From Glaucostegus cemiculus (Eukaryota), in NCBI GenBank assembly GCA_976551045.1, contig CDPCPM010000060.1:3782001-3846000 (forward strand): a DNA stretch of 64,000 bases, read 5' to 3'. The stretch's first letter is position 1. Each line of letters opens with the position of its first letter. The position numbers and the translations under genes are program-made. This document shows, piece by piece, positions 1-64,000 of the stretch. Under the pieces are notes generated by a model, which made no database searches, was not told the origin of the DNA, and worked only from the letters and a program-made list of their open reading frames with translations.

Positions 1-2350
1 AGTCCTCCTGTGTGGAGCACTGCAGCTGAAATTGATTTCTGTAATGCTGTACCATTTGCCGATCTCATGTTAGGCAGGGCATGCATCAACTATTCAAGTT
101 GCACCTTTCATATAGGAAACTGAGCAGCACTGTGATGGGACAATGCATTTGCACTTGTAAAATGTTTGCCTAGAAATTCTAGTGCACATGAAAGATTGCT
201 CTAGACTGGGGTTAATGAGTGAGATATTGGGCATTGTCCCACCACATTAAATTCAGTAATTAGGTGCTGCACATTTCACTCTCAAAAATGTTCCATCTGG
301 TTCCCTCCTCCTTTCACCACCAGGACCCTGAGATATGATATAAGTCAGCCATAGACCCAATAGTGGTCATGTAGAGTTCTGGAGCAAGGACTTACTGATA
401 TTAGCAGCACTCCTCATTTCTGTTTGGTGGCAGAGTCTTGGAGGGAAGGGTAGGGGTAGAAGCATAACATTTGGGAAAGTGGGAGTTGGGCTTTGGGAAG
501 GCCAGATCCCATCTCCCATTGTCGAGTAAATATCAGGGAGCCCGGCATATTGATGTGTTGGAGGAGGTGGGGATGGGAACAGAGGCTGCCATGTTAACAT
601 GCAGGTGGAGTTTAGGACTGTAGCAAGGGTGGGGAATGTCAGAGAATCAAAGGTTCACGAGTGAGCGGGAGATTGGGGGTTGTAAGGAATTAAAACAGAA
701 AATGTTAGAAGCACCAAGCAAGTCAGGCTGCATTTGTGGAAAAAGATACAAAATTAACCTTTCAAATCAGAGGATTACATAAACTTGGAGAATTTACTAT
801 TGAATCTGAAAGGATGTAGTGTGCCCAGATGGAAGATAAGTCATTGTTCTTCAAGGTCAGAGTAGGAGTTTGATGGAGAATTAAAGTGGCTGTAAGTGGT
901 TTGTTTGGTGTCGAGGGGGGAGATGGATAATGCCAAGGCTGAAGGTAGGTAATTCATTTATCTTGCGGGTCTGCCAGGTTTAGCTGAGGATGGGTGCTCC
1001 CAGGACAACCTGGTCCAAGTTTCCCTGCAGTGTTCCAAAGCAAACCTTTTGTCAATTGTGTGCCTGATGCAGAAATCTCAACAAAGTTGAAAGAATTTTA
1101 AAGCAGAAGATGACCAGTCAAATTTTTTGAGCTAAACAACCTTGAAAGGGACATTGTTATGGTTTTGTATAACTTCAAAATTAATATTTTTTATATCAAG
1201 TTAAATATAAATTGGCATATTTCTAAATGACCATAATGGTAGTTTCTGACAGTATATATCTGATAATTTGGATTTCCAATTTAAAGAAACAATTAGTTTT
1301 TCAATGTACAAGATACCTCAGTTTCATTAAATATCTGCTTACTGTTTCTATATTATGCTGTGGTTGCTGCTGCAATTTGAGTAATGAAGGGGTTTTTCTA
1401 GCCATGTTTGAAGTTAAGTTTCTCTTTTCCTACAACACTCTCTTCCCTATTATGTGGTTCGTATAATAAGAGGATACCATATTTTACAAACTACTAAGCT
1501 ATTGTCTACAGTTATGTCATCGAGGTTGTTTCCAAATGACAGGGAAAGCAGTTTACAAAGTTCTTTTATTTTGGTATCTTATTAAATGGTCTCAATTTAG
1601 AAGCAAGATTACCAAGCCCTGGAGCTCCGTGGCTTCTTTAATAGACTCAACTATCCCCTTCCATAATAGTATCATCTACAGATCTTATCAACTTTAGCTG
1701 TGCTTTTGGAGTAAGTGCTACATATGAATTAAAAACATTTGGGGCCCACCACAGACATCAGATCACTTCCGCAGATAAATCTTCCTACTCTGAAATCATT
1801 CCTTTATTATTCACTTCATACTCTCTTCCAGCTACCTCTTAACTGATTTTACAGAGGATACTGTCTTCAGAGTGAGCTCCACCCTTCTTACGAAACTTAA
1901 GCACTTTTGGAAGTTTGAGGCTTTCCAAAATCCATTTTGGGTGTTGGACTCTCCAAAAATCCATGCTGTTGATTGGGCGGGACCTCTTTTCAAATTGTCT
2001 TGATTGCTAATTTCAATTGTATTTTTTACAAAATTAACTGCAACTTAAAAATCAAAGAGAATGTGTGTGAGATTTAAATATTAACAATTTTTCTGCCAGT
2101 AATGTTTACAATGTTATTCAGTCAGGTAAAGCTAATCAGGTTAAATCCAGAAATTAATGTTTCAAGGAAAATTTAGAAATGTTTTAGAACTGATATAGCT
2201 GTAGTATCCTTGTACATATTGCAATCAGATGGACCTGATGAAAATGGGTTTGACACAAACTGTTTCAAAGTATCTGTCAGTTTTGTTCAGATTTCTGTGC
2301 TTGGACGATTGCACTGTTGATGTGTGTTCTCGTTCTTGGTTCATTTGCAG

Positions 2351-2531
2351 GATGAAGCAGCTCAACCACTTAATCTGTCAGCCAGGCCCAAAACTTCAGA
2401 ACCCGTCCGATCCCCCACATCACCCACCCAGAGCTTCTTCCACACAAATAAATCCAGTCCTGTCAATCTGCCCAACAAAAGCAGCATCCCCAGCCCAGTG
2501 GGAGGTACTCCAGGAAGAGGATCATCTTTAG
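2351..2531 (+). CDS. sox6: Sox6 internal coding exon (first in window), [14 protein letters not shown]...GRGSSL, with CtBP-binding PLNLS motif at 2366-2380
   Basis: Acceptor tttgcag|GAT and donor G|gtaggt. 181 nt, phase 0 to 1. Translation closely matches recalled vertebrate SOX6 ([28 protein letters not shown]...). Confidence 0.96.
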
Positions 2532-2865
2532 GTAGGTACAAAATGAGGATTAATAGGCAATATTTTATGCTGTTGATGTTGCTTGATATTATGATGCTCC
2601 CTTTTGCTTTTGCTAGGTGGCCAAGTCTGCAGTCTAGTTCAGAGGGTTTGGACATTTTGGGAAGGTCTTACAGATTAGAACTTATATCATAGAGAAAGGA
2701 AACTGGAAATTTGGACCTATTTCCTATTAATTAACCAAGAGTACTTTCATTGAATCTAGACCTATGCTTCTTGGCAAATTCACCTACCAAAATAAAAGAA
2801 GTGTGGCATTGGAATCAATTTGGAGACAAAAGACACTGCAGAGGTTGGAATCTGGAGCAAAATAT

Positions 2866-3190
2866 ATTCAAGAAGGAGCTGGATGTAGTTCTTATGTCTG
2901 AAGTGTCCAGCTATATGGGGAGAAAGCGGAAACAGGGTATTGAATTTGGATGATAAGCCATGATTGCATTAAATAAATAACAACATTTAAAAGACATTTA
3001 GATAAGTACATGGATAGGAGGGGTTTGGAGGAATTTGGGCCAAACAGAGGCAAATGGAACTAACTTGGTGGGCTCCATGGTTGGCATGGACTGGTTGGGC
3101 CAAAGGGTCTATTTCCATACAGTGTTACTCTATGACTCTATGAATGGAGAGCACCCTTGAACGGCCTACTACTATTTTCTAGGTTTCTAC
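2866..3190 (+). mobile_element. Two CR1-type LINE 3' ends, one nested in the other
   Basis: TTCAAGAAGGAGCTGGAT...GGGGAGAAAGCGG is interrupted by a second tail (ACATTTAAAAGACATTTAGAT...GGGCCAAAGGGTCTATTTCC...CTCTATGACTCTATG). Confidence 0.7.
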
Positions 3191-5835
3191 TAATCCAAAA
3201 AGAGCACCATTTAGATGAGAAAATTATGGATATGCTCAAACTTCTCTTCTACAAAGGCAAACTTATCAATTGATTACCCCCTTGTGCAAGAGGAAGGTTA
3301 TAAAACATGACCATAACTACAATGTATTTAGATATTAGTTGGCTATTTCCAGTGAAAGGAAGATTTACAAATGAAAGTGCATTGATTTTAATTTTATTCT
3401 CTGTCTCTTAATTGTTAAACTTTGGAAATCTATTTCCATGTTGGACTCAACTATCATATTTTCCAACATATTTACAGAGTTGATTGGAGAATGTAAAACA
3501 TCCAGTTGTGATGCAGGTTACACCTCCAATTTTCAAAGTCCCACAGTTTGTGATTTTGAACTATGTAAATCATATGACCTCATTGCAACATGGCCTGCAA
3601 TTATATTTTCCTAGAAATCCTAGTGCACACAAAAGCTTCCAAAGCTTTGGTACAAGTACACAGATGCATGTTTTCATTTCCGAAGCCAGTTTTGAGGAGT
3701 TGGTGGCCACAGTTTCAATCACAGTAGTGGGGGTTGTAGTTAGGTGGGGTGCAGGTTAGGGATGGAGGTGGAAAAATGAGGTGTTGGCATTGAAGTCTAG
3801 CATTTTGAAAGATATGGGTGTTGGGAACTGGCCTTTGTGGGTATGTTATGATGAGGGTTTGGTGCGGACGTGGAATTGGGGTTTGCATTAGTAGTGGAAG
3901 AATTAGGATATGGATCAGCATTTGAGATATGATACTTGGATGGGGGTGCAGTTGTGGTGGAGTGTGGAAACATAATTATTTTTGGATGGGTGAGGAGACA
4001 GATAGGGGTTGGGTTGGACAGATGTGAATGAGCATTTGCTTGTTGTGGGAAGAGTGAAGATTGGTTCTGGCAGAATCAGCGATCAGGGTTAGGGGTGGGT
4101 AGACTAGAGCTCGGGTGACCACAGAGTGAGGAGCTGAGATGTGTGTGCCAGAGTGGAGGGGGTGAAGGATGAAGGTAGGTAACAGACTTCACTGATTGGC
4201 ATCCTAGTCCTGTGCCTTATGGGAAGACTATGTGATCCTCAGAATGCCCAATGATAAGCACTTCCGACAAAACTTGGTCCAAATTCCCTTGAAGTGTTCC
4301 AAAACCAGGGGAATTTGGACCATGCAGCCCTGGTGTAGAAATCACCTCAGTATACATGGGTAACAGAGGCCCCGGAGTGCCTGCTTAAAGTTCTGGAATT
4401 AAGTAAAATTATCTGGAAATGGTTGCAATTGTATTTCACTTCAGGTGAAATATAATTTTCAATTGCATAACATTGAAATAAAATATGTCAATTGATAATC
4501 AATTATGTCCTCTGCCAGGGTAACCTATATCACCAAGATTTGTAATACAGTAGAAAGACCACTTTGTACTTGCAAGCCTGGACAGACCTCTTGCCCCAAG
4601 TGTATCTGTGCCTGATTCCACTGCTCACTGGTTCTTGACTATAAAAATGGCCAAGGACAGACTGTAGGAGGGAGAATATTTTTTTTAAGGAAAATGAGTG
4701 AATGGTCTTTTCTTATAGTAGGTATATAAGAGTTGTCATAAATTACACAGTATTACAGCGATCTCCAAAAATTTGGCCTAATTCAGGAATTTTTCATTCC
4801 TAAGACCTGCACTCACAAGAAGCACAGTGTCGAGTGAAGCTTCTCATTGAAAGAAAGGAATCCAGGATTTATTCCTTGGAAATACATCTGCCCATGCTAC
4901 AGCTTGAATAGTTATATTTACAGTAATCATAGAAATACAGAAAAGTTGTCTACATGTGAGTTTTGCTGCTCTCTTTCTGGAAGGTATTAAGCTTGGAAAG
5001 TATTTTTTACCTGGATGTTATAGTCCACCTTGAGCAGTTTGCTTCTTATTGTGTCAAAAAAGAAAGAACTAATGAGCAAACTCTAAATGCATTCTTTCTT
5101 TTGTCCTCATTTGCAATACAGAGTTCAAAATAATTTGTAGTTCTGATTAAGGCAGTGGCGCCGAACATAATTGAAAAGTGCTTATTGGCTTTGGCTGATG
5201 AGCAGCAGAAAGCCTGACTGATACAACTGAAAACAGAGTCCGGAGGGAAACATTATTCATTACCAAAAAGTCCTACATCCCTATACAGATCACTGCACTT
5301 CAGTAATTCACATCTTAAACAAAATTGGTTATTTTAAAGCGATTTGAAAAGAGATGATGAACATTAAAAAAATGAGAATGAAAAATAACAGCAGCTGGGA
5401 AAGTAGTTTTAACTGCTCTCTCAGCTTTGCCTACTCCAATATTACCTGAATTGGGTCAGTGATACAGGGTCTAATACATCTAGTTAAGAAGCGCAAATCT
5501 ATTTGCAAGAGATGATTGTGGCAGTGCAGAGCACATTCTTAGGAATCAATGTTCCAGATAATGTACTGAAAGGAATGGCTTCATTAATAATTAACAGCTT
5601 TGGGAGATTCTTATCTGAATCCAAATCTGCTTCTGTTTTAATGAGTATTCTTTTTGAATGATAAACAAAGTTGACTGTGGAATAAGGCACACTTTTGATA
5701 TTGAGTATTTTGAATTTGACAACAGATGGAGTATACTGTGTAGTTTATTACATAAATGGTTCTTGCATTGAAAAAAAGAGGATCTCTGTTGTAAGTTATC
5801 AATTGTTATGCCCACCTACCCTCTCTCTACCTTAG

Positions 5836-6017
5836 ACATCCTCTCAACTCTGAATTCGACAGCCTTCCTGGGTGACCAGGACGCAGTGATGAAGGCCATC
5901 CAGGAAGCTCGGAAGATGAGAGAACAGCTGCAGCGAGAACAGCAGCTGCAGCAGCCAGGGCTCGATGGAAAGATGCCGTCCATGAATAACCTTGGAATTA
6001 ACTGCACGGGTAATAAG
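5836..6017 (+). CDS. sox6: Sox6 coding exon with second coiled coil (DILSTLNS...[17 protein letters not shown]...NK)
   Basis: Acceptor ccttag|AC and donor AAG|gtgagt. 182 nt, phase 1 to 0. SoxD signature [12 protein letters not shown]. Confidence 0.96.
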
Positions 6018-9000
6018 GTGAGTGGTTGCAGTGGCAATCTGCAGAAAGCTCCTCAGCAGCAGAAAAAAACATTGCAAGTCCTCTGGACCTTTTTTTAGCT
6101 TCTAGAGCACAGATGATTACTCAGCTTTGTTCTGTCCATTAGCTTGGCCTTCAAATTTCAACTGTAGGATCAAGTTGTGTTAAAAATTGCCCTAGTGATC
6201 AGAACTGAATTTTATTTTCTCATGTTTTCCATTCCAGTATTTGCATATCAGGAAACAGAGTGGATTCAGCCTGCTGCCCAGACTCACTGCCCATAGTCCC
6301 CACCCACCCACCTACCCACACTTAGCTGTGCCGCAAAGTGGAGGGTTGATCAAGCTGATCCTCCGCACCCAGGAGGTATCTGATGAGGCATAGCAAAGCC
6401 TCAGTGACAAACAGGACTTAACCTGGTGCAACACTGAGGTCCTCCACCCCCTGAACACCCTGAGGACCTTTAAGAGGAGGAAAGGTTGGGGGCAGGATTT
6501 TGTCTCCTGTTAAAACTGAGAACATATTTTAAAGATCTTTGATTGTGTCTGTTCTATAACATAATTAATTATTGTGACATGTGTAAATGATTAAATAAGA
6601 AAGATTAAAAGCTACTAAAATTAATTATAAACACAATAGCACACTAAGAAATAATTTAAAACATTAAAATAATACAAGTAAACAATAAATAACTAATCTT
6701 TTTCTTTCAAATTTCCAGGTTGGGAATCCCCTGTCAGTTGAATGGGGTTACCAATCTTACCCTGGGTCTGATTCACAGATTCCCCATTGTAATGCTGGGG
6801 GATTCCACCAAGACAGGACTCTGCCATTGGACTTCACATGAAATCCAATGACAGCAGAATCACTGATGTGCTGGAGTAGCCTGCTTAAATCACCAGCACT
6901 TGACATGCTGGAAAATTCAATCTGGGTGTTTAATTGGCCAATATTGTGCAGGTTTTAGACTAATATTCTACAGACTGAAAACTGTCTATGTGCCAGAAGA
7001 GTGTAAGGGTCCCATTGGAAATAGGGAGCTCCCCATTACTTTACCACATCACCAGAGAACTTGCAGCATAATGAACTTTCATCTTTACGTAAGATCACTG
7101 ATTGGACAAGAAGCTCAGAATTCATCAAGGAACTAAATTCAGACCGCATAGTATCAACAGAGAATTGGACACAACCTTGATCAACAAACTTGCCTCTTGA
7201 GAAGTTCCACCTATGGTAGACAAGAACCTAATTATTTATATTCTCTGTAGGATTAGCAGTTAGTAATCATTAACAATTAGACATGAAAGTTAAAACATCA
7301 TTAAATTAATTGGCATAACTGAGCTCCCTCATGCAATCAAACTCCAAAGTTTCAAGGATTTTCTATGTCACATTTTTACACTGGGTGGCAAATTTGAAGG
7401 TCCACCCTAGCAAATGCTCTGACGATTCAATGTTTAAACAAAGTTATTCAAAAGTTAATAGACATGGGTAGAACAAAGCAAAAGCATGTCAACTATAATC
7501 ACAATTCTTTTATTTGTTTCCTCAGAGGGGTTGTTATGGTGATAATCCATTTTAATAGCTTGCAGCTAATAACTTCAGTGATAATTTAGTATAGAGTTAC
7601 ATGCATTTCAAAGATCTTATTAATATGCCTTTTGATGCTCAATGCTTCATTGCTTACTGGGTTGTGCCAATTGAGGTCTATGTAAGATGAGTTTATATGA
7701 GTAAAGAACTTGCTGTGTAGTGTTAAACAAATTAGTGTTAAGCTTCCTCTGAACTGTTTGTGATGTGGCAGAACCAAGAAAGTGAAAACAAAATTTCCAG
7801 GCTTTTACTGAAACCTAAATGGTCCTGTTTCAGTTGACCAATATTAGATTGGAAAGGATTTGGAAAAGATTCTTCAATGGGGATAGTTTATGAGGGCAAA
7901 TGAAATATTCTGGCCCAACCTTGAAGAACATTCATTGCACCCAATTATATGCTTACAGGATAAATATAGGGAGCAGAGTCATAGATTTCTCAGAAACTCC
8001 TCAGTTGACCTGGTCATTACCTTTCCTGCTACAATGTACATGGTTGTACAGGAAGTCCCCAATTTACGTAAGAAGCTGTTCCATGAAGTAAATTTCAGCT
8101 AAACTGGGTTTCACTGAAGTTGGATTTATTTTATTTTATACTTTGATGGCAGTTCCTATCCTATCATATTTTATGCACTGCATGAACACACTGTATTCTG
8201 CAATGAAATAAGAAAAAGCTAATTAGACTGTAGAAATAAAACTAAAAACTCATGGATTAATTAGAGACTAATTTAACATTAACCTCACATATGTTAATCT
8301 GGTGTGATTACATGGTGTTTCACGTCACCTTTAAACATGATTACAACAGCAAACACTGAAAATGCTTCAACTTATCAAACAGCTACATGTCTAGCAACCA
8401 AACAGGCCAAGCCACAAAAGGTAGCCATGTGCCCTACCCATGTGACTGCAAGTGGTTCCTACTTACTTATTTGTATCCCAAAAAATTTGCAAAGGTAAGT
8501 TTTTTTTTGCAGAAAGGCAGAATTACATAAGTTCAGTGCTACATGACACAGGGAGTACCTATATTTAACAACTTTATTTGAGCCACAAGATTTTTGATAA
8601 ACTAATGGCTGAGGTGAATATGACATGTTGATAAATAGCACTGACTTTACCACAGAGGCAGCTATCTCTTCGGTAAGTGTTCAGTTAAATGGAAGTATCC
8701 TCATTCAACTAGCAAAAGAATAGTCATAAGACAATGTGGAATTTAGGATTGTACACAGGTAAGAAAGCCTCTTAATGAGCAGATGTTCTGTAATGCTCAG
8801 AACTGACTTCAGTTTCCATTAGCAGGGTAATTCAGATGATGAAATCCAATAACGCTCATCCATTCGATTGCCCTTCACTCCCAGTGGAATGTGATTCATG
8901 TCAGCTCACTTTGTCTCCAGTTTCATTCCCACAGGTAGAAAGCTCATAGGAAAAGACTATTTATTTTGACATTTGATTTATAATCTGTGAAGCATTTAAT

Positions 9001-12000
9001 ATTTTAATGGAATTTCCTGAGATGTAAATATATTCACATTAAGAAATGGTCTGCATAAAACGAGCATTCTGTCAAATTGAACTGGTACCTTGCGGAATAT
9101 TTCACATATCAATCTTCCTTTGCGTGCACAATTTTCTAAATTTTCTGTTAGCTGGTTTGACCCTGTGATGCTTTTTGCTGTTCATTTGAAATTTCTGGAT
9201 AATATTTTTCATATCATAGTGCAGCCTTTATTCATCTGACCCTAAAATGTTTGAAACAGAGGAGTAGACACTTTTAAAAATCTGTTGAATATACAATGAG
9301 CATTAGCTTGCTGTGCTAATGTTCACTGTATTTTTGCCATATGATTGTATGTCTGTGCATCTATGAGTTCTTAATTTTTGGCAGCTCGATTAAAGATGTC
9401 AAATATTGAACTCAAGGCCTTAAAACCCACTCACTGAAGAGAACAGCTGCTTATCTTGGAGAGGCACAGTGCTTACCTCCTAAATTAATATTTGTTGTTG
9501 TAGCTGAGACTGGATTCAATCCCTGGATTCTCCAAGATACGTGTTTCATCATTGGACCAGAATTGTGAGAAGATTGCAAAGGACTCCCTTATTTCAAATT
9601 AAACAGCACACGCCCAGACAAAAATGTCATGCTCGTCAGCAGTTATAATTCAGTTGAGGGGAGGATGCACCATTTTAACGGCTTCTGAACATTGCCCTAC
9701 CAGCCTTTGTTAATTCAAATGCTACATAAACACACAGCCTGGACTGGGGCTGTACAGCAGCAATCTCTAATAAAATAAGATGCAATCCTTACTGTGTCAC
9801 ATGTTACTGACCCCTGTCCCCTTCCCACTGCTCTGAACTATAATGTTCCAGGACTTGAAATATTGTTGAAGAGCTTTGTCATAGGATCATAGTGTCATAC
9901 AACATGGAAACAGGTCCTTTGGCCCTACTCCTCAGTGCCAATTGAAATGGCTATCTACATTAATCCCATTTTTCTGCAGTTTGGTTTATGCTTCTGTTCC
10001 TTTCCTATCCTCACTGCATTTACTTTAATGATCAGAGTTGGAAAGAAAGATGCACAGTGAGTGAAATAGGAAGAATGGCTATAGCAGAGTACATGTCTCA
10101 AGTAACCCAGCCATGGTTATTTCTCTTAACTTTGAATGGCAAAGGCTGGTTCACAGAATAATGCCAACTTTACATTCAGTGTAGTCTGGAATAAACCATT
10201 TACCCAGATTGTCCTGGAACTGCCTCATAGCCTGAACCTGCCAACCACACTAATCAGCTGTGGATGTGGAGGACGAGCTGAGCTGACCCTCCATACACAA
10301 CAATTGTCACGCACAGCAGAGGGCTCTGCTAGCCAACTAGGCCTCAGTAGCAGGATCCTGAGGTCCCATCTCCAGCTTGCCTTGATGCCCATTTGACACC
10401 TCAACATCACCTTTGAAACTATTGCTAAGTAAATTATGCTGATAAATAAAATACCTTAAAGTAATTGCAAACATTAGGATAAAGGAAAATGGAACAAAAT
10501 AAGTAAACTGTTTTACTATACTTACTTTTTCACTTTGAGTTGACTACTTTTTTCAAATGAATGGGTGAGGGTTAGTCCTGAGGTGTTGTGCTTCACCAGC
10601 CATCCTGACATAAAATTGAGAGAGGTCAATGAAATTTCCATCTGGCCCCTCTTTTCAGTACATTGGTGCCTCACAGAGAACACAGTGGTGGAGCAGAAGC
10701 TAAGACAGGGCAGCGCCTGACTTCTAGTTCGTTGTCGAACTCCACATTTCAACACATAGCTAAAGAATGAGCAGCAAACAGCAGGTGATAGCCCATGGCA
10801 ATTCAGTATGATCCAACCCATCGAGATAATAAAGAGTATTTTGTTGAAATGACATGGAATGCTTATCATTCTTGCAGTTTGCTTGGTGAATCTCCAATCA
10901 ATTTACTTTCTCTTCCCATGGCGCCGAAGCAGCCCACACTGAAATAATGAATAGCATTCAGTTTAAGTTTGGCACTCTTATTTATCAATTCACAAATCTT
11001 AGTTACATTATCTTCATAATCATCTCTTACAGACCTCTAGATGTGGTTTACAAATCGCTGGATCCCAGGTTGAAAACCCATCGTATGATGTATAACCCAT
11101 TCTGTTCACAGTGTGGTAGAATGATTCATGGAAACAAATGAGCTAGTTGGCAGAGTCCTTAAATGATCATTGATTTCCTCAAACAAGTTGATACAAAGTG
11201 ATCTTGCATTCTGTCCTTGTATATTAATCTTTCCCAATTATTTTATCATTATCCTCTTCAGTTCTGAAAACAATGCAAGCTGGTCCACAGTTCCATCCAT
11301 GCTGCTTGTGTAGAGTATCTCAAATGAGTGGCTATCCTTGTATTATTTGGCTGGAATGTAGGTTAAATGGGACTGGGGAGGAAGCAGATGAAATTTACTG
11401 TGTGATCCAGGTTGTCTTTGTAATTGCGCTGTGGAAGAAACAGCACAATTCATGCTCAGTGTAGTGGGCTGGTGGTCCACTGGTCCTTACTGTACTGCAC
11501 CTCAAGGTGAGGTATCTTGTGGAATTCCTAAGATACAAGTAATCTCTGTTCAATACATTCCTCTGGAGCCCAGATGAATTCCCAGCACACATTAGACCAA
11601 TCTATGTAATCCCATTGAAGCACCTGGGTAGCGCTGAAAGTTTCCAATTGCTTTTCCTTGAACATGGCATTGCTTGTCAAATTCATGCTTATCTTTCCTG
11701 CAATTTGTGGTCTGAATCTCCAATTTATTTGCATCCTCTTGCTGCGACACAGAATCAGTCCACATTAAAATGATGAATAAGATTCTGTGAATGTTCTGAA
11801 TTTTCCCTCTTCATCCTATTCAACCCCTTTGCTGTTTTTGCCCCCCAACTGGGACACCTCTCCCCTGTCATCCAATGGTCTTGCCAATGCTTGATTCTAT
11901 TACTATTACATCACGGCTGAAGCTGCTCTGAAATTGACTTTTCTAGGCTCTCTTCACTTTCTGATGTACAAGTTGCCGCTTAATAAATTATTTCACAAAT

Positions 12001-12969
12001 GTAAGGGCCAGTTTATCACATGAACACTGATGAGGTTAATTTCTACATCTTAATTGTCTAACCATTTCCCCTCTCCAAAGCCATGCTTCAATCCATTACC
12101 ATATCTCTTAACTCCTCCACTGAATTTGTGCAGATAGCTCAGTTTTCTCCAATTAAACATGGAGAATTTTGAAGCAATTATTTTTCACCTCTATCATAAA
12201 TTTCATATACTCAGAACTCACTATGAAATTTCATCTCTATGTATGCAGCTCAATGCTTTGTCAATCATTGTGTCCAGATTGAGTGTAAAAACTGCAATTG
12301 TGTCATGTATAAGTTCACAATTCAGCTTCATTCATCAAAGAGATAAGTCCATTTTCTAATAGCTTTGGTGGAATTTGCTTTTGTACATTACAGTGTTTTC
12401 AGATCAATTTAAATGGGTTCAAGAACAGGTTAAAATAATCAATGGGAGATTCTTGCCAGAGATATTAATTATTGATTTCACCGAGTGGTGACATGATAAG
12501 GGAGGGTGCAAACTCCCGATCACACAATGCAAATGTACAAAATATCTACCTACTCCATAAGAGCTCCAGTAATTCATCCGGTAAATATGAGACACATAAT
12601 CTAAATGATTAATTGAAAACTCAGTTAAATTAAACATTATATTGTTTTACTCAGTACTAATTGTCACCTTCACCATTCTCTTTTACCTCCTGTGTACATG
12701 ATTTTGTAAAGCCTTATTGTTTCATTAGCTGTCTTGGACACAGTACTAGATCATTGACAAAGTTGAAACATTTCCACTTACAGCAACATATCCTACTGGG
12801 GTCAAAGGCCAATGGCAGAATAGCTGAAACTCAGTCATACTGGCATGGCCTCATTTGATCTACTTTACCTCACTGCATTCACCTTAACAATCAAAGTTGG
12901 ACAGAAATTCAATGATTCCTCTCCACTGCCCCCTCCCCCCTCCCCCCACCATGGCAACCCTCTGTGTCT

Positions 12970-12972
<3 letters not shown>

Positions 12973-13044
<72 letters not shown>
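12973..13044. repeat. Compound microsatellite (TC)n(AC)n
   Basis: Seen directly: about 15 TC units followed by about 21 AC units. Confidence 0.97.
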
Positions 13045-13046
<2 letters not shown>

Positions 13047-13444
13047 CTGCACAGCCTTCTACTTATCCAACTACCCAACTACTTGCCTACTTATATATAA
13101 TGAAATATTTCATAGTCTGGTAATTTGCTGCTTTCTCTTGATACCTTTAATGGGAATAAACACAATATTTGGTGAAAACATCAGATTTCATGACATGTGA
13201 TGCCATTGTTTCTGTTAGTGTTTTCCCATTCACATATGGAATACAAGTCACAGCTTATTCATCTTCTATAAGGGTCAAAGGGAGAACTTCCCATGCATGA
13301 TAGAAATATACAGACATGCTTTGTTTTATATTCTAAAATATTAACCTGAACCCATCAAAGGGAAAAATGGGAAAAAGATAGAAACTCCTTCGCTGGAATT
13401 CTCAGAGAAGCTGGAAGTAAAATTCTAAACACTAGAAATTTGAA

Positions 13445-13596
13445 ATAAGACAGAAAATGCTGGAAATATTTAGCAGGTCAGGCAGTATTTGTGGGGAATG
13501 AGAGTTAATGTTTCAGGGTGACTGAAGCATTACTTTGTTCTTTTACTGCAGATGTTGACTGACCTGCTGAATATTTTAAGCATTTCCTGTTTTATT
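13445..13596. mobile_element. Foldback (Penelope-like terminal repeat) element
   Basis: Inverted arms ACAGAAAATGCTGGAAATATTTAGCAGGTCAG ... CTGACCTGCTGAATATTTTAAGCATTTCCTGT. Confidence 0.7.
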
Positions 13597-16500
13597 GCAG
13601 AAGCAGCAAAAGTTGACATCTATCAAAATACTTCAATGCATAAACAATTGGACAAGTTTCCTTACTTTTTATAATACCTGGCTTTGGGGATTCTGTGATT
13701 GCATTCCACCCACTAGTGATAAAAGAACAAGCAAGGAAACCTCACCCTGTCTGTCAGTAGGACATCAAAGCTGTTGTAATTCTGTAAATATTTTTGAATT
13801 ATTCTATGGTTGAGAATTTTTTTTAAAAAAAAGCTCTCCAAGAATTACAAATTAATCAAATTATTATTTTAAATTTAAAAAAACACTCAAAGTACACAAT
13901 GTGTTTAAATAGATTTAAAACAATAAAAACACATCTAAAAATACAGGCACTTGCCTTAATCCTCAGTAACCCTTCACTGTAATCAATGGAGGAGAACTTG
14001 CTATGACAGTTCTAATCTGGTGTTGGTTCTTTCAGAAGGTTCTCTATTGTAGATGCCAAAGAACTGATACAACTTTGAAATTCCGTGAGGAGTTCAGTGT
14101 AGAAGCCACGTCAGGGAATCATCAGTGAATGACTTCCTGTGAGTCCCAATGTGTTTGTGCGCACCTGCATGGAAATTCCAGATTTGCTGACAATTATACT
14201 GGGAATTGCCAACAATTCCTTGCAGAACTGACAGCATTTCCCAGCAAAATCCAGGTCATCTACATTTTCAGTTTGAACTTCAATTCACATTCCCTTCATT
14301 TAAATTTTATGTCAACGTGAAACATCTTTGTGTAATCCAGCCAACAATTCCCTGCAACATTTAACAAGTCATGTATCCCAATGAGTACATTATACAAGGT
14401 GCTCCCTCGCTTCCCCCCACAATCTTTGCTACACAAATGCTAAATTCCATTTTGCCTTATAATGCACTTCCTTTAAAATGATCAATTCTCTCCAGTATAC
14501 AGACCTTAAAACTGAACATAAAGATTGTGGTGTGGAGAAGGTCTTCACACAAATTAATTTAATTGAGCTACACAACTCATGGATAATAGAATCTGTATTT
14601 GAAAGTGAAGTAGTAGTGGAGCATGCAGATACCCTATTCTCCAGCGGAAGGTATCTACCCAGTGCATTAAGGATGAAAATGCAATGACATCCATGTAAGC
14701 GCTGTGCAGAGCTGGTACAATGGATCTTGTGGAATTGGTCTAAACTACATACTAATCACAAGGATCTTGCATGGTTACAGACTGCAGAAACTGAAGTATT
14801 GTTCAAGTCCCACGTCCAGTGATTTTTAACAGATTGATCTCTCTTTGAACCTAAAACAAAAATTGATTGCATATCCTCACTGATGTTTGATTGTTTCTTT
14901 TCCAGTGATGTCTGAAGTTGACCAGTGATGATTATTACACAAGGTTGCTCTGCAGGATTCAATTTAGCCATGTAGCTACATGCACCAATCCACAGTGGGA
15001 AAAATCAGAGAAATAGTAATGTTCAATGCATTTGTTTATGATTAAAAATTAAAGCAGTGGTTAGAGCTGCACACTATTCATAACTACTGGGTTGCTGCAG
15101 AAAAGTATAAATAACGTTCAATAAGCAAAATCATATCCATTTGATTCTATGTGAAAAATGAATTTTTTTATTTAGAATTTTTAAGCAAATTGGGAATATA
15201 AATTCCCCTGTGTAATTATAAATGAATCAGTTAACACATTGGGTGAAATTTTACTCTTTGCTATTTTAATTTTAAAAATGATTTTGGTAATGGGTTAATC
15301 ACTTCATTTAGATACTGGTCAAAGAAGTTAGTATTCCAAGATGGTAACACAAAAAGAGAATATACAGGGAAGAATTTATTTTGCTTAATATTCAAGGGCA
15401 CAAATAAACTAATATCTGTTTTGAACAAACTCTTAGAACCTATAATTCACAGTTAAATGAATGAACATTTGAACAACATGGGTTAATCACATAAGACCAT
15501 CATGGATTTACTTTAAGATTAACTCAGTAGTAACTTTTTGAAGCAATGGTTAACATTTGGATGAAGGGCTTCCTGTAACATTGTATTCTAGTATAGTTCA
15601 ATAGATTTTTTTTGAGGATGATTGATAAAATATTTTATATGGCTTACTCCAAAATTCACAGATGTAATATCAAAAGAAATGTAGCTTCATGGAAAGAATT
15701 AGTTGATTAAGTTTTGCTGGCAACTGCAATTGCCATTCCACACATATCTGGTCTGCATGCAATGGGCCTAAATATCTGGCTTTGGGTATCTAGGACATCA
15801 GTGCCGAGGTCTGAGCACTGGCAGGGCCACTGTCAAAACATTCAGATGTAGATGTTTCTTAGTATCTCTGACAGGCAGAAATATTTAAAAACTATCAAAA
15901 ATGAAACAAAGACTTAAAAAATTAAAATGATTACAAATGTTTAAAAACTAAAGGCAGCTAAAATAGCCCAAAATCATTTTGCAATTAAAAATAAACCACA
16001 AAGACTTTTTTTTTACAAGTAACTTTCATACCTGTCTTCAATGGTCTTACAGATTCCCAATAGTTAATTCTTTGTAATAAATGCTGCAGGATCTTAGCAT
16101 GATGAGGCTCTGCTGATGGACTCCACAGAGGGTCCAGAGGCAGAAGGTGCCAAAACCAACCATTGCCACCAAAATCTGGGTCCTAGGAAGTACATTGCTA
16201 GTTCTCAGGCAAAGGAAGAGTTGGAAAGAACACACAAGTTCACCTATATTTTCTGCATATGTGGATGATTTGAGCTTCAGCACAGGGAACACAATTTGAA
16301 TACCTGGTGAAAGCACAGAAGTAAGTACACTGAAAGAATTGCAGTCAGATGGAGGAGACAGACAAATGACAGGTTAATGATGGAAGGTGTGACATCATAC
16401 ATATTTAAGAAGGCAGAAGCAAACTGTAGTGCAAACATTTTATGTGACATTTCTTTGTTTTGGATTATATCCCAGTGACCCATCCAGACTGAAATAGTTG

Positions 16501-17424
16501 AGATGACTGGGTTTTGACTACGCTGTGTTAACACTACCTTCGTCTTCCATGTTGAATTGCCCCACACAAGCTATATAATTCTCTCTTGAGGCCTATTTTT
16601 AGATTGTATTCTTAAAATACGATGAGAAATATTTGGTAGATGATTGATAAAAATACCTTTAGATACTTATTCAAAAACTTCAGGACCATGATATAAAAGG
16701 AAATGCGTGCTCTGGTATGCTGAAGATGCCAACTTGTTGTTTGCATGTTTTCTAATTCCACCCGCACATCTATAAAAGGGACATTACTAGCAGCTGCTAC
16801 TTTACATATTCAATGCAAAAGATTTCCCAGGTCAGTGGAATTTTTTTAACAAAACAAAACAAAACAAAACAATCAATTTGAGTGGCTACTGAAGCCATTT
16901 AAGAACTGAAATACTGACATCAATTCTCCCATACCCACCCAACTATACAAGATCCCAAGCTAATGTAGGTTAGAGTTTAGTATGAATAAATAATTAAGGT
17001 CAATTCCAGAGAATCCAATGGACCAGCTGTGCACGGTATGTGCATGTTCTAGATCTAGGTCATTATCCAGCTAAAAGGAAGCATACATTTAGATATTAGC
17101 CCTTGTATTTAATCCTGTAATTAGGTTTCTGTGAATAGATTAACTATTATTCCCAGGCAATAAATGTTAGCAAAGGACTGATTTTTTGTTTAGTAGTTCC
17201 AGATTACCAGGACATGGTCCATTTACAGAAACTGCTATCACCTCAGTAAGCAGGAATATATTTCTATAAAGCTGTACATGGTTATACTGTAGGTATCCTC
17301 TAAACAGCTGTGTTTTTTTTTACAAAGGCAATAAGTAGTGTTTATCAGCTTCAGTTTTTCATCGCTGTGCTTAGATCATAGTTAAGTAGAAGAATAAATA
17401 TAAATGATTGTCTAATTATACTTT

Positions 17425-17603
17425 ACTACAAACAGAAAATGCTGGAAATATTCTGCAGGTCAGGCCACATCTGTGGGAGGGGAAACAGAATTAGTGTTTC
17501 ATGTCAAAATCCCTTCATCAAAACTGGGAAGGAGAGAAAATAAGTATTTCCAGCACTTTCTATTTTTATTTTAGATTTTCAGCATCTGCAGGTTTTTGAT
17601 ATG
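17425..17603. mobile_element. Foldback (Penelope-like) element with degenerate 16-bp flanking duplication
   Basis: Arms AGAAAATGCTGGAAATA / TATTTCCAGCACTTTCT. Flanks TGTCTAATTATACTTT (17409) and TGTCTGATTGTACTTT (17604). Confidence 0.7.
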
Positions 17604-17929
17604 TGTCTGATTGTACTTTGCAGTTTAAAGAAAAATGGTTTTGATGCTTCAAAGCTGTGACTCCCTTATAAGTCAAGTGTCAATGTTTTAAAGTTAATAA
17701 TTAAAAGTCTATCTCTCCGAAAATACCATAAGATATCTATATCAGAGCTAATCTTCTTTTCCTCTGGCTGCGATTGAGCAGTCGATCATGTGCAATACTT
17801 ACAAATAATGTGCATATTTGTGCTGAAGTGTATGCATAAATTGAAAAGAAAAAGTTGAGGGGTAAATTAATCGACTCCTTAAAAATATGAAAGGTTTTCA
17901 AGGAGCAAAACAGAAAGAATGTTTCCACT

Positions 17930-18210
17930 TCTGAGGGAAGGCAATCAGTATCAAATTTAAGTCATTAATATAAAGCTGTCGCCAAGGAATCGAACGGGGA
18001 ATTCAGAAGAAATTTCTTTACCCACAGAATGGTGAAAGTGTAGAACTTGTTACCACAGCAGGTGGTTGAGGTGAATAACATTACTGCATTTAAGTGAAAA
18101 GGGAACAAGCATATGTGAGGAGAGGGATTCAGTTGACAAAGGATGCTGGGAGGTTTGAGACTATAATCAGCAACATGGAATGGTTAGATGGAATGTGCTG
18201 TACATTCATT
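17930..18210 (+). mobile_element. Decayed CR1 LINE 3' fragment
   Basis: AGAAGAAATTTCTTTACCCACAGAATGGTG...GGTGGTTGAGG...GCATTTAAG, typical of a CR1 ORF2 end. Confidence 0.65.
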
Positions 18211-19111
18211 GTAATTTTCTGTAATAGAATTTATACCATCACTAGGTAAAACAGAAGAATTTCTGTGATAAGGCTTCAGTGATATCTTTGTGTGTATAAG
18301 TTTAATGGTATTAATGAACTTTACAGTAATCTTGGTTGACATTACACTTTCAGTTGAGAAGAATCATAGCGGAGAGATAACTGGGTTTCATGATTAGATG
18401 TATGTTGATCAATTTTCTCAATTTCTTGTAACATTATGCATAGGAATGGTTCAGTTTGGTACATTGTATTTTTCTTGTGTTCAATGTGACCACCAATCAG
18501 TTCCAAGGACATTGCTGTTCATAATTGGACGGGTTTGGCATTCCTGTTGGGATACTTCGTCCGCATTTGGTCAGTGATGGCTCCATAAACAGAGGCGGAA
18601 TTAGAAATCCCAAGTACAAATTCTAGCTGAGATAGAAATGGCCGACATGTGATTACAGAACATTGCAATATATGTTGGATTTAAAATACCATAGTCACCA
18701 TCACAGCATATTCCCAGATTAACTTCTAGTGATCATGCTGAGTGTGCTAATTTCTTAGTCCAAAAACTATTAGTGTGCCAGTGACATGACACATGCTGAT
18801 CCCTGACATTTGTAAAGACATCAACATAGAAAAAGGAGGTAGTTTGGACTTTGAGTATCATAGAAACAGCAGCCCATTTAATATCTCTCCTGTTAAATGA
18901 AAATTGATAGAAATCAATAATGAGCTAATCATTTCATAGTGTTTCCTTTACACTGTTGCCTGTTCAGAAATGCAGTTGACTCAGAACTCACTGTAATCGA
19001 TACTCTAAAATGCAAATGTTGGGGGGGGCAGCACAGTGAGGGGAAGGTGTTGATGGGGTGGGAGGTGGTTGCAAAAAGTCAGTGGAAATCAGGTCCAATT
19101 CTCAATATATA

Positions 19112-19298
19112 AAAAGAAAATGCTGCACACCCTCAGCAGGGCAGCCAGCAAATGTGGAAAGAGAAGCAGTTTCAGGTTGACGACCATTCATAAGAAACTT
19201 AACTCTATTTCTCCTTCCACAGATGAAGTCTGTCCTGCTGAGTGTTTCCAGCATTGTCTCCTGTATTTCAGAATTCCAGCATCTGCAGTTTTTGATTT
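19112..19298. mobile_element. Foldback (Penelope-like) element
   Basis: GAAAATGCTGCACACCCTCAGCAGG ... CCTGCTGAGTGTTTCCAGCATT followed by TTCCAGCATCTGCAG. Same family as the copies at 13445, 17425 and 34679. Confidence 0.7.
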
Positions 19299-21377
19299 TT
19301 AAGACTGTCATTCCCGATTGATACCCAGTGAAGGTTCAATTGAGAGTATGGTTTGGCTGATATGGTTGTGACTAATTTGCTGGGCCCAGACAAAACGACT
19401 GGCTGAGTACTTGAATGAAGTCTGGGGTGATGGGAGCATGAAGAGCCTACAGAATCTTAAATCAGTGCAGCACATTTTTCAGGTGAAGCTGGAAAAGGGT
19501 GCCACTGAATGAAAGTTAAACTACTGATACCAAAAAGTGGTTTCCAGCACTGTGATCTAATGGTGGAGCTTTAGTTTTGCATTTTATGATAACTTCTGAA
19601 CCCTCTGATTAGATTCTTAGCCTGTCATCAATCTCATTCATCCTTTCTCTCTTTAACCCATTCAAGAATGCTCTGATATTTCTACATTGAGTTTTAAATC
19701 TAACCAGATCAATACCTTCCTATTTATAGGAGATGTGAATTATGGAATGTCAGTGATCTTGGACTTTCTCTAATTCCACTTTTGTGATCATCCGAAGTTT
19801 ACAATTCTGTAAATTATTCCATTCCCATCATTGGATAATGTGTGACAGTTAGCTCTTAGACCAATTCCATTCTTCTGAAATGCCTATAATCAAAAGAGAA
19901 GGCATCTTATTCCAAAAATTTGTTTAAAAATCAGTAACAACAAAGTAACGATGAACTTCAACCTTTCTTATCTCTCTCATTTCCGAGTCTTTTTATTTTT
20001 ATTTTAAAAATTGTGATGACATCTTTGAAAGCTGGCTGGTATGGGTCCTACACGTGCAACAGCAGTAATAGTAAGAGAACAGAGAATGCTTGAAATACTC
20101 AGCAGGCCAGGTCGTACCCATGGAGGGAGAAATGTTTCAGATCAGTGATCTCTCAAAAGTTCACTTGTAACAGCAGAATCAACTGCTATTGACTCTTAAG
20201 CAACCTTGTAGTTTAAATCATACCAATCGTAAAGTTATTTATCAAAACTGGTTGTGCTAGTTTATTTGTGTTTTCCCTATGCATAGCTACAGGTACTTCT
20301 CACTCATTGTCTCATTCTCTCATTCTCACATTCTCATTCACTAACTTCTTGCTTGTGTGTGATCGCAGAGGTTACAACAGAGCATTGAACCCTTGCACAA
20401 GCAGCTTTCTTTCATCCTTTACGTCCTTTGTAGTGTCAGCAATCAAGTGGGAGAATCACAGCTGGAGCAGATCATGTCCACATGTTCACCAACTTATATA
20501 CACAGGGCAATAGGACTTCACTCTCTATTGCATCTGCTACACACATAACTATTCCATATTGATTTCAATAGAACTGAATTTCAGAAGCTGAGTACAATAT
20601 GTATTCACTACCATTTTTGCACATTTAACATGAGCAGTGAGAACTAATTTCTACCTGTAAGCACATTTATGTGATTCAATAGAACTGAGTTTTGGAAGTG
20701 AAGTATAATGTCCAGACATTAGCATATTGTCTGATTAATTATGATGAATTCCTACCCCACAGTTTCCAGAAGGGTTCAATAAAAATTGTAAAAGAGTAAA
20801 ATTCTAAGCTGATTCTACCCCAACCTAAAGATTAGATAAACTGCAAAAGTTTTAGTAGTCCCATAACTACTATTCTAGCTAAGATAACAAACCCAATGTA
20901 GATCAGGGATAAGGCCTTGATGTTCTGCTCATATGTAGCATAATGCAAAATGGACAGGACTATTATCCACAGGACTGCCAGAGAGTCTAGTTTTTTCCTT
21001 GATGTCCATAAATGATACTTTGAGTTTTATTTCAACTAAACAGTGAAATTGAGAAAATATTAGCTAATGACTACTACACAACCTTACTTACACTGAAGAA
21101 ATATTAATAGCCCATAGGATATAAAACTATAGGGTTTACCTTCTTCTCCCCACATCCCACCACCAACCACTCCAAAATCCAACAATATATCTTATATGAA
21201 TGTTCATGTGAAGATGCCTTTAAAAGATTGCTGTTACTTGTGAGTTATTTCCTGCTCACTGTTTGTAGGTTTCCATACTATACAGGAGAGGTATCAGCAG
21301 ATTTCAATGATAGCACCTGTGTAGGAATGCACCATCAGATTGTCTCCCAAATATTCTACCCAGGAATAATTATAACA

Positions 21378-21472
21378 GTTTTCCAGTTAGGTAACTTCAA
21401 ATTATCTTGAAAACTTCAATAAATGTTACAAAATCCATCAAGTTATTTCCTTTGGTTTCTCTTTGTGTGAAA
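21378..21472 (+). repeat. 95-bp direct repeat, copy 1
   Basis: 90/95 identical to 23652-23746 by manual alignment. Confidence 0.9.
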
Positions 21473-23262
21473 GAAATTGCAACACTGTGGTTCTGAGATG
21501 CTCAGTTCCACGACTTTGGTCAACGTTAGTGCATATCTAACAGTCCATCAATCATCACTATTGCTGCTCTTTCATTAACAGCGATAATTCTCGAACATGA
21601 TTGATGCTACTGATGCAGTCCTTGGAACATTTAACATTGCCTGGCTTTAACAAGCCCTTCATCATCTCAATCTCTTCATCCAATATATAAGCACTATCTT
21701 GTTTATCATAATCTAAAGCTGCTTAAAGCATACAGCCAGTAACTTCCTTACACAGTGCTTCAATTTCTGCTACAGAAATCTCCATTAGAGCCTGACCAGT
21801 AATGACTGATGAAGCATGGGGAAATGCATTTATTTGCATTGGCTAAATGATGTATTAACATTTGCCTTCCTTGAAATTCCAGACCAGAAGGTTCATTTTT
21901 CTTTATTGCACCTCTTAAGTGATGGTGCTCCTTTCTGTATGCTCTGTTTGTCAATTTCAAGTCAATTTCACAATTTCTAAGACCAACCAGCCAATGCATC
22001 TTTTCTGCTTTCAGAATTGTCAGTAAATAAATGAATGCAATGAAATTTCAACGAGTTTAAATAGGAGCACAAAATCATTACAATCATAGATGAGGCTAAG
22101 CACAAAGCCTAGGCATTTCAGTAATTTCTAAAGGAGTATTATTTAAAAATTATTCTTGAAATAGCAAATATTTACTTGTTCTCAATAGAGCTTCACCATT
22201 TTAAATTGTGATCCAGAATAACACACCATGGGGGAAGATACAATCTGTGTCCTCCAAAATAAAATTTATCATTTTTTTACACCTAATACACACAAGAAAC
22301 ATTTATTCAATATAGAGTGCAAGGATGCAGGGAAAGATTTTTTTGTACATCAGGTTGTACATTGTATTATATCCAGGTATCATGTATTGGTACATGGAGT
22401 TCATTGACCAAAATTTGTTCAGTTACAATGTAGGAGAAAAACTGAGTGATGCCCCTGCGCCGACTCACCCACCCATTCTCAGTGTGCACAGAGGATTATT
22501 TTTTCTATTTCTTTTCCCCCAACATTGCAAAGTTGGTTGTGCCTAATAATTGCATACCTTGGCTTAGGCTTAAGCAATACATAACTCGAACATTTTTTTT
22601 TAAACTCTGCAGGATTTTTAGCAATCTTATCCTGATAGATTTACTCAAGGAATACCAGGTATACTTCAGTCCTAACACATCTTTATGTATGAGCTTTTCA
22701 TACTGTTAAATTGCAACATCAGCCAGGCTGACAGAAGGGGCTTCTGTCTCTTTATCCTTTGTACTGTGCTGTGCGAGAGTGTTATCGTGCGCTTGTGCTG
22801 TGCAGCAGGTCTTGTTATCAGACAGATTGTGTAAAATGATACTTTTTGTCAGACTGACCTTTTTCTACTACATGGAAGCTTACAAAACCTCAGAGGCTTT
22901 CCCTGCATTTTATAATGTGGTTGACTTGCCATTGATGTTTCATTTATCACCTTGCGTGAAATAGACTGGAACTTGTTCTTCTGATCACTTTCATTAAATA
23001 TGCCCTCATTCCTTAATTAAAACTAATTAGTCTGGGCATCTCTAATATTAATATTTTATTAAGGGTGCTGTGCATGTTAAACCAACTCAAAGTTGCTATC
23101 CTGCACCTTGGATCTTATAACTTGAGTTATTAATAGCTATCAGAAATTTCAGGTTAGTGACTAAATACATATATACAATTTTTACTATACAATTTCTCAG
23201 GTGAGAATGCTTGTCTGGTTATGTTAGGTATAAAAGGAGGATAATGAGTTTGTGTTGTTCAA

Positions 23263-23518
23263 GGGTGGCACGATAGCGTAGTGGTTAGCGCGACGCTGTT
23301 ACAGCGTCAGCGATCGGGGTTCAATTCCCGTCACTGACTGTAAGGAGTTTGTATGTTCTCCCGTGTCTGCGTGGGTTTCCTCCAGGTGCTCCGGTTTCCT
23401 CCCACATTCTAAAGACGTACTGATAGGTTAATTTGGGGGTTTAAAATGGGCGGCGCAGACTCGTTGGGCTGAAAGGGCCTGTTACCACGCTGTAAATAAA
23501 ATTAAATTAAAATTAAAA
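23263..23518 (+). mobile_element. Young tRNA-derived V-SINE (HE1-like)
   Basis: Pol III A box TAGCGTAGTGG (23274), B box GGTTCAATTCC (23318), V-domain GGGTTTCCTCCAGGTGCTCCGGTTTCCTCCCACA, (ATTAAA)n-like tail and intact CpGs. Confidence 0.9.
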
Positions 23519-23651
23519 GTGTTCAGGTGTATGGAACGTATTTAATCACTCAACTGTTAAGTTTGTTATGTTCATTCCTTTTGGGTGTAAAGTCTACACA
23601 CTTCTGATGCATATTTAAAATATATTGCTCACAGTTTGATTCAAACCAACT

Positions 23652-23746
23652 GTTTTCCAGTTAGATAACTTCAAATTATCTTGAAAACTTCAATGAATTT
23701 TATAGAATCCATCAAGTTATTTCCTTTGGTTTCTCTTTGTGTGAAA
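23652..23746 (+). repeat. 95-bp direct repeat, copy 2
   Basis: 90/95 identical to 21378-21472. Confidence 0.9.
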
Positions 23747-24844
23747 AAGCTTCTTAACAATGTGATAAAGTGATACAGTTCCAGCTCAATGTATTCTCTT
23801 GTAAAAGTCATACAATTGGTACCAGGCTGTGTAAACTAGTATTCTAAATCTGAATGTTTGCAGTGCAATGTATTTTCTCATTCCAGAAAAGTACAAAACT
23901 AGACAATGTAAATACATGTTCTAGTTCACAAACATCTAATCCAAATTTAGTCCACAGCTTCTGAAGTGGAATGAATGCAAGGGTTGTGTATTTTATTGTG
24001 CACGAGGTCCAAGATGTGATCTCCCTCTATGGCAGTGAGTAGAGATTGCAGCAGAAATGAGTTGTGAGAAGGATCATGCACAGTGGGTCTTTGGAGATCA
24101 GGGAGGATCACTGTGGATGATTGAACAGGCACAGGAAGCAAGACAGCATCCGGGATCAGAGGGCAGATAGACCAGCTGATCGTGCAGGAGATAGGTCTGG
24201 CAAGTGATTGTGTGGGGATCAGAAGGCATCAGCAGTGAAGAGATTTGTGTGCGTGATCAGTAATGATGGAAAGTTATAGAGGGTACCGAGAGCAGGAAGA
24301 TGGATACCTTAGACACCCTAGCTGTTAGTACTGGGCTCTGTAACCAGTCCTAAAGAAGACACTGGCCCTCTACTTAAAAGCCTCTCTGGTGCTTCCATGG
24401 GCATAAGGTGCTTGGTTACGTTTTGTGTGGGTGATGTATGCAAGTTGGCATCAGTGTGCAGGCACGGCTGCCTCCCTGTGATATGCTGCCAATGATTTTC
24501 TTCTTCTGCTCTTGTCTTTAAATGGCTCTCCAGACACATCCATTTTAGCTTCACTCTGCTCTCTTAGCAATGCAGATAATATACAGAAAATGTAAAATCA
24601 GTATAATACCATGTAGAGCATATTTATAGCATTAGCTTAATAAGTAACAAAACAAGATTGAGGCACCCTCCAGATGAGTGTATTCATAGTCTGGTGCAAC
24701 TTACAGATCAAAAAATAAATGAGAAACAATGGAATGCACTGTATGTTATATCAATTATGTTCATCTTATAATATTGTGTAGACTTGTAAGTCAGTGGGAC
24801 ATATGCAGCATAATTTGCTCTCTTAAATCTATGTGACCCCACAC

Positions 24845-25000
24845 CATTGCATATGCTTCTAGATTAATTAATGCCATTTTGTACAACCTACTGTTCTAGA
24901 TCAATCTGACACCATGCAATATAACATGCATTTCTAGATCAATGACATGCCAGGCAATGTGACATACTGTTCTAGACCAGTGAAGTACAATGTAGCATAC
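24845..25000 (+). repeat. Degenerate minisatellite, period about 38 bp
   Basis: TTCTAGA core at 24857, 24894, 24932 and 24970 (spacing 37, 38, 38). Confidence 0.7.
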
Positions 25001-25594
25001 AGTCTTCAAGCAGTTCCAAGCTATCCTATTATTGTAAGTACAAAACTATGTTTTTCTTAATAAATATAATGCTTCAGTGAGCTTTATGTGTGCTCTTAGT
25101 AAGTTGTGCACCTGTTAAGGTGTGGGAATTACAAAAAGAAAATCATATGTATACTAAAATATTGTACTGTTTTAACCCTGGGCCACTTGTCAAATTGAAA
25201 ATCTTGGAAATTCATGTACTTCAGAGCATGTACCTTCATGTTCCTTCATGTACCTTCAGAGCACACTGTGGGTTTAAGTAAAATATTACTCTAGTTTTTA
25301 AGCCATCTGACATTATACATTGCCGACAACTATTAAAGAATGATCAGGGACACAATGAACAAATAAGGCATGGCTTTAAGAATAATTGCATGCGCAGAAC
25401 GATACAATTTTAGCAGATATCCAATTGCTGAATGTAATTGGATACTTATAAAAACCATTACACAACATGTGACTTTGTTTCTGGATCCTCTGTGTAAATG
25501 GCACTCAAGTGCATTGAAATACAGAGAAGTGTGCAGTGGCATCCAAAATCATGCAGCACATGTCTGGATATTTCTCAAATTTTCTTACGATGTA

Positions 25595-25905
25595 AAAGGA
25601 GACTGTTCAGCCCATTGAGTCTATGCCTCGTTCTCAGAGCAAGCCCATTCTCCTACTTATTTCCTGGTAAACTGGTTTCTCTTACATGCGCATCAACGCT
25701 ATCCTGATAATTGTCCCACCCACCTACACTACAGGTGATTTTCAGTAGACATTTAACCTACCAACCACAATGCCTTTTGGGACGTGGGAGGAAACCAAGG
25801 TTCTTGGGGAAAACCCCACAGGATTATAGGCAGAATCTGTAAACTCCACACAGATAACATTAAAGGTCAGGATTGGAGGTCACTGGAGCTGTGAAGCAGT
25901 GGCAA
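25595..25905 (-). mobile_element. Decayed V-SINE (HE1-like)
   Basis: Antisense V-domain GTGGGAGGAAACC...AAACTCCACACAGA and head CTGGAGCTGTGAAGCAG. Confidence 0.7.
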
Positions 25906-28275
25906 TATGCAAAAGTGCAGGCCACTCTTACAGAAACAAGTTGTCATTACAAATGTCAGGCCTGCTTCAGCAGTACTTAATGAGTGTCTGTCTAAGAAGG
26001 CCCCAGTCTGAAGATCAGCACTGAGAAATGATTAGTTGAGAATTGAGGTACACTTAGCTCTGTTAGGGTCTGCCATTACAATGCAAAGTAGACCATGCCT
26101 CCCCTCAAACCATTTGCAGTGCAGACAATTTTTAGACTTTAAGAGAATCTAGGGATAGGGGGTTAGTGCTAGAAGTTAATACTAAGGTAAGAGATCAGCA
26201 GTGGATTTATTTGAAAGGCAGAGCAGCACAAGGGGACAACTAACCTCTTCCTGTTCCTACTACTTATGTATTCACCCCATCTCTCGATTTCCTGACCTGA
26301 TACTGGTACACCCAATCCTCTCCCTCCTTCCTACTTACCCTCCCTCATTCCCCACCACAGTGCAGCCCCCAATCCAGACCCATGCTCCTGTGAAAGGCCA
26401 AAAGGAGGATATGCCTCTGAGAGTGTTAAACAATCATGGTCTGTTCTAATGACAGCATTGAAGAATTTCTTGGCCAAATGTGTCCTTGCCTGTTTCCATT
26501 TGGATCTTTGTTTGCCACTCGATGGGGTGTCACTTGATGGGATGCAAGGAAAAGCAAGGTGGTTTTCCAACAATGGTCAAGGAAAATTGCTGACCAGTTG
26601 CTTGGGTCTTAACTGGTGCAAGAGCCTAGATTTATAAATGTAACATGTGTGCAAGTGAAAGGGAGAAATCACTTGTTGAAATAGACCTATTTGGCATACA
26701 CTTCAGAAAGAATACCATTGATTGTGGAGGTAGGGAGGCAGTGCCAGAGCAGTGTGGCATTCAAAAGCCTGGATGGTCAGAATCTGTTTGATATTGATGA
26801 AAGTATTTAAAATGTCTTTCAGAAGCAGTGAGAAATTGAAAAAAGTTCCTCTGCACTGGGTATATGGGAGTGATGTTAAACTGAAATTTTTATTCTAATT
26901 GGGATAGTGTTTTCTCACTGTGGAAGGGGTATTTTCTTCCTTTTTCTTTTCAACAATAAAAAACACGTACTTGGAAATTGGACTACACCAACTCTGTTGC
27001 ACTGATTATATACCAGGAAAAGCATTAAAACTTACCTGGACTCCTGGAAACACTACATGAAATTGAACAAAAATGGATGAAAGGTAGCGCTATATTGATG
27101 TGATGGTGCATTGTGTGATATACTGCTGTATTTTTTTGGTAAGTTAAAAATGATTTGGGGTTTACTGTGATCAAGGCAGAAGGGATGGAAATATTCCTTA
27201 TTTCATTTGTTGAAGGTTTACAAGTGAACTGATTAAGGCTCTCGCTGTTTAGTTTCTTAGCTATATAATACTTGTCCATTACGTGGCATTAATTGGATTC
27301 TCTGACTGTAGGAGTCCATGGACACTGCTTTATCAAACTGGCAAACAAGCAATTCTATAGCAATGCATAAATTAACAGATATTAAAAAAAAACCACCGGG
27401 AAAATAAAAGAAGCCATTACTCCTCACTTCAAATGATGCTTCTTGATTCTGTCTGAAGCAACCCCACTTACACCTATGTTTTTGAAACATGGATAAGTTA
27501 AGGCAGTTAGTACAGATTGTGTTAAACAGTGCTCCTCTGTAGTACAGAAATGGTTGGAAAGTCAGTTTGTCTGCAAACTCTGTCAATGAGGGCTTGGTCA
27601 CAGCTAGGCCAATCAACATACTTCCAGGCAGCAGGACTTAGCCATAGAACCAGTTGTAAATTAGGAACTCTGGCCTTTGAGTCTGACTTGCACCACATAC
27701 TGGCACACCTCCTGAGCCCAGTCTTCAAACATACCACAGTTTAGAATCATACAATCACACACCACAGAAGGATGCCATTTTGCCCAGTGAGTCTGACTAG
27801 CTCTATACAAGGGTAATCCAGTCAGTCCCATTCAGTTCATTCCAAAGTGTCTCTGCAACTCTATATTCTTGTGAATGAGACTTTGTATTAATGACTTTCA
27901 AAAACAGTTTGAACAGCAGGCAATGTTCTAGCCTTGTGAAATACATAACCCATGTTGAAGCGAATCTGTCACTCCATTCTCAGATCTTTGAGCTGCTATT
28001 TTATTGCCTTAAATGTAAACAAATCTGACATTCAATATTGTTTCATGCTTATGGAAACCACATCAACAGGTTTTCCCTGTCCTGAAATATTGCAAGCTAT
28101 TATGTTATCTCATTTGAGTTGGAGACAACTAAGAAGTAAAACACCAACTCGTATCATTGAGGATAAAACAAGAATATGTACAACAGTAAGGGCTGGATGC
28201 ATATCCAGCAGTATTTATCTCTGCCAGGATTGACACAAAAAAAATCTCACAAAGCTATTGGTTCTTTTTGTGCAG

Positions 28276-28384
28276 GAACGGGTGCCCTTTGAGAATCTTG
28301 CACAGCAGCTGACAGGAAAAACAGGTGAAGATGTGAAGGTTGGTCCAGGGGTCATTGACCTCACAAGGCCAGAAGATGCAGAAG
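28276..28384 (+). CDS. sox6: Sox6 coding exon ERVPFENL...[14 protein letters not shown]
   Basis: Acceptor tgtgcag|GAA and donor AAG|gtgagt. 109 nt, phase 0 to 1. Matches SOX6 [14 protein letters not shown]. Confidence 0.95.
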
Positions 28385-29989
28385 GTGAGTGGGTGACCCT
28401 AAGACAGAACAAAATCTCCTTTAATGAATTCAGTGAGTAGTTAAATAAAGTAAATTTATTGTTGCTAGTTTTACATATACTTTTTTTCATTATTATTAGT
28501 TTCTTGCCATGAGAATCAATAACAGCTAACTTATTGCAATTATAGTTTCATTCACTGCTTCATTGTAAACATTTTAGAAAATTGTTATGGACAACATTTG
28601 AAGAGTAGTTCATGTTTAAACATGTAAAATGAATAAATATACCTCGTTTGGTATATTTCTAGATGTGCCTGTGTGAAGTCACACATGTGCCATCTGATCT
28701 GATGTAGGAAACTTGAATTATCACTCCTCCAGGCATTTTCAAAGCAATTGTGAGATTTCGGAGTCAAGTATAGTGCAGGCAGAAGATGCTGTTATCACTT
28801 TTTACATTAACTCCAAGAAGAAACCCAGTGAATCTGGACTCTGATCCAATTCCTACATTCCTAACGAATCCATCTGTCTACATCCCCTCTAGTTCATAGG
28901 ACGCAATGCTCTGTACATTTACAATGGCTTACTGGGGTAACAGACAACTGCTTTCTGGATGTTAGTGAAGATTAATGTATCAGAGTTCTGTGGAAGTTAT
29001 GTGTTGGGATTTGTTAGGGTTGATCTTATGAGAATGACACTGCTGACACTCTTTGAACCTTATGGGAGTAATGCTTTTCTTATTGTCCAGTAGGTAAATC
29101 ATTTTAAATTCCATTACTGGATGTCCTGAAACTGTCATAAGATGGGAGGAAAGAAGAAGAATATTTGGATCTCTAGAGTAAAAAAAAGCAATGAGTTTCA
29201 CGTTCTTCTCAAATCTTTCAGACTGAGCATACATTTTCTGAGAGAAATTTGCAACAACTCCCCAAATGTAACATCATTTCCTTGATTTATTTACTAGACT
29301 TTTGATATTGCTAAGTGTATTCCTGAAACAGAGTAAGTCTAGAAGGCAAGGATAATTGGGCTAGGTGCACAGATATAATTTGGTCCAAATTTAGAAGGCA
29401 CAGGCTTTGATTTTACTAGGACACCTGGGATGGTGAGCAGTTAAAATTGCAAAATATAAATCTCTTCCCCTGTTCCCACTTATGAGCAATTTAATTCTGG
29501 AGCTCAGCTCAGGAACATGATCCCTGTAAGTAGATAAAGGCCTTATCAATAAATCCAAAAGAATCTAGTAGCATCATTTGACCCCAGCACAATTCTAAAT
29601 GGGCAGCAGTGACAAGCAGTCTCTCGCAGATGCCAACACATCTTTCTCTACCCAAGTGGGTTTGACTGGCTCAGCAGCAGTGAATGTTTTTGCGTGCAAC
29701 TGCATCATTGGACGTTCAAGTCTCCAATTTCCCCACCTCACTTCTACCCATGTCACTGGCCAGTGGGATCTCAATGCTCCTCACAGAAACTTTCCACCAG
29801 CAGTCCTGAATCCATTAAGGGGGACACCCTTAGAAATGGTTGAGTTAGTAAATCATTCATGGAAAGCACTGTAAGGATCATTGATTGGCACACAAAGCCA
29901 CTGATGTCCCATGGTGTTTCCACCTTGTTTCCCTGGGTTTGTGTGAATCTCCTCAATCCACTGCAGCTTTCCATTAGCAGGATTCTGGG

Positions 29990-30298
29990 GGGGTAGCACA
30001 GTAGTAAGCTGCTGCAGCAGCTGCCTCTCAGCTCCAGCAATCTGAGTTCATTCCAGAACTCCAGAGGTGGCCGGTGGAGTTTGCATGTTCTCTCTGTGAA
30101 TCTGTGAATCCTAAAGCTATGCGAATTGTCAGTTTGCCCATAATGTGTAGGTTAGTGGTAGAAACTGGGAGGAGGGGGAGGGGAGGTTGATGGGAATGTG
30201 GAAGAATAAAATGGGAATAGTGTACGATTAGTGTAAATGAGTGTTCAGTGATCAGCATGAACTCAGTGAGCTTTTCCTGTGCTCTTTAACTCTATGAC
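29990..30298 (+). mobile_element. Decayed V-SINE (HE1-like) with internal deletion
   Basis: GCTGCCTCTCAGCTCCAG head, GTGGAGTTTGCATGTTCTC and a CR1-like tail ACTCTATGAC. Confidence 0.7.
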
Positions 30299-32709
30299 AC
30301 GATCAAAACATATTAATAAAGTAATTCATTAGAAACCATGTGACTTGTTAAGCTATTTCTTTTTCTAATTAACCAATTGTTTCTCCAAGTAGAACTTACC
30401 CTGACTAGTGCTTCAGTCAACTAACCAGTCAGTCTGTTTTGTCTCGTGTTAGGATGGCTGATTCTCCTTGCTGAATGTAAAGCCAATGGGTGGAGGGTGG
30501 GAGTGGAGAAGAGAGAGCCACATTGGAGAGCTTGCAATACTCAGCAGTTGAACCCAAGAGCTGTGTGAAGTTCCTCAACTGACTGTAATGCAAGGACTCC
30601 ACCCAACTAAATGGGGACAGTTTTTCTGTCTCGTTAAACCAGTGGATTAGTCCATTGAGGAGTGCTGCAAAAGTACTTATCCTGTTCATCTCTCTCTTGT
30701 TTAAATAGCTATTTCTCCTTATAAAGCACCTCAGCTCCACTATCTTCAAAAAAAAGTACATTTGGAGCTCTAAGATTATTTGGAGGCTCAGAGCCAGATA
30801 TTGTCTTTCTGACTGCCCTTTCGTTGGAGTAAAACCCAAGCATTTTCAGAGAATTTTGAAAATAAGGACATTATATTTAGGCAGCCAGACCTACTTATTG
30901 ATAGCGACCAGTGAACAAGAAGCCACATCACTGGCCTTGGTGGGTAGGGTAAGTGCTCAGCCCATGTGAGTCCAGAGAAGTAGCAGTTTCTCCCTCTGGT
31001 GGCAGTGCTTATATCTGATAATGTTTCTAAGGGTACTGGTGTAAACTGTCTCCTTGGGTAGGTGTTAGTACCTTCAGTGCTCCTTCAAGTTCTTCACACC
31101 ATTGTCCCCCTGTCCTCCCTCTCCTTCTCTTAAAGCTGGGACCACCATCGTTGGCAGGGTTGTACAGCAGAGGCAATGTCTGCCTCTGTGTTCTCAAGCT
31201 TCTCAGCTCCTCAGGTCCTTTTTATGTGCCTGTGGGTATCATTTGTTGCTCATTTTCAAATCTGTCTTTGTGCTTGTGTATGTGCTTTTTCAGTGTTTAC
31301 ACATGTTCACAACCCTCTGCCTAGTCTATATGCCTCTCATGTGAATGCACCTCCAGGTGTGTGTTTCTTGAAACTCATGCCTTTTGTACATCTTGGTCTC
31401 TCTCACTCTCAGTGGAAAGTAGTGCTATCACTCAACCACCCATTAAATATCTCTCCTGATTTTCATTTCTATTGAACCTAATATAGTCTGTGCATACTAT
31501 TGATCAAAATTATTACCAGAGCGTGAATTTTATAGATGTTTTTGGACTTATTTTATACATTGTGTAGAGAATTCTTATCTTCCAACTGTGTACAATTATC
31601 ATTGTCTTAAATTTTCAAAACTCTTGTTACTATTTTATCAAATTACTGTTCCTATTGGTTAGACAACTGAGTAAAAATATGCTGCACATTCAGAGCAAAC
31701 TCAGACTGTAATATAATTTATTTTCCTCTTGCAACATTTAGGTGTAAACTGTGGGGAGTGCTTGCATGACAAAAGCTACATCTACTTTTGTGTTTCTCAT
31801 CTGTAACTGCAAAGAGAAACAATTCCTCCTGTGCCAATATTTGTCATGCATAAATATTTGTAACAGTTACCATGGTAGTTTAGAAAAAAAGACAAGAAAC
31901 AGTAAATGTTGAAAGTTACACCGGGAACAAGGATAAATATTTCTGGACAAGAATTTAAACTTTAGATAGCGTGTAGGTGAAATTTTGGAAATGTTATCAC
32001 ACAGAGTGACTGTGGTCAGAAGAGAAGAGTAAGATTTTCCTTCATTTTCAGTCAACCGTATGTCACATGCATCAATTCATCCCACAATCATTAGGTCTAT
32101 TTTTTAACTGCTCAGATGTAAAACATTAGCAGATACCACAAAGGCTTCAGTGAGGTCTTTTGTTCTCTTCCATGTGGTGGGTTTGCAGGTCCTGTGCTGC
32201 TTGGGTAGCGTGTTTGCTTTAGCTTGCTCTGTCGGGAAGGGAGGGGGGTAGGAACACAAGACATCTAAGCAGGAAATAGACTAATCCAAACGTGGTTTTC
32301 AACAATATTAGACAAATTTTAAAAGGGACTGATTATCCATTACGATGGAATTGACTCCATATGGACTTGGTAATAATAAGTCTATTTTATCCCCCAGGTT
32401 TCAATTGATGGTTCAAATTTCCTCCTGTCTAAGAATTCATACAGAGGGAAATCTTTAACATTCTCAACGATCATGGCTGTTGATTCCACTTTAGAATACA
32501 AACTTGTGAAACCAAAAGCTTTTCCTTTTCCTCTTAATGTTACAATGAGGGAATATTAATTTACGTAATTCAATGAGTGTCTTGTTATTCAAACACAATG
32601 TGTGATTCCTTTCTTGGCCAGCCAAACGGCATGGATAGAGTGTTACCTAAAGTGCTTTGTTACAACAGCATATTTGTTCCTTTGCTCTACAGGGCTACTC
32701 CCCTCCGCG

Positions 32710-33035
32710 CCTGTCCTGAAGGTGCTGACTCACATGGCGTTTACAGCTGCCAGCCATCCTCAAATGGTGTATCTTCCCAGTGAGCCTGACTAATGAGTGG
32801 TAGCGAGCTATTCAATTATGACAGCCATTGCATCCAGTCCTGGTTCAGTGCTCAGCCTGTAATTTTTCCACAAGCACACACACTTTCATTTAGGGGTCAC
32901 TGGGCAACAATTAAGACAGGGAACCCTGGCTGATTTTGTTTCCTCCACCTTCCCAGTTACGATGATTTGGTACCACCCGGGTGGAGACCAACTAACTTAG
33001 CATGAATCAAGGATCAGAAATGAAACCTGAATGTT
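32710..33035 (-). mobile_element. Old SINE-like element
   Basis: Motifs CCTGAAGGTGCTGACTC, AGGGGTCACTGG and CAGGGAACCCTGGCTGATTTT resemble an elasmobranch tRNA-SINE as I recall it. The family is not verified. Confidence 0.4.
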
Positions 33036-33869
33036 TATGGGCCATTTTGACTTTGGACAGTTAATTTAATATTTGAGTTTTAAATTCCACAATTCCTTTG
33101 ACATAAGGAAGCGATCCTTGGAAACAGTGAATGGCAAAATATAACCAAATTATCAATTCCAATTACACAAAGATCCCAAGTTAATTGCTTAAGGAACAGT
33201 TAGCTACCTCTCAATTGCATGCAGACTGTTTGAAAAATCCACAGTTTATTAATCAATATTTTAATTCCCAATTACTGCTTTTTGTCACCTCCAAATGTTA
33301 TGATTCCAATTGAAAGCTGATTAAGCATATTTGTGTGGATTTTGTTAAAGACTGTAATCTGAAAGCTTTTGAAAAATAAATCCTTAAATCAAAATACAAA
33401 TACATAACATAAATTGGACTTTGGCTCCAAGGCAAAATTATACTGATGCATTGTAAATGATATATTGTCACTTAAAAGAAATGCTGTTACTTTTACTGGA
33501 CCACAACAGCTATGATTTGAGATGGTTACAAATCAAATGTACACAACACATCGTTCAAAGTGAATCATCCTTAGGAGGGAAAAAAGCTGTGCTGTGCTTT
33601 TCTTCAGAGAAAAATTTCAATACTGAAGTAGATGTAGAAGAATTAGGTGACAGACATCAGCAAATTATTCCTACATTTACTACCACTGGGCCACCTCTTG
33701 AACTCTTGCGTGGTTTGAAAATGGGAATGAACACTGCTAAAAGAAAATCAAAAGAGTGAAAGCACTTTCCCCTTTTTTATTCATTGGTAAGAAGGATGGC
33801 ATTTATATCCAATTATTAATTACTCTTGAAATTTTGGTTAACATGCAAATACAGCAAGTAACTAAAAAG

Positions 33870-34485
33870 ACAAAGAGAGAGGACTGTCCTTTATTGCTAG
33901 AGGGGTGGAGTGCAAAAATTGGGAGGGCTTGTTACTACAACTCAACAGGGAATTGTTGAGATCACTATTGCAGGATTGGGGAAATTTTTGGCCTCCTTAT
34001 TTAAGAGGGATATGCCTGTGAATACAGCAAAGGTTCACTGGATTGATACCTGGAGTGAGAGGTTAACTAAGAGGAAAAATTGAGCAGATTGGGCTATACT
34101 CTAGAGTTTTGAAGAGTGAACTGATCTCATTGAAGCATTTAACTGAAGGGGTTTGGAAGGGGAGATGCTGTGGGCATACTTCTCGTCATGGAGGAGTCTA
34201 AACCTAATGGACATAGTTGCAGTTAAATGTTTGGCTCTTAGGATTGAGATGAGGAGGAATTTCTTCTTTCAGAGATTTGTGAACCATTGGACTTCTCCAC
34301 CCAAGGTAGCTATGGATCCCATGTATTAAAATATATTCATTGCTGTGATAGACTTTTGGGATACAAGGGAATAGAGGCTTATGGGAATCAGGCTGCATGA
34401 GCCCAAAGTCTGGATCTCATTGAACGAACGAGTAGGCATACAGGGTTACATGGTCTCCTCCTGCAGCTACTTCTTATATTTTTAT
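33870..34485 (+). mobile_element. CR1 LINE ORF2/3' fragment
   Basis: GATTGGGCTATACTCTAGAGTTT...GATCTCATTGAAGCAT...GAGATGAGGAGGAATTTCTTCT, the decayed LGLYSLE/DLIE/RRNFF region. Confidence 0.75.
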
Positions 34486-34678
34486 ATCTCATGAGCCACC
34501 TTCTTCAGCTGTTGCATTCTATTTGGTGAATATACCCAGTGTTAGGTTCAAGGCTTCTGCCCAGTGAAGATTCATATGTTTTACACATTAGGATGGTGTG
34601 TAACTTCAGGGGGAAATTGGAGATAGCAGTGTTTCCATTCATCTCCTTCAAGGTGGTATGGGGATTATGGATTTGAGA

Positions 34679-34847
34679 TCAACAAACAATCTGCTGGAGG
34701 AACCCCGCGGGTCGAGCAGCATCTGTAGGCAGAAAGGAATTGTCAGCATTTCAGATCGAAACCCTGCATCTGGACAGTCCTGACCTGATGCTGCTCAACC
34801 ACTGAGTTCCTCCAGATTCCAGTATCTGCAGTGTCTTCTGCCTCCTC
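34679..34847. mobile_element. Foldback (Penelope-like) insertion with perfect 12-bp target-site duplication
   Basis: Arms CTGGAGGAACCCCGCGGGTCGAGCAGCATC / GATGCTGCTCAACCACTGAGTTCCTCCAG. ATGGATTTGAGA occurs at 34667-34678 and 34848-34859. Confidence 0.85.
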
Positions 34848-37800
34848 ATGGATTTGAGAGGTGATTTTGAAGTAACCTTGGCTTGTTGCTGCTGCACATG
34901 TTGTAAGTGGTACACAATACGACCACAGTGGAGGGGGTTGAATTTATGATGGAATAGAGTCAAGTAAGCAGGCTTCTTTGCTCAAGATGGGGTCAAGTTC
35001 CATTTGCTCTTGACGCTACACTGATCCAGGCAGGTGGAAAATATTCCATCATGTTTTTCAGTTATGCCTTGAAGAAGATGAAAAGCCTTGAGGGAATTAG
35101 AAGGTGAGCCATATATTGCCACTGAATGTTGACATGATAGATTATCCTTTGTTGGAGGTGGTCATTACCAGGCACTTCAGTTGCACAGATGTTATATATC
35201 ATCTATTAGTGCAAACCTAACCCTATCCCCAAAGCCATCAAATTGAGTGGATAGACTGTGCAAAGTCCAGCTCAGTGTTTCAGTGTTATATTGCACGACT
35301 AGCAGTTTAATAAAGATCCAGTGATGAGAGTTTAGCATCTAAGTGCCACAAAGAGTGATTGAGCTTAAATGAATCTTGTTCTAATGACAGCATTCCATTG
35401 AGCCACGAGTCCTGATCCTTGCATTGGCCTGTATCTTCTGCCTCCTTTTCTTTTCCCACAAAGGTCTTCGAGGTGCATCACCATCTTCCACTGTCATCAG
35501 CATTGTGTAGAGCAGGGCAGACCACCAACATTCTGGACCCTATGGCTGGTGCATATCGAAGGTGCTTCCACACCTATTATGGTTCTTGATGTGCATCTTC
35601 AGATTGATAGTAGCTGTCTCAAAGAGATTTCATGTTGTTCAGTGGCTATGGTTCCTGAACTTTATTAACTGAATTCCAAAACAGGAATTTCTCAAAATTT
35701 CTACCATTAGAGAAAAGCCATTTACCAAAAATCAAATCCTTTTAGAAGTTTCACCACTAATCAGAGGTTTTGAGCTAAACTCTACATTTATATTTAAGAT
35801 GATTCAAGCAAAGCTTTGCTTTCTCCTGATAGAGGGCAATGTAACTTAATTCTGTGCTATTGGCTTGTGCTACTTTAATATAAATTCCAGTGTGAAGATA
35901 TCTGCAGCATAACTGCAGCAATGAGAAAAGGTCACTACTATTCCAAAACTTAGATTAAATCATTCTCTTCGAAGTGTGTTTGTTTATATTCTTTAAATTT
36001 CCCTCTTCTCTCATTACATTGTTTCCTGAAGCAGAACAGACAATGTTTGCGTGAGTGTTAATTCTTTTCAGGAGCCCATTTCACACACTGGATTCCTTTG
36101 TGACAGCCTGTCTGCTGTGGCACAAAGACATAGTCAAAGATCAAGTGAAGAGTTTTGGCATTTGGCTGCATATCTCAACCACTTCAAGTGTGGGCCTGCT
36201 TTAGACAGGTGTGATTAGGTACTATAGTTTTAAGGACATTTGTATTTATGATCCAAGTGAGGAGCTATTCAAAAAAAGATTCCAACAGTGTAAACACATG
36301 CTGTAAATCAAATTCTAAAATAAGTTCTGCTCGCAAGACTTACCAAATGGATAATATGCCTGTCAAGTATTCTTGTTTACATATAGGCTGGAATTGAAAA
36401 TCCCCATTACCTGACCCTAAGGTATGAGCAATTTGTACCTGTCAGTGGACCACTCACTTGCTTACAATTTACAAACAGAAAAAGCCTATTTCTTATAATC
36501 TCACTTATGCTCATTCAAATAAGCAGAACACAAACAGTTATCCTGCAGGTTATGTTCAGTTACTATGAAATACATCGAAGGGCTCCCCTTGCACAATGTA
36601 ACCGGTGTAATTCCTTTTTAAATTATTGTGGATCTCAATGGATACATAATAGGCAACATCATAAGTGTTAAGCTTTCTTTGTAAATATCGCTGTTTCTCA
36701 ACAAATTGGCAATGATCAAATCAAGGAAAGTCTATACACTGGCAGAAAACAATTTTTTTTTGCATAGTAGCAGAGATGGATACATTTTTTGTGATTTTTA
36801 AAAAAGATTTTAATCTACTTTCAGGTTTCAGGTATAAGCTATTAAACTTGATGTTTAAAGTAGACATCAATGTTCTGTGATTGTACCCAGATTTGTGTTT
36901 TGCACCCAAGTTAACCACACTTTATAAAAGCATTGGGTCTAAATTGTATTGTATAATATTAGACATAACTACATTAACATGTTTGGATGAAGACCCTATC
37001 CACCATTTTAATGTTTTTATTAAAACAGAACTGAAAGGAATTTCACACAGCTGCATAATTGTTATAGCTCCTACTATAACACAGCAAAATTCCAACTCTT
37101 GGTGAGCTTTGACATTTACCATGCAATCTGAGTCACTTAGTTGTAGGTATCTGTTATTTTTGACTGTTCTGACAGTTTGGGGAAAGCAGTTTATACATTT
37201 CTGCACATTTACCTCTGCATTATTCATCTTCAATGGTGTGCTGATAGCAATTTACAAAAGTCAGGCTCTATATTGTGATGCAGCACTCAAGAGGTTAAAC
37301 ATTGTTAGAACAACTGGAGTCTGGCAATTACAAAGTGATTGAATAGTTTTAGATATCACAGGCACGCATGTGACTATAGATAATACAGACATGTCAGCAC
37401 ACACTGCAGGAGGGTGTAAAACTAACTTCAAATGCCTTTCTACTGCTCTCTTAATCAAGGACAATATATCTAAATTCCTACAACAGAATTTTCTGTTTAA
37501 ATTCAAATTCACTTGTGAAATCTAAAAGGACCCATTGCCAATCTACCTTTAAAGATCTGATGATCATGGTGTTGTGTCTGCAATGGCCATGAGTTGTTTG
37601 GATGTTAACTATTATTTGAAAACGCATTATCTGAAACTGTGCACTAGCTTGAACTCTTTCCTCTAGTAAAGAGAAATTTGAAAGGTGGATGACAAACCCT
37701 ATAACCTAGAATTTGGACCCATTTGTTCTTTTTGTATGTGCAAATATATAGAAAAAGTGTGTGGTGCCTGTTTGTAAGTATTGTGCACATTTTCTATTGG

Positions 37801-38659
37801 GCATTTCCTGTCCTGATCATCTTCAGCTAGTATCATTTTCCAGTTGTGTTTTGCATCCTATTAATGTACAAGGTGACTTACCAACAGAAATTGGACGAGA
37901 ATCCAATTGGATTTACGACCTTCCATAAACAAGGAGTACATCACACTGAAAAAGTGAACTGTGGAGGATTTAAAGTTCTGCTCTGCGACATTTTTGATGT
38001 ATTTTACATATATTCCCACCACAATCCCCCACATTCCCCCTCACCCCACATTGTTTCAAAGTATGAAAAATCACATTACCAGAGGCAATCAGCACAGATC
38101 AAAGCATCTGTGCACTGATATTGTCAAGTCACAGATGCCTAAGTCTGTGTCGCAGAGGCTGCTACTTCCCATGGCAACTGCTCCTCCCCGGCATATTTGG
38201 CCCCACCCCTGTGTCATTACTTGCCTCCCCACTTTGGCACGATTTTCCTCTCTACCCATCCCAAAGATTCCTGGATCTCCAAACCTACACCACCCAGACC
38301 AAATGTAACATTGGAGTCCCCAATTATTTGAAGGGCAATTCCCAACCGGGAGGTTAGGAGAAAAAATTGCAAGTTAGTTTATTTATTTTTATTGATGTTA
38401 TTTTAATGTTTCTTATTTTTCTGGACCATTGCTCCAGTTACTGTGAATTTGAATTTCACCAGGACAGACACAGTAAAAAACTTTTAAAGAAGCTTCCTGG
38501 CTTTGACAAGAGTCAAGTCTCCATGGTCAGCCTCTCTTCCACCAAAGACAGTTGTTCTGGTGTGAGATAGCCAGCCTCAGTGGTATGAGAATCCTTATAA
38601 CACTTCACTGGTCACCATCCAGGTCTGGAAGATCAGATAGTTCAGCCTTCCACATCTTA

Positions 38660-39175
38660 CCATGGTTTGGCCACAAATGGAGTATTTTGTCCAGTCATGG
38701 GCACTACACCTTAGGAAATATGTAAAAATTTTTAAAGAGGGTATAGAAGAGATTTACCAAAATGATTCCAGGGATGAGAGACTTCAGCTTTGTAGACAGA
38801 CTGGAAAAGCTAAGGTTGTGAGGAGATCTAATAGAAGTATTTTCCATCAGGAAGTTACACACATATAAGATGAGGATGAGTCAAGAACAAGTAGACATAG
38901 AATGAAAATGATTGGCAAATGGACCAGAAGTGGTACCAGAAAAACATTTTTGCACATTGAGTGGTTAGGGTCTGAAATAGTGTACAAGGGGGAGTAGAAG
39001 AGGCAGATTCAATTATAAAGTTCAAAAGGAAGGTGGATAAGTATCTGAAAGGAAGGGCTGCTAAGGCAAAGGGAGAGGTTGGGGGAGTGGGTCTACGTTT
39101 ATTGTTTCTACATAGTACTGGTAGGACATGGTGAGCTGAATGGCCTCCTGCTGTGCTGTAACCATTCTGTGATTC
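38660..39175 (+). mobile_element. CR1 LINE ORF2/3' fragment
   Basis: Translation VWPQMEYFVQSWALHLRK resembles CR1 VRPHLEYCVQFWSPHLRK. Tail GCTGAATGGCCTCCTGCTGTGCTGTAACCATTCTGTGATTCT. Confidence 0.8.
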
Positions 39176-39329
39176 TCAGGGTGTTACAGGAGAAGTGCCA
39201 AATCCAGATTGATTCATCTCCAGGATTTTGACCAGACAAAGTCTAGTATACTCCTCTTTCCTTAGAAAAAAGGGGATCATGACTGAACAGTAAGGGAATG
39301 GTTTTAATTGTACTAATGGAACTTTGCTG

Positions 39330-39545
39330 ATGGACAGAGGAGTTATCTCCTGTCCTGGCCAATATTTATTTCTCTACACTTTAGTATTACATGGCAATAT
39401 TTTTAATCAACCTCATTAAAACAAATTATCTGGTCAATATCATGTCACTGGTTGTGAAAGCTTGTTATGGGAAAATTACCACACTATCCATGCTTTAAGG
39501 TACTTCATTGCTTGTAAAGTGCTTTGGGTCTTCCTGAGGTCCCAA
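39330..39545 (+). mobile_element. DeuSINE (SacSINE1/AmnSINE-like) 3' fragment
   Basis: TGTCCTGGCCAATATTTAT...ATTATCTGGTCA...GTACTTCATTGCTTGTAAAGTGCTTTGGG. Similar to 54555-54960. Confidence 0.7.
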
Positions 39546-40054
39546 ATTCAAGGCTTTTTCTTTCTACTAGTTTTAAATTTCCTCTGCATTCCTCTGATCA
39601 TTGGATATTATTTTAGCAGAGGATCTGTAAATGTTCAAAGAAATGGCTGAAGTGTCATTGATAACATTTCTCCAGCTCTCTGCAGATTTTCCAGTGAATT
39701 TTCAGATCAGTGAATCACAGAGACAGATTGCCCAGTGAAACGCTTGGTTGTGGGGGAGGGTGGGGTCACAGCTTTAGTGGTTTGCAACAAAGCTGTTGCT
39801 GGGAGGATAACAATGCATGGGCCCGGAGACAGAGACTCCAGTGACACATGGAGCTGGCAGAGTTCAACTCATTCCTTAACCATAGCAATTACTTAACTAG
39901 TCGAGAGCCAGAATTCTGGACCACTGATCCAGTAAATGTGACTATGAAGTCCCACTTTGCAGTTGGGGTACTGAAATTTACGTAATTAAGTAAATCTGGA
40001 CCTTGAAAAGAATTGCTAGTCTTAAAAATGGAGTGAACATAAAACTCAAGGGTT

Positions 40055-40186
40055 TGGTGGTTAAAGGTTACGGGGAGAAGGCAGGAGAATGGGGTTGAGA
40101 GGGAAAAACAAACCAGCCATGATCGAATGTTGGAACAGACTCGAGGGGCCAAATGGCCTAATTCTGCTCCTATGTCTTATGGTCTA
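40055..40186 (+). mobile_element. Short, relatively young CR1 3' end
   Basis: GGTTACGGGGAGAAGGCAGGAGAATGGGGTTGAG...GACTCGAGGGGCCAAATGGCCTAATTCTGCTCCTATGTCTTATGGTCT. Confidence 0.8.
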
Positions 40187-41721
40187 AAATAGGAACAATG
40201 GACAGACAAATTATAATTGTTTTAATGAAATGTGATGCCTCAAATTGTATTTGTCTACTATAGCCTTGAAGTGCAGTTTTGAGAAGTGTTTTTTGACTGC
40301 ATGCTTTAGTGATGGTGCCTCACTTGCTGGGAGCACAGGTTAAGACCTTGGGAATGTGCTCCATATGACCTTGTCTCCATTAAAATCATTGGATGGCAAC
40401 TGATGTTGATCATGTGCCTGAGCTTTCTGATATACTTTGCCAACAGGTGAGCTCTAGGTGAAGATCTCAAAATCATAACAATATTTCTTAACTGCAGCAT
40501 TTACTTCGAGATGGTTTCAGAACTTAGTATGTCTTTGGTTCTCCGTGCTTTCTATTTTTACTTAGACTTTAGTTGATCTCTTGTATCCAGTGTAGAATAA
40601 TGGATTATAATTACACACTGCTTCATTGCAATTAAAACTTATGGATTTGAATCTAGAATTAGGAAGCCAATGTTATTCTAAGTCCGTAAATCATTGATAG
40701 GCGAGAAACGGAACCTCAGGTTATACAAGGACATTACAGCCAATCCCTCTTCCCTCTTCAATGAAAAACACTTGAAAACATGTCACATATCAAGTATCAT
40801 AATGAAAAAAGAAAGCCCAAACAACCCTCCAGATCCCCCACCTACTCCCACCAGCAGCCCCCCCCCCCCCCCCCCCCACCGACTTCAGCTATCCTCAGAG
40901 AGACAGACGTTGTGACATGACTGGACAGATAGGAGCAAGAATGGTTATTTAACAGTGAGACAGGATTTATTGACTTTTGTGCATAATGAAAAGTATTAAA
41001 AATGTTCATTCCAGCTTAGCTGAAAGGAGCTGTCCTGGCATTGCAATCTTTGCTTGTGAAACATGGTTAGGCTTACAAACCTGAAGGAGCAACTTCATTA
41101 GATTAGAGAGCCTTTTGAATTAGTGTCAAGAATGCAGCAATTTAACAGCGAGCTGAACCTGAACTTGCAGCTTGCTCTAGCTCATCAAACTGTCAGTCAG
41201 TAATACTCAGTCCTGACACACTGAACAATATTCTAGTGCCAAAACCGATCTGAGTGTTCATTTTCCAAGGGCCCCACCACACACGGAACAATGCACTTAG
41301 CTACCTAAAGGTGGCAGGAACCTGATGGTTCAACATATTATGAAATGGAAGACTAAAGTTTGCACATTTATGTATGCACACTAGAATATTTATTCTGTTA
41401 AAAGAATGTCAATCAGAAAGCAATAGCACTGGGGACATCATAAATTTCTAAACTGATCCTGAGGAACAGACACTAGCTGTCATGTTTGAACTAGCATTTC
41501 ACTGCTGGGGTAATGGATGCCTTCATCTGGCCCAGCAGTCAGCAGATTGCCCTGTGTTGATGGATACTGTCAGCTGAATGCTACACTAGATTTCACTGCA
41601 CAATAAACACGGCTTTCCGAGTCCATGCAAAGTGAAATCAATTTATCCTGTATGCTTGGTGCATGCTAAATGAAATTAATGTACTGTGTTGCTCTCTTTT
41701 CTTCCTGCTCCGGTGTTTCAG

Positions 41722-41955
41722 GGAGTAAGGCAATGAATGGGTCTCCAGCTAAACTACAGCAGTATTATTGTTGGCCAACAGGAAGCACTACAGTGACGGA
41801 GGCACGGGTCTACAGAGAAACCAGGGGTCGCAGCAACAACGAGCCGCATATCAAACGACCAATGAACGCTTTCATGGTGTGGGCAAAAGATGAGCGCAGG
41901 AAGATACTGCAAGCATTTCCAGACATGCATAATTCAAACATCAGCAAAATTTTGG
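41722..41955 (+). CDS. sox6: Sox6 coding exon, N-terminal part of HMG box (GSKAMNG...[37 protein letters not shown])
   Basis: Acceptor tttcag|GG and donor TGG|gtgagt. 234 nt, phase 1 to 1. Contains the RPMNAFMVW Sox signature. Confidence 0.98.
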
Positions 41956-44900
41956 GTGAGTAAATTGGAGGAAATCTTTAACATGATTCTTTGGATACGA
42001 TTCACCTCCTTCCTTTCACCACATATTGCCCGATCCATATCAATCAAAAATATTGTGACACCACATAAGTCCAAAGTATCAATATATGGAGTAAAATCTG
42101 TGACAGAATTCCAATAGTTAACTTCAAGAAACTGTATTCCAGGAATGTGGTAACCTACATTTATGAATAGTTTAGTACTTTAATATATTTGTTGCACACC
42201 TCAAGAATGAGATACTGTTGTCATTCACTGCAGGTCTTCCTGCAGAGGTACCACCATGGTACCTTCCTACTGAAAGCCATGCCATTATTTTCAGAGTGCC
42301 TGGATAGACTTATGCAGGTACTGCAGGGAAGGTGTTCTGCAAGAGTTCTATCAATTGAATGGCAAATCCACTGAATCCCTCAAAAAGTGCAAATTGCTAA
42401 AGTTGATCAGTTCTTCTCAAAGTCTATTTAATTTTTTTTCTGAGTCAGGTAATTGAGCAGAAAAAGAATAATAGGAATAAATGCAACGAAACGGGATGAA
42501 AAGCATAATCTTTATAGTTTGGATATGTGCAGAGAGAAAATGCCATTCATGTGCACAAAATATTGCATGGTAGGATTAACCATTTTGTTTCAGTGAAGTG
42601 AGACAAGGTAAAATGATTATAAGAAATAAATGGAAAATGTGACAAATTGAATAGATATCAGGAAGAACTTTGTTCATTCAAGTTGTAATAAAGATTAATA
42701 ATAATCTATTAATGCAAGATAATAAAAGCAAGCAAAATGCAATATAGGTTTTCATTGACTATCCACATTTGCATTTGCTATGGAATAAAGTCTCGGTGCC
42801 TGTAGGAGACAGCTAGGTGAGAATGTCTTCGTAGTCTTAATGATGTCATTTGTGTTATGTTGTGGGAGAGAAGAATATTGCTGACAAATTGAAACATATT
42901 TGTTGTAGATCTATTTTTACACAGTGAGTACCAGTGTCGATTACCATAGTCTTGGTGTTGTTCTTTCTCCAGTGCCCTTACACAGACTAATCTGCCCCCC
43001 CACACCCCCCCATTCTCCTCTCCACACACCGCCCCCCCCATCCACCCAAACTAATTCCCAGTAGTTTGAATCCTAACATTGGATTTAAAACATCAGCTGA
43101 TTCTTGCACATTGAACTGTATCCTTTGTTCATAAGGTCTTTAGTTGATTAATAAGTGGCAGACTTTTTTTTTGGTAATTTTGGAGCTTTATCTATGTTAG
43201 TACAATTGAAAAGGCTGCATTTTACAAAACCACATTTTCCCCACTGAATTAGCCTGCCTTCCTTGTCCTGCTACAGACAAAATCACCAATCTAATGACAA
43301 GATGGTTAGGTGAGAGTATTGTTTGATTTAATGAGTGGACATAAAAGGGACTGTTATCATGAATGGTATTTAGATTCAGAAACACAGGCATTCACACTAC
43401 CTAAAACACTTTTAATAGGAATGAATAGTGATTATAGAAAGCAATCAAGTCTCCAGACACTTGGATTATCCTGTCGCAGACAAGATGGTTTGCATTTGAA
43501 ATATTTTTGTTGTGAAATCAAGTGTTGTGAATGGCAAAGATGGATACCAGCTGAAGCGGAAGGGCATCACTGTGGGGAGCGTGAGCCGGACGTTAGCGCA
43601 GTATTGTGTCCCGCTGACAAAGCTGGTAGCGTAGCTTGTGATTTAAAAAACAAATTTCCCATACGGCCACTGCCAGATCAGCAGTTTATTATCAGTGAGG
43701 GGAATAAAAACACAGCTCCAAGGGTCAGGTAGCATTGAGGAGCAGATGGATTTGTTTGCCAGGTTGCAGCTGGACACCACCATTTTTGAATTTATAATAT
43801 TTCTTTTAATAATTAAACATACAGTTTGTGTTCTTCTCCCATTCAGCTATTTAGCATACTCTGTAATGAAGTGAACTGTCCCTCATAGAGAAGTCATGAT
43901 TGCTATTTGTGCAACATTGATATGATTTAATTAAATGCTGATTGTTCATCACCTTCACCATACTTCAACCTCATTTGGTAGTAACTGGGAATCATGAAAT
44001 GGTTAAACAAAATAACTAAGTTGTTTTCTTCTTTAAAGAGATGTATTATTTATTTATCTCTTTTATATATTTTTGAGCTATAACCATCTACTGTGCTGCC
44101 TCATTGATTGTAAAAGGTGACTTATATAATGAATACATTTTTAAATATTCATGTCCCTCCAATACTTCTGATATATTTCTGGATTTATTTAATATCTCCA
44201 ATATTTATTGGAAAAGAATGTCAATCCATTTCATTCAAATGGATATTTATCATTTTAGCAAATGGTGTCTTTCAATATTTTAACTTTCAACATTTATTAA
44301 TAAAGTAATCTTAGTACAAAGTAGGGAATTATACCACACGAGTAAGTTAACTCTTTCCACATCCATAGGGAACTGCTTTAACATGCAAATTGCTGAGATG
44401 TGGCTGGCTGAAAAAATGAATTCTTCACATACTTCTACTAAATAATAGATTTGTGCCTTCAAATGGTGGTGTGGAATGTTGGAGCATGGATACTCATATT
44501 AATTACTGTGTCTGCAGCATTGAAATTAACATTAAATATCTCTGTTGAAGTGAATAATGCTGGCATTCCACAACATCATAACTACAGTGGTTGTATTAAA
44601 ACTATGAAATTGGCACAACTTCATTTATTGTGTTAGAAGTCTTATTTTATTAAAGTTCATTCAAATATTCAAATGTTTGCTCCATCCAAATTGTTCTCTA
44701 TTTTAACTTTTCAGCAGATGCTTCTTCACTAAATTAACATTTTAAATTATGTTTTCTCAATTTCTGAGATTATCAAAATTTCCTTTATTTTTTTGGAAAA
44801 ATCTAAGACTGGAATCATAGCAACAAACTTCTGATCAGTCGTAATTAAATCCATTTCCACTACCTTGAATTGTTCAAAATTCCTGATTGATTAAGTTTAA

Positions 44901-47767
44901 AAATGATAATTCAGAATTCATGAGCAAAATATCATGCAACTTATGAAGTACTTTAAAAGCCCAACCCAATGTCTGAATTTCTAATGAATGCACATGGTTC
45001 GTTGGTTTTTGGGTTTGGTTAGAATGAGCAATTAAATGAATGGAATAGTAGGTGCAGATGTGCTACTTTGTAATTTTTATTCAGTTTATATAATCCTCAA
45101 TCCAAACATAACACTTAATAGCAATATCAGTTGTGTGCAATTCTAAGAACCCAATCGAATAGCTAGGTAGCTCTAAAACCAACGATGTGCTGGTAGTTTG
45201 GTGGCATCCAGTGCAATAAAACCCTTTTAATTGTAAGTGAAAGTGAACAGAAACTTTTATGCTGTGAAGTAAATCTGGGTTTGGTTCTAAATCACAATTT
45301 CAATGTTTAAAAGAATAGGTAATGGAGTTTTCTGTTGAATGTACTGGAGCTCATAGTCACTGCTGCCTCAGAGATTGCTTTCAAAAGTTGCGTCAAAAAT
45401 GGTTTGCTGAGCCTTCCTTTTCTGAAACCTCAGCTGTACTAACTTCTGATGAGAGTTCCACTTGGATGCAAACAATTAATAAAAATATTGCACACTTTAG
45501 CAGCATATGCTCACACCTCTGTGACCCTAGAGCCAAAGCATATATATTGTGGTTCAAGTGGTAGCATGCACTAGCCTATGTGCTTTTTCCCTACAATTAG
45601 ATATCCCGTCATCCAAATGGAAAGCTTTTTCTGCTTCAAGTATCTCAAACGATGACATTTTTCTAAATGCTGGGCTGTTAAATTTGTACTGGGTGGCAAT
45701 AAGGTTCAGAAATATACTTCATGCTTTGTGCTAGAGATTGGTATTTTCTGAATCATCACACCATACCAACATTCTACAAATAAATCATTTTTGATGCTGC
45801 CTATCAAGCATTTTCTTTTAAATATTGGATAACATTTTAAATGTTGAATAAAAGATGATCTCAGGATGATAAAAGGTTTCTTTATGGTATCACCAATATG
45901 ACAGTTGAGTACTTTTAAACTTGATTTGCAGTAAGTCCGCCTTCTCAGATTATATTCGTGGAGGTTAGAGGTTACAGAACAGGGCAGCAGGATGAGTGAC
46001 TGACTGGGCACAGTCTTCTCTACCTTGAGGAATATCATGCATCACCTAAACACTAAAAAAAGCAACCAAAAGTGCAATCCAGATGTGTGAGACAACTGTG
46101 GGTGACATGCACCCCTGATCATTGAATCTGAGCTGGAAATTTAGGAAACACCAACATTACTGAGATGCCTCATTGGAACAGGAAATGGAGATTCAGAGCA
46201 AGGAAGGTGAATCTTTCCTGATATGCTGTCAGGTAGAACATATCTTGTGAAAAGGTATACTGATTTCACAGGAAACATGTTTGACACCAGCCTCAGAGCT
46301 CATGAACAGACTAGTGCAAAAATTCTGATGCAGTGGAACTGTAATGATGTCCAATGTTTGCTCCAAAACAGCTGTTTTAATGTAACATAAAGCAAGTATA
46401 TATTAAAGTGCAATCTGGAGAATAACGAAGTGAGTTAAAAAGTTACTTACAGTTATTCCCATTTATATAACTGGAGAGTGAAGGAGGAGGGGAAGAAAGC
46501 ATGTTTAAGATGACTACATACAAAAGAAAATCTTGCCCTTTTCCCCTCATTTACCAGCATGAATGTTGTGATCCATGGTCCTTTTCAGAGCAGTGTTCCA
46601 AGCACAATCCACAGGGCCAGCAGATTTACTTCTAAGCTCCTAGGATAAAAGATGAAAGAGGCATTATTGTCAGTTTTTATTTTCACATAGTGAAGATGCA
46701 AGAAGAGGGAAATTGAGAATGACACAGAGCTAGAGGACATGACAGAGATAAGCTAGGAAGATGCCAAGGAGCCAGAGTGTCAATGCAATACAGAAGGAGG
46801 TCTCTCAGCCCATTGAGTCAATGCTGGCTCTCTGTAGATCAATCTGCAGCTCCATTCCTCTGTTCTATCCTCGTTCATTTCTTTCAAGTGACTATACAAT
46901 TTTCTCATGAAATAATTGATTGTTGCCACTTCCATCACCCTTGTAGGTTGAGAGTTCCATTTACTGCATTAAGTAATTTCTTCCTCACATTCCCCCCTGT
47001 ATTGCCTCTCACCTAGAAGTTTATTATCAACTGATGGGAAGAATTAAGGTTATGGGTGTGAACTTAATACAGGTGAGTAAACACATATTTGTGGATCTTG
47101 GGAAGGAATGGATACATAGATATACTAGAATATTAGTTGAACTGTTTTCTGTTGTCTGAGATCTGAATTTAAAAGGATTCTTCACTGAAATGTAATCAAA
47201 CTGAGATGTGATTCTGAAACCAACTTTCTGCTTGTAAGGCTCTTACACATGGAGAGGAACATGGTTCCCTGTGTGACATCATAACTGGCCCCAAAGCATA
47301 GTTATCATAAATAATGGAAAATCCATGGTCCTTCCGTATATAGCTGATTCTATCTTTGACATAAATGAAAAGAAAAAAATCTTACCACAATTGTTCCACA
47401 AAATCTGTTTCTTGTTAAATTATTTGTTGATGTTCCATTTCCTCCAGAGTGAAAAAAAATCTGTTTGAAATTAATGTCCCTTCATTCAATACCTTCCATC
47501 CCTCTTCAAGCAAAAGGAAGAGATTCCACGTGCTGCACTTTCACCATATGGGGACCATTGTATATTACATATCAATGGATAATGTTTGTTGTTCACAAAA
47601 TGTAATTCCACTGTTGGCAACATTTTATTGGTTCTAAACTGCTGTGCAGATTGCGAGGCAACATCATGCTTCACTTTAGCAATGTTTTGACCAAGACCCT
47701 GTCACAAAGCACCAACTGTTCTTAATTACAATCAGTATCTTTATAATCATTGTAACTACATTATTGC

Positions 47768-48090
47768 TTAGGATTTTGCAGCAATACAGCAAACTCAAGA
47801 TTTGTTATATTGTGTCTCTCCCCAAAACAAGTCTCCGTTTTAAGTCGATTAGATTAAACGAGATATGTAGTACTCGGAAGTCCCGTGTATGTACAATATT
47901 CACAATTGTGGATGCAGTTAGTGGCTACGATAATAAAACCTGGTAACGATCGGAGGGCCTGCATGAGAAAGTGTAGACACGATACTGGAAACTACACCAC
48001 AACATCCCGTTCAAGAGCACGAATTGCCAAGTCAGAATTGCAAGAAAATTCCACATTATTTTATTGTATATTTTTCTCCCTTGCTGGCTA
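47768..48090. other. CpG-retaining element resembling an ancient conserved repeat (MER121-like by recall)
   Basis: 11 CpGs in about 190 bp within a CpG-depleted intron, plus palindrome CACAATTGTG at 47901. The family assignment is unverified. Confidence 0.45.
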
Positions 48091-48744
48091 CTGTGCTCTA
48101 CAAGTTGTCCCCAGGAGAATTGTTAGTGTATAGTAGGGTTAAGCCTTTACATCCTTAAATTAATGCTTTCAACATTTTTCACTTGGCAGTCTCCTTTAAA
48201 AGGAAGACTTTAATGATAAAATGAAACATACGGTAGCCACTTAACTCCATAAGGTTGTGTCTCACTTTTATGAACATTTTGTTTTAAAATGAAAAAAAAT
48301 GTGCATGCAAGTATGCTATTTTAATTTCACTGAATCTTTATTTTCAAAATTAGTTTTTTACAAACAAATAAATAATTTAAAGCCTGCAGAAAGAAAATCT
48401 ATTACTAAGAATAAAAATAAAGTAAATTGGTAATGAGTTGTTTATATTTAGCCACAAAAGTAATTACATAAATGACATATTGTAAAATTTGGTTGAGAGT
48501 CACAGTTCTTACATTATGCATGCAATTAGAGAACGCTGTATTAATTTTGACTAAATCATTGGTCAATGAGGGAGTTGTGCAACATAGTGGAATGCTATTC
48601 AAAATCAGGATGAGTGGGGAATTGATCAGCAAATAGCAAAATAACAGTTGAGTGATTTGTAAGAAATAGAAACAGCAATAGGACATGGCCTTTCTCACCA
48701 ACTCTAACGTTCAATAACTTCATAGCTGACCTTTTACCTCTGGG

Positions 48745-49215
48745 ACAATTTCCTGTACTAACCCCACATCTCTTGATAATCTGAATATCCAAAAATCAAT
48801 TGAATAGGCTCAGCAAATGATCCTGTGCCATCATCTTCTGTTGGGAATTCCAAACATTCATGAGCATCTGGATGAAGAAACTGCTTCTGATATGCACTGC
48901 ATGACCAACCTCTTATTCTGAGACTGTGATTCCCAGTTATAGACACCCCAGTGAGAGGAAACATCATTCTTGCATCTACTCTGTCAAGCCCTTTAAGTTT
49001 TTTGTACGTTTCAAAGAAATTGCCTCTCATTTTTTTTTTGAACTTCATACATTATAGTTCCAATCTACTTAGTTTCTTCTCACAGAACAATCTTTCCCTA
49101 CCCCATGAATCAAATCTGGCGAACCAATGTTCTTCTTCTACTGCAAATATTTCCTTCCTCAAGCAGGAAGACCAAGCTTGTGCACAATATTCCCAGGTAT
49201 GGTCTCACCAGGCTC
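48745..49215 (-). mobile_element. CR1 LINE ORF2 C-terminal fragment
   Basis: Minus-strand translation ETYKKLKGLDRVDARMMFPL...GNHSLRIRG is the classic CR1 ORF2 tail. Confidence 0.85.
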
Positions 49216-49496
49216 CTAAAGGCATCTTTACCCTTGTGCTTAAATTGTTTTCCAGTAAAAACCAAGGTACTGTTTACCTTTTAAATTACTTGCTTTCCAA
49301 TTGTACGGTGCTGACTTACACAATTCAAGATCTTCCATGGCCCATTGGCCCACGAAGGCAGTGGCTGGAGGAGGGATTAAAGCATAAAAAATATCAACCA
49401 TGGTGTTCCCTCTTAATGACTGTCCAGTGGGTTTTGCTGGAAATTATATCCATCTAGGGAGAGGGTCAGACTTTATCACGTTATGCCACACAGTAA

Positions 49497-50186
<690 letters not shown>

Positions 50187-51328
50187 TGAAACTTAGTGGT
50201 TATTAATATCCATCAACTATAACCCGTTTTATATCCAGATTCTCCAAATAATTTGAAGCTAGATCACTTTAACCTCTTTTTCATGTTTCCCTTCTATAAT
50301 TTTCCATAATATGATACATATATACTCAGTGAGTCTGCAAGTACACAACTTAACAATTTGGATTCAGATGTTTGTTATTGTTTAAGTTACACAAGTTCAT
50401 TTTAGCCAAATAGAGGTGGGCTCTTCTACACTGAAGTTAAGTATGAATGGATCTATCTATGCAGAGACGTACAATACAGCATGAAAGTATTCTGACAAAA
50501 TATCACTTGCATTTTAACAATTACAATCCCACTTTTTCATAGAATTATCCTATTGTTTGAGGGAAGTTAGTGGTGGTAAAAACAGTATTTTCTTTTGAAA
50601 ACATCCGGCATTAACAAGTCAGATCAACTAGAGACGAGTAAACCTTCTGTTCATTATGCCTCTATCCAATCTTAAAATGCCCAGATGAATCAATGTGACA
50701 TTGTTTTATGCTTTTTATGTAATTCAAACATATGGCTTTTCTGGATAAGATTGGAATTTTGTGTTGTGAACTTGGATTTACTCCGAACTATGTTTAGAGT
50801 GTTGAAACTCATTTAATATTAGGTCCCGGAGGCAGAGTGAGTGTGAAATATGAACTTTCCTTGCTGTACTTAAAATCTAGAAATTAAAGGACATCCAGCC
50901 CCCAGCCCCCCCCCCCCCAATAATAAAATCAGATTAATGGCCCTTCAATGGCAAATTCACAAGCTTCTGAAACCAGACAGCCACATATTTTCCTAGAAAT
51001 TCATTCCTGGTTGGTAATGCTAACCATACGAAAAAGTTGCAACATGAGTGGAGTGAATTTTGAATGTAGTATACGATGGTCTAAAAGAACTATGACTGGG
51101 GAAGAACCTCCTAGAGTAGGAAATCCATTAACTTGTATCTAGTTGAATGAATGGAAATTGGGCAATAGCTACTTTAATGAGGGCAACCTGTAATTTATTT
51201 ATAAGTGACAATGAATAGGTATTTGGCTGAGATCGGAATAAATTTATTCTCACAACCGCTGCAGATGAATTAACCTTCAAACACTTTTTATTGCCCAATC
51301 TCACTTTTTCTGGCAGAATTATGTATGT

Positions 51329-51618
51329 TAAGATAAGATTTCTTTATTAGTCACACATACATCAAAATGCACAGCGTAATGCATCTTTGTGTAGAATGTT
51401 CTGGGGACAGCTCACAAGTGTTGCTGCTCTCCCAGCGCTGACATAGCATGCCCACAAATCCTAACCTGTACGTTTTTGGAATGTGGGAGGAAACCGGAGC
51501 ATCCAGAGGAAATACACGCAGACGCAGGGAGAACGTACAAACTCCTTACACACAGGAGCTGGAGTTGAACCCAGGTCGCTGGTGCTGAAATAGTGTTACG
51601 CTAACCGCTGCACTACTG
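51329..51618 (-). mobile_element. Near full-length V-SINE
   Basis: Antisense V-domain GAATGTGGGAGGAAACCGGAGCA...GGGAGAACGTACAAACTCCTTAC, a tRNA-like head (GAACCCAGG...GCTAACCGCT) and a TAAGA tail. Confidence 0.88.
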
Positions 51619-51929
51619 TTGAACCATTGGAATTTCTGATCAATGTGAAAGCAGATGATCAGAGTTTACCATGTTAGCAAGTTTAATTGAGTTATATTTG
51701 GTGGTCAGTAGGGTTGTAGAGTTCACGATTAGAAAATAATCAAAATCCCATTAACACTAAAGTTCAGCATAAATAAAAATGCATTAAATTCACAGCTGCA
51801 GGGATTCACGGTAAATCATATGAATTGACTGGGACTCTCAGATGCCAGAATTGTAAGCAGGGTGTGTCATGATTGGCATTGACAAATGATTTAGAAGCTC
51901 GGAGAAAAGTGGTTGGATTGTATGTGCAT

Positions 51930-52097
51930 AACTTCCTAACCTGTATGTTTTTGGAATGTGGGAGGAAACCAGTGCATCTGAAGGAAACCCTTGCAGACAC
52001 GGGGAGAACATACAAACTCCTTACAGACAGTGGCCGAAATTGAACCTGGGTTGCTGGCGCAGTAATAGCATTATGCTAACCACTACACTACCATGCC
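51930..52097 (-). mobile_element. Partial V-SINE (head and V-domain)
   Basis: Similar to 51460-51618: GGAATGTGGGAGGAAACC...GGGGAGAACATACAAACTCCTTACAGACAG. Confidence 0.85.
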
Positions 52098-52214
52098 TGA
52101 TCAGATCAATTGCCTTTTGGATATTGAATTACATAGCCAAAATTGTAGGAGAGGTGATATCAGACTACATAACAGTTTTCTCAAATCGATCCTTCAACCC
52201 TGCCTGCAGGTCTG

Positions 52215-52450
52215 GTATCGTGGATCTCAGATTTGATGAAAAGCTGGAAGGGCTTGGACTTTTCTGCCTGTAAGAAATGTCACTGAGACATGATCTACTA
52301 GAGGTATACAGGTTGCTAAGGGGATTTGATCAAGATAAATCCAAGCTCACAATATTATTTTAAATTAAATTCCAACTGTACAACAAAAGAACACATACCA
52401 AAGCCTGTAACTTTAAAATTAGGGTCAAGAAACATTGCTGCAAACAAAGA
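52215..52450 (+). mobile_element. Decayed CR1 fragment
   Basis: Translation FDEKLEGLGLFCL resembles CR1 YEERLKELGLFSL, followed by GATCTACTAGAGGTATAC. Confidence 0.55.
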
Positions 52451-52824
52451 TTAGCCTATTACAATATACTTCCTGATAGAGTAGTGGAAGAAATAATCCT
52501 GGGACCATTTAAAAAGCAATTGACTGCTGAATAGGATGGAAGAGCAAAGATAGGGCCAAATGGCTATCCCTGTCTGAAGAATGCAGTGCAGGTCAGTATT
52601 CTTGGGCAAAATGTTAAACTCCTCAGAAGTCATAAAAATGGCAATGTGCATTACTGATATCATGAAATAGTTGTCCCAGACAGTAATTATCTGTATGGTA
52701 TTATAAATGGTAATAATGTTTAGTTATTAGGTAAATAAGTTATGTTATCCAATATTTTGGGACTTTAGCAAAAATATATTCGTTGACTGTACTTGCTAAC
52801 AAACCAGTATTCATCTGTGCATAG

Positions 52825-53128
52825 GCAACAGCCTCAGATTCCAATCACTACGGCAGCAGGTGTAGTGTATCCTGGTGCCATCTCAATGGCAGCCACAGCA
52901 GCGTCACCACAACTGACATCTGAGTGTTCCAGCGAGTCCGGCAGCCCAGAACCAAGCATCCCAGTCATCCAGAGCACTTACAGCATGAAGGGAGAAAGTG
53001 GCAACCTGGGCGTGAATGAAATGATGAATGGCGAAGATGAAATGGAAATGTATGAGGACTACGAGGATGATCAGAAATCAGACTATAGCAGTGACAATGA
53101 GAATCAGGAGGCCATCAGTGCCAACTGA
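52825..53128 (+). CDS. sox6: Sox6 terminal coding exon (QQPQIPITT...EAISAN*)
   Basis: Acceptor gcatag|G with branch-like ttgctaac upstream. 304 nt to TGA. The C-terminus (NGEDEMEMY...SAN) identifies Sox6 rather than Sox5 or Sox13. Confidence 0.96.
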
Positions 53129-53701
53129 GCAGCAACTGCAATCAGACTCTTTGAACAAAAAAAGTTATTGATGAGCCTGCATGTGTGGCTCCAACAGATT
53201 CATCAGCAATGGTCTTAACTGTTTCTTAATGTGTGAAGCATTCTGATTTGTTTTTTTTAATTTTTACAAAGTATCATGGACATTTTACATTACTGGCTAC
53301 AGTCTGAAAACACAAAAAAAATTAAAACATCAGGACTTGAAAGCTGTTGCTTAATATAAATTCATAGCTATCTGGCAGTCTTAATTTTTTTTCCTTTCTC
53401 TTTTTTGAGCTTGTTTTCAAATGCTTTAGTTACTGTTTCTTAAGGGGCGGGGGGTTATATTCTCACTCAGGTATGCTGTGCCAACCAGCAACTTGTGAAT
53501 GTGTTTTTAATCTGAACTATTTAAAATAATTTAAATTTCGTAGTTTTGAAAAGAAAGTTGGGGATGGGGTGGGGGGGTGGGAACCAAAATTAAAATAGCA
53601 GCACATGTGCACAAAAAGCACAGCATAAAGCAAACAACAAAGAGCTGAGCCCTGACTGGCTTTCCTTTATTTTTTTCTTTTTTTCTTTTTGATTTGCATA
53701 T

Positions 53702-53718
53702 TGTACAGTTTGAATAAA
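53702..53718 (+). terminator. Candidate proximal polyadenylation signal
   Basis: TGTA at 53702 followed by AATAAA at 53713-53718. The downstream GU-rich element is weak. Confidence 0.35.
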
Positions 53719-53722
53719 GAAA

Positions 53723-53730
53723 GTGCCAAA
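53723..53730 (+). promoter_or_regulatory. miR-96 8mer site (GTGCCAAA); further 7mers at 53478 and 57309
   Basis: Seed matches to miR-96 (UUUGGCAC). Confidence 0.5.
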
Positions 53731-53796
53731 CATCTAACAACATTTTAATCTTAACACTCTGAAAAGTCTTACATGGGAGACACTGCAAAAGTCTTA

Positions 53797-53803
53797 GACA
53801 ATC
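53797..53803 (+). promoter_or_regulatory. miR-219-5p 7mer-m8 site (GACAATC)
   Basis: Seed match directly abutting a miR-499 site. Sox6 is an established miR-219 target in oligodendrocytes. Confidence 0.65.
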
Positions 53804-54554
53804 GTCTGTGATTTAATGAGGATAAAAAAAGTATATATAATTACACTTACAAAATGGGTCTCTCCAGACAGCAGTGAAGTTACTCAGGAATATGGAAAAG
53901 GATTTTTTTTGAGACAGAGGAGGAGCTTGCCAGAGTGCATGTGTCCCATAATTTTGTTTTAAACACTTGATTGTGCACAAATAGGGTGTTCAACAGTTAT
54001 TCGTCAGTGCAGGCCACACAACAGACAGCTGTCCCAGTTGTCTTCTTAGAATGGTTTCTTACCCTTTACCTCATTACGCTGAGTTCCAGTGAGAGTATTT
54101 TAGTCATTCCAGAGATCCAAGGGGCCAATAATCTAGGATTATTGAATTTAAAGGAAAACACTGGGGGTGGTTGGGGAAATGTTCTTAAATATTTAAAATT
54201 GTAGGGCAAAATTGTGACTCAAAACCATGGATATTCTGTTCAGTAAAGAAAACTTCCATCATAGCAGCATAATCTGCAGTCTGAACAGGAATAATTTATT
54301 AGTCACTCAGAGACAATGCCCACCTCCTTAGTCCCACCCCAACCTCCCCTCCTCCAATGTCAGCCCAATACCAGTTACATCCCGTCACCAGAGTCACTAA
54401 AATTAAAATGGCTATTCTCAGTTCAGCTTTGAATGGACACGGTTGAGCTAATGGAAGAATAGAGGGAGAAACAGTGAGCGAGAGAGAGAAAAAATTGGGG
54501 AATGTGGAGGAGGGGTCCTTAATATTGCCTTTGACATGGTCTAATTAACTCTAG

Positions 54555-54960
54555 GAGTGTCAGCTATGGCTTAGTTGAGAGTACTATTGTCTCTGAGCAC
54601 AACATTCTAGTCTGACTACTTAGTACAGTACTGAGGGAGTGCTACACTGTTGGAGGTGCTGTTCTTTGATGGCAACCTCAAAAAAGGTCCTGCCTTCTTT
54701 CACAAGTGAATATTAAAGAAAGATGATGAGTATGGGATTTATCCCTCTCATTTTTGGCCAATATATTAATCCCTGAATCAATATTATAAAAGCAGATCAT
54801 TGGATCATGAATATTTGTGGCATCTTTCTGCGCACAGTGGCTTGCTGTGTTTCCTATTTCTACAGTGACTGCATTTCAAAAGTACTTCACTGGCTGCAAT
54901 GTACTTTAGGGCAGTTTGAATAGGACATGAAAGATGCCATATAAATGGAAGTCTTAAGTC
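54555..54960 (+). mobile_element. Near full-length DeuSINE (SacSINE1/AmnSINE1-like) inside the putative 3'UTR
   Basis: Deu-domain motifs CAGTACTGAGGGAGTGCTACACTGTTGGAGGTGC, TGGCCAATAT, TTCAAAAGTACTTCACTGGCTG and the tail TGAAAGATGCCATATAAATGGAAGTCTT. Confidence 0.8.
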
Positions 54961-55921
54961 TTTCCAAGAGTCTTATCTACCATTCAATGGTGTTAAATGA
55001 CATTACTTAAAACAATTCCATTCCTCTCCACTGTTGGCATTCACCTTGATGAGCACAAATGGGACAGGGATAGGGTGGGAGGAAATTGAATACTAATGAC
55101 TTAATCTACTTAATTTCACAATGTCTTAATTCATCTACTGCATTACTGTGAAAATGACATATACTAAGGTCTTAAACGAAATTTGGTGTGCAGGAAGTAA
55201 ATGGGGTTTATCAAAAATATATATAGCACAGATGAACAAGAAATGAAGTTCATCTCCAAAAACATACCCTGCATACTCAGATTTCCTGTCTTAAATACAT
55301 AATGGGTACTACAAAATTAAAACAGCCATTACCTAGTTAAGAAACTACTGTTGTTGGTATGTGGATTTGAGACAATAAATTGGGGAAATACAAACTTTTC
55401 AGAAATGAGGCAGAATTCTGCTCTTTATTTAAAGCCCCATTGAATAGTGAAGTTCCATTATTTAATCTTGGACCAGTTTGATTTAGACTGTGATAATTTA
55501 GTTGGAACATCTTGCAAATGAGAATAACTGATGAACACTTTGTTTCTTTTGCAAATCATTCAAGGTACTGATAATATTTCATTCAAAAAAACAAAATATT
55601 TGAACTTTAAATCTGGCTACAATGAGGGAGGGTGGGAGGAGTGAGGGATTGGTTCTGAAATCTTGCATAATCATAATTTATTAAAGTTCATATAACCTCT
55701 TACTAATAAACAGCTCCCCTCAACTGTTTTATTTTTAAAATTCAGTTTTACTTAGGACAGTGTATGCCATTTAGTTTGAGAGTACAATTTGTAGTTTATA
55801 TTTCATTGCACCCACACGTTTCGTTTTTTTAGCTGTTTTGTTGCCATGCCAATATGATATAATGCAGGCTGGTGGGAAAACAAAGGACTGTTTTTTGGGA
55901 CTGAAACTTGATTATGCTTGT

Positions 55922-56008
55922 AGTGTGTGTATGTATGTATTTTATATATATATAATATATGTAATATGATACACATACACACATACGGACACACACATTT
56001 ACATGCTC

Positions 56009-56041
<33 letters not shown>

Positions 56042-56062
56042 TTCACACACATACGCACACAC
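55922..56062. repeat. Imperfect (TA)n/(CA)n microsatellite in the 3'UTR
   Basis: Seen directly. Confidence 0.9.
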
Positions 56063-56600
56063 AGGATGTTTTAAAGTGTTATGAGCACTGGATATAAATG
56101 ATATTTTTTATCACTTCTGACTAATGTGAAACTGTTTTAAGAGATATTACATGAACAAAAAGCCGCCTGTAAAGACTCGTGTGGGCCTGCCTCACAGTTG
56201 CCAGATTTGAGTCATTTTATGTCTAGTAATTTTATTTATGCAAAAAAATGTTATGTATGAATACTTTGTTTTAGCTCCATCCAAATCTACCTTTTCCCCT
56301 CATTTCTGTTATCCTTACCTACCTTCATTTCTATGTCCTCCTTTTCTCTTTCTCCCCTCATTCACCAACACCCCACTCCACCCCCCCCAACTGATTCCCA
56401 ACAAAATACTTTGTTTTGTACCTTGACCATATGCTCTCCCACTTGATTGGCTAAACAAACAGCAACCTTATTTTTTTCAATGGTCTTAATTATCTTTTTG
56501 TAAATTGTATTTGAAAGTTGACTAGATCAAATAAATGTTTGTGTAATATTTATTAGCCGAAATCAGGCTCTAAAATATCATTGCAGAGTTATTCTACCAA

Positions 56601-56608
56601 GACAATCA
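56601..56608 (+). promoter_or_regulatory. miR-219-5p 8mer site (GACAATCA)
   Basis: Perfect 8mer that overlaps an AATAAA at 56608-56613 by one base. Confidence 0.65.
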
Positions 56609-59600
56609 ATAAAGGAAATAGTACAAATTTACTTAAATTGGAGCTTAAAACAAAGTTGCAACAAAAAAATCCACCATCTCATTTTAGATTTTTTGTTAAA
56701 TTGTAAATATAACATAGGAAATAGAATTCTATTTTTGTTCATGAATACATAGTGAAATATAAGTTATGTATTTACTGTTTTGTTATACATCATTGTATGT
56801 TGGTCCACATTTTTAAATGCTGACAATTCGCTGTACCTCATGTAGATGCTGAACTCACACCCGCAAATGATATAGCAGTATTGGACCTGTAGCTGAGGCA
56901 CTCAGACACCTCGCTTATGGTCAGTTTCTCATGTTTTTTTGTATTGTAATTATTATTAATAAGGATATATATAGCGTTACAGTTAGTAATGTGCGGAGTA
57001 GGGAAATAATTTTATTTAAAGAGAGAAACACTTTTTGAATCACTTGTACTGTGCCCACTTCTTAGCAGGAAGAAAACAATCAGCAAAATTTGTAACTTTT
57101 TATGAACTCGTTTCCTTCTGTGTAAAATTCTTATCAAGCAGGAAAGGCGTGAGGTGGGATGGTTAAGTGGGTGGGAGGATTTGCATAAATTGAACATTTT
57201 CTAATTCCTCTGGGTTACTTCTAAGAGTTTATGGGAATGGGATAGGACACTCCCTGTTAATTGTTTCTAAGTGGCATAGAGGTGTTGATGATCCACAGGT
57301 AGCGAAGTGTGCCAACAGAATCAGGAATAAAACAGTGAGCACCAGATAGTAATAAAATGCAAAATAAACAGGGAACTTGACAAGTAAGAGAGATTCTCAC
57401 TTGATACCACCAGTTTAAGATCATTTAAGTGTTTTTACCTTGCTTCTATTTAAATACTAATTGCCTTTGACATTCATAAGCTTTGTGACCCTCTTATTAT
57501 GGATCATTGTAGGTAGCTGCAACCATAAACTAAATTGCCTCCTAACTTTAGATCATAGCTTGCAAATATCAACCAAGGTTAGGCATGTCAGCATACTTAA
57601 TCTCAATGTTATTCAAAGGATACTTTAGAAACAAGTTTCCTAAAAAATACAGAAGTATGATGAACATGCTCGAGGGAAAAGCCTGCTTTTAATTTGGAAA
57701 GGGGAAAGACCATGAGGCATACACCATTTTTTAAACATAGGAAACAGGCATTTTTGATTTTTTTTCCCTTTGTGTTGGGTATTACATTAAATGAAGACAA
57801 AGTTTTCCAAACACTTTATTTTCATACATTTGGGAGATATTCAAGTGTGATTCTATTAAAGATCATTAGAACAAGTAAGATCTGAACAACATGTGACTGG
57901 CAAACTTGCCCAAATCTGTCAGAAGTCCCTAAGTTTAGGTTTAAAAGATATGTATGAAAAACTTGGGAGATTATCCTGTTTCCTAGATTAGCAACTGCAC
58001 TTTTTATAATGCTGTGTGTAATAAGGTAGAGTAAGCAACAAGGCAAAGGCTGTTGTGTATTGGGAACTGCATCCTTCCTGGAAGCCACCTTTCTGGACAA
58101 TTAATGTGATAAAAGTATTTTATTCCCAGGCTGTGGCATATATTTTTTAAAAAATGTCACACAAGCTGTTAGGTTTTACAAAACATACGCAATAACTTGA
58201 TCTGCAAATGAATTAACCTCAAAGTTGACCTCTGTGTCAAAACATATTGAACATATTATTCCCAAAATTGATGCAGTATTAAAAAATGACTGGTCCTTGC
58301 AGCAAACCAACAGCATGGCTAACTTTGGAGGAACAAGTTCATCTGCTATTATTATTGAATACAATTAGGAATTATTCCTAAATTTCACCCTTGCTTCTTT
58401 CCCTGTTACTGTCACAAGCCAGCAAAGATGCCAGGCTGCTGTGAAACACACAAGTGAGATGTTTGCCGCTATTGGGATTATGGGGAAATGTGCAAATAAC
58501 AAGTTAGTTTTTGTATCCAGCACACTGCAGCCTTGGTATGTGCATCCGCTGTTTTGTCTCCCTTTGACCTTTGTGTTTTGTGCTGGATCTTGTGATTTTA
58601 TAAAGTAGCCCACCCTCTGCTTTACTGAGAGGAATTTTTATAGTGTTTTTGTTCATTCATTAAGTATTTGCCATTTTTTTTCCAGTTGTTGAAAAAATAC
58701 ATTAAGACACGCTTATAAGCTGTTCCTACATAGCTTCTTACTGTAACTTTATCTTCCACAATTGGAAGTTTTGATTTCATTTTGATGTATATTGTGATAT
58801 TGTTCTTCATGTTAATTTAATCAGCACAATTCACTGACTTGCTGGACTGACATGCTAGCTGCTGATAAAGTATAAAGGTTTCATTAGGTTTGATTTTGTT
58901 TTAGCACGCGCGTATGACTGACAACTGGGACTCTTGTTGCCATGGTACTATGCTTTCAACCCTATAGCAACACTGGGTGTGGCTCTTAAGAAACACAGGG
59001 CCACCTCACGTGTCTCTTGTACAGCAGGATTTGATAATTAAAAAAAGTTTTTTTAAAAAACTTTCAATTTTGCATTTTGAACAAATAACAATGCAGGTAC
59101 CTGGGCCCACAGCAGGTATATGTTTGGGTGTCTAGAGGAACAGTGTCTGCTGCTGCTTTGATGATGTCTGACAATTGTAAATAATTTATCAAAAAAGGAA
59201 AAAAAAGACATGTACAGTCTAGTGTAAAGTTTGTAATTGAACATAAGAGAAAAAAATCTCCATCACCATGTTCCTCATATTCTGTTCTTTATACAGTACA
59301 AAAGACAACTTGTTTGCTGAGGATGATGTAAAACCTTCTTGATTATGTTTGATGTCCTACTGTCATTTTTCCCCTGCTTGGCATTATTCATAATGTAAAT
59401 CAGCCTTTTATTTTCTGCAGTATTGACGTGAGGTAAAGAAAAAAACAATTAATTAGGGTTAAATTTATTTTAGCGGTACTAGTAGTCTGACCTCCTCTGC
59501 CTCCATTATATTTGAAATAATAAAAATATGGATGATAAAAACACTAGTCAAAAGACAACAAACCTGTTATTTTCTGGAGTTTTCAGGCACCTTATCAATG

Positions 59601-59831
59601 TGTACAATTTCAAAAAATTCTTGGGTAATAATCCCACCTTTTTATTGCTACAAAATAATGAACATGAAAAGACAGGGATATGGCGCCTTGTGGGGAGTGT
59701 CTATGTGACTGACTGAGCTCATTTACCTCAAAGCTGTCCTCTCTCTCTTTCTTCTTCTCTCTCTCGTTCGATATATATATACATACACACACATAAATAT
59801 ATATAAATATATTCACCATCACTCCATCTTT

Positions 59832-59892
59832 TGTACTGCTGTTGACACTTAATTAAAGATAAATTTTGTTTTATGAGGCTTGTGTTTCTTCT
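59832..59892 (+). terminator. Candidate distal polyadenylation site
   Basis: TGTA at 59832, ATTAAA at 59852-59857 and GT/T-rich TGTGTTTCTT at 59881. Confidence 0.55.
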
Positions 59893-61284
59893 ATGATTTA
59901 TTGAGGGATTAAATTATGTTTGCTGTTTATTTGAATTTAAAAGAGAATTTTAGTAATAGAGTAAATTGCTCAGGTATTTTATTCAGGATTGTCAAATTTG
60001 TTTGCAAAATGCTTCAACTTAAATATTGAAAAATTCTCTTTTGAAAAATCAAAATTCCATGAAATTAGTTATTTTCAAAGACATTTTAAGCATGTTGATT
60101 ATAGGTTTTTCCCTTTTGGATTTCTGAGGTATTAAGTGGGCTTGGTGGCATTTTTCACTGATGAATTGAGGGCCTAGTCTGGCTTTGGACAGTTTCCCCA
60201 AAACTTATAAAAAGTAACTTGCATTTGTACTACATTTTTTAAATTAAAATGGAGCACTTAATTAGTAGATTGATATATTGAACAAAATTAAATTGGGAAC
60301 AAGACCAAAAGTAGAATGAAGGAATAGAAACTTTTAAATTGACAAGGTGCAGTGAAAGAGAATCATGGTGAGAGGGAAAATTGTGGCTGGCCGATTGGTT
60401 TCCACTGTGGAGTGGACAAGCAGTAATCAGAGAAGAAGGTGTAGACAAGTTTGCAAAACTTGAAGCAGTCAAATAGGATTAAGACGAGGGGTAAAATCAA
60501 CACTAAGTACACAATTATAAATTAAACTGCCTAGCAGGTAAGTAGTGAGTTTGTATCAGCCATTTGTTTTATATGTCATTAAATTTAATTTTCCATCACT
60601 CTCACCTAAAAATAAAACCAGTAAGCTAATTGGATTTCATCAGTTTTCCATCTAGTAGATTCAGTTAAAATTACCCTGCAAAATAAGGAACTGGTTTCCA
60701 CTCTTTATTGGAACATGTACTGCATGTAGCTGCAATCCCAATGGTATCCCCAACAAAAGATCATGACATTCACCAAAAATATGTTCAAGACAATACAATG
60801 GTGGCTTACACCAAAAACATAATAATAAAATGGGACGTGAAACATTCTAAATGGGAGCTGCATGAGAAGCTCACATTGGCCACGTTGCACATTGTTGCTG
60901 CATTGATCACTGATAAAGTCCTGAAAGAAAGTCTCCCTAGAGAAGCCACAGAACATCTGTATTGGGGGCTGGCAGGGAAGTGGGGGAAAACATGGGGAAG
61001 GGTGGGATTTGGCCATCTTCTACACATGTGACTACCCCCATGTAGTCACCTGCCCTGACTGTGTCCCGAGAGGGCCCACACCACTATGTGCCGCAGGGCA
61101 ATGAGGCAGAGATCACAGCAGCTCTGATGTGCACTGTATAAAAGGCTGCAATGAGCCAGTGATGAGCTTGGAAATCTCCTGAGCATACAAAACTGAGACC
61201 AACAAATGCTGTACGAAAGGCATTGATATCAAAACAGAATGCTTGTAATGTCATCACAGCCCTTATTAAGATATGTATCAGGAA

Positions 61285-61626
61285 ACAGGAGGATATTTAG
61301 TCCATCATGTCCAGTCTGGGTTTCAGCAGAACAATCCTCTCAGCCCCATTCAATGTTTTATTTCCCTGTAACCCACCCTCCCTCACATGCCCATCAACTC
61401 CCCTTTGATACTTCTTTGCCACTTAACTAGAACAGTGGTGATTTTACAGTAGTCAGTTCAGCTAACGGCACATCTTTGGGATGTGGGAGGAAACCAGAGC
61501 ACCCAGTGGAAACTCGCACAGTCACAGGGAGAATGTGCATCTCCACACTGACAGCACCCAAGAGCAGGAAGGAACCAGGGTCCCTGGAGCTGTGAAGCAG
61601 CAGCACTTAACTGCTGCACCACTGTG
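61285..61626 (-). mobile_element. V-SINE (HE1-like)
   Basis: TTTGGGATGTGGGAGGAAACCAGAGCACCC...GGGAGAATGTGCATCTCCACAC...CTGGAGCTGTGAAGCAGCAGCAC. Confidence 0.85.
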
Positions 61627-62724
61627 TTTCTTCTTTACAAACTGTTCAGTGAAGATCATAGGTTGCGCCCAATTGGCAAGGGTGGACATATGTGCAACTT
61701 CTGCTATCAATCGATCCACAACTACACCAGAGAAGCTTTGGTTTCCCATTGGGAGTAATTTCACTTGGATTTGATCATCAGTGCAATCGACCTCAGGTTA
61801 TATCATCTTTAAATGCAATTTGTGCATGAGGACCAGACACTAAATTGTTCTACATACATTCATGCTGATGAGATCAGACAGTAGTTTCAAAAAATGTTTA
61901 TTATTACAAATCATGGTTTTGAAGTTCAAGTCATGGCCCGATTTCTTCCTCAGTTGCTCTCCTCTTTAATGCAGAGGCTAGACTTCATGAAAGAACTTGG
62001 GAATAGTGTGAATGGGATAATGTTTCTTTGGAAACAAGTATATCTAAACTGTTTATAACAGAACATTTTGATCATAATAGCTGAAAAAGGAACATTTCCA
62101 ATCTGTGTAAAAGAACTATAGAAGGGTCAAGAGTTAGAAATGGTCTTTTATCTCCCAAAGCAAGAATGTTGGTTCAGAATAGATTCTACCAGACTTTTCA
62201 GAATACCCCAGATCTTGCTGTTGACATTACTCTACCCAATAAAAAGTTCCAGACATTTATCACTCTTTATGTGAAAATGTTCTCCCAAATATAGCTGTTA
62301 AATTGACTTGTCATGAGATTATTTTGTTTATGACATTGTCAACTACTAGCCTGCTTTACTTAACAACTTCTCAAACCAGTTAATAATTCATATTTTAGTG
62401 GTCCTTTTGATTTTGTTATTTTCTTTTTAAAATCAATTGCTAGAACATGCTTTTTGACACCTGGAAATGGGGAAATGTATTTTTTTACTTTAAAAGCTAG
62501 AGCAACATAAACAGAAACATATTTCTCTTACCAACTCTGCTAGTACTGAGGAAAATATCTCGTCTGTGAAGAATAAAAAGTTAAACATTCTGATTCTATA
62601 TGTGTGAACTAAAGAGACAAATAAAATTTTATCCTGTTATAATTCAACAACATTTCAAGATTATTTGTACACTTTTCATTTTCATTGTTCAGTTTATAGT
62701 CATTGAGCTTTCTGTTGGTGGGTG

Positions 62725-63070
62725 GATTCTTCTTCTCAGGCAGTCCCTTAACATCAAGGATGACTTGTTTCCACTGCAATTATATGGGTTCCAATGTGAC
62801 TAACGTTAAACTCTTCCCATCTGGGACAGTTGGTAGCTAATGGGTGAGTAGTTTGAGAGGTGATCTGTTCCTGCTGCTTACACAAGGCCTCTGCATGCTC
62901 CTGATTTATGGCCTAGAGGTTCACAATACCATCTCTAATGCTCCTACACTTAGAGCGGTCACAGGCCAGAGATTCTCAGGAGTTAGTGGGGATGTTGCAT
63001 TTCTTCAAGGAGGCTTTGAGCGCATCTTGAATCATTTGCTCTGTCTGCCTATAATCTCTTTCCCATGACA
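62725..63070 (-). mobile_element. RTE-clade LINE 3' fragment
   Basis: Minus translation QDALKASLKKCNIPTNS resembles RTE KDTLKASLKKCNIP. The antisense (GAA)n tail TTCTTCTTCTCAGGCAGTCCC is present. Confidence 0.75.
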
Positions 63071-63915
63071 GCTTGGAATAGAGTGTCCATTTTGGGAATA
63101 TGGTATCAGGCCTGCCCCATGTAGCCAACTGAAACCCAAGCCTCATTAATAGAGGAATTCTGGACCACTGTGCCATTTCACAAATCAACTCTTCAACTGT
63201 ATCTGCTCCAATCCGATTTCCTCATTTTCCTGTAACCTATTACACTCCTCTTTCTCAAGTACTTTTCTAACTCCTTTCAGTGATAATTTCATTTCTATTT
63301 TAACAGCTGCCAGCATTCCATAGGCTAAAGACTCTCCATGTGACAAAGAAAAAGTTCACCTAACTTCTTATTTTATTCAACTGATGATAATTACATGTCT
63401 CAATGGATCTGCCAGCCAGTGGAAACAATCTGTAATCATCTATAATCTCAACGTCTCGTATTTGTAAGTCAGCCATAATTCCCCAGTTGAGAATGAAAAT
63501 ATCAAAATTTTTCTTAATTGTTTTGCAATCCTTCTTGCAAGACCAAACAGTGAATTTCTTTAATGTGTAAGGAGGCTTATACCAAATGTTGGGAGCAAGA
63601 TTTAGTTTCTGACCAGAGATGAAGCATACTATTAGCCAATTTTGACCCAAAACAGGTATTCCCACGTGGAAACAAAATGCAGGCATTTCCTCCATACACA
63701 CAAAACCCAGATCAATTGTTAAGAAGAGAAAACGCCCCGATTTGGGAGATGAGGGCAGTTAGGAGAGATGTAGCCTCACAGCACCAGGGTGTTGGGTTCT
63801 ATCCCTTCAGATTCCAGTTTGGATCTGTTTATTGTCATATGCACCAGGGTGCAATGAAATTCCTTGCTCACATGAAGCTCACAGTGTAAACAGTATACAT
63901 GGTAAATACAACAAT

Positions 63916-64000
63916 GTGGAGTTTGCACATTCTCCTTGTGATTGTGGATGGTCTAGTTCCTTCCCATATCCTAAAGACATGCTGGTTGGTAGATTAGTTG
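63916..64000 (+). mobile_element. Partial V-SINE truncated by the window end
   Basis: TGTGGAGTTTGCACATTCTCC...CCCATATCCTAAAGACATGCTGGTTGGTAG. Confidence 0.65.

Follow-up and report, generated by a model that had tools for sequence, protein, structure and literature searches.

A sense-oriented SINE in the 3'UTR of Sox6, which ends beside two predicted miR-499 sites, raises the question of whether a retroposon supplied a muscle gene with microRNA sites that were then put to use. The locus lies in a 64,000-nucleotide stretch of Glaucostegus cemiculus DNA, which was analyzed as a whole and is called the window below. All features described in it lie on its forward strand.

miR-499 sites in the Sox6 3'UTR

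The window contains the final six coding exons of Sox6, as located by tblastn of named SOX-6 proteins. The gene is identified as Sox6 by its last exon (52826-53128, with the stop codon at 53126-53128), whose identity to most of the named SOX-6 proteins of sharks and rays is 97-99%; in comparison with those of catshark, sawshark, skate and chimaera, identity is 87-94%. The 3'UTR extends from 53129 to 56550, its end being placed from an AATAAA at 56530. One miR-499 gene is found in the genome by Rfam (RF00745, 75.6 bits), while Rfam yielded no matches in the window. The mature miR-499 sequence was taken from the genome's own gene, and its seed fits the AGTCTTA heptamers.

The UTR has ten canonical miR-499 sites where 0.45 would be expected; with the SINE and the site at 54969 left out, eight remain and the expectation is 0.35. 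No canonical sites occur on the antisense strand of the UTR. Across the 64-kb window the heptamer AGTCTTA is not enriched (10 seen, 10.7 expected), whereas the UTR is strongly enriched with or without the SINE, and its top non-repeat hexamer is the miR-499 match. These values indicate the UTR is a strong predicted target, as the original prediction held in stating that the SINE had landed in a genuine miR-499 target. The sites comprise a 7mer-A1 at 53212-53218, an 8mer at 53377-53384, 7mer-m8 sites at 53765-53771 and 53790-53796 (the latter with the strongest predicted pairing, -19.5 kcal/mol), the two at and just past the SINE tail discussed below, three 7mer-A1 sites downstream of the SINE (55123, 55169 and 55288, spanning 55123-55294), and a 7mer-A1 at 56483-56489, near the inferred UTR end. 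Two of the ten are 8mers, at 53377 and 54950.

Seven miR-499 sites are described in the mouse Sox6 3'UTR, of which three are conserved and reporter-tested (PMC3770584), and a tilapia study gives four Sox6 sites as conserved across vertebrates (PMC4368118). The ray UTR resembles this system in the number of its sites and in that two of the mouse sites map onto it: two of the three printed primers for the reporter-tested sites map to 53762-53803 (0/200 shuffles each), matching the sites at 53765 and 53790. None of the three maps to the SINE. For the third mouse site, the best match (55276-55293) was equalled by 4/200 shuffles and is too distant from the other two for the 720-bp fragment, and this site was left unplaced. 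The difference from the published system is one extra 8mer at the SINE junction; the tests presented in the available portions of these two papers cover no cartilaginous fish (PMC3770584, PMC4368118).

In the first 650 bases past its stop codon, a SoxD paralogue in this genome (locus L164, G000:C48, minus strand) carries a single 7mer-m8 and a pair of 8mers matching miR-499. We take this paralogue to be Sox5-like. Its sites fall in the same alignment columns as 53377, where it has a 7mer-m8, and 53765, where it has an 8mer, and it has a 6mer at 53790. A 49-base UTR block is common to both genes (E 8e-10), and no copy of the SINE family was found within 6 kb of the paralogue. Given these same columns and common block in a SINE-free paralogue, the proximal Sox6 sites likely predate the gene duplication, and miR-499 control of SoxD may itself predate it. 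The literature includes a paper titled on a miR-499/SOX5 axis.

In L126, a metagenomic sox6 locus of bony-fish type, the UTR has six GTCTTA matches and no match to the SINE family. A further locus, L127, stops within the exon and yielded no UTR. The 53212 site is retained in L126, those at 53765 and 53790 are lost, and a four-site cluster lies further on (L126 5240-5313, 5787-5932). As judged from these predicted sites, miR-499 sites in the Sox6 UTR turn over. The 49-base block (window 53459-53507; L164; L126 5004-5057) is 84-88% identical among Sox6, the paralogue and the bony-fish sox6, which have further motifs in common at 53721 and 55887-55906.

The SINE copy and its 3' junction

The stretch at 54558-54955 is a multi-copy repeat, with 40 scored matches in the genome. 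A family consensus and profile were made from other copies in the genome, the window copy being left out. The window copy, which has a tRNA-type head, aligns in sense orientation to this consensus at 305/387 bases (79% identity, i.e., 21% divergence). This alignment and the Sox6 exon map confirm that a sense SINE lies in the 3'UTR, as had been proposed. The B box is missing from the head, where 41 bases are deleted between 54593 and 54594, and the A box is decayed. The family consensus has both boxes by the usual A and B box patterns, a tRNA-like head and a relaxed ARAGORN call. Given the lack of an intact A or B box, the window copy is likely dead as a Pol III unit. Rfam yielded no tRNA match in five decayed SINE copies.

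The family is dense, with 55 copies in 607 kb of DNA not selected for copies. We take it to be SacSINE1-like, i.e., a DeuSINE, with a presumed Deu-domain likeness to AmnSINE1 and LmeSINE1. Like such elements it is old and very abundant in a cartilaginous fish, has a tRNA-type head and a length of about 460 bases, and its copies are about 70-80% alike. Its size, age and host fit the SacSINE1 description in PMC5499810, the comparison being with that description and not with the published consensus, to which SacSINE1 copies are given as 74-75% identical (PMC5499810, PMC4824008). The available portions of both papers describe enhancer exaptation (AmnSINE1) and make no mention of microRNA sites.

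The family tail reads TGCAAGTCTT followed by T, and ten of its bases are complementary to miR-499 nucleotides 3-12. The window tail reads TGGAAGTCTT, then a second AAGTCTT, then the family-type T. The result is a 7-nt doublet, AAGTCTT AAGTCTT, at the SINE 3' junction (54949-54962; units 54949-54955 and 54956-54962), which is the sole such tail in the genome and one among about 400 exact tails. The 8mer at 54950-54957 arises, on this reading of the letters, at the doublet junction and not by substitution. Hence the original prediction that the tail is one substitution away from a site describes the family, whose tail is one base from a 7mer-m8, but not the origin of this site, which the doublet made.

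The letters on which that prediction was based are found at 54940-54975, with AGTCTTA at both 54950 and 54969, and the SINE had been taken to end in both sites. The 8mer indeed uses SINE letters. The 7mer-m8 at 54969-54975, however, is past the end of the alignment to the family, which falls at 54955 (54963 by profile). The predicted duplex of the 8mer (-14.5 kcal/mol) is mid-range among the ten sites, and that of the 54969 site (-9.3 kcal/mol) is the second weakest. The family tail would pair at -16.0: the window copy has a G where the family has a C pairing miR nucleotide 10, and this weakens the pairing. The G variant is present in 33 exact tails, and among the 30 that were fetched only the window copy has A next.

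The family tail across the genome

It had further been suggested that the SINE family could seed miR-499 sites genome-wide. A related reading is that tail and miR-499 are of common origin, like mammalian L2-derived microRNAs. The ten-base complementarity speaks for either, since it is equalled by 0.3% of shuffled microRNAs, and so do the 24 exact tails that carry a 7mer, five of which are 8mers. A match at the 0.3% level would, however, be expected about once over a few hundred microRNAs, and the counts that follow make both readings very improbable.

After the 369 exact tails, T follows 275 times, A 24 times and G 13 times, which by subtraction leaves 57 tails with C. The frequency of A against G fits base composition (p=0.51), and thus there is no enrichment of A after the tail. 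These counts cover the exact tails of the whole genome, those in sense in UTRs being pooled with the others. In 16 of the 24 A-tails the sequence continues pyrimidine-rich, as expected after a T-to-A change, which indicates the one-substitution route does occur. A family profile match is found at 64/81 tail-anchored loci and at 20/24 A-tail loci; since it is missing at some, the exact-pattern tail counts include some decayed or unrelated matches. As to an L2/CR1 partner LINE with the same 3' tail, 43/81 tail-anchored loci match the 3' part only or nothing of the SINE profile. The DNA upstream of such loci has scattered repeats in common, but in the 30 pairs listed no LINE end is clearly shared.

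In unbiased DNA, 3/24 tails retain AGTCTT and none carries a miR-499 site. Scaled up roughly to the genome, the tails would number 113,000 and their sites about 900, compared with about 356,000 AGTCTTA heptamers genome-wide, a tail share of roughly 0.3%. Other miR-499 sites near the 24 A-tails are found 6 times on the same strand and 14 times on the opposite one. Seven further gene ends were covered, 10 kb each. Three are of the PurA family, two of the FNIP family (stop codons not located) and two SoxD; none has a site-bearing tail. The Pur and Fnip genes were chosen as presumed miR-499 targets. The suggestion of seeding in bulk does not survive these results: A after the tail is no commoner than composition predicts (24/369, p=0.51), unbiased tails yield 0/24, and the heptamer share is minute.

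An origin of miR-499 from the SINE was likewise rejected. The miR-499 locus has no SINE profile match, and alignments of the hairpin with the family score at chance level (142/500 and 68/500 shuffles).

Target sites derived from L2 elements are known in human 3'UTRs (PMC6433296, PMC7913837). The ray SINE is like these in that a retroposon 3' end in a 3'UTR serves as a predicted microRNA site. In the L2 case, as far as these sources describe it, the element yields the microRNA itself and its consensus is a target in many genes. Here, by contrast, nothing points to a SINE origin of miR-499, and only rare copies carry a canonical site, which the family consensus lacks. In the literature searched, which excludes most subscription journals, no title or abstract opening ties DeuSINEs to miR-499; one review contains both terms.

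The junction in relatives and competing explanations

Sequencing runs of relatives bear on the age of the insertion and on its place in transcripts. None of the runs contains more than 0.43 of the words, so all are from relatives, and 4 of 24 were compared over 52800-55900. The insertion is common to two relatives about 10% diverged, F and H. In relative F (run X17), one contig spans 53594-55900 at about 90% identity, SINE included. Its sole two breaks, at 54683-54753 and 54859-54956, are both inside the SINE. At the second, the 98 bases drop out of an 80% alignment with both flanks retained, 93 other letters standing in their place, and the alignment resumes at 54957, after seven of the eight letters of the 8mer; the two broken parts, one of them the SINE tail, are thus the least conserved in the compared UTR. 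Since an intact 8mer would likely have aligned, we infer from this break, and not from the letters, that the 8mer is absent or altered in F. In relative H (run X20), one unbroken contig covers 53599-55664 with 181 differences. By depth arithmetic, the bin that contains both sites is covered at 102-104 of its 104 places, and this near-full coverage, again as opposed to letters, suggests the doublet's length is old and was kept in H. Relative B (run X22, raw reads) gives thin one-orientation cover of 24/30 bins, up to 55900, and its reads in SINE bins are mostly from other SINE copies. Run X18 contains only other SINE copies, the Sox6 locus being absent.

A separate contig of relative F has a loose end that is the end of the upstream exon. 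This junction indicates run X17 holds spliced RNA, despite its automatic "probably DNA" label. The exon-joined and the SINE-spanning contigs are similar in depth, and no single record bridges the stop codon and the SINE. Hence, on the evidence of the relatives, the insertion is old and the SINE is likely included in a long mRNA isoform, where the original prediction had placed it; the 8mer itself is conserved to a mixed degree.

The relatives also bear on a reading in which the SINE landed on an older site cluster, the second AAGTCTT and the 54969 site being target DNA and the likeness of tail to target having guided the insertion. The resumption of the F alignment at 54957, as if the conserved flank began there, is consistent with it. 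In the SINE-free bony-fish UTR, the collinear interval contains the four-site cluster, which a global alignment pairs in order with the sites after the SINE, including fish AGAGTCTTA with 54967-54975. Slippage on tail repeats has been described for an L2 element (PMC3747384). However, 111/500 shuffles with motifs fixed and spacers shuffled score as well, and orthology of the fish cluster with the distal sites, suggestive by eye, is not significant. In addition, no target-site duplication above chance is found at the SINE (145/200 shuffles as good), and simple microhomology would presumably leave one unit, not two. We consider an older cluster quite unlikely. The fish cluster aligns slightly better to the proximal region of the window's Sox6 UTR (7/500 shuffles) than to the distal one.

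We regard it as moderately probable that the locus holds an old, dead SINE with a doublet-made 8mer that is likely redundant beside the nine other predicted sites, of which several are likely far older. Under this explanation, the SINE tail would by coincidence have contributed six of the seven bases that match the seed, and one slippage or duplication event at the junction would have completed the 8mer. miR-499 would bind this predicted site in slow and cardiac muscle, adding little to the repression exerted by the proximal sites, and the 8mer would be kept weakly or not at all. Weak selection may act on it.

The alternative is true exaptation, in which the doublet-made 8mer was fixed and selected and strengthens miR-499 repression, in some shark and ray lineages, together with the 54969 site 19 bases away, a spacing that suits cooperative microRNA binding. 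The best argument for selection, and for guided insertion, is the low neutral chance at this locus: a site-bearing sense tail in the Sox6 UTR is expected with a probability of about 0.0005 (0.07 sense tails per UTR length x 0.8%, by rough arithmetic). Also counting against redundancy, the rare doublet fell in a UTR whose top hexamer is the miR-499 match and which is plainly enriched for such sites; the 8mer is one of only two there, and its doublet length is kept in H. On the other hand, a given canonical site occurs in any stretch of 400 bases with a frequency of 5%; with a sense-copy chance of about 15% and perhaps a hundred heavily targeted UTRs (a guess), one such coincidence per genome is expected. 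The tail region is among the two parts dropped from the F alignment, non-seed pairing is weaker than that of the family tail, and nine other sites are present. Exaptation is thus unproven and, on sequence evidence, unlikely. A more specific version, in which the doublet-completed tail is a selected 8mer that tunes both Sox6 and the type of muscle fibre in some lineages of sharks and rays, possibly with tail likeness having steered the insertion into this site cluster, must be called unlikely.

Should the 8mer be under selection, it would offer a datable instance of an ancient SINE contributing to the myomiR-Sox6 circuit of cartilaginous fish; it would also give a post-transcriptional role to a superfamily whose known uses are mainly as enhancers. 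If the guided-insertion reading is true, sites for a microRNA would be able to draw in further sites that reinforce them. On present evidence, the locus illustrates, locally, how the end of a retroposon can add a further site to a UTR already rich in them, and the view of the circuit is unchanged. The seed of miR-208 is related to that of miR-499. In cartilaginous fish, miR-208 is reported absent (PMC4177693).

Three further observations were made. A short Sox6 isoform could end at an AATAAA at 53713, just upstream of the sites at 53765 and 53790, and would escape eight of the ten miR-499 sites; contigs of the relatives continue through this AATAAA, and in relative F a base differs three letters ahead of it. 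In a Sox6 intron, at 39330-39540, lies another sense fragment from this SINE family, with an end that lacks a miR-499 site. Finally, a 33-base tandem array at L122 7051-7444 has a unit that weakly resembles an internal segment of the SINE (model positions 132-163).
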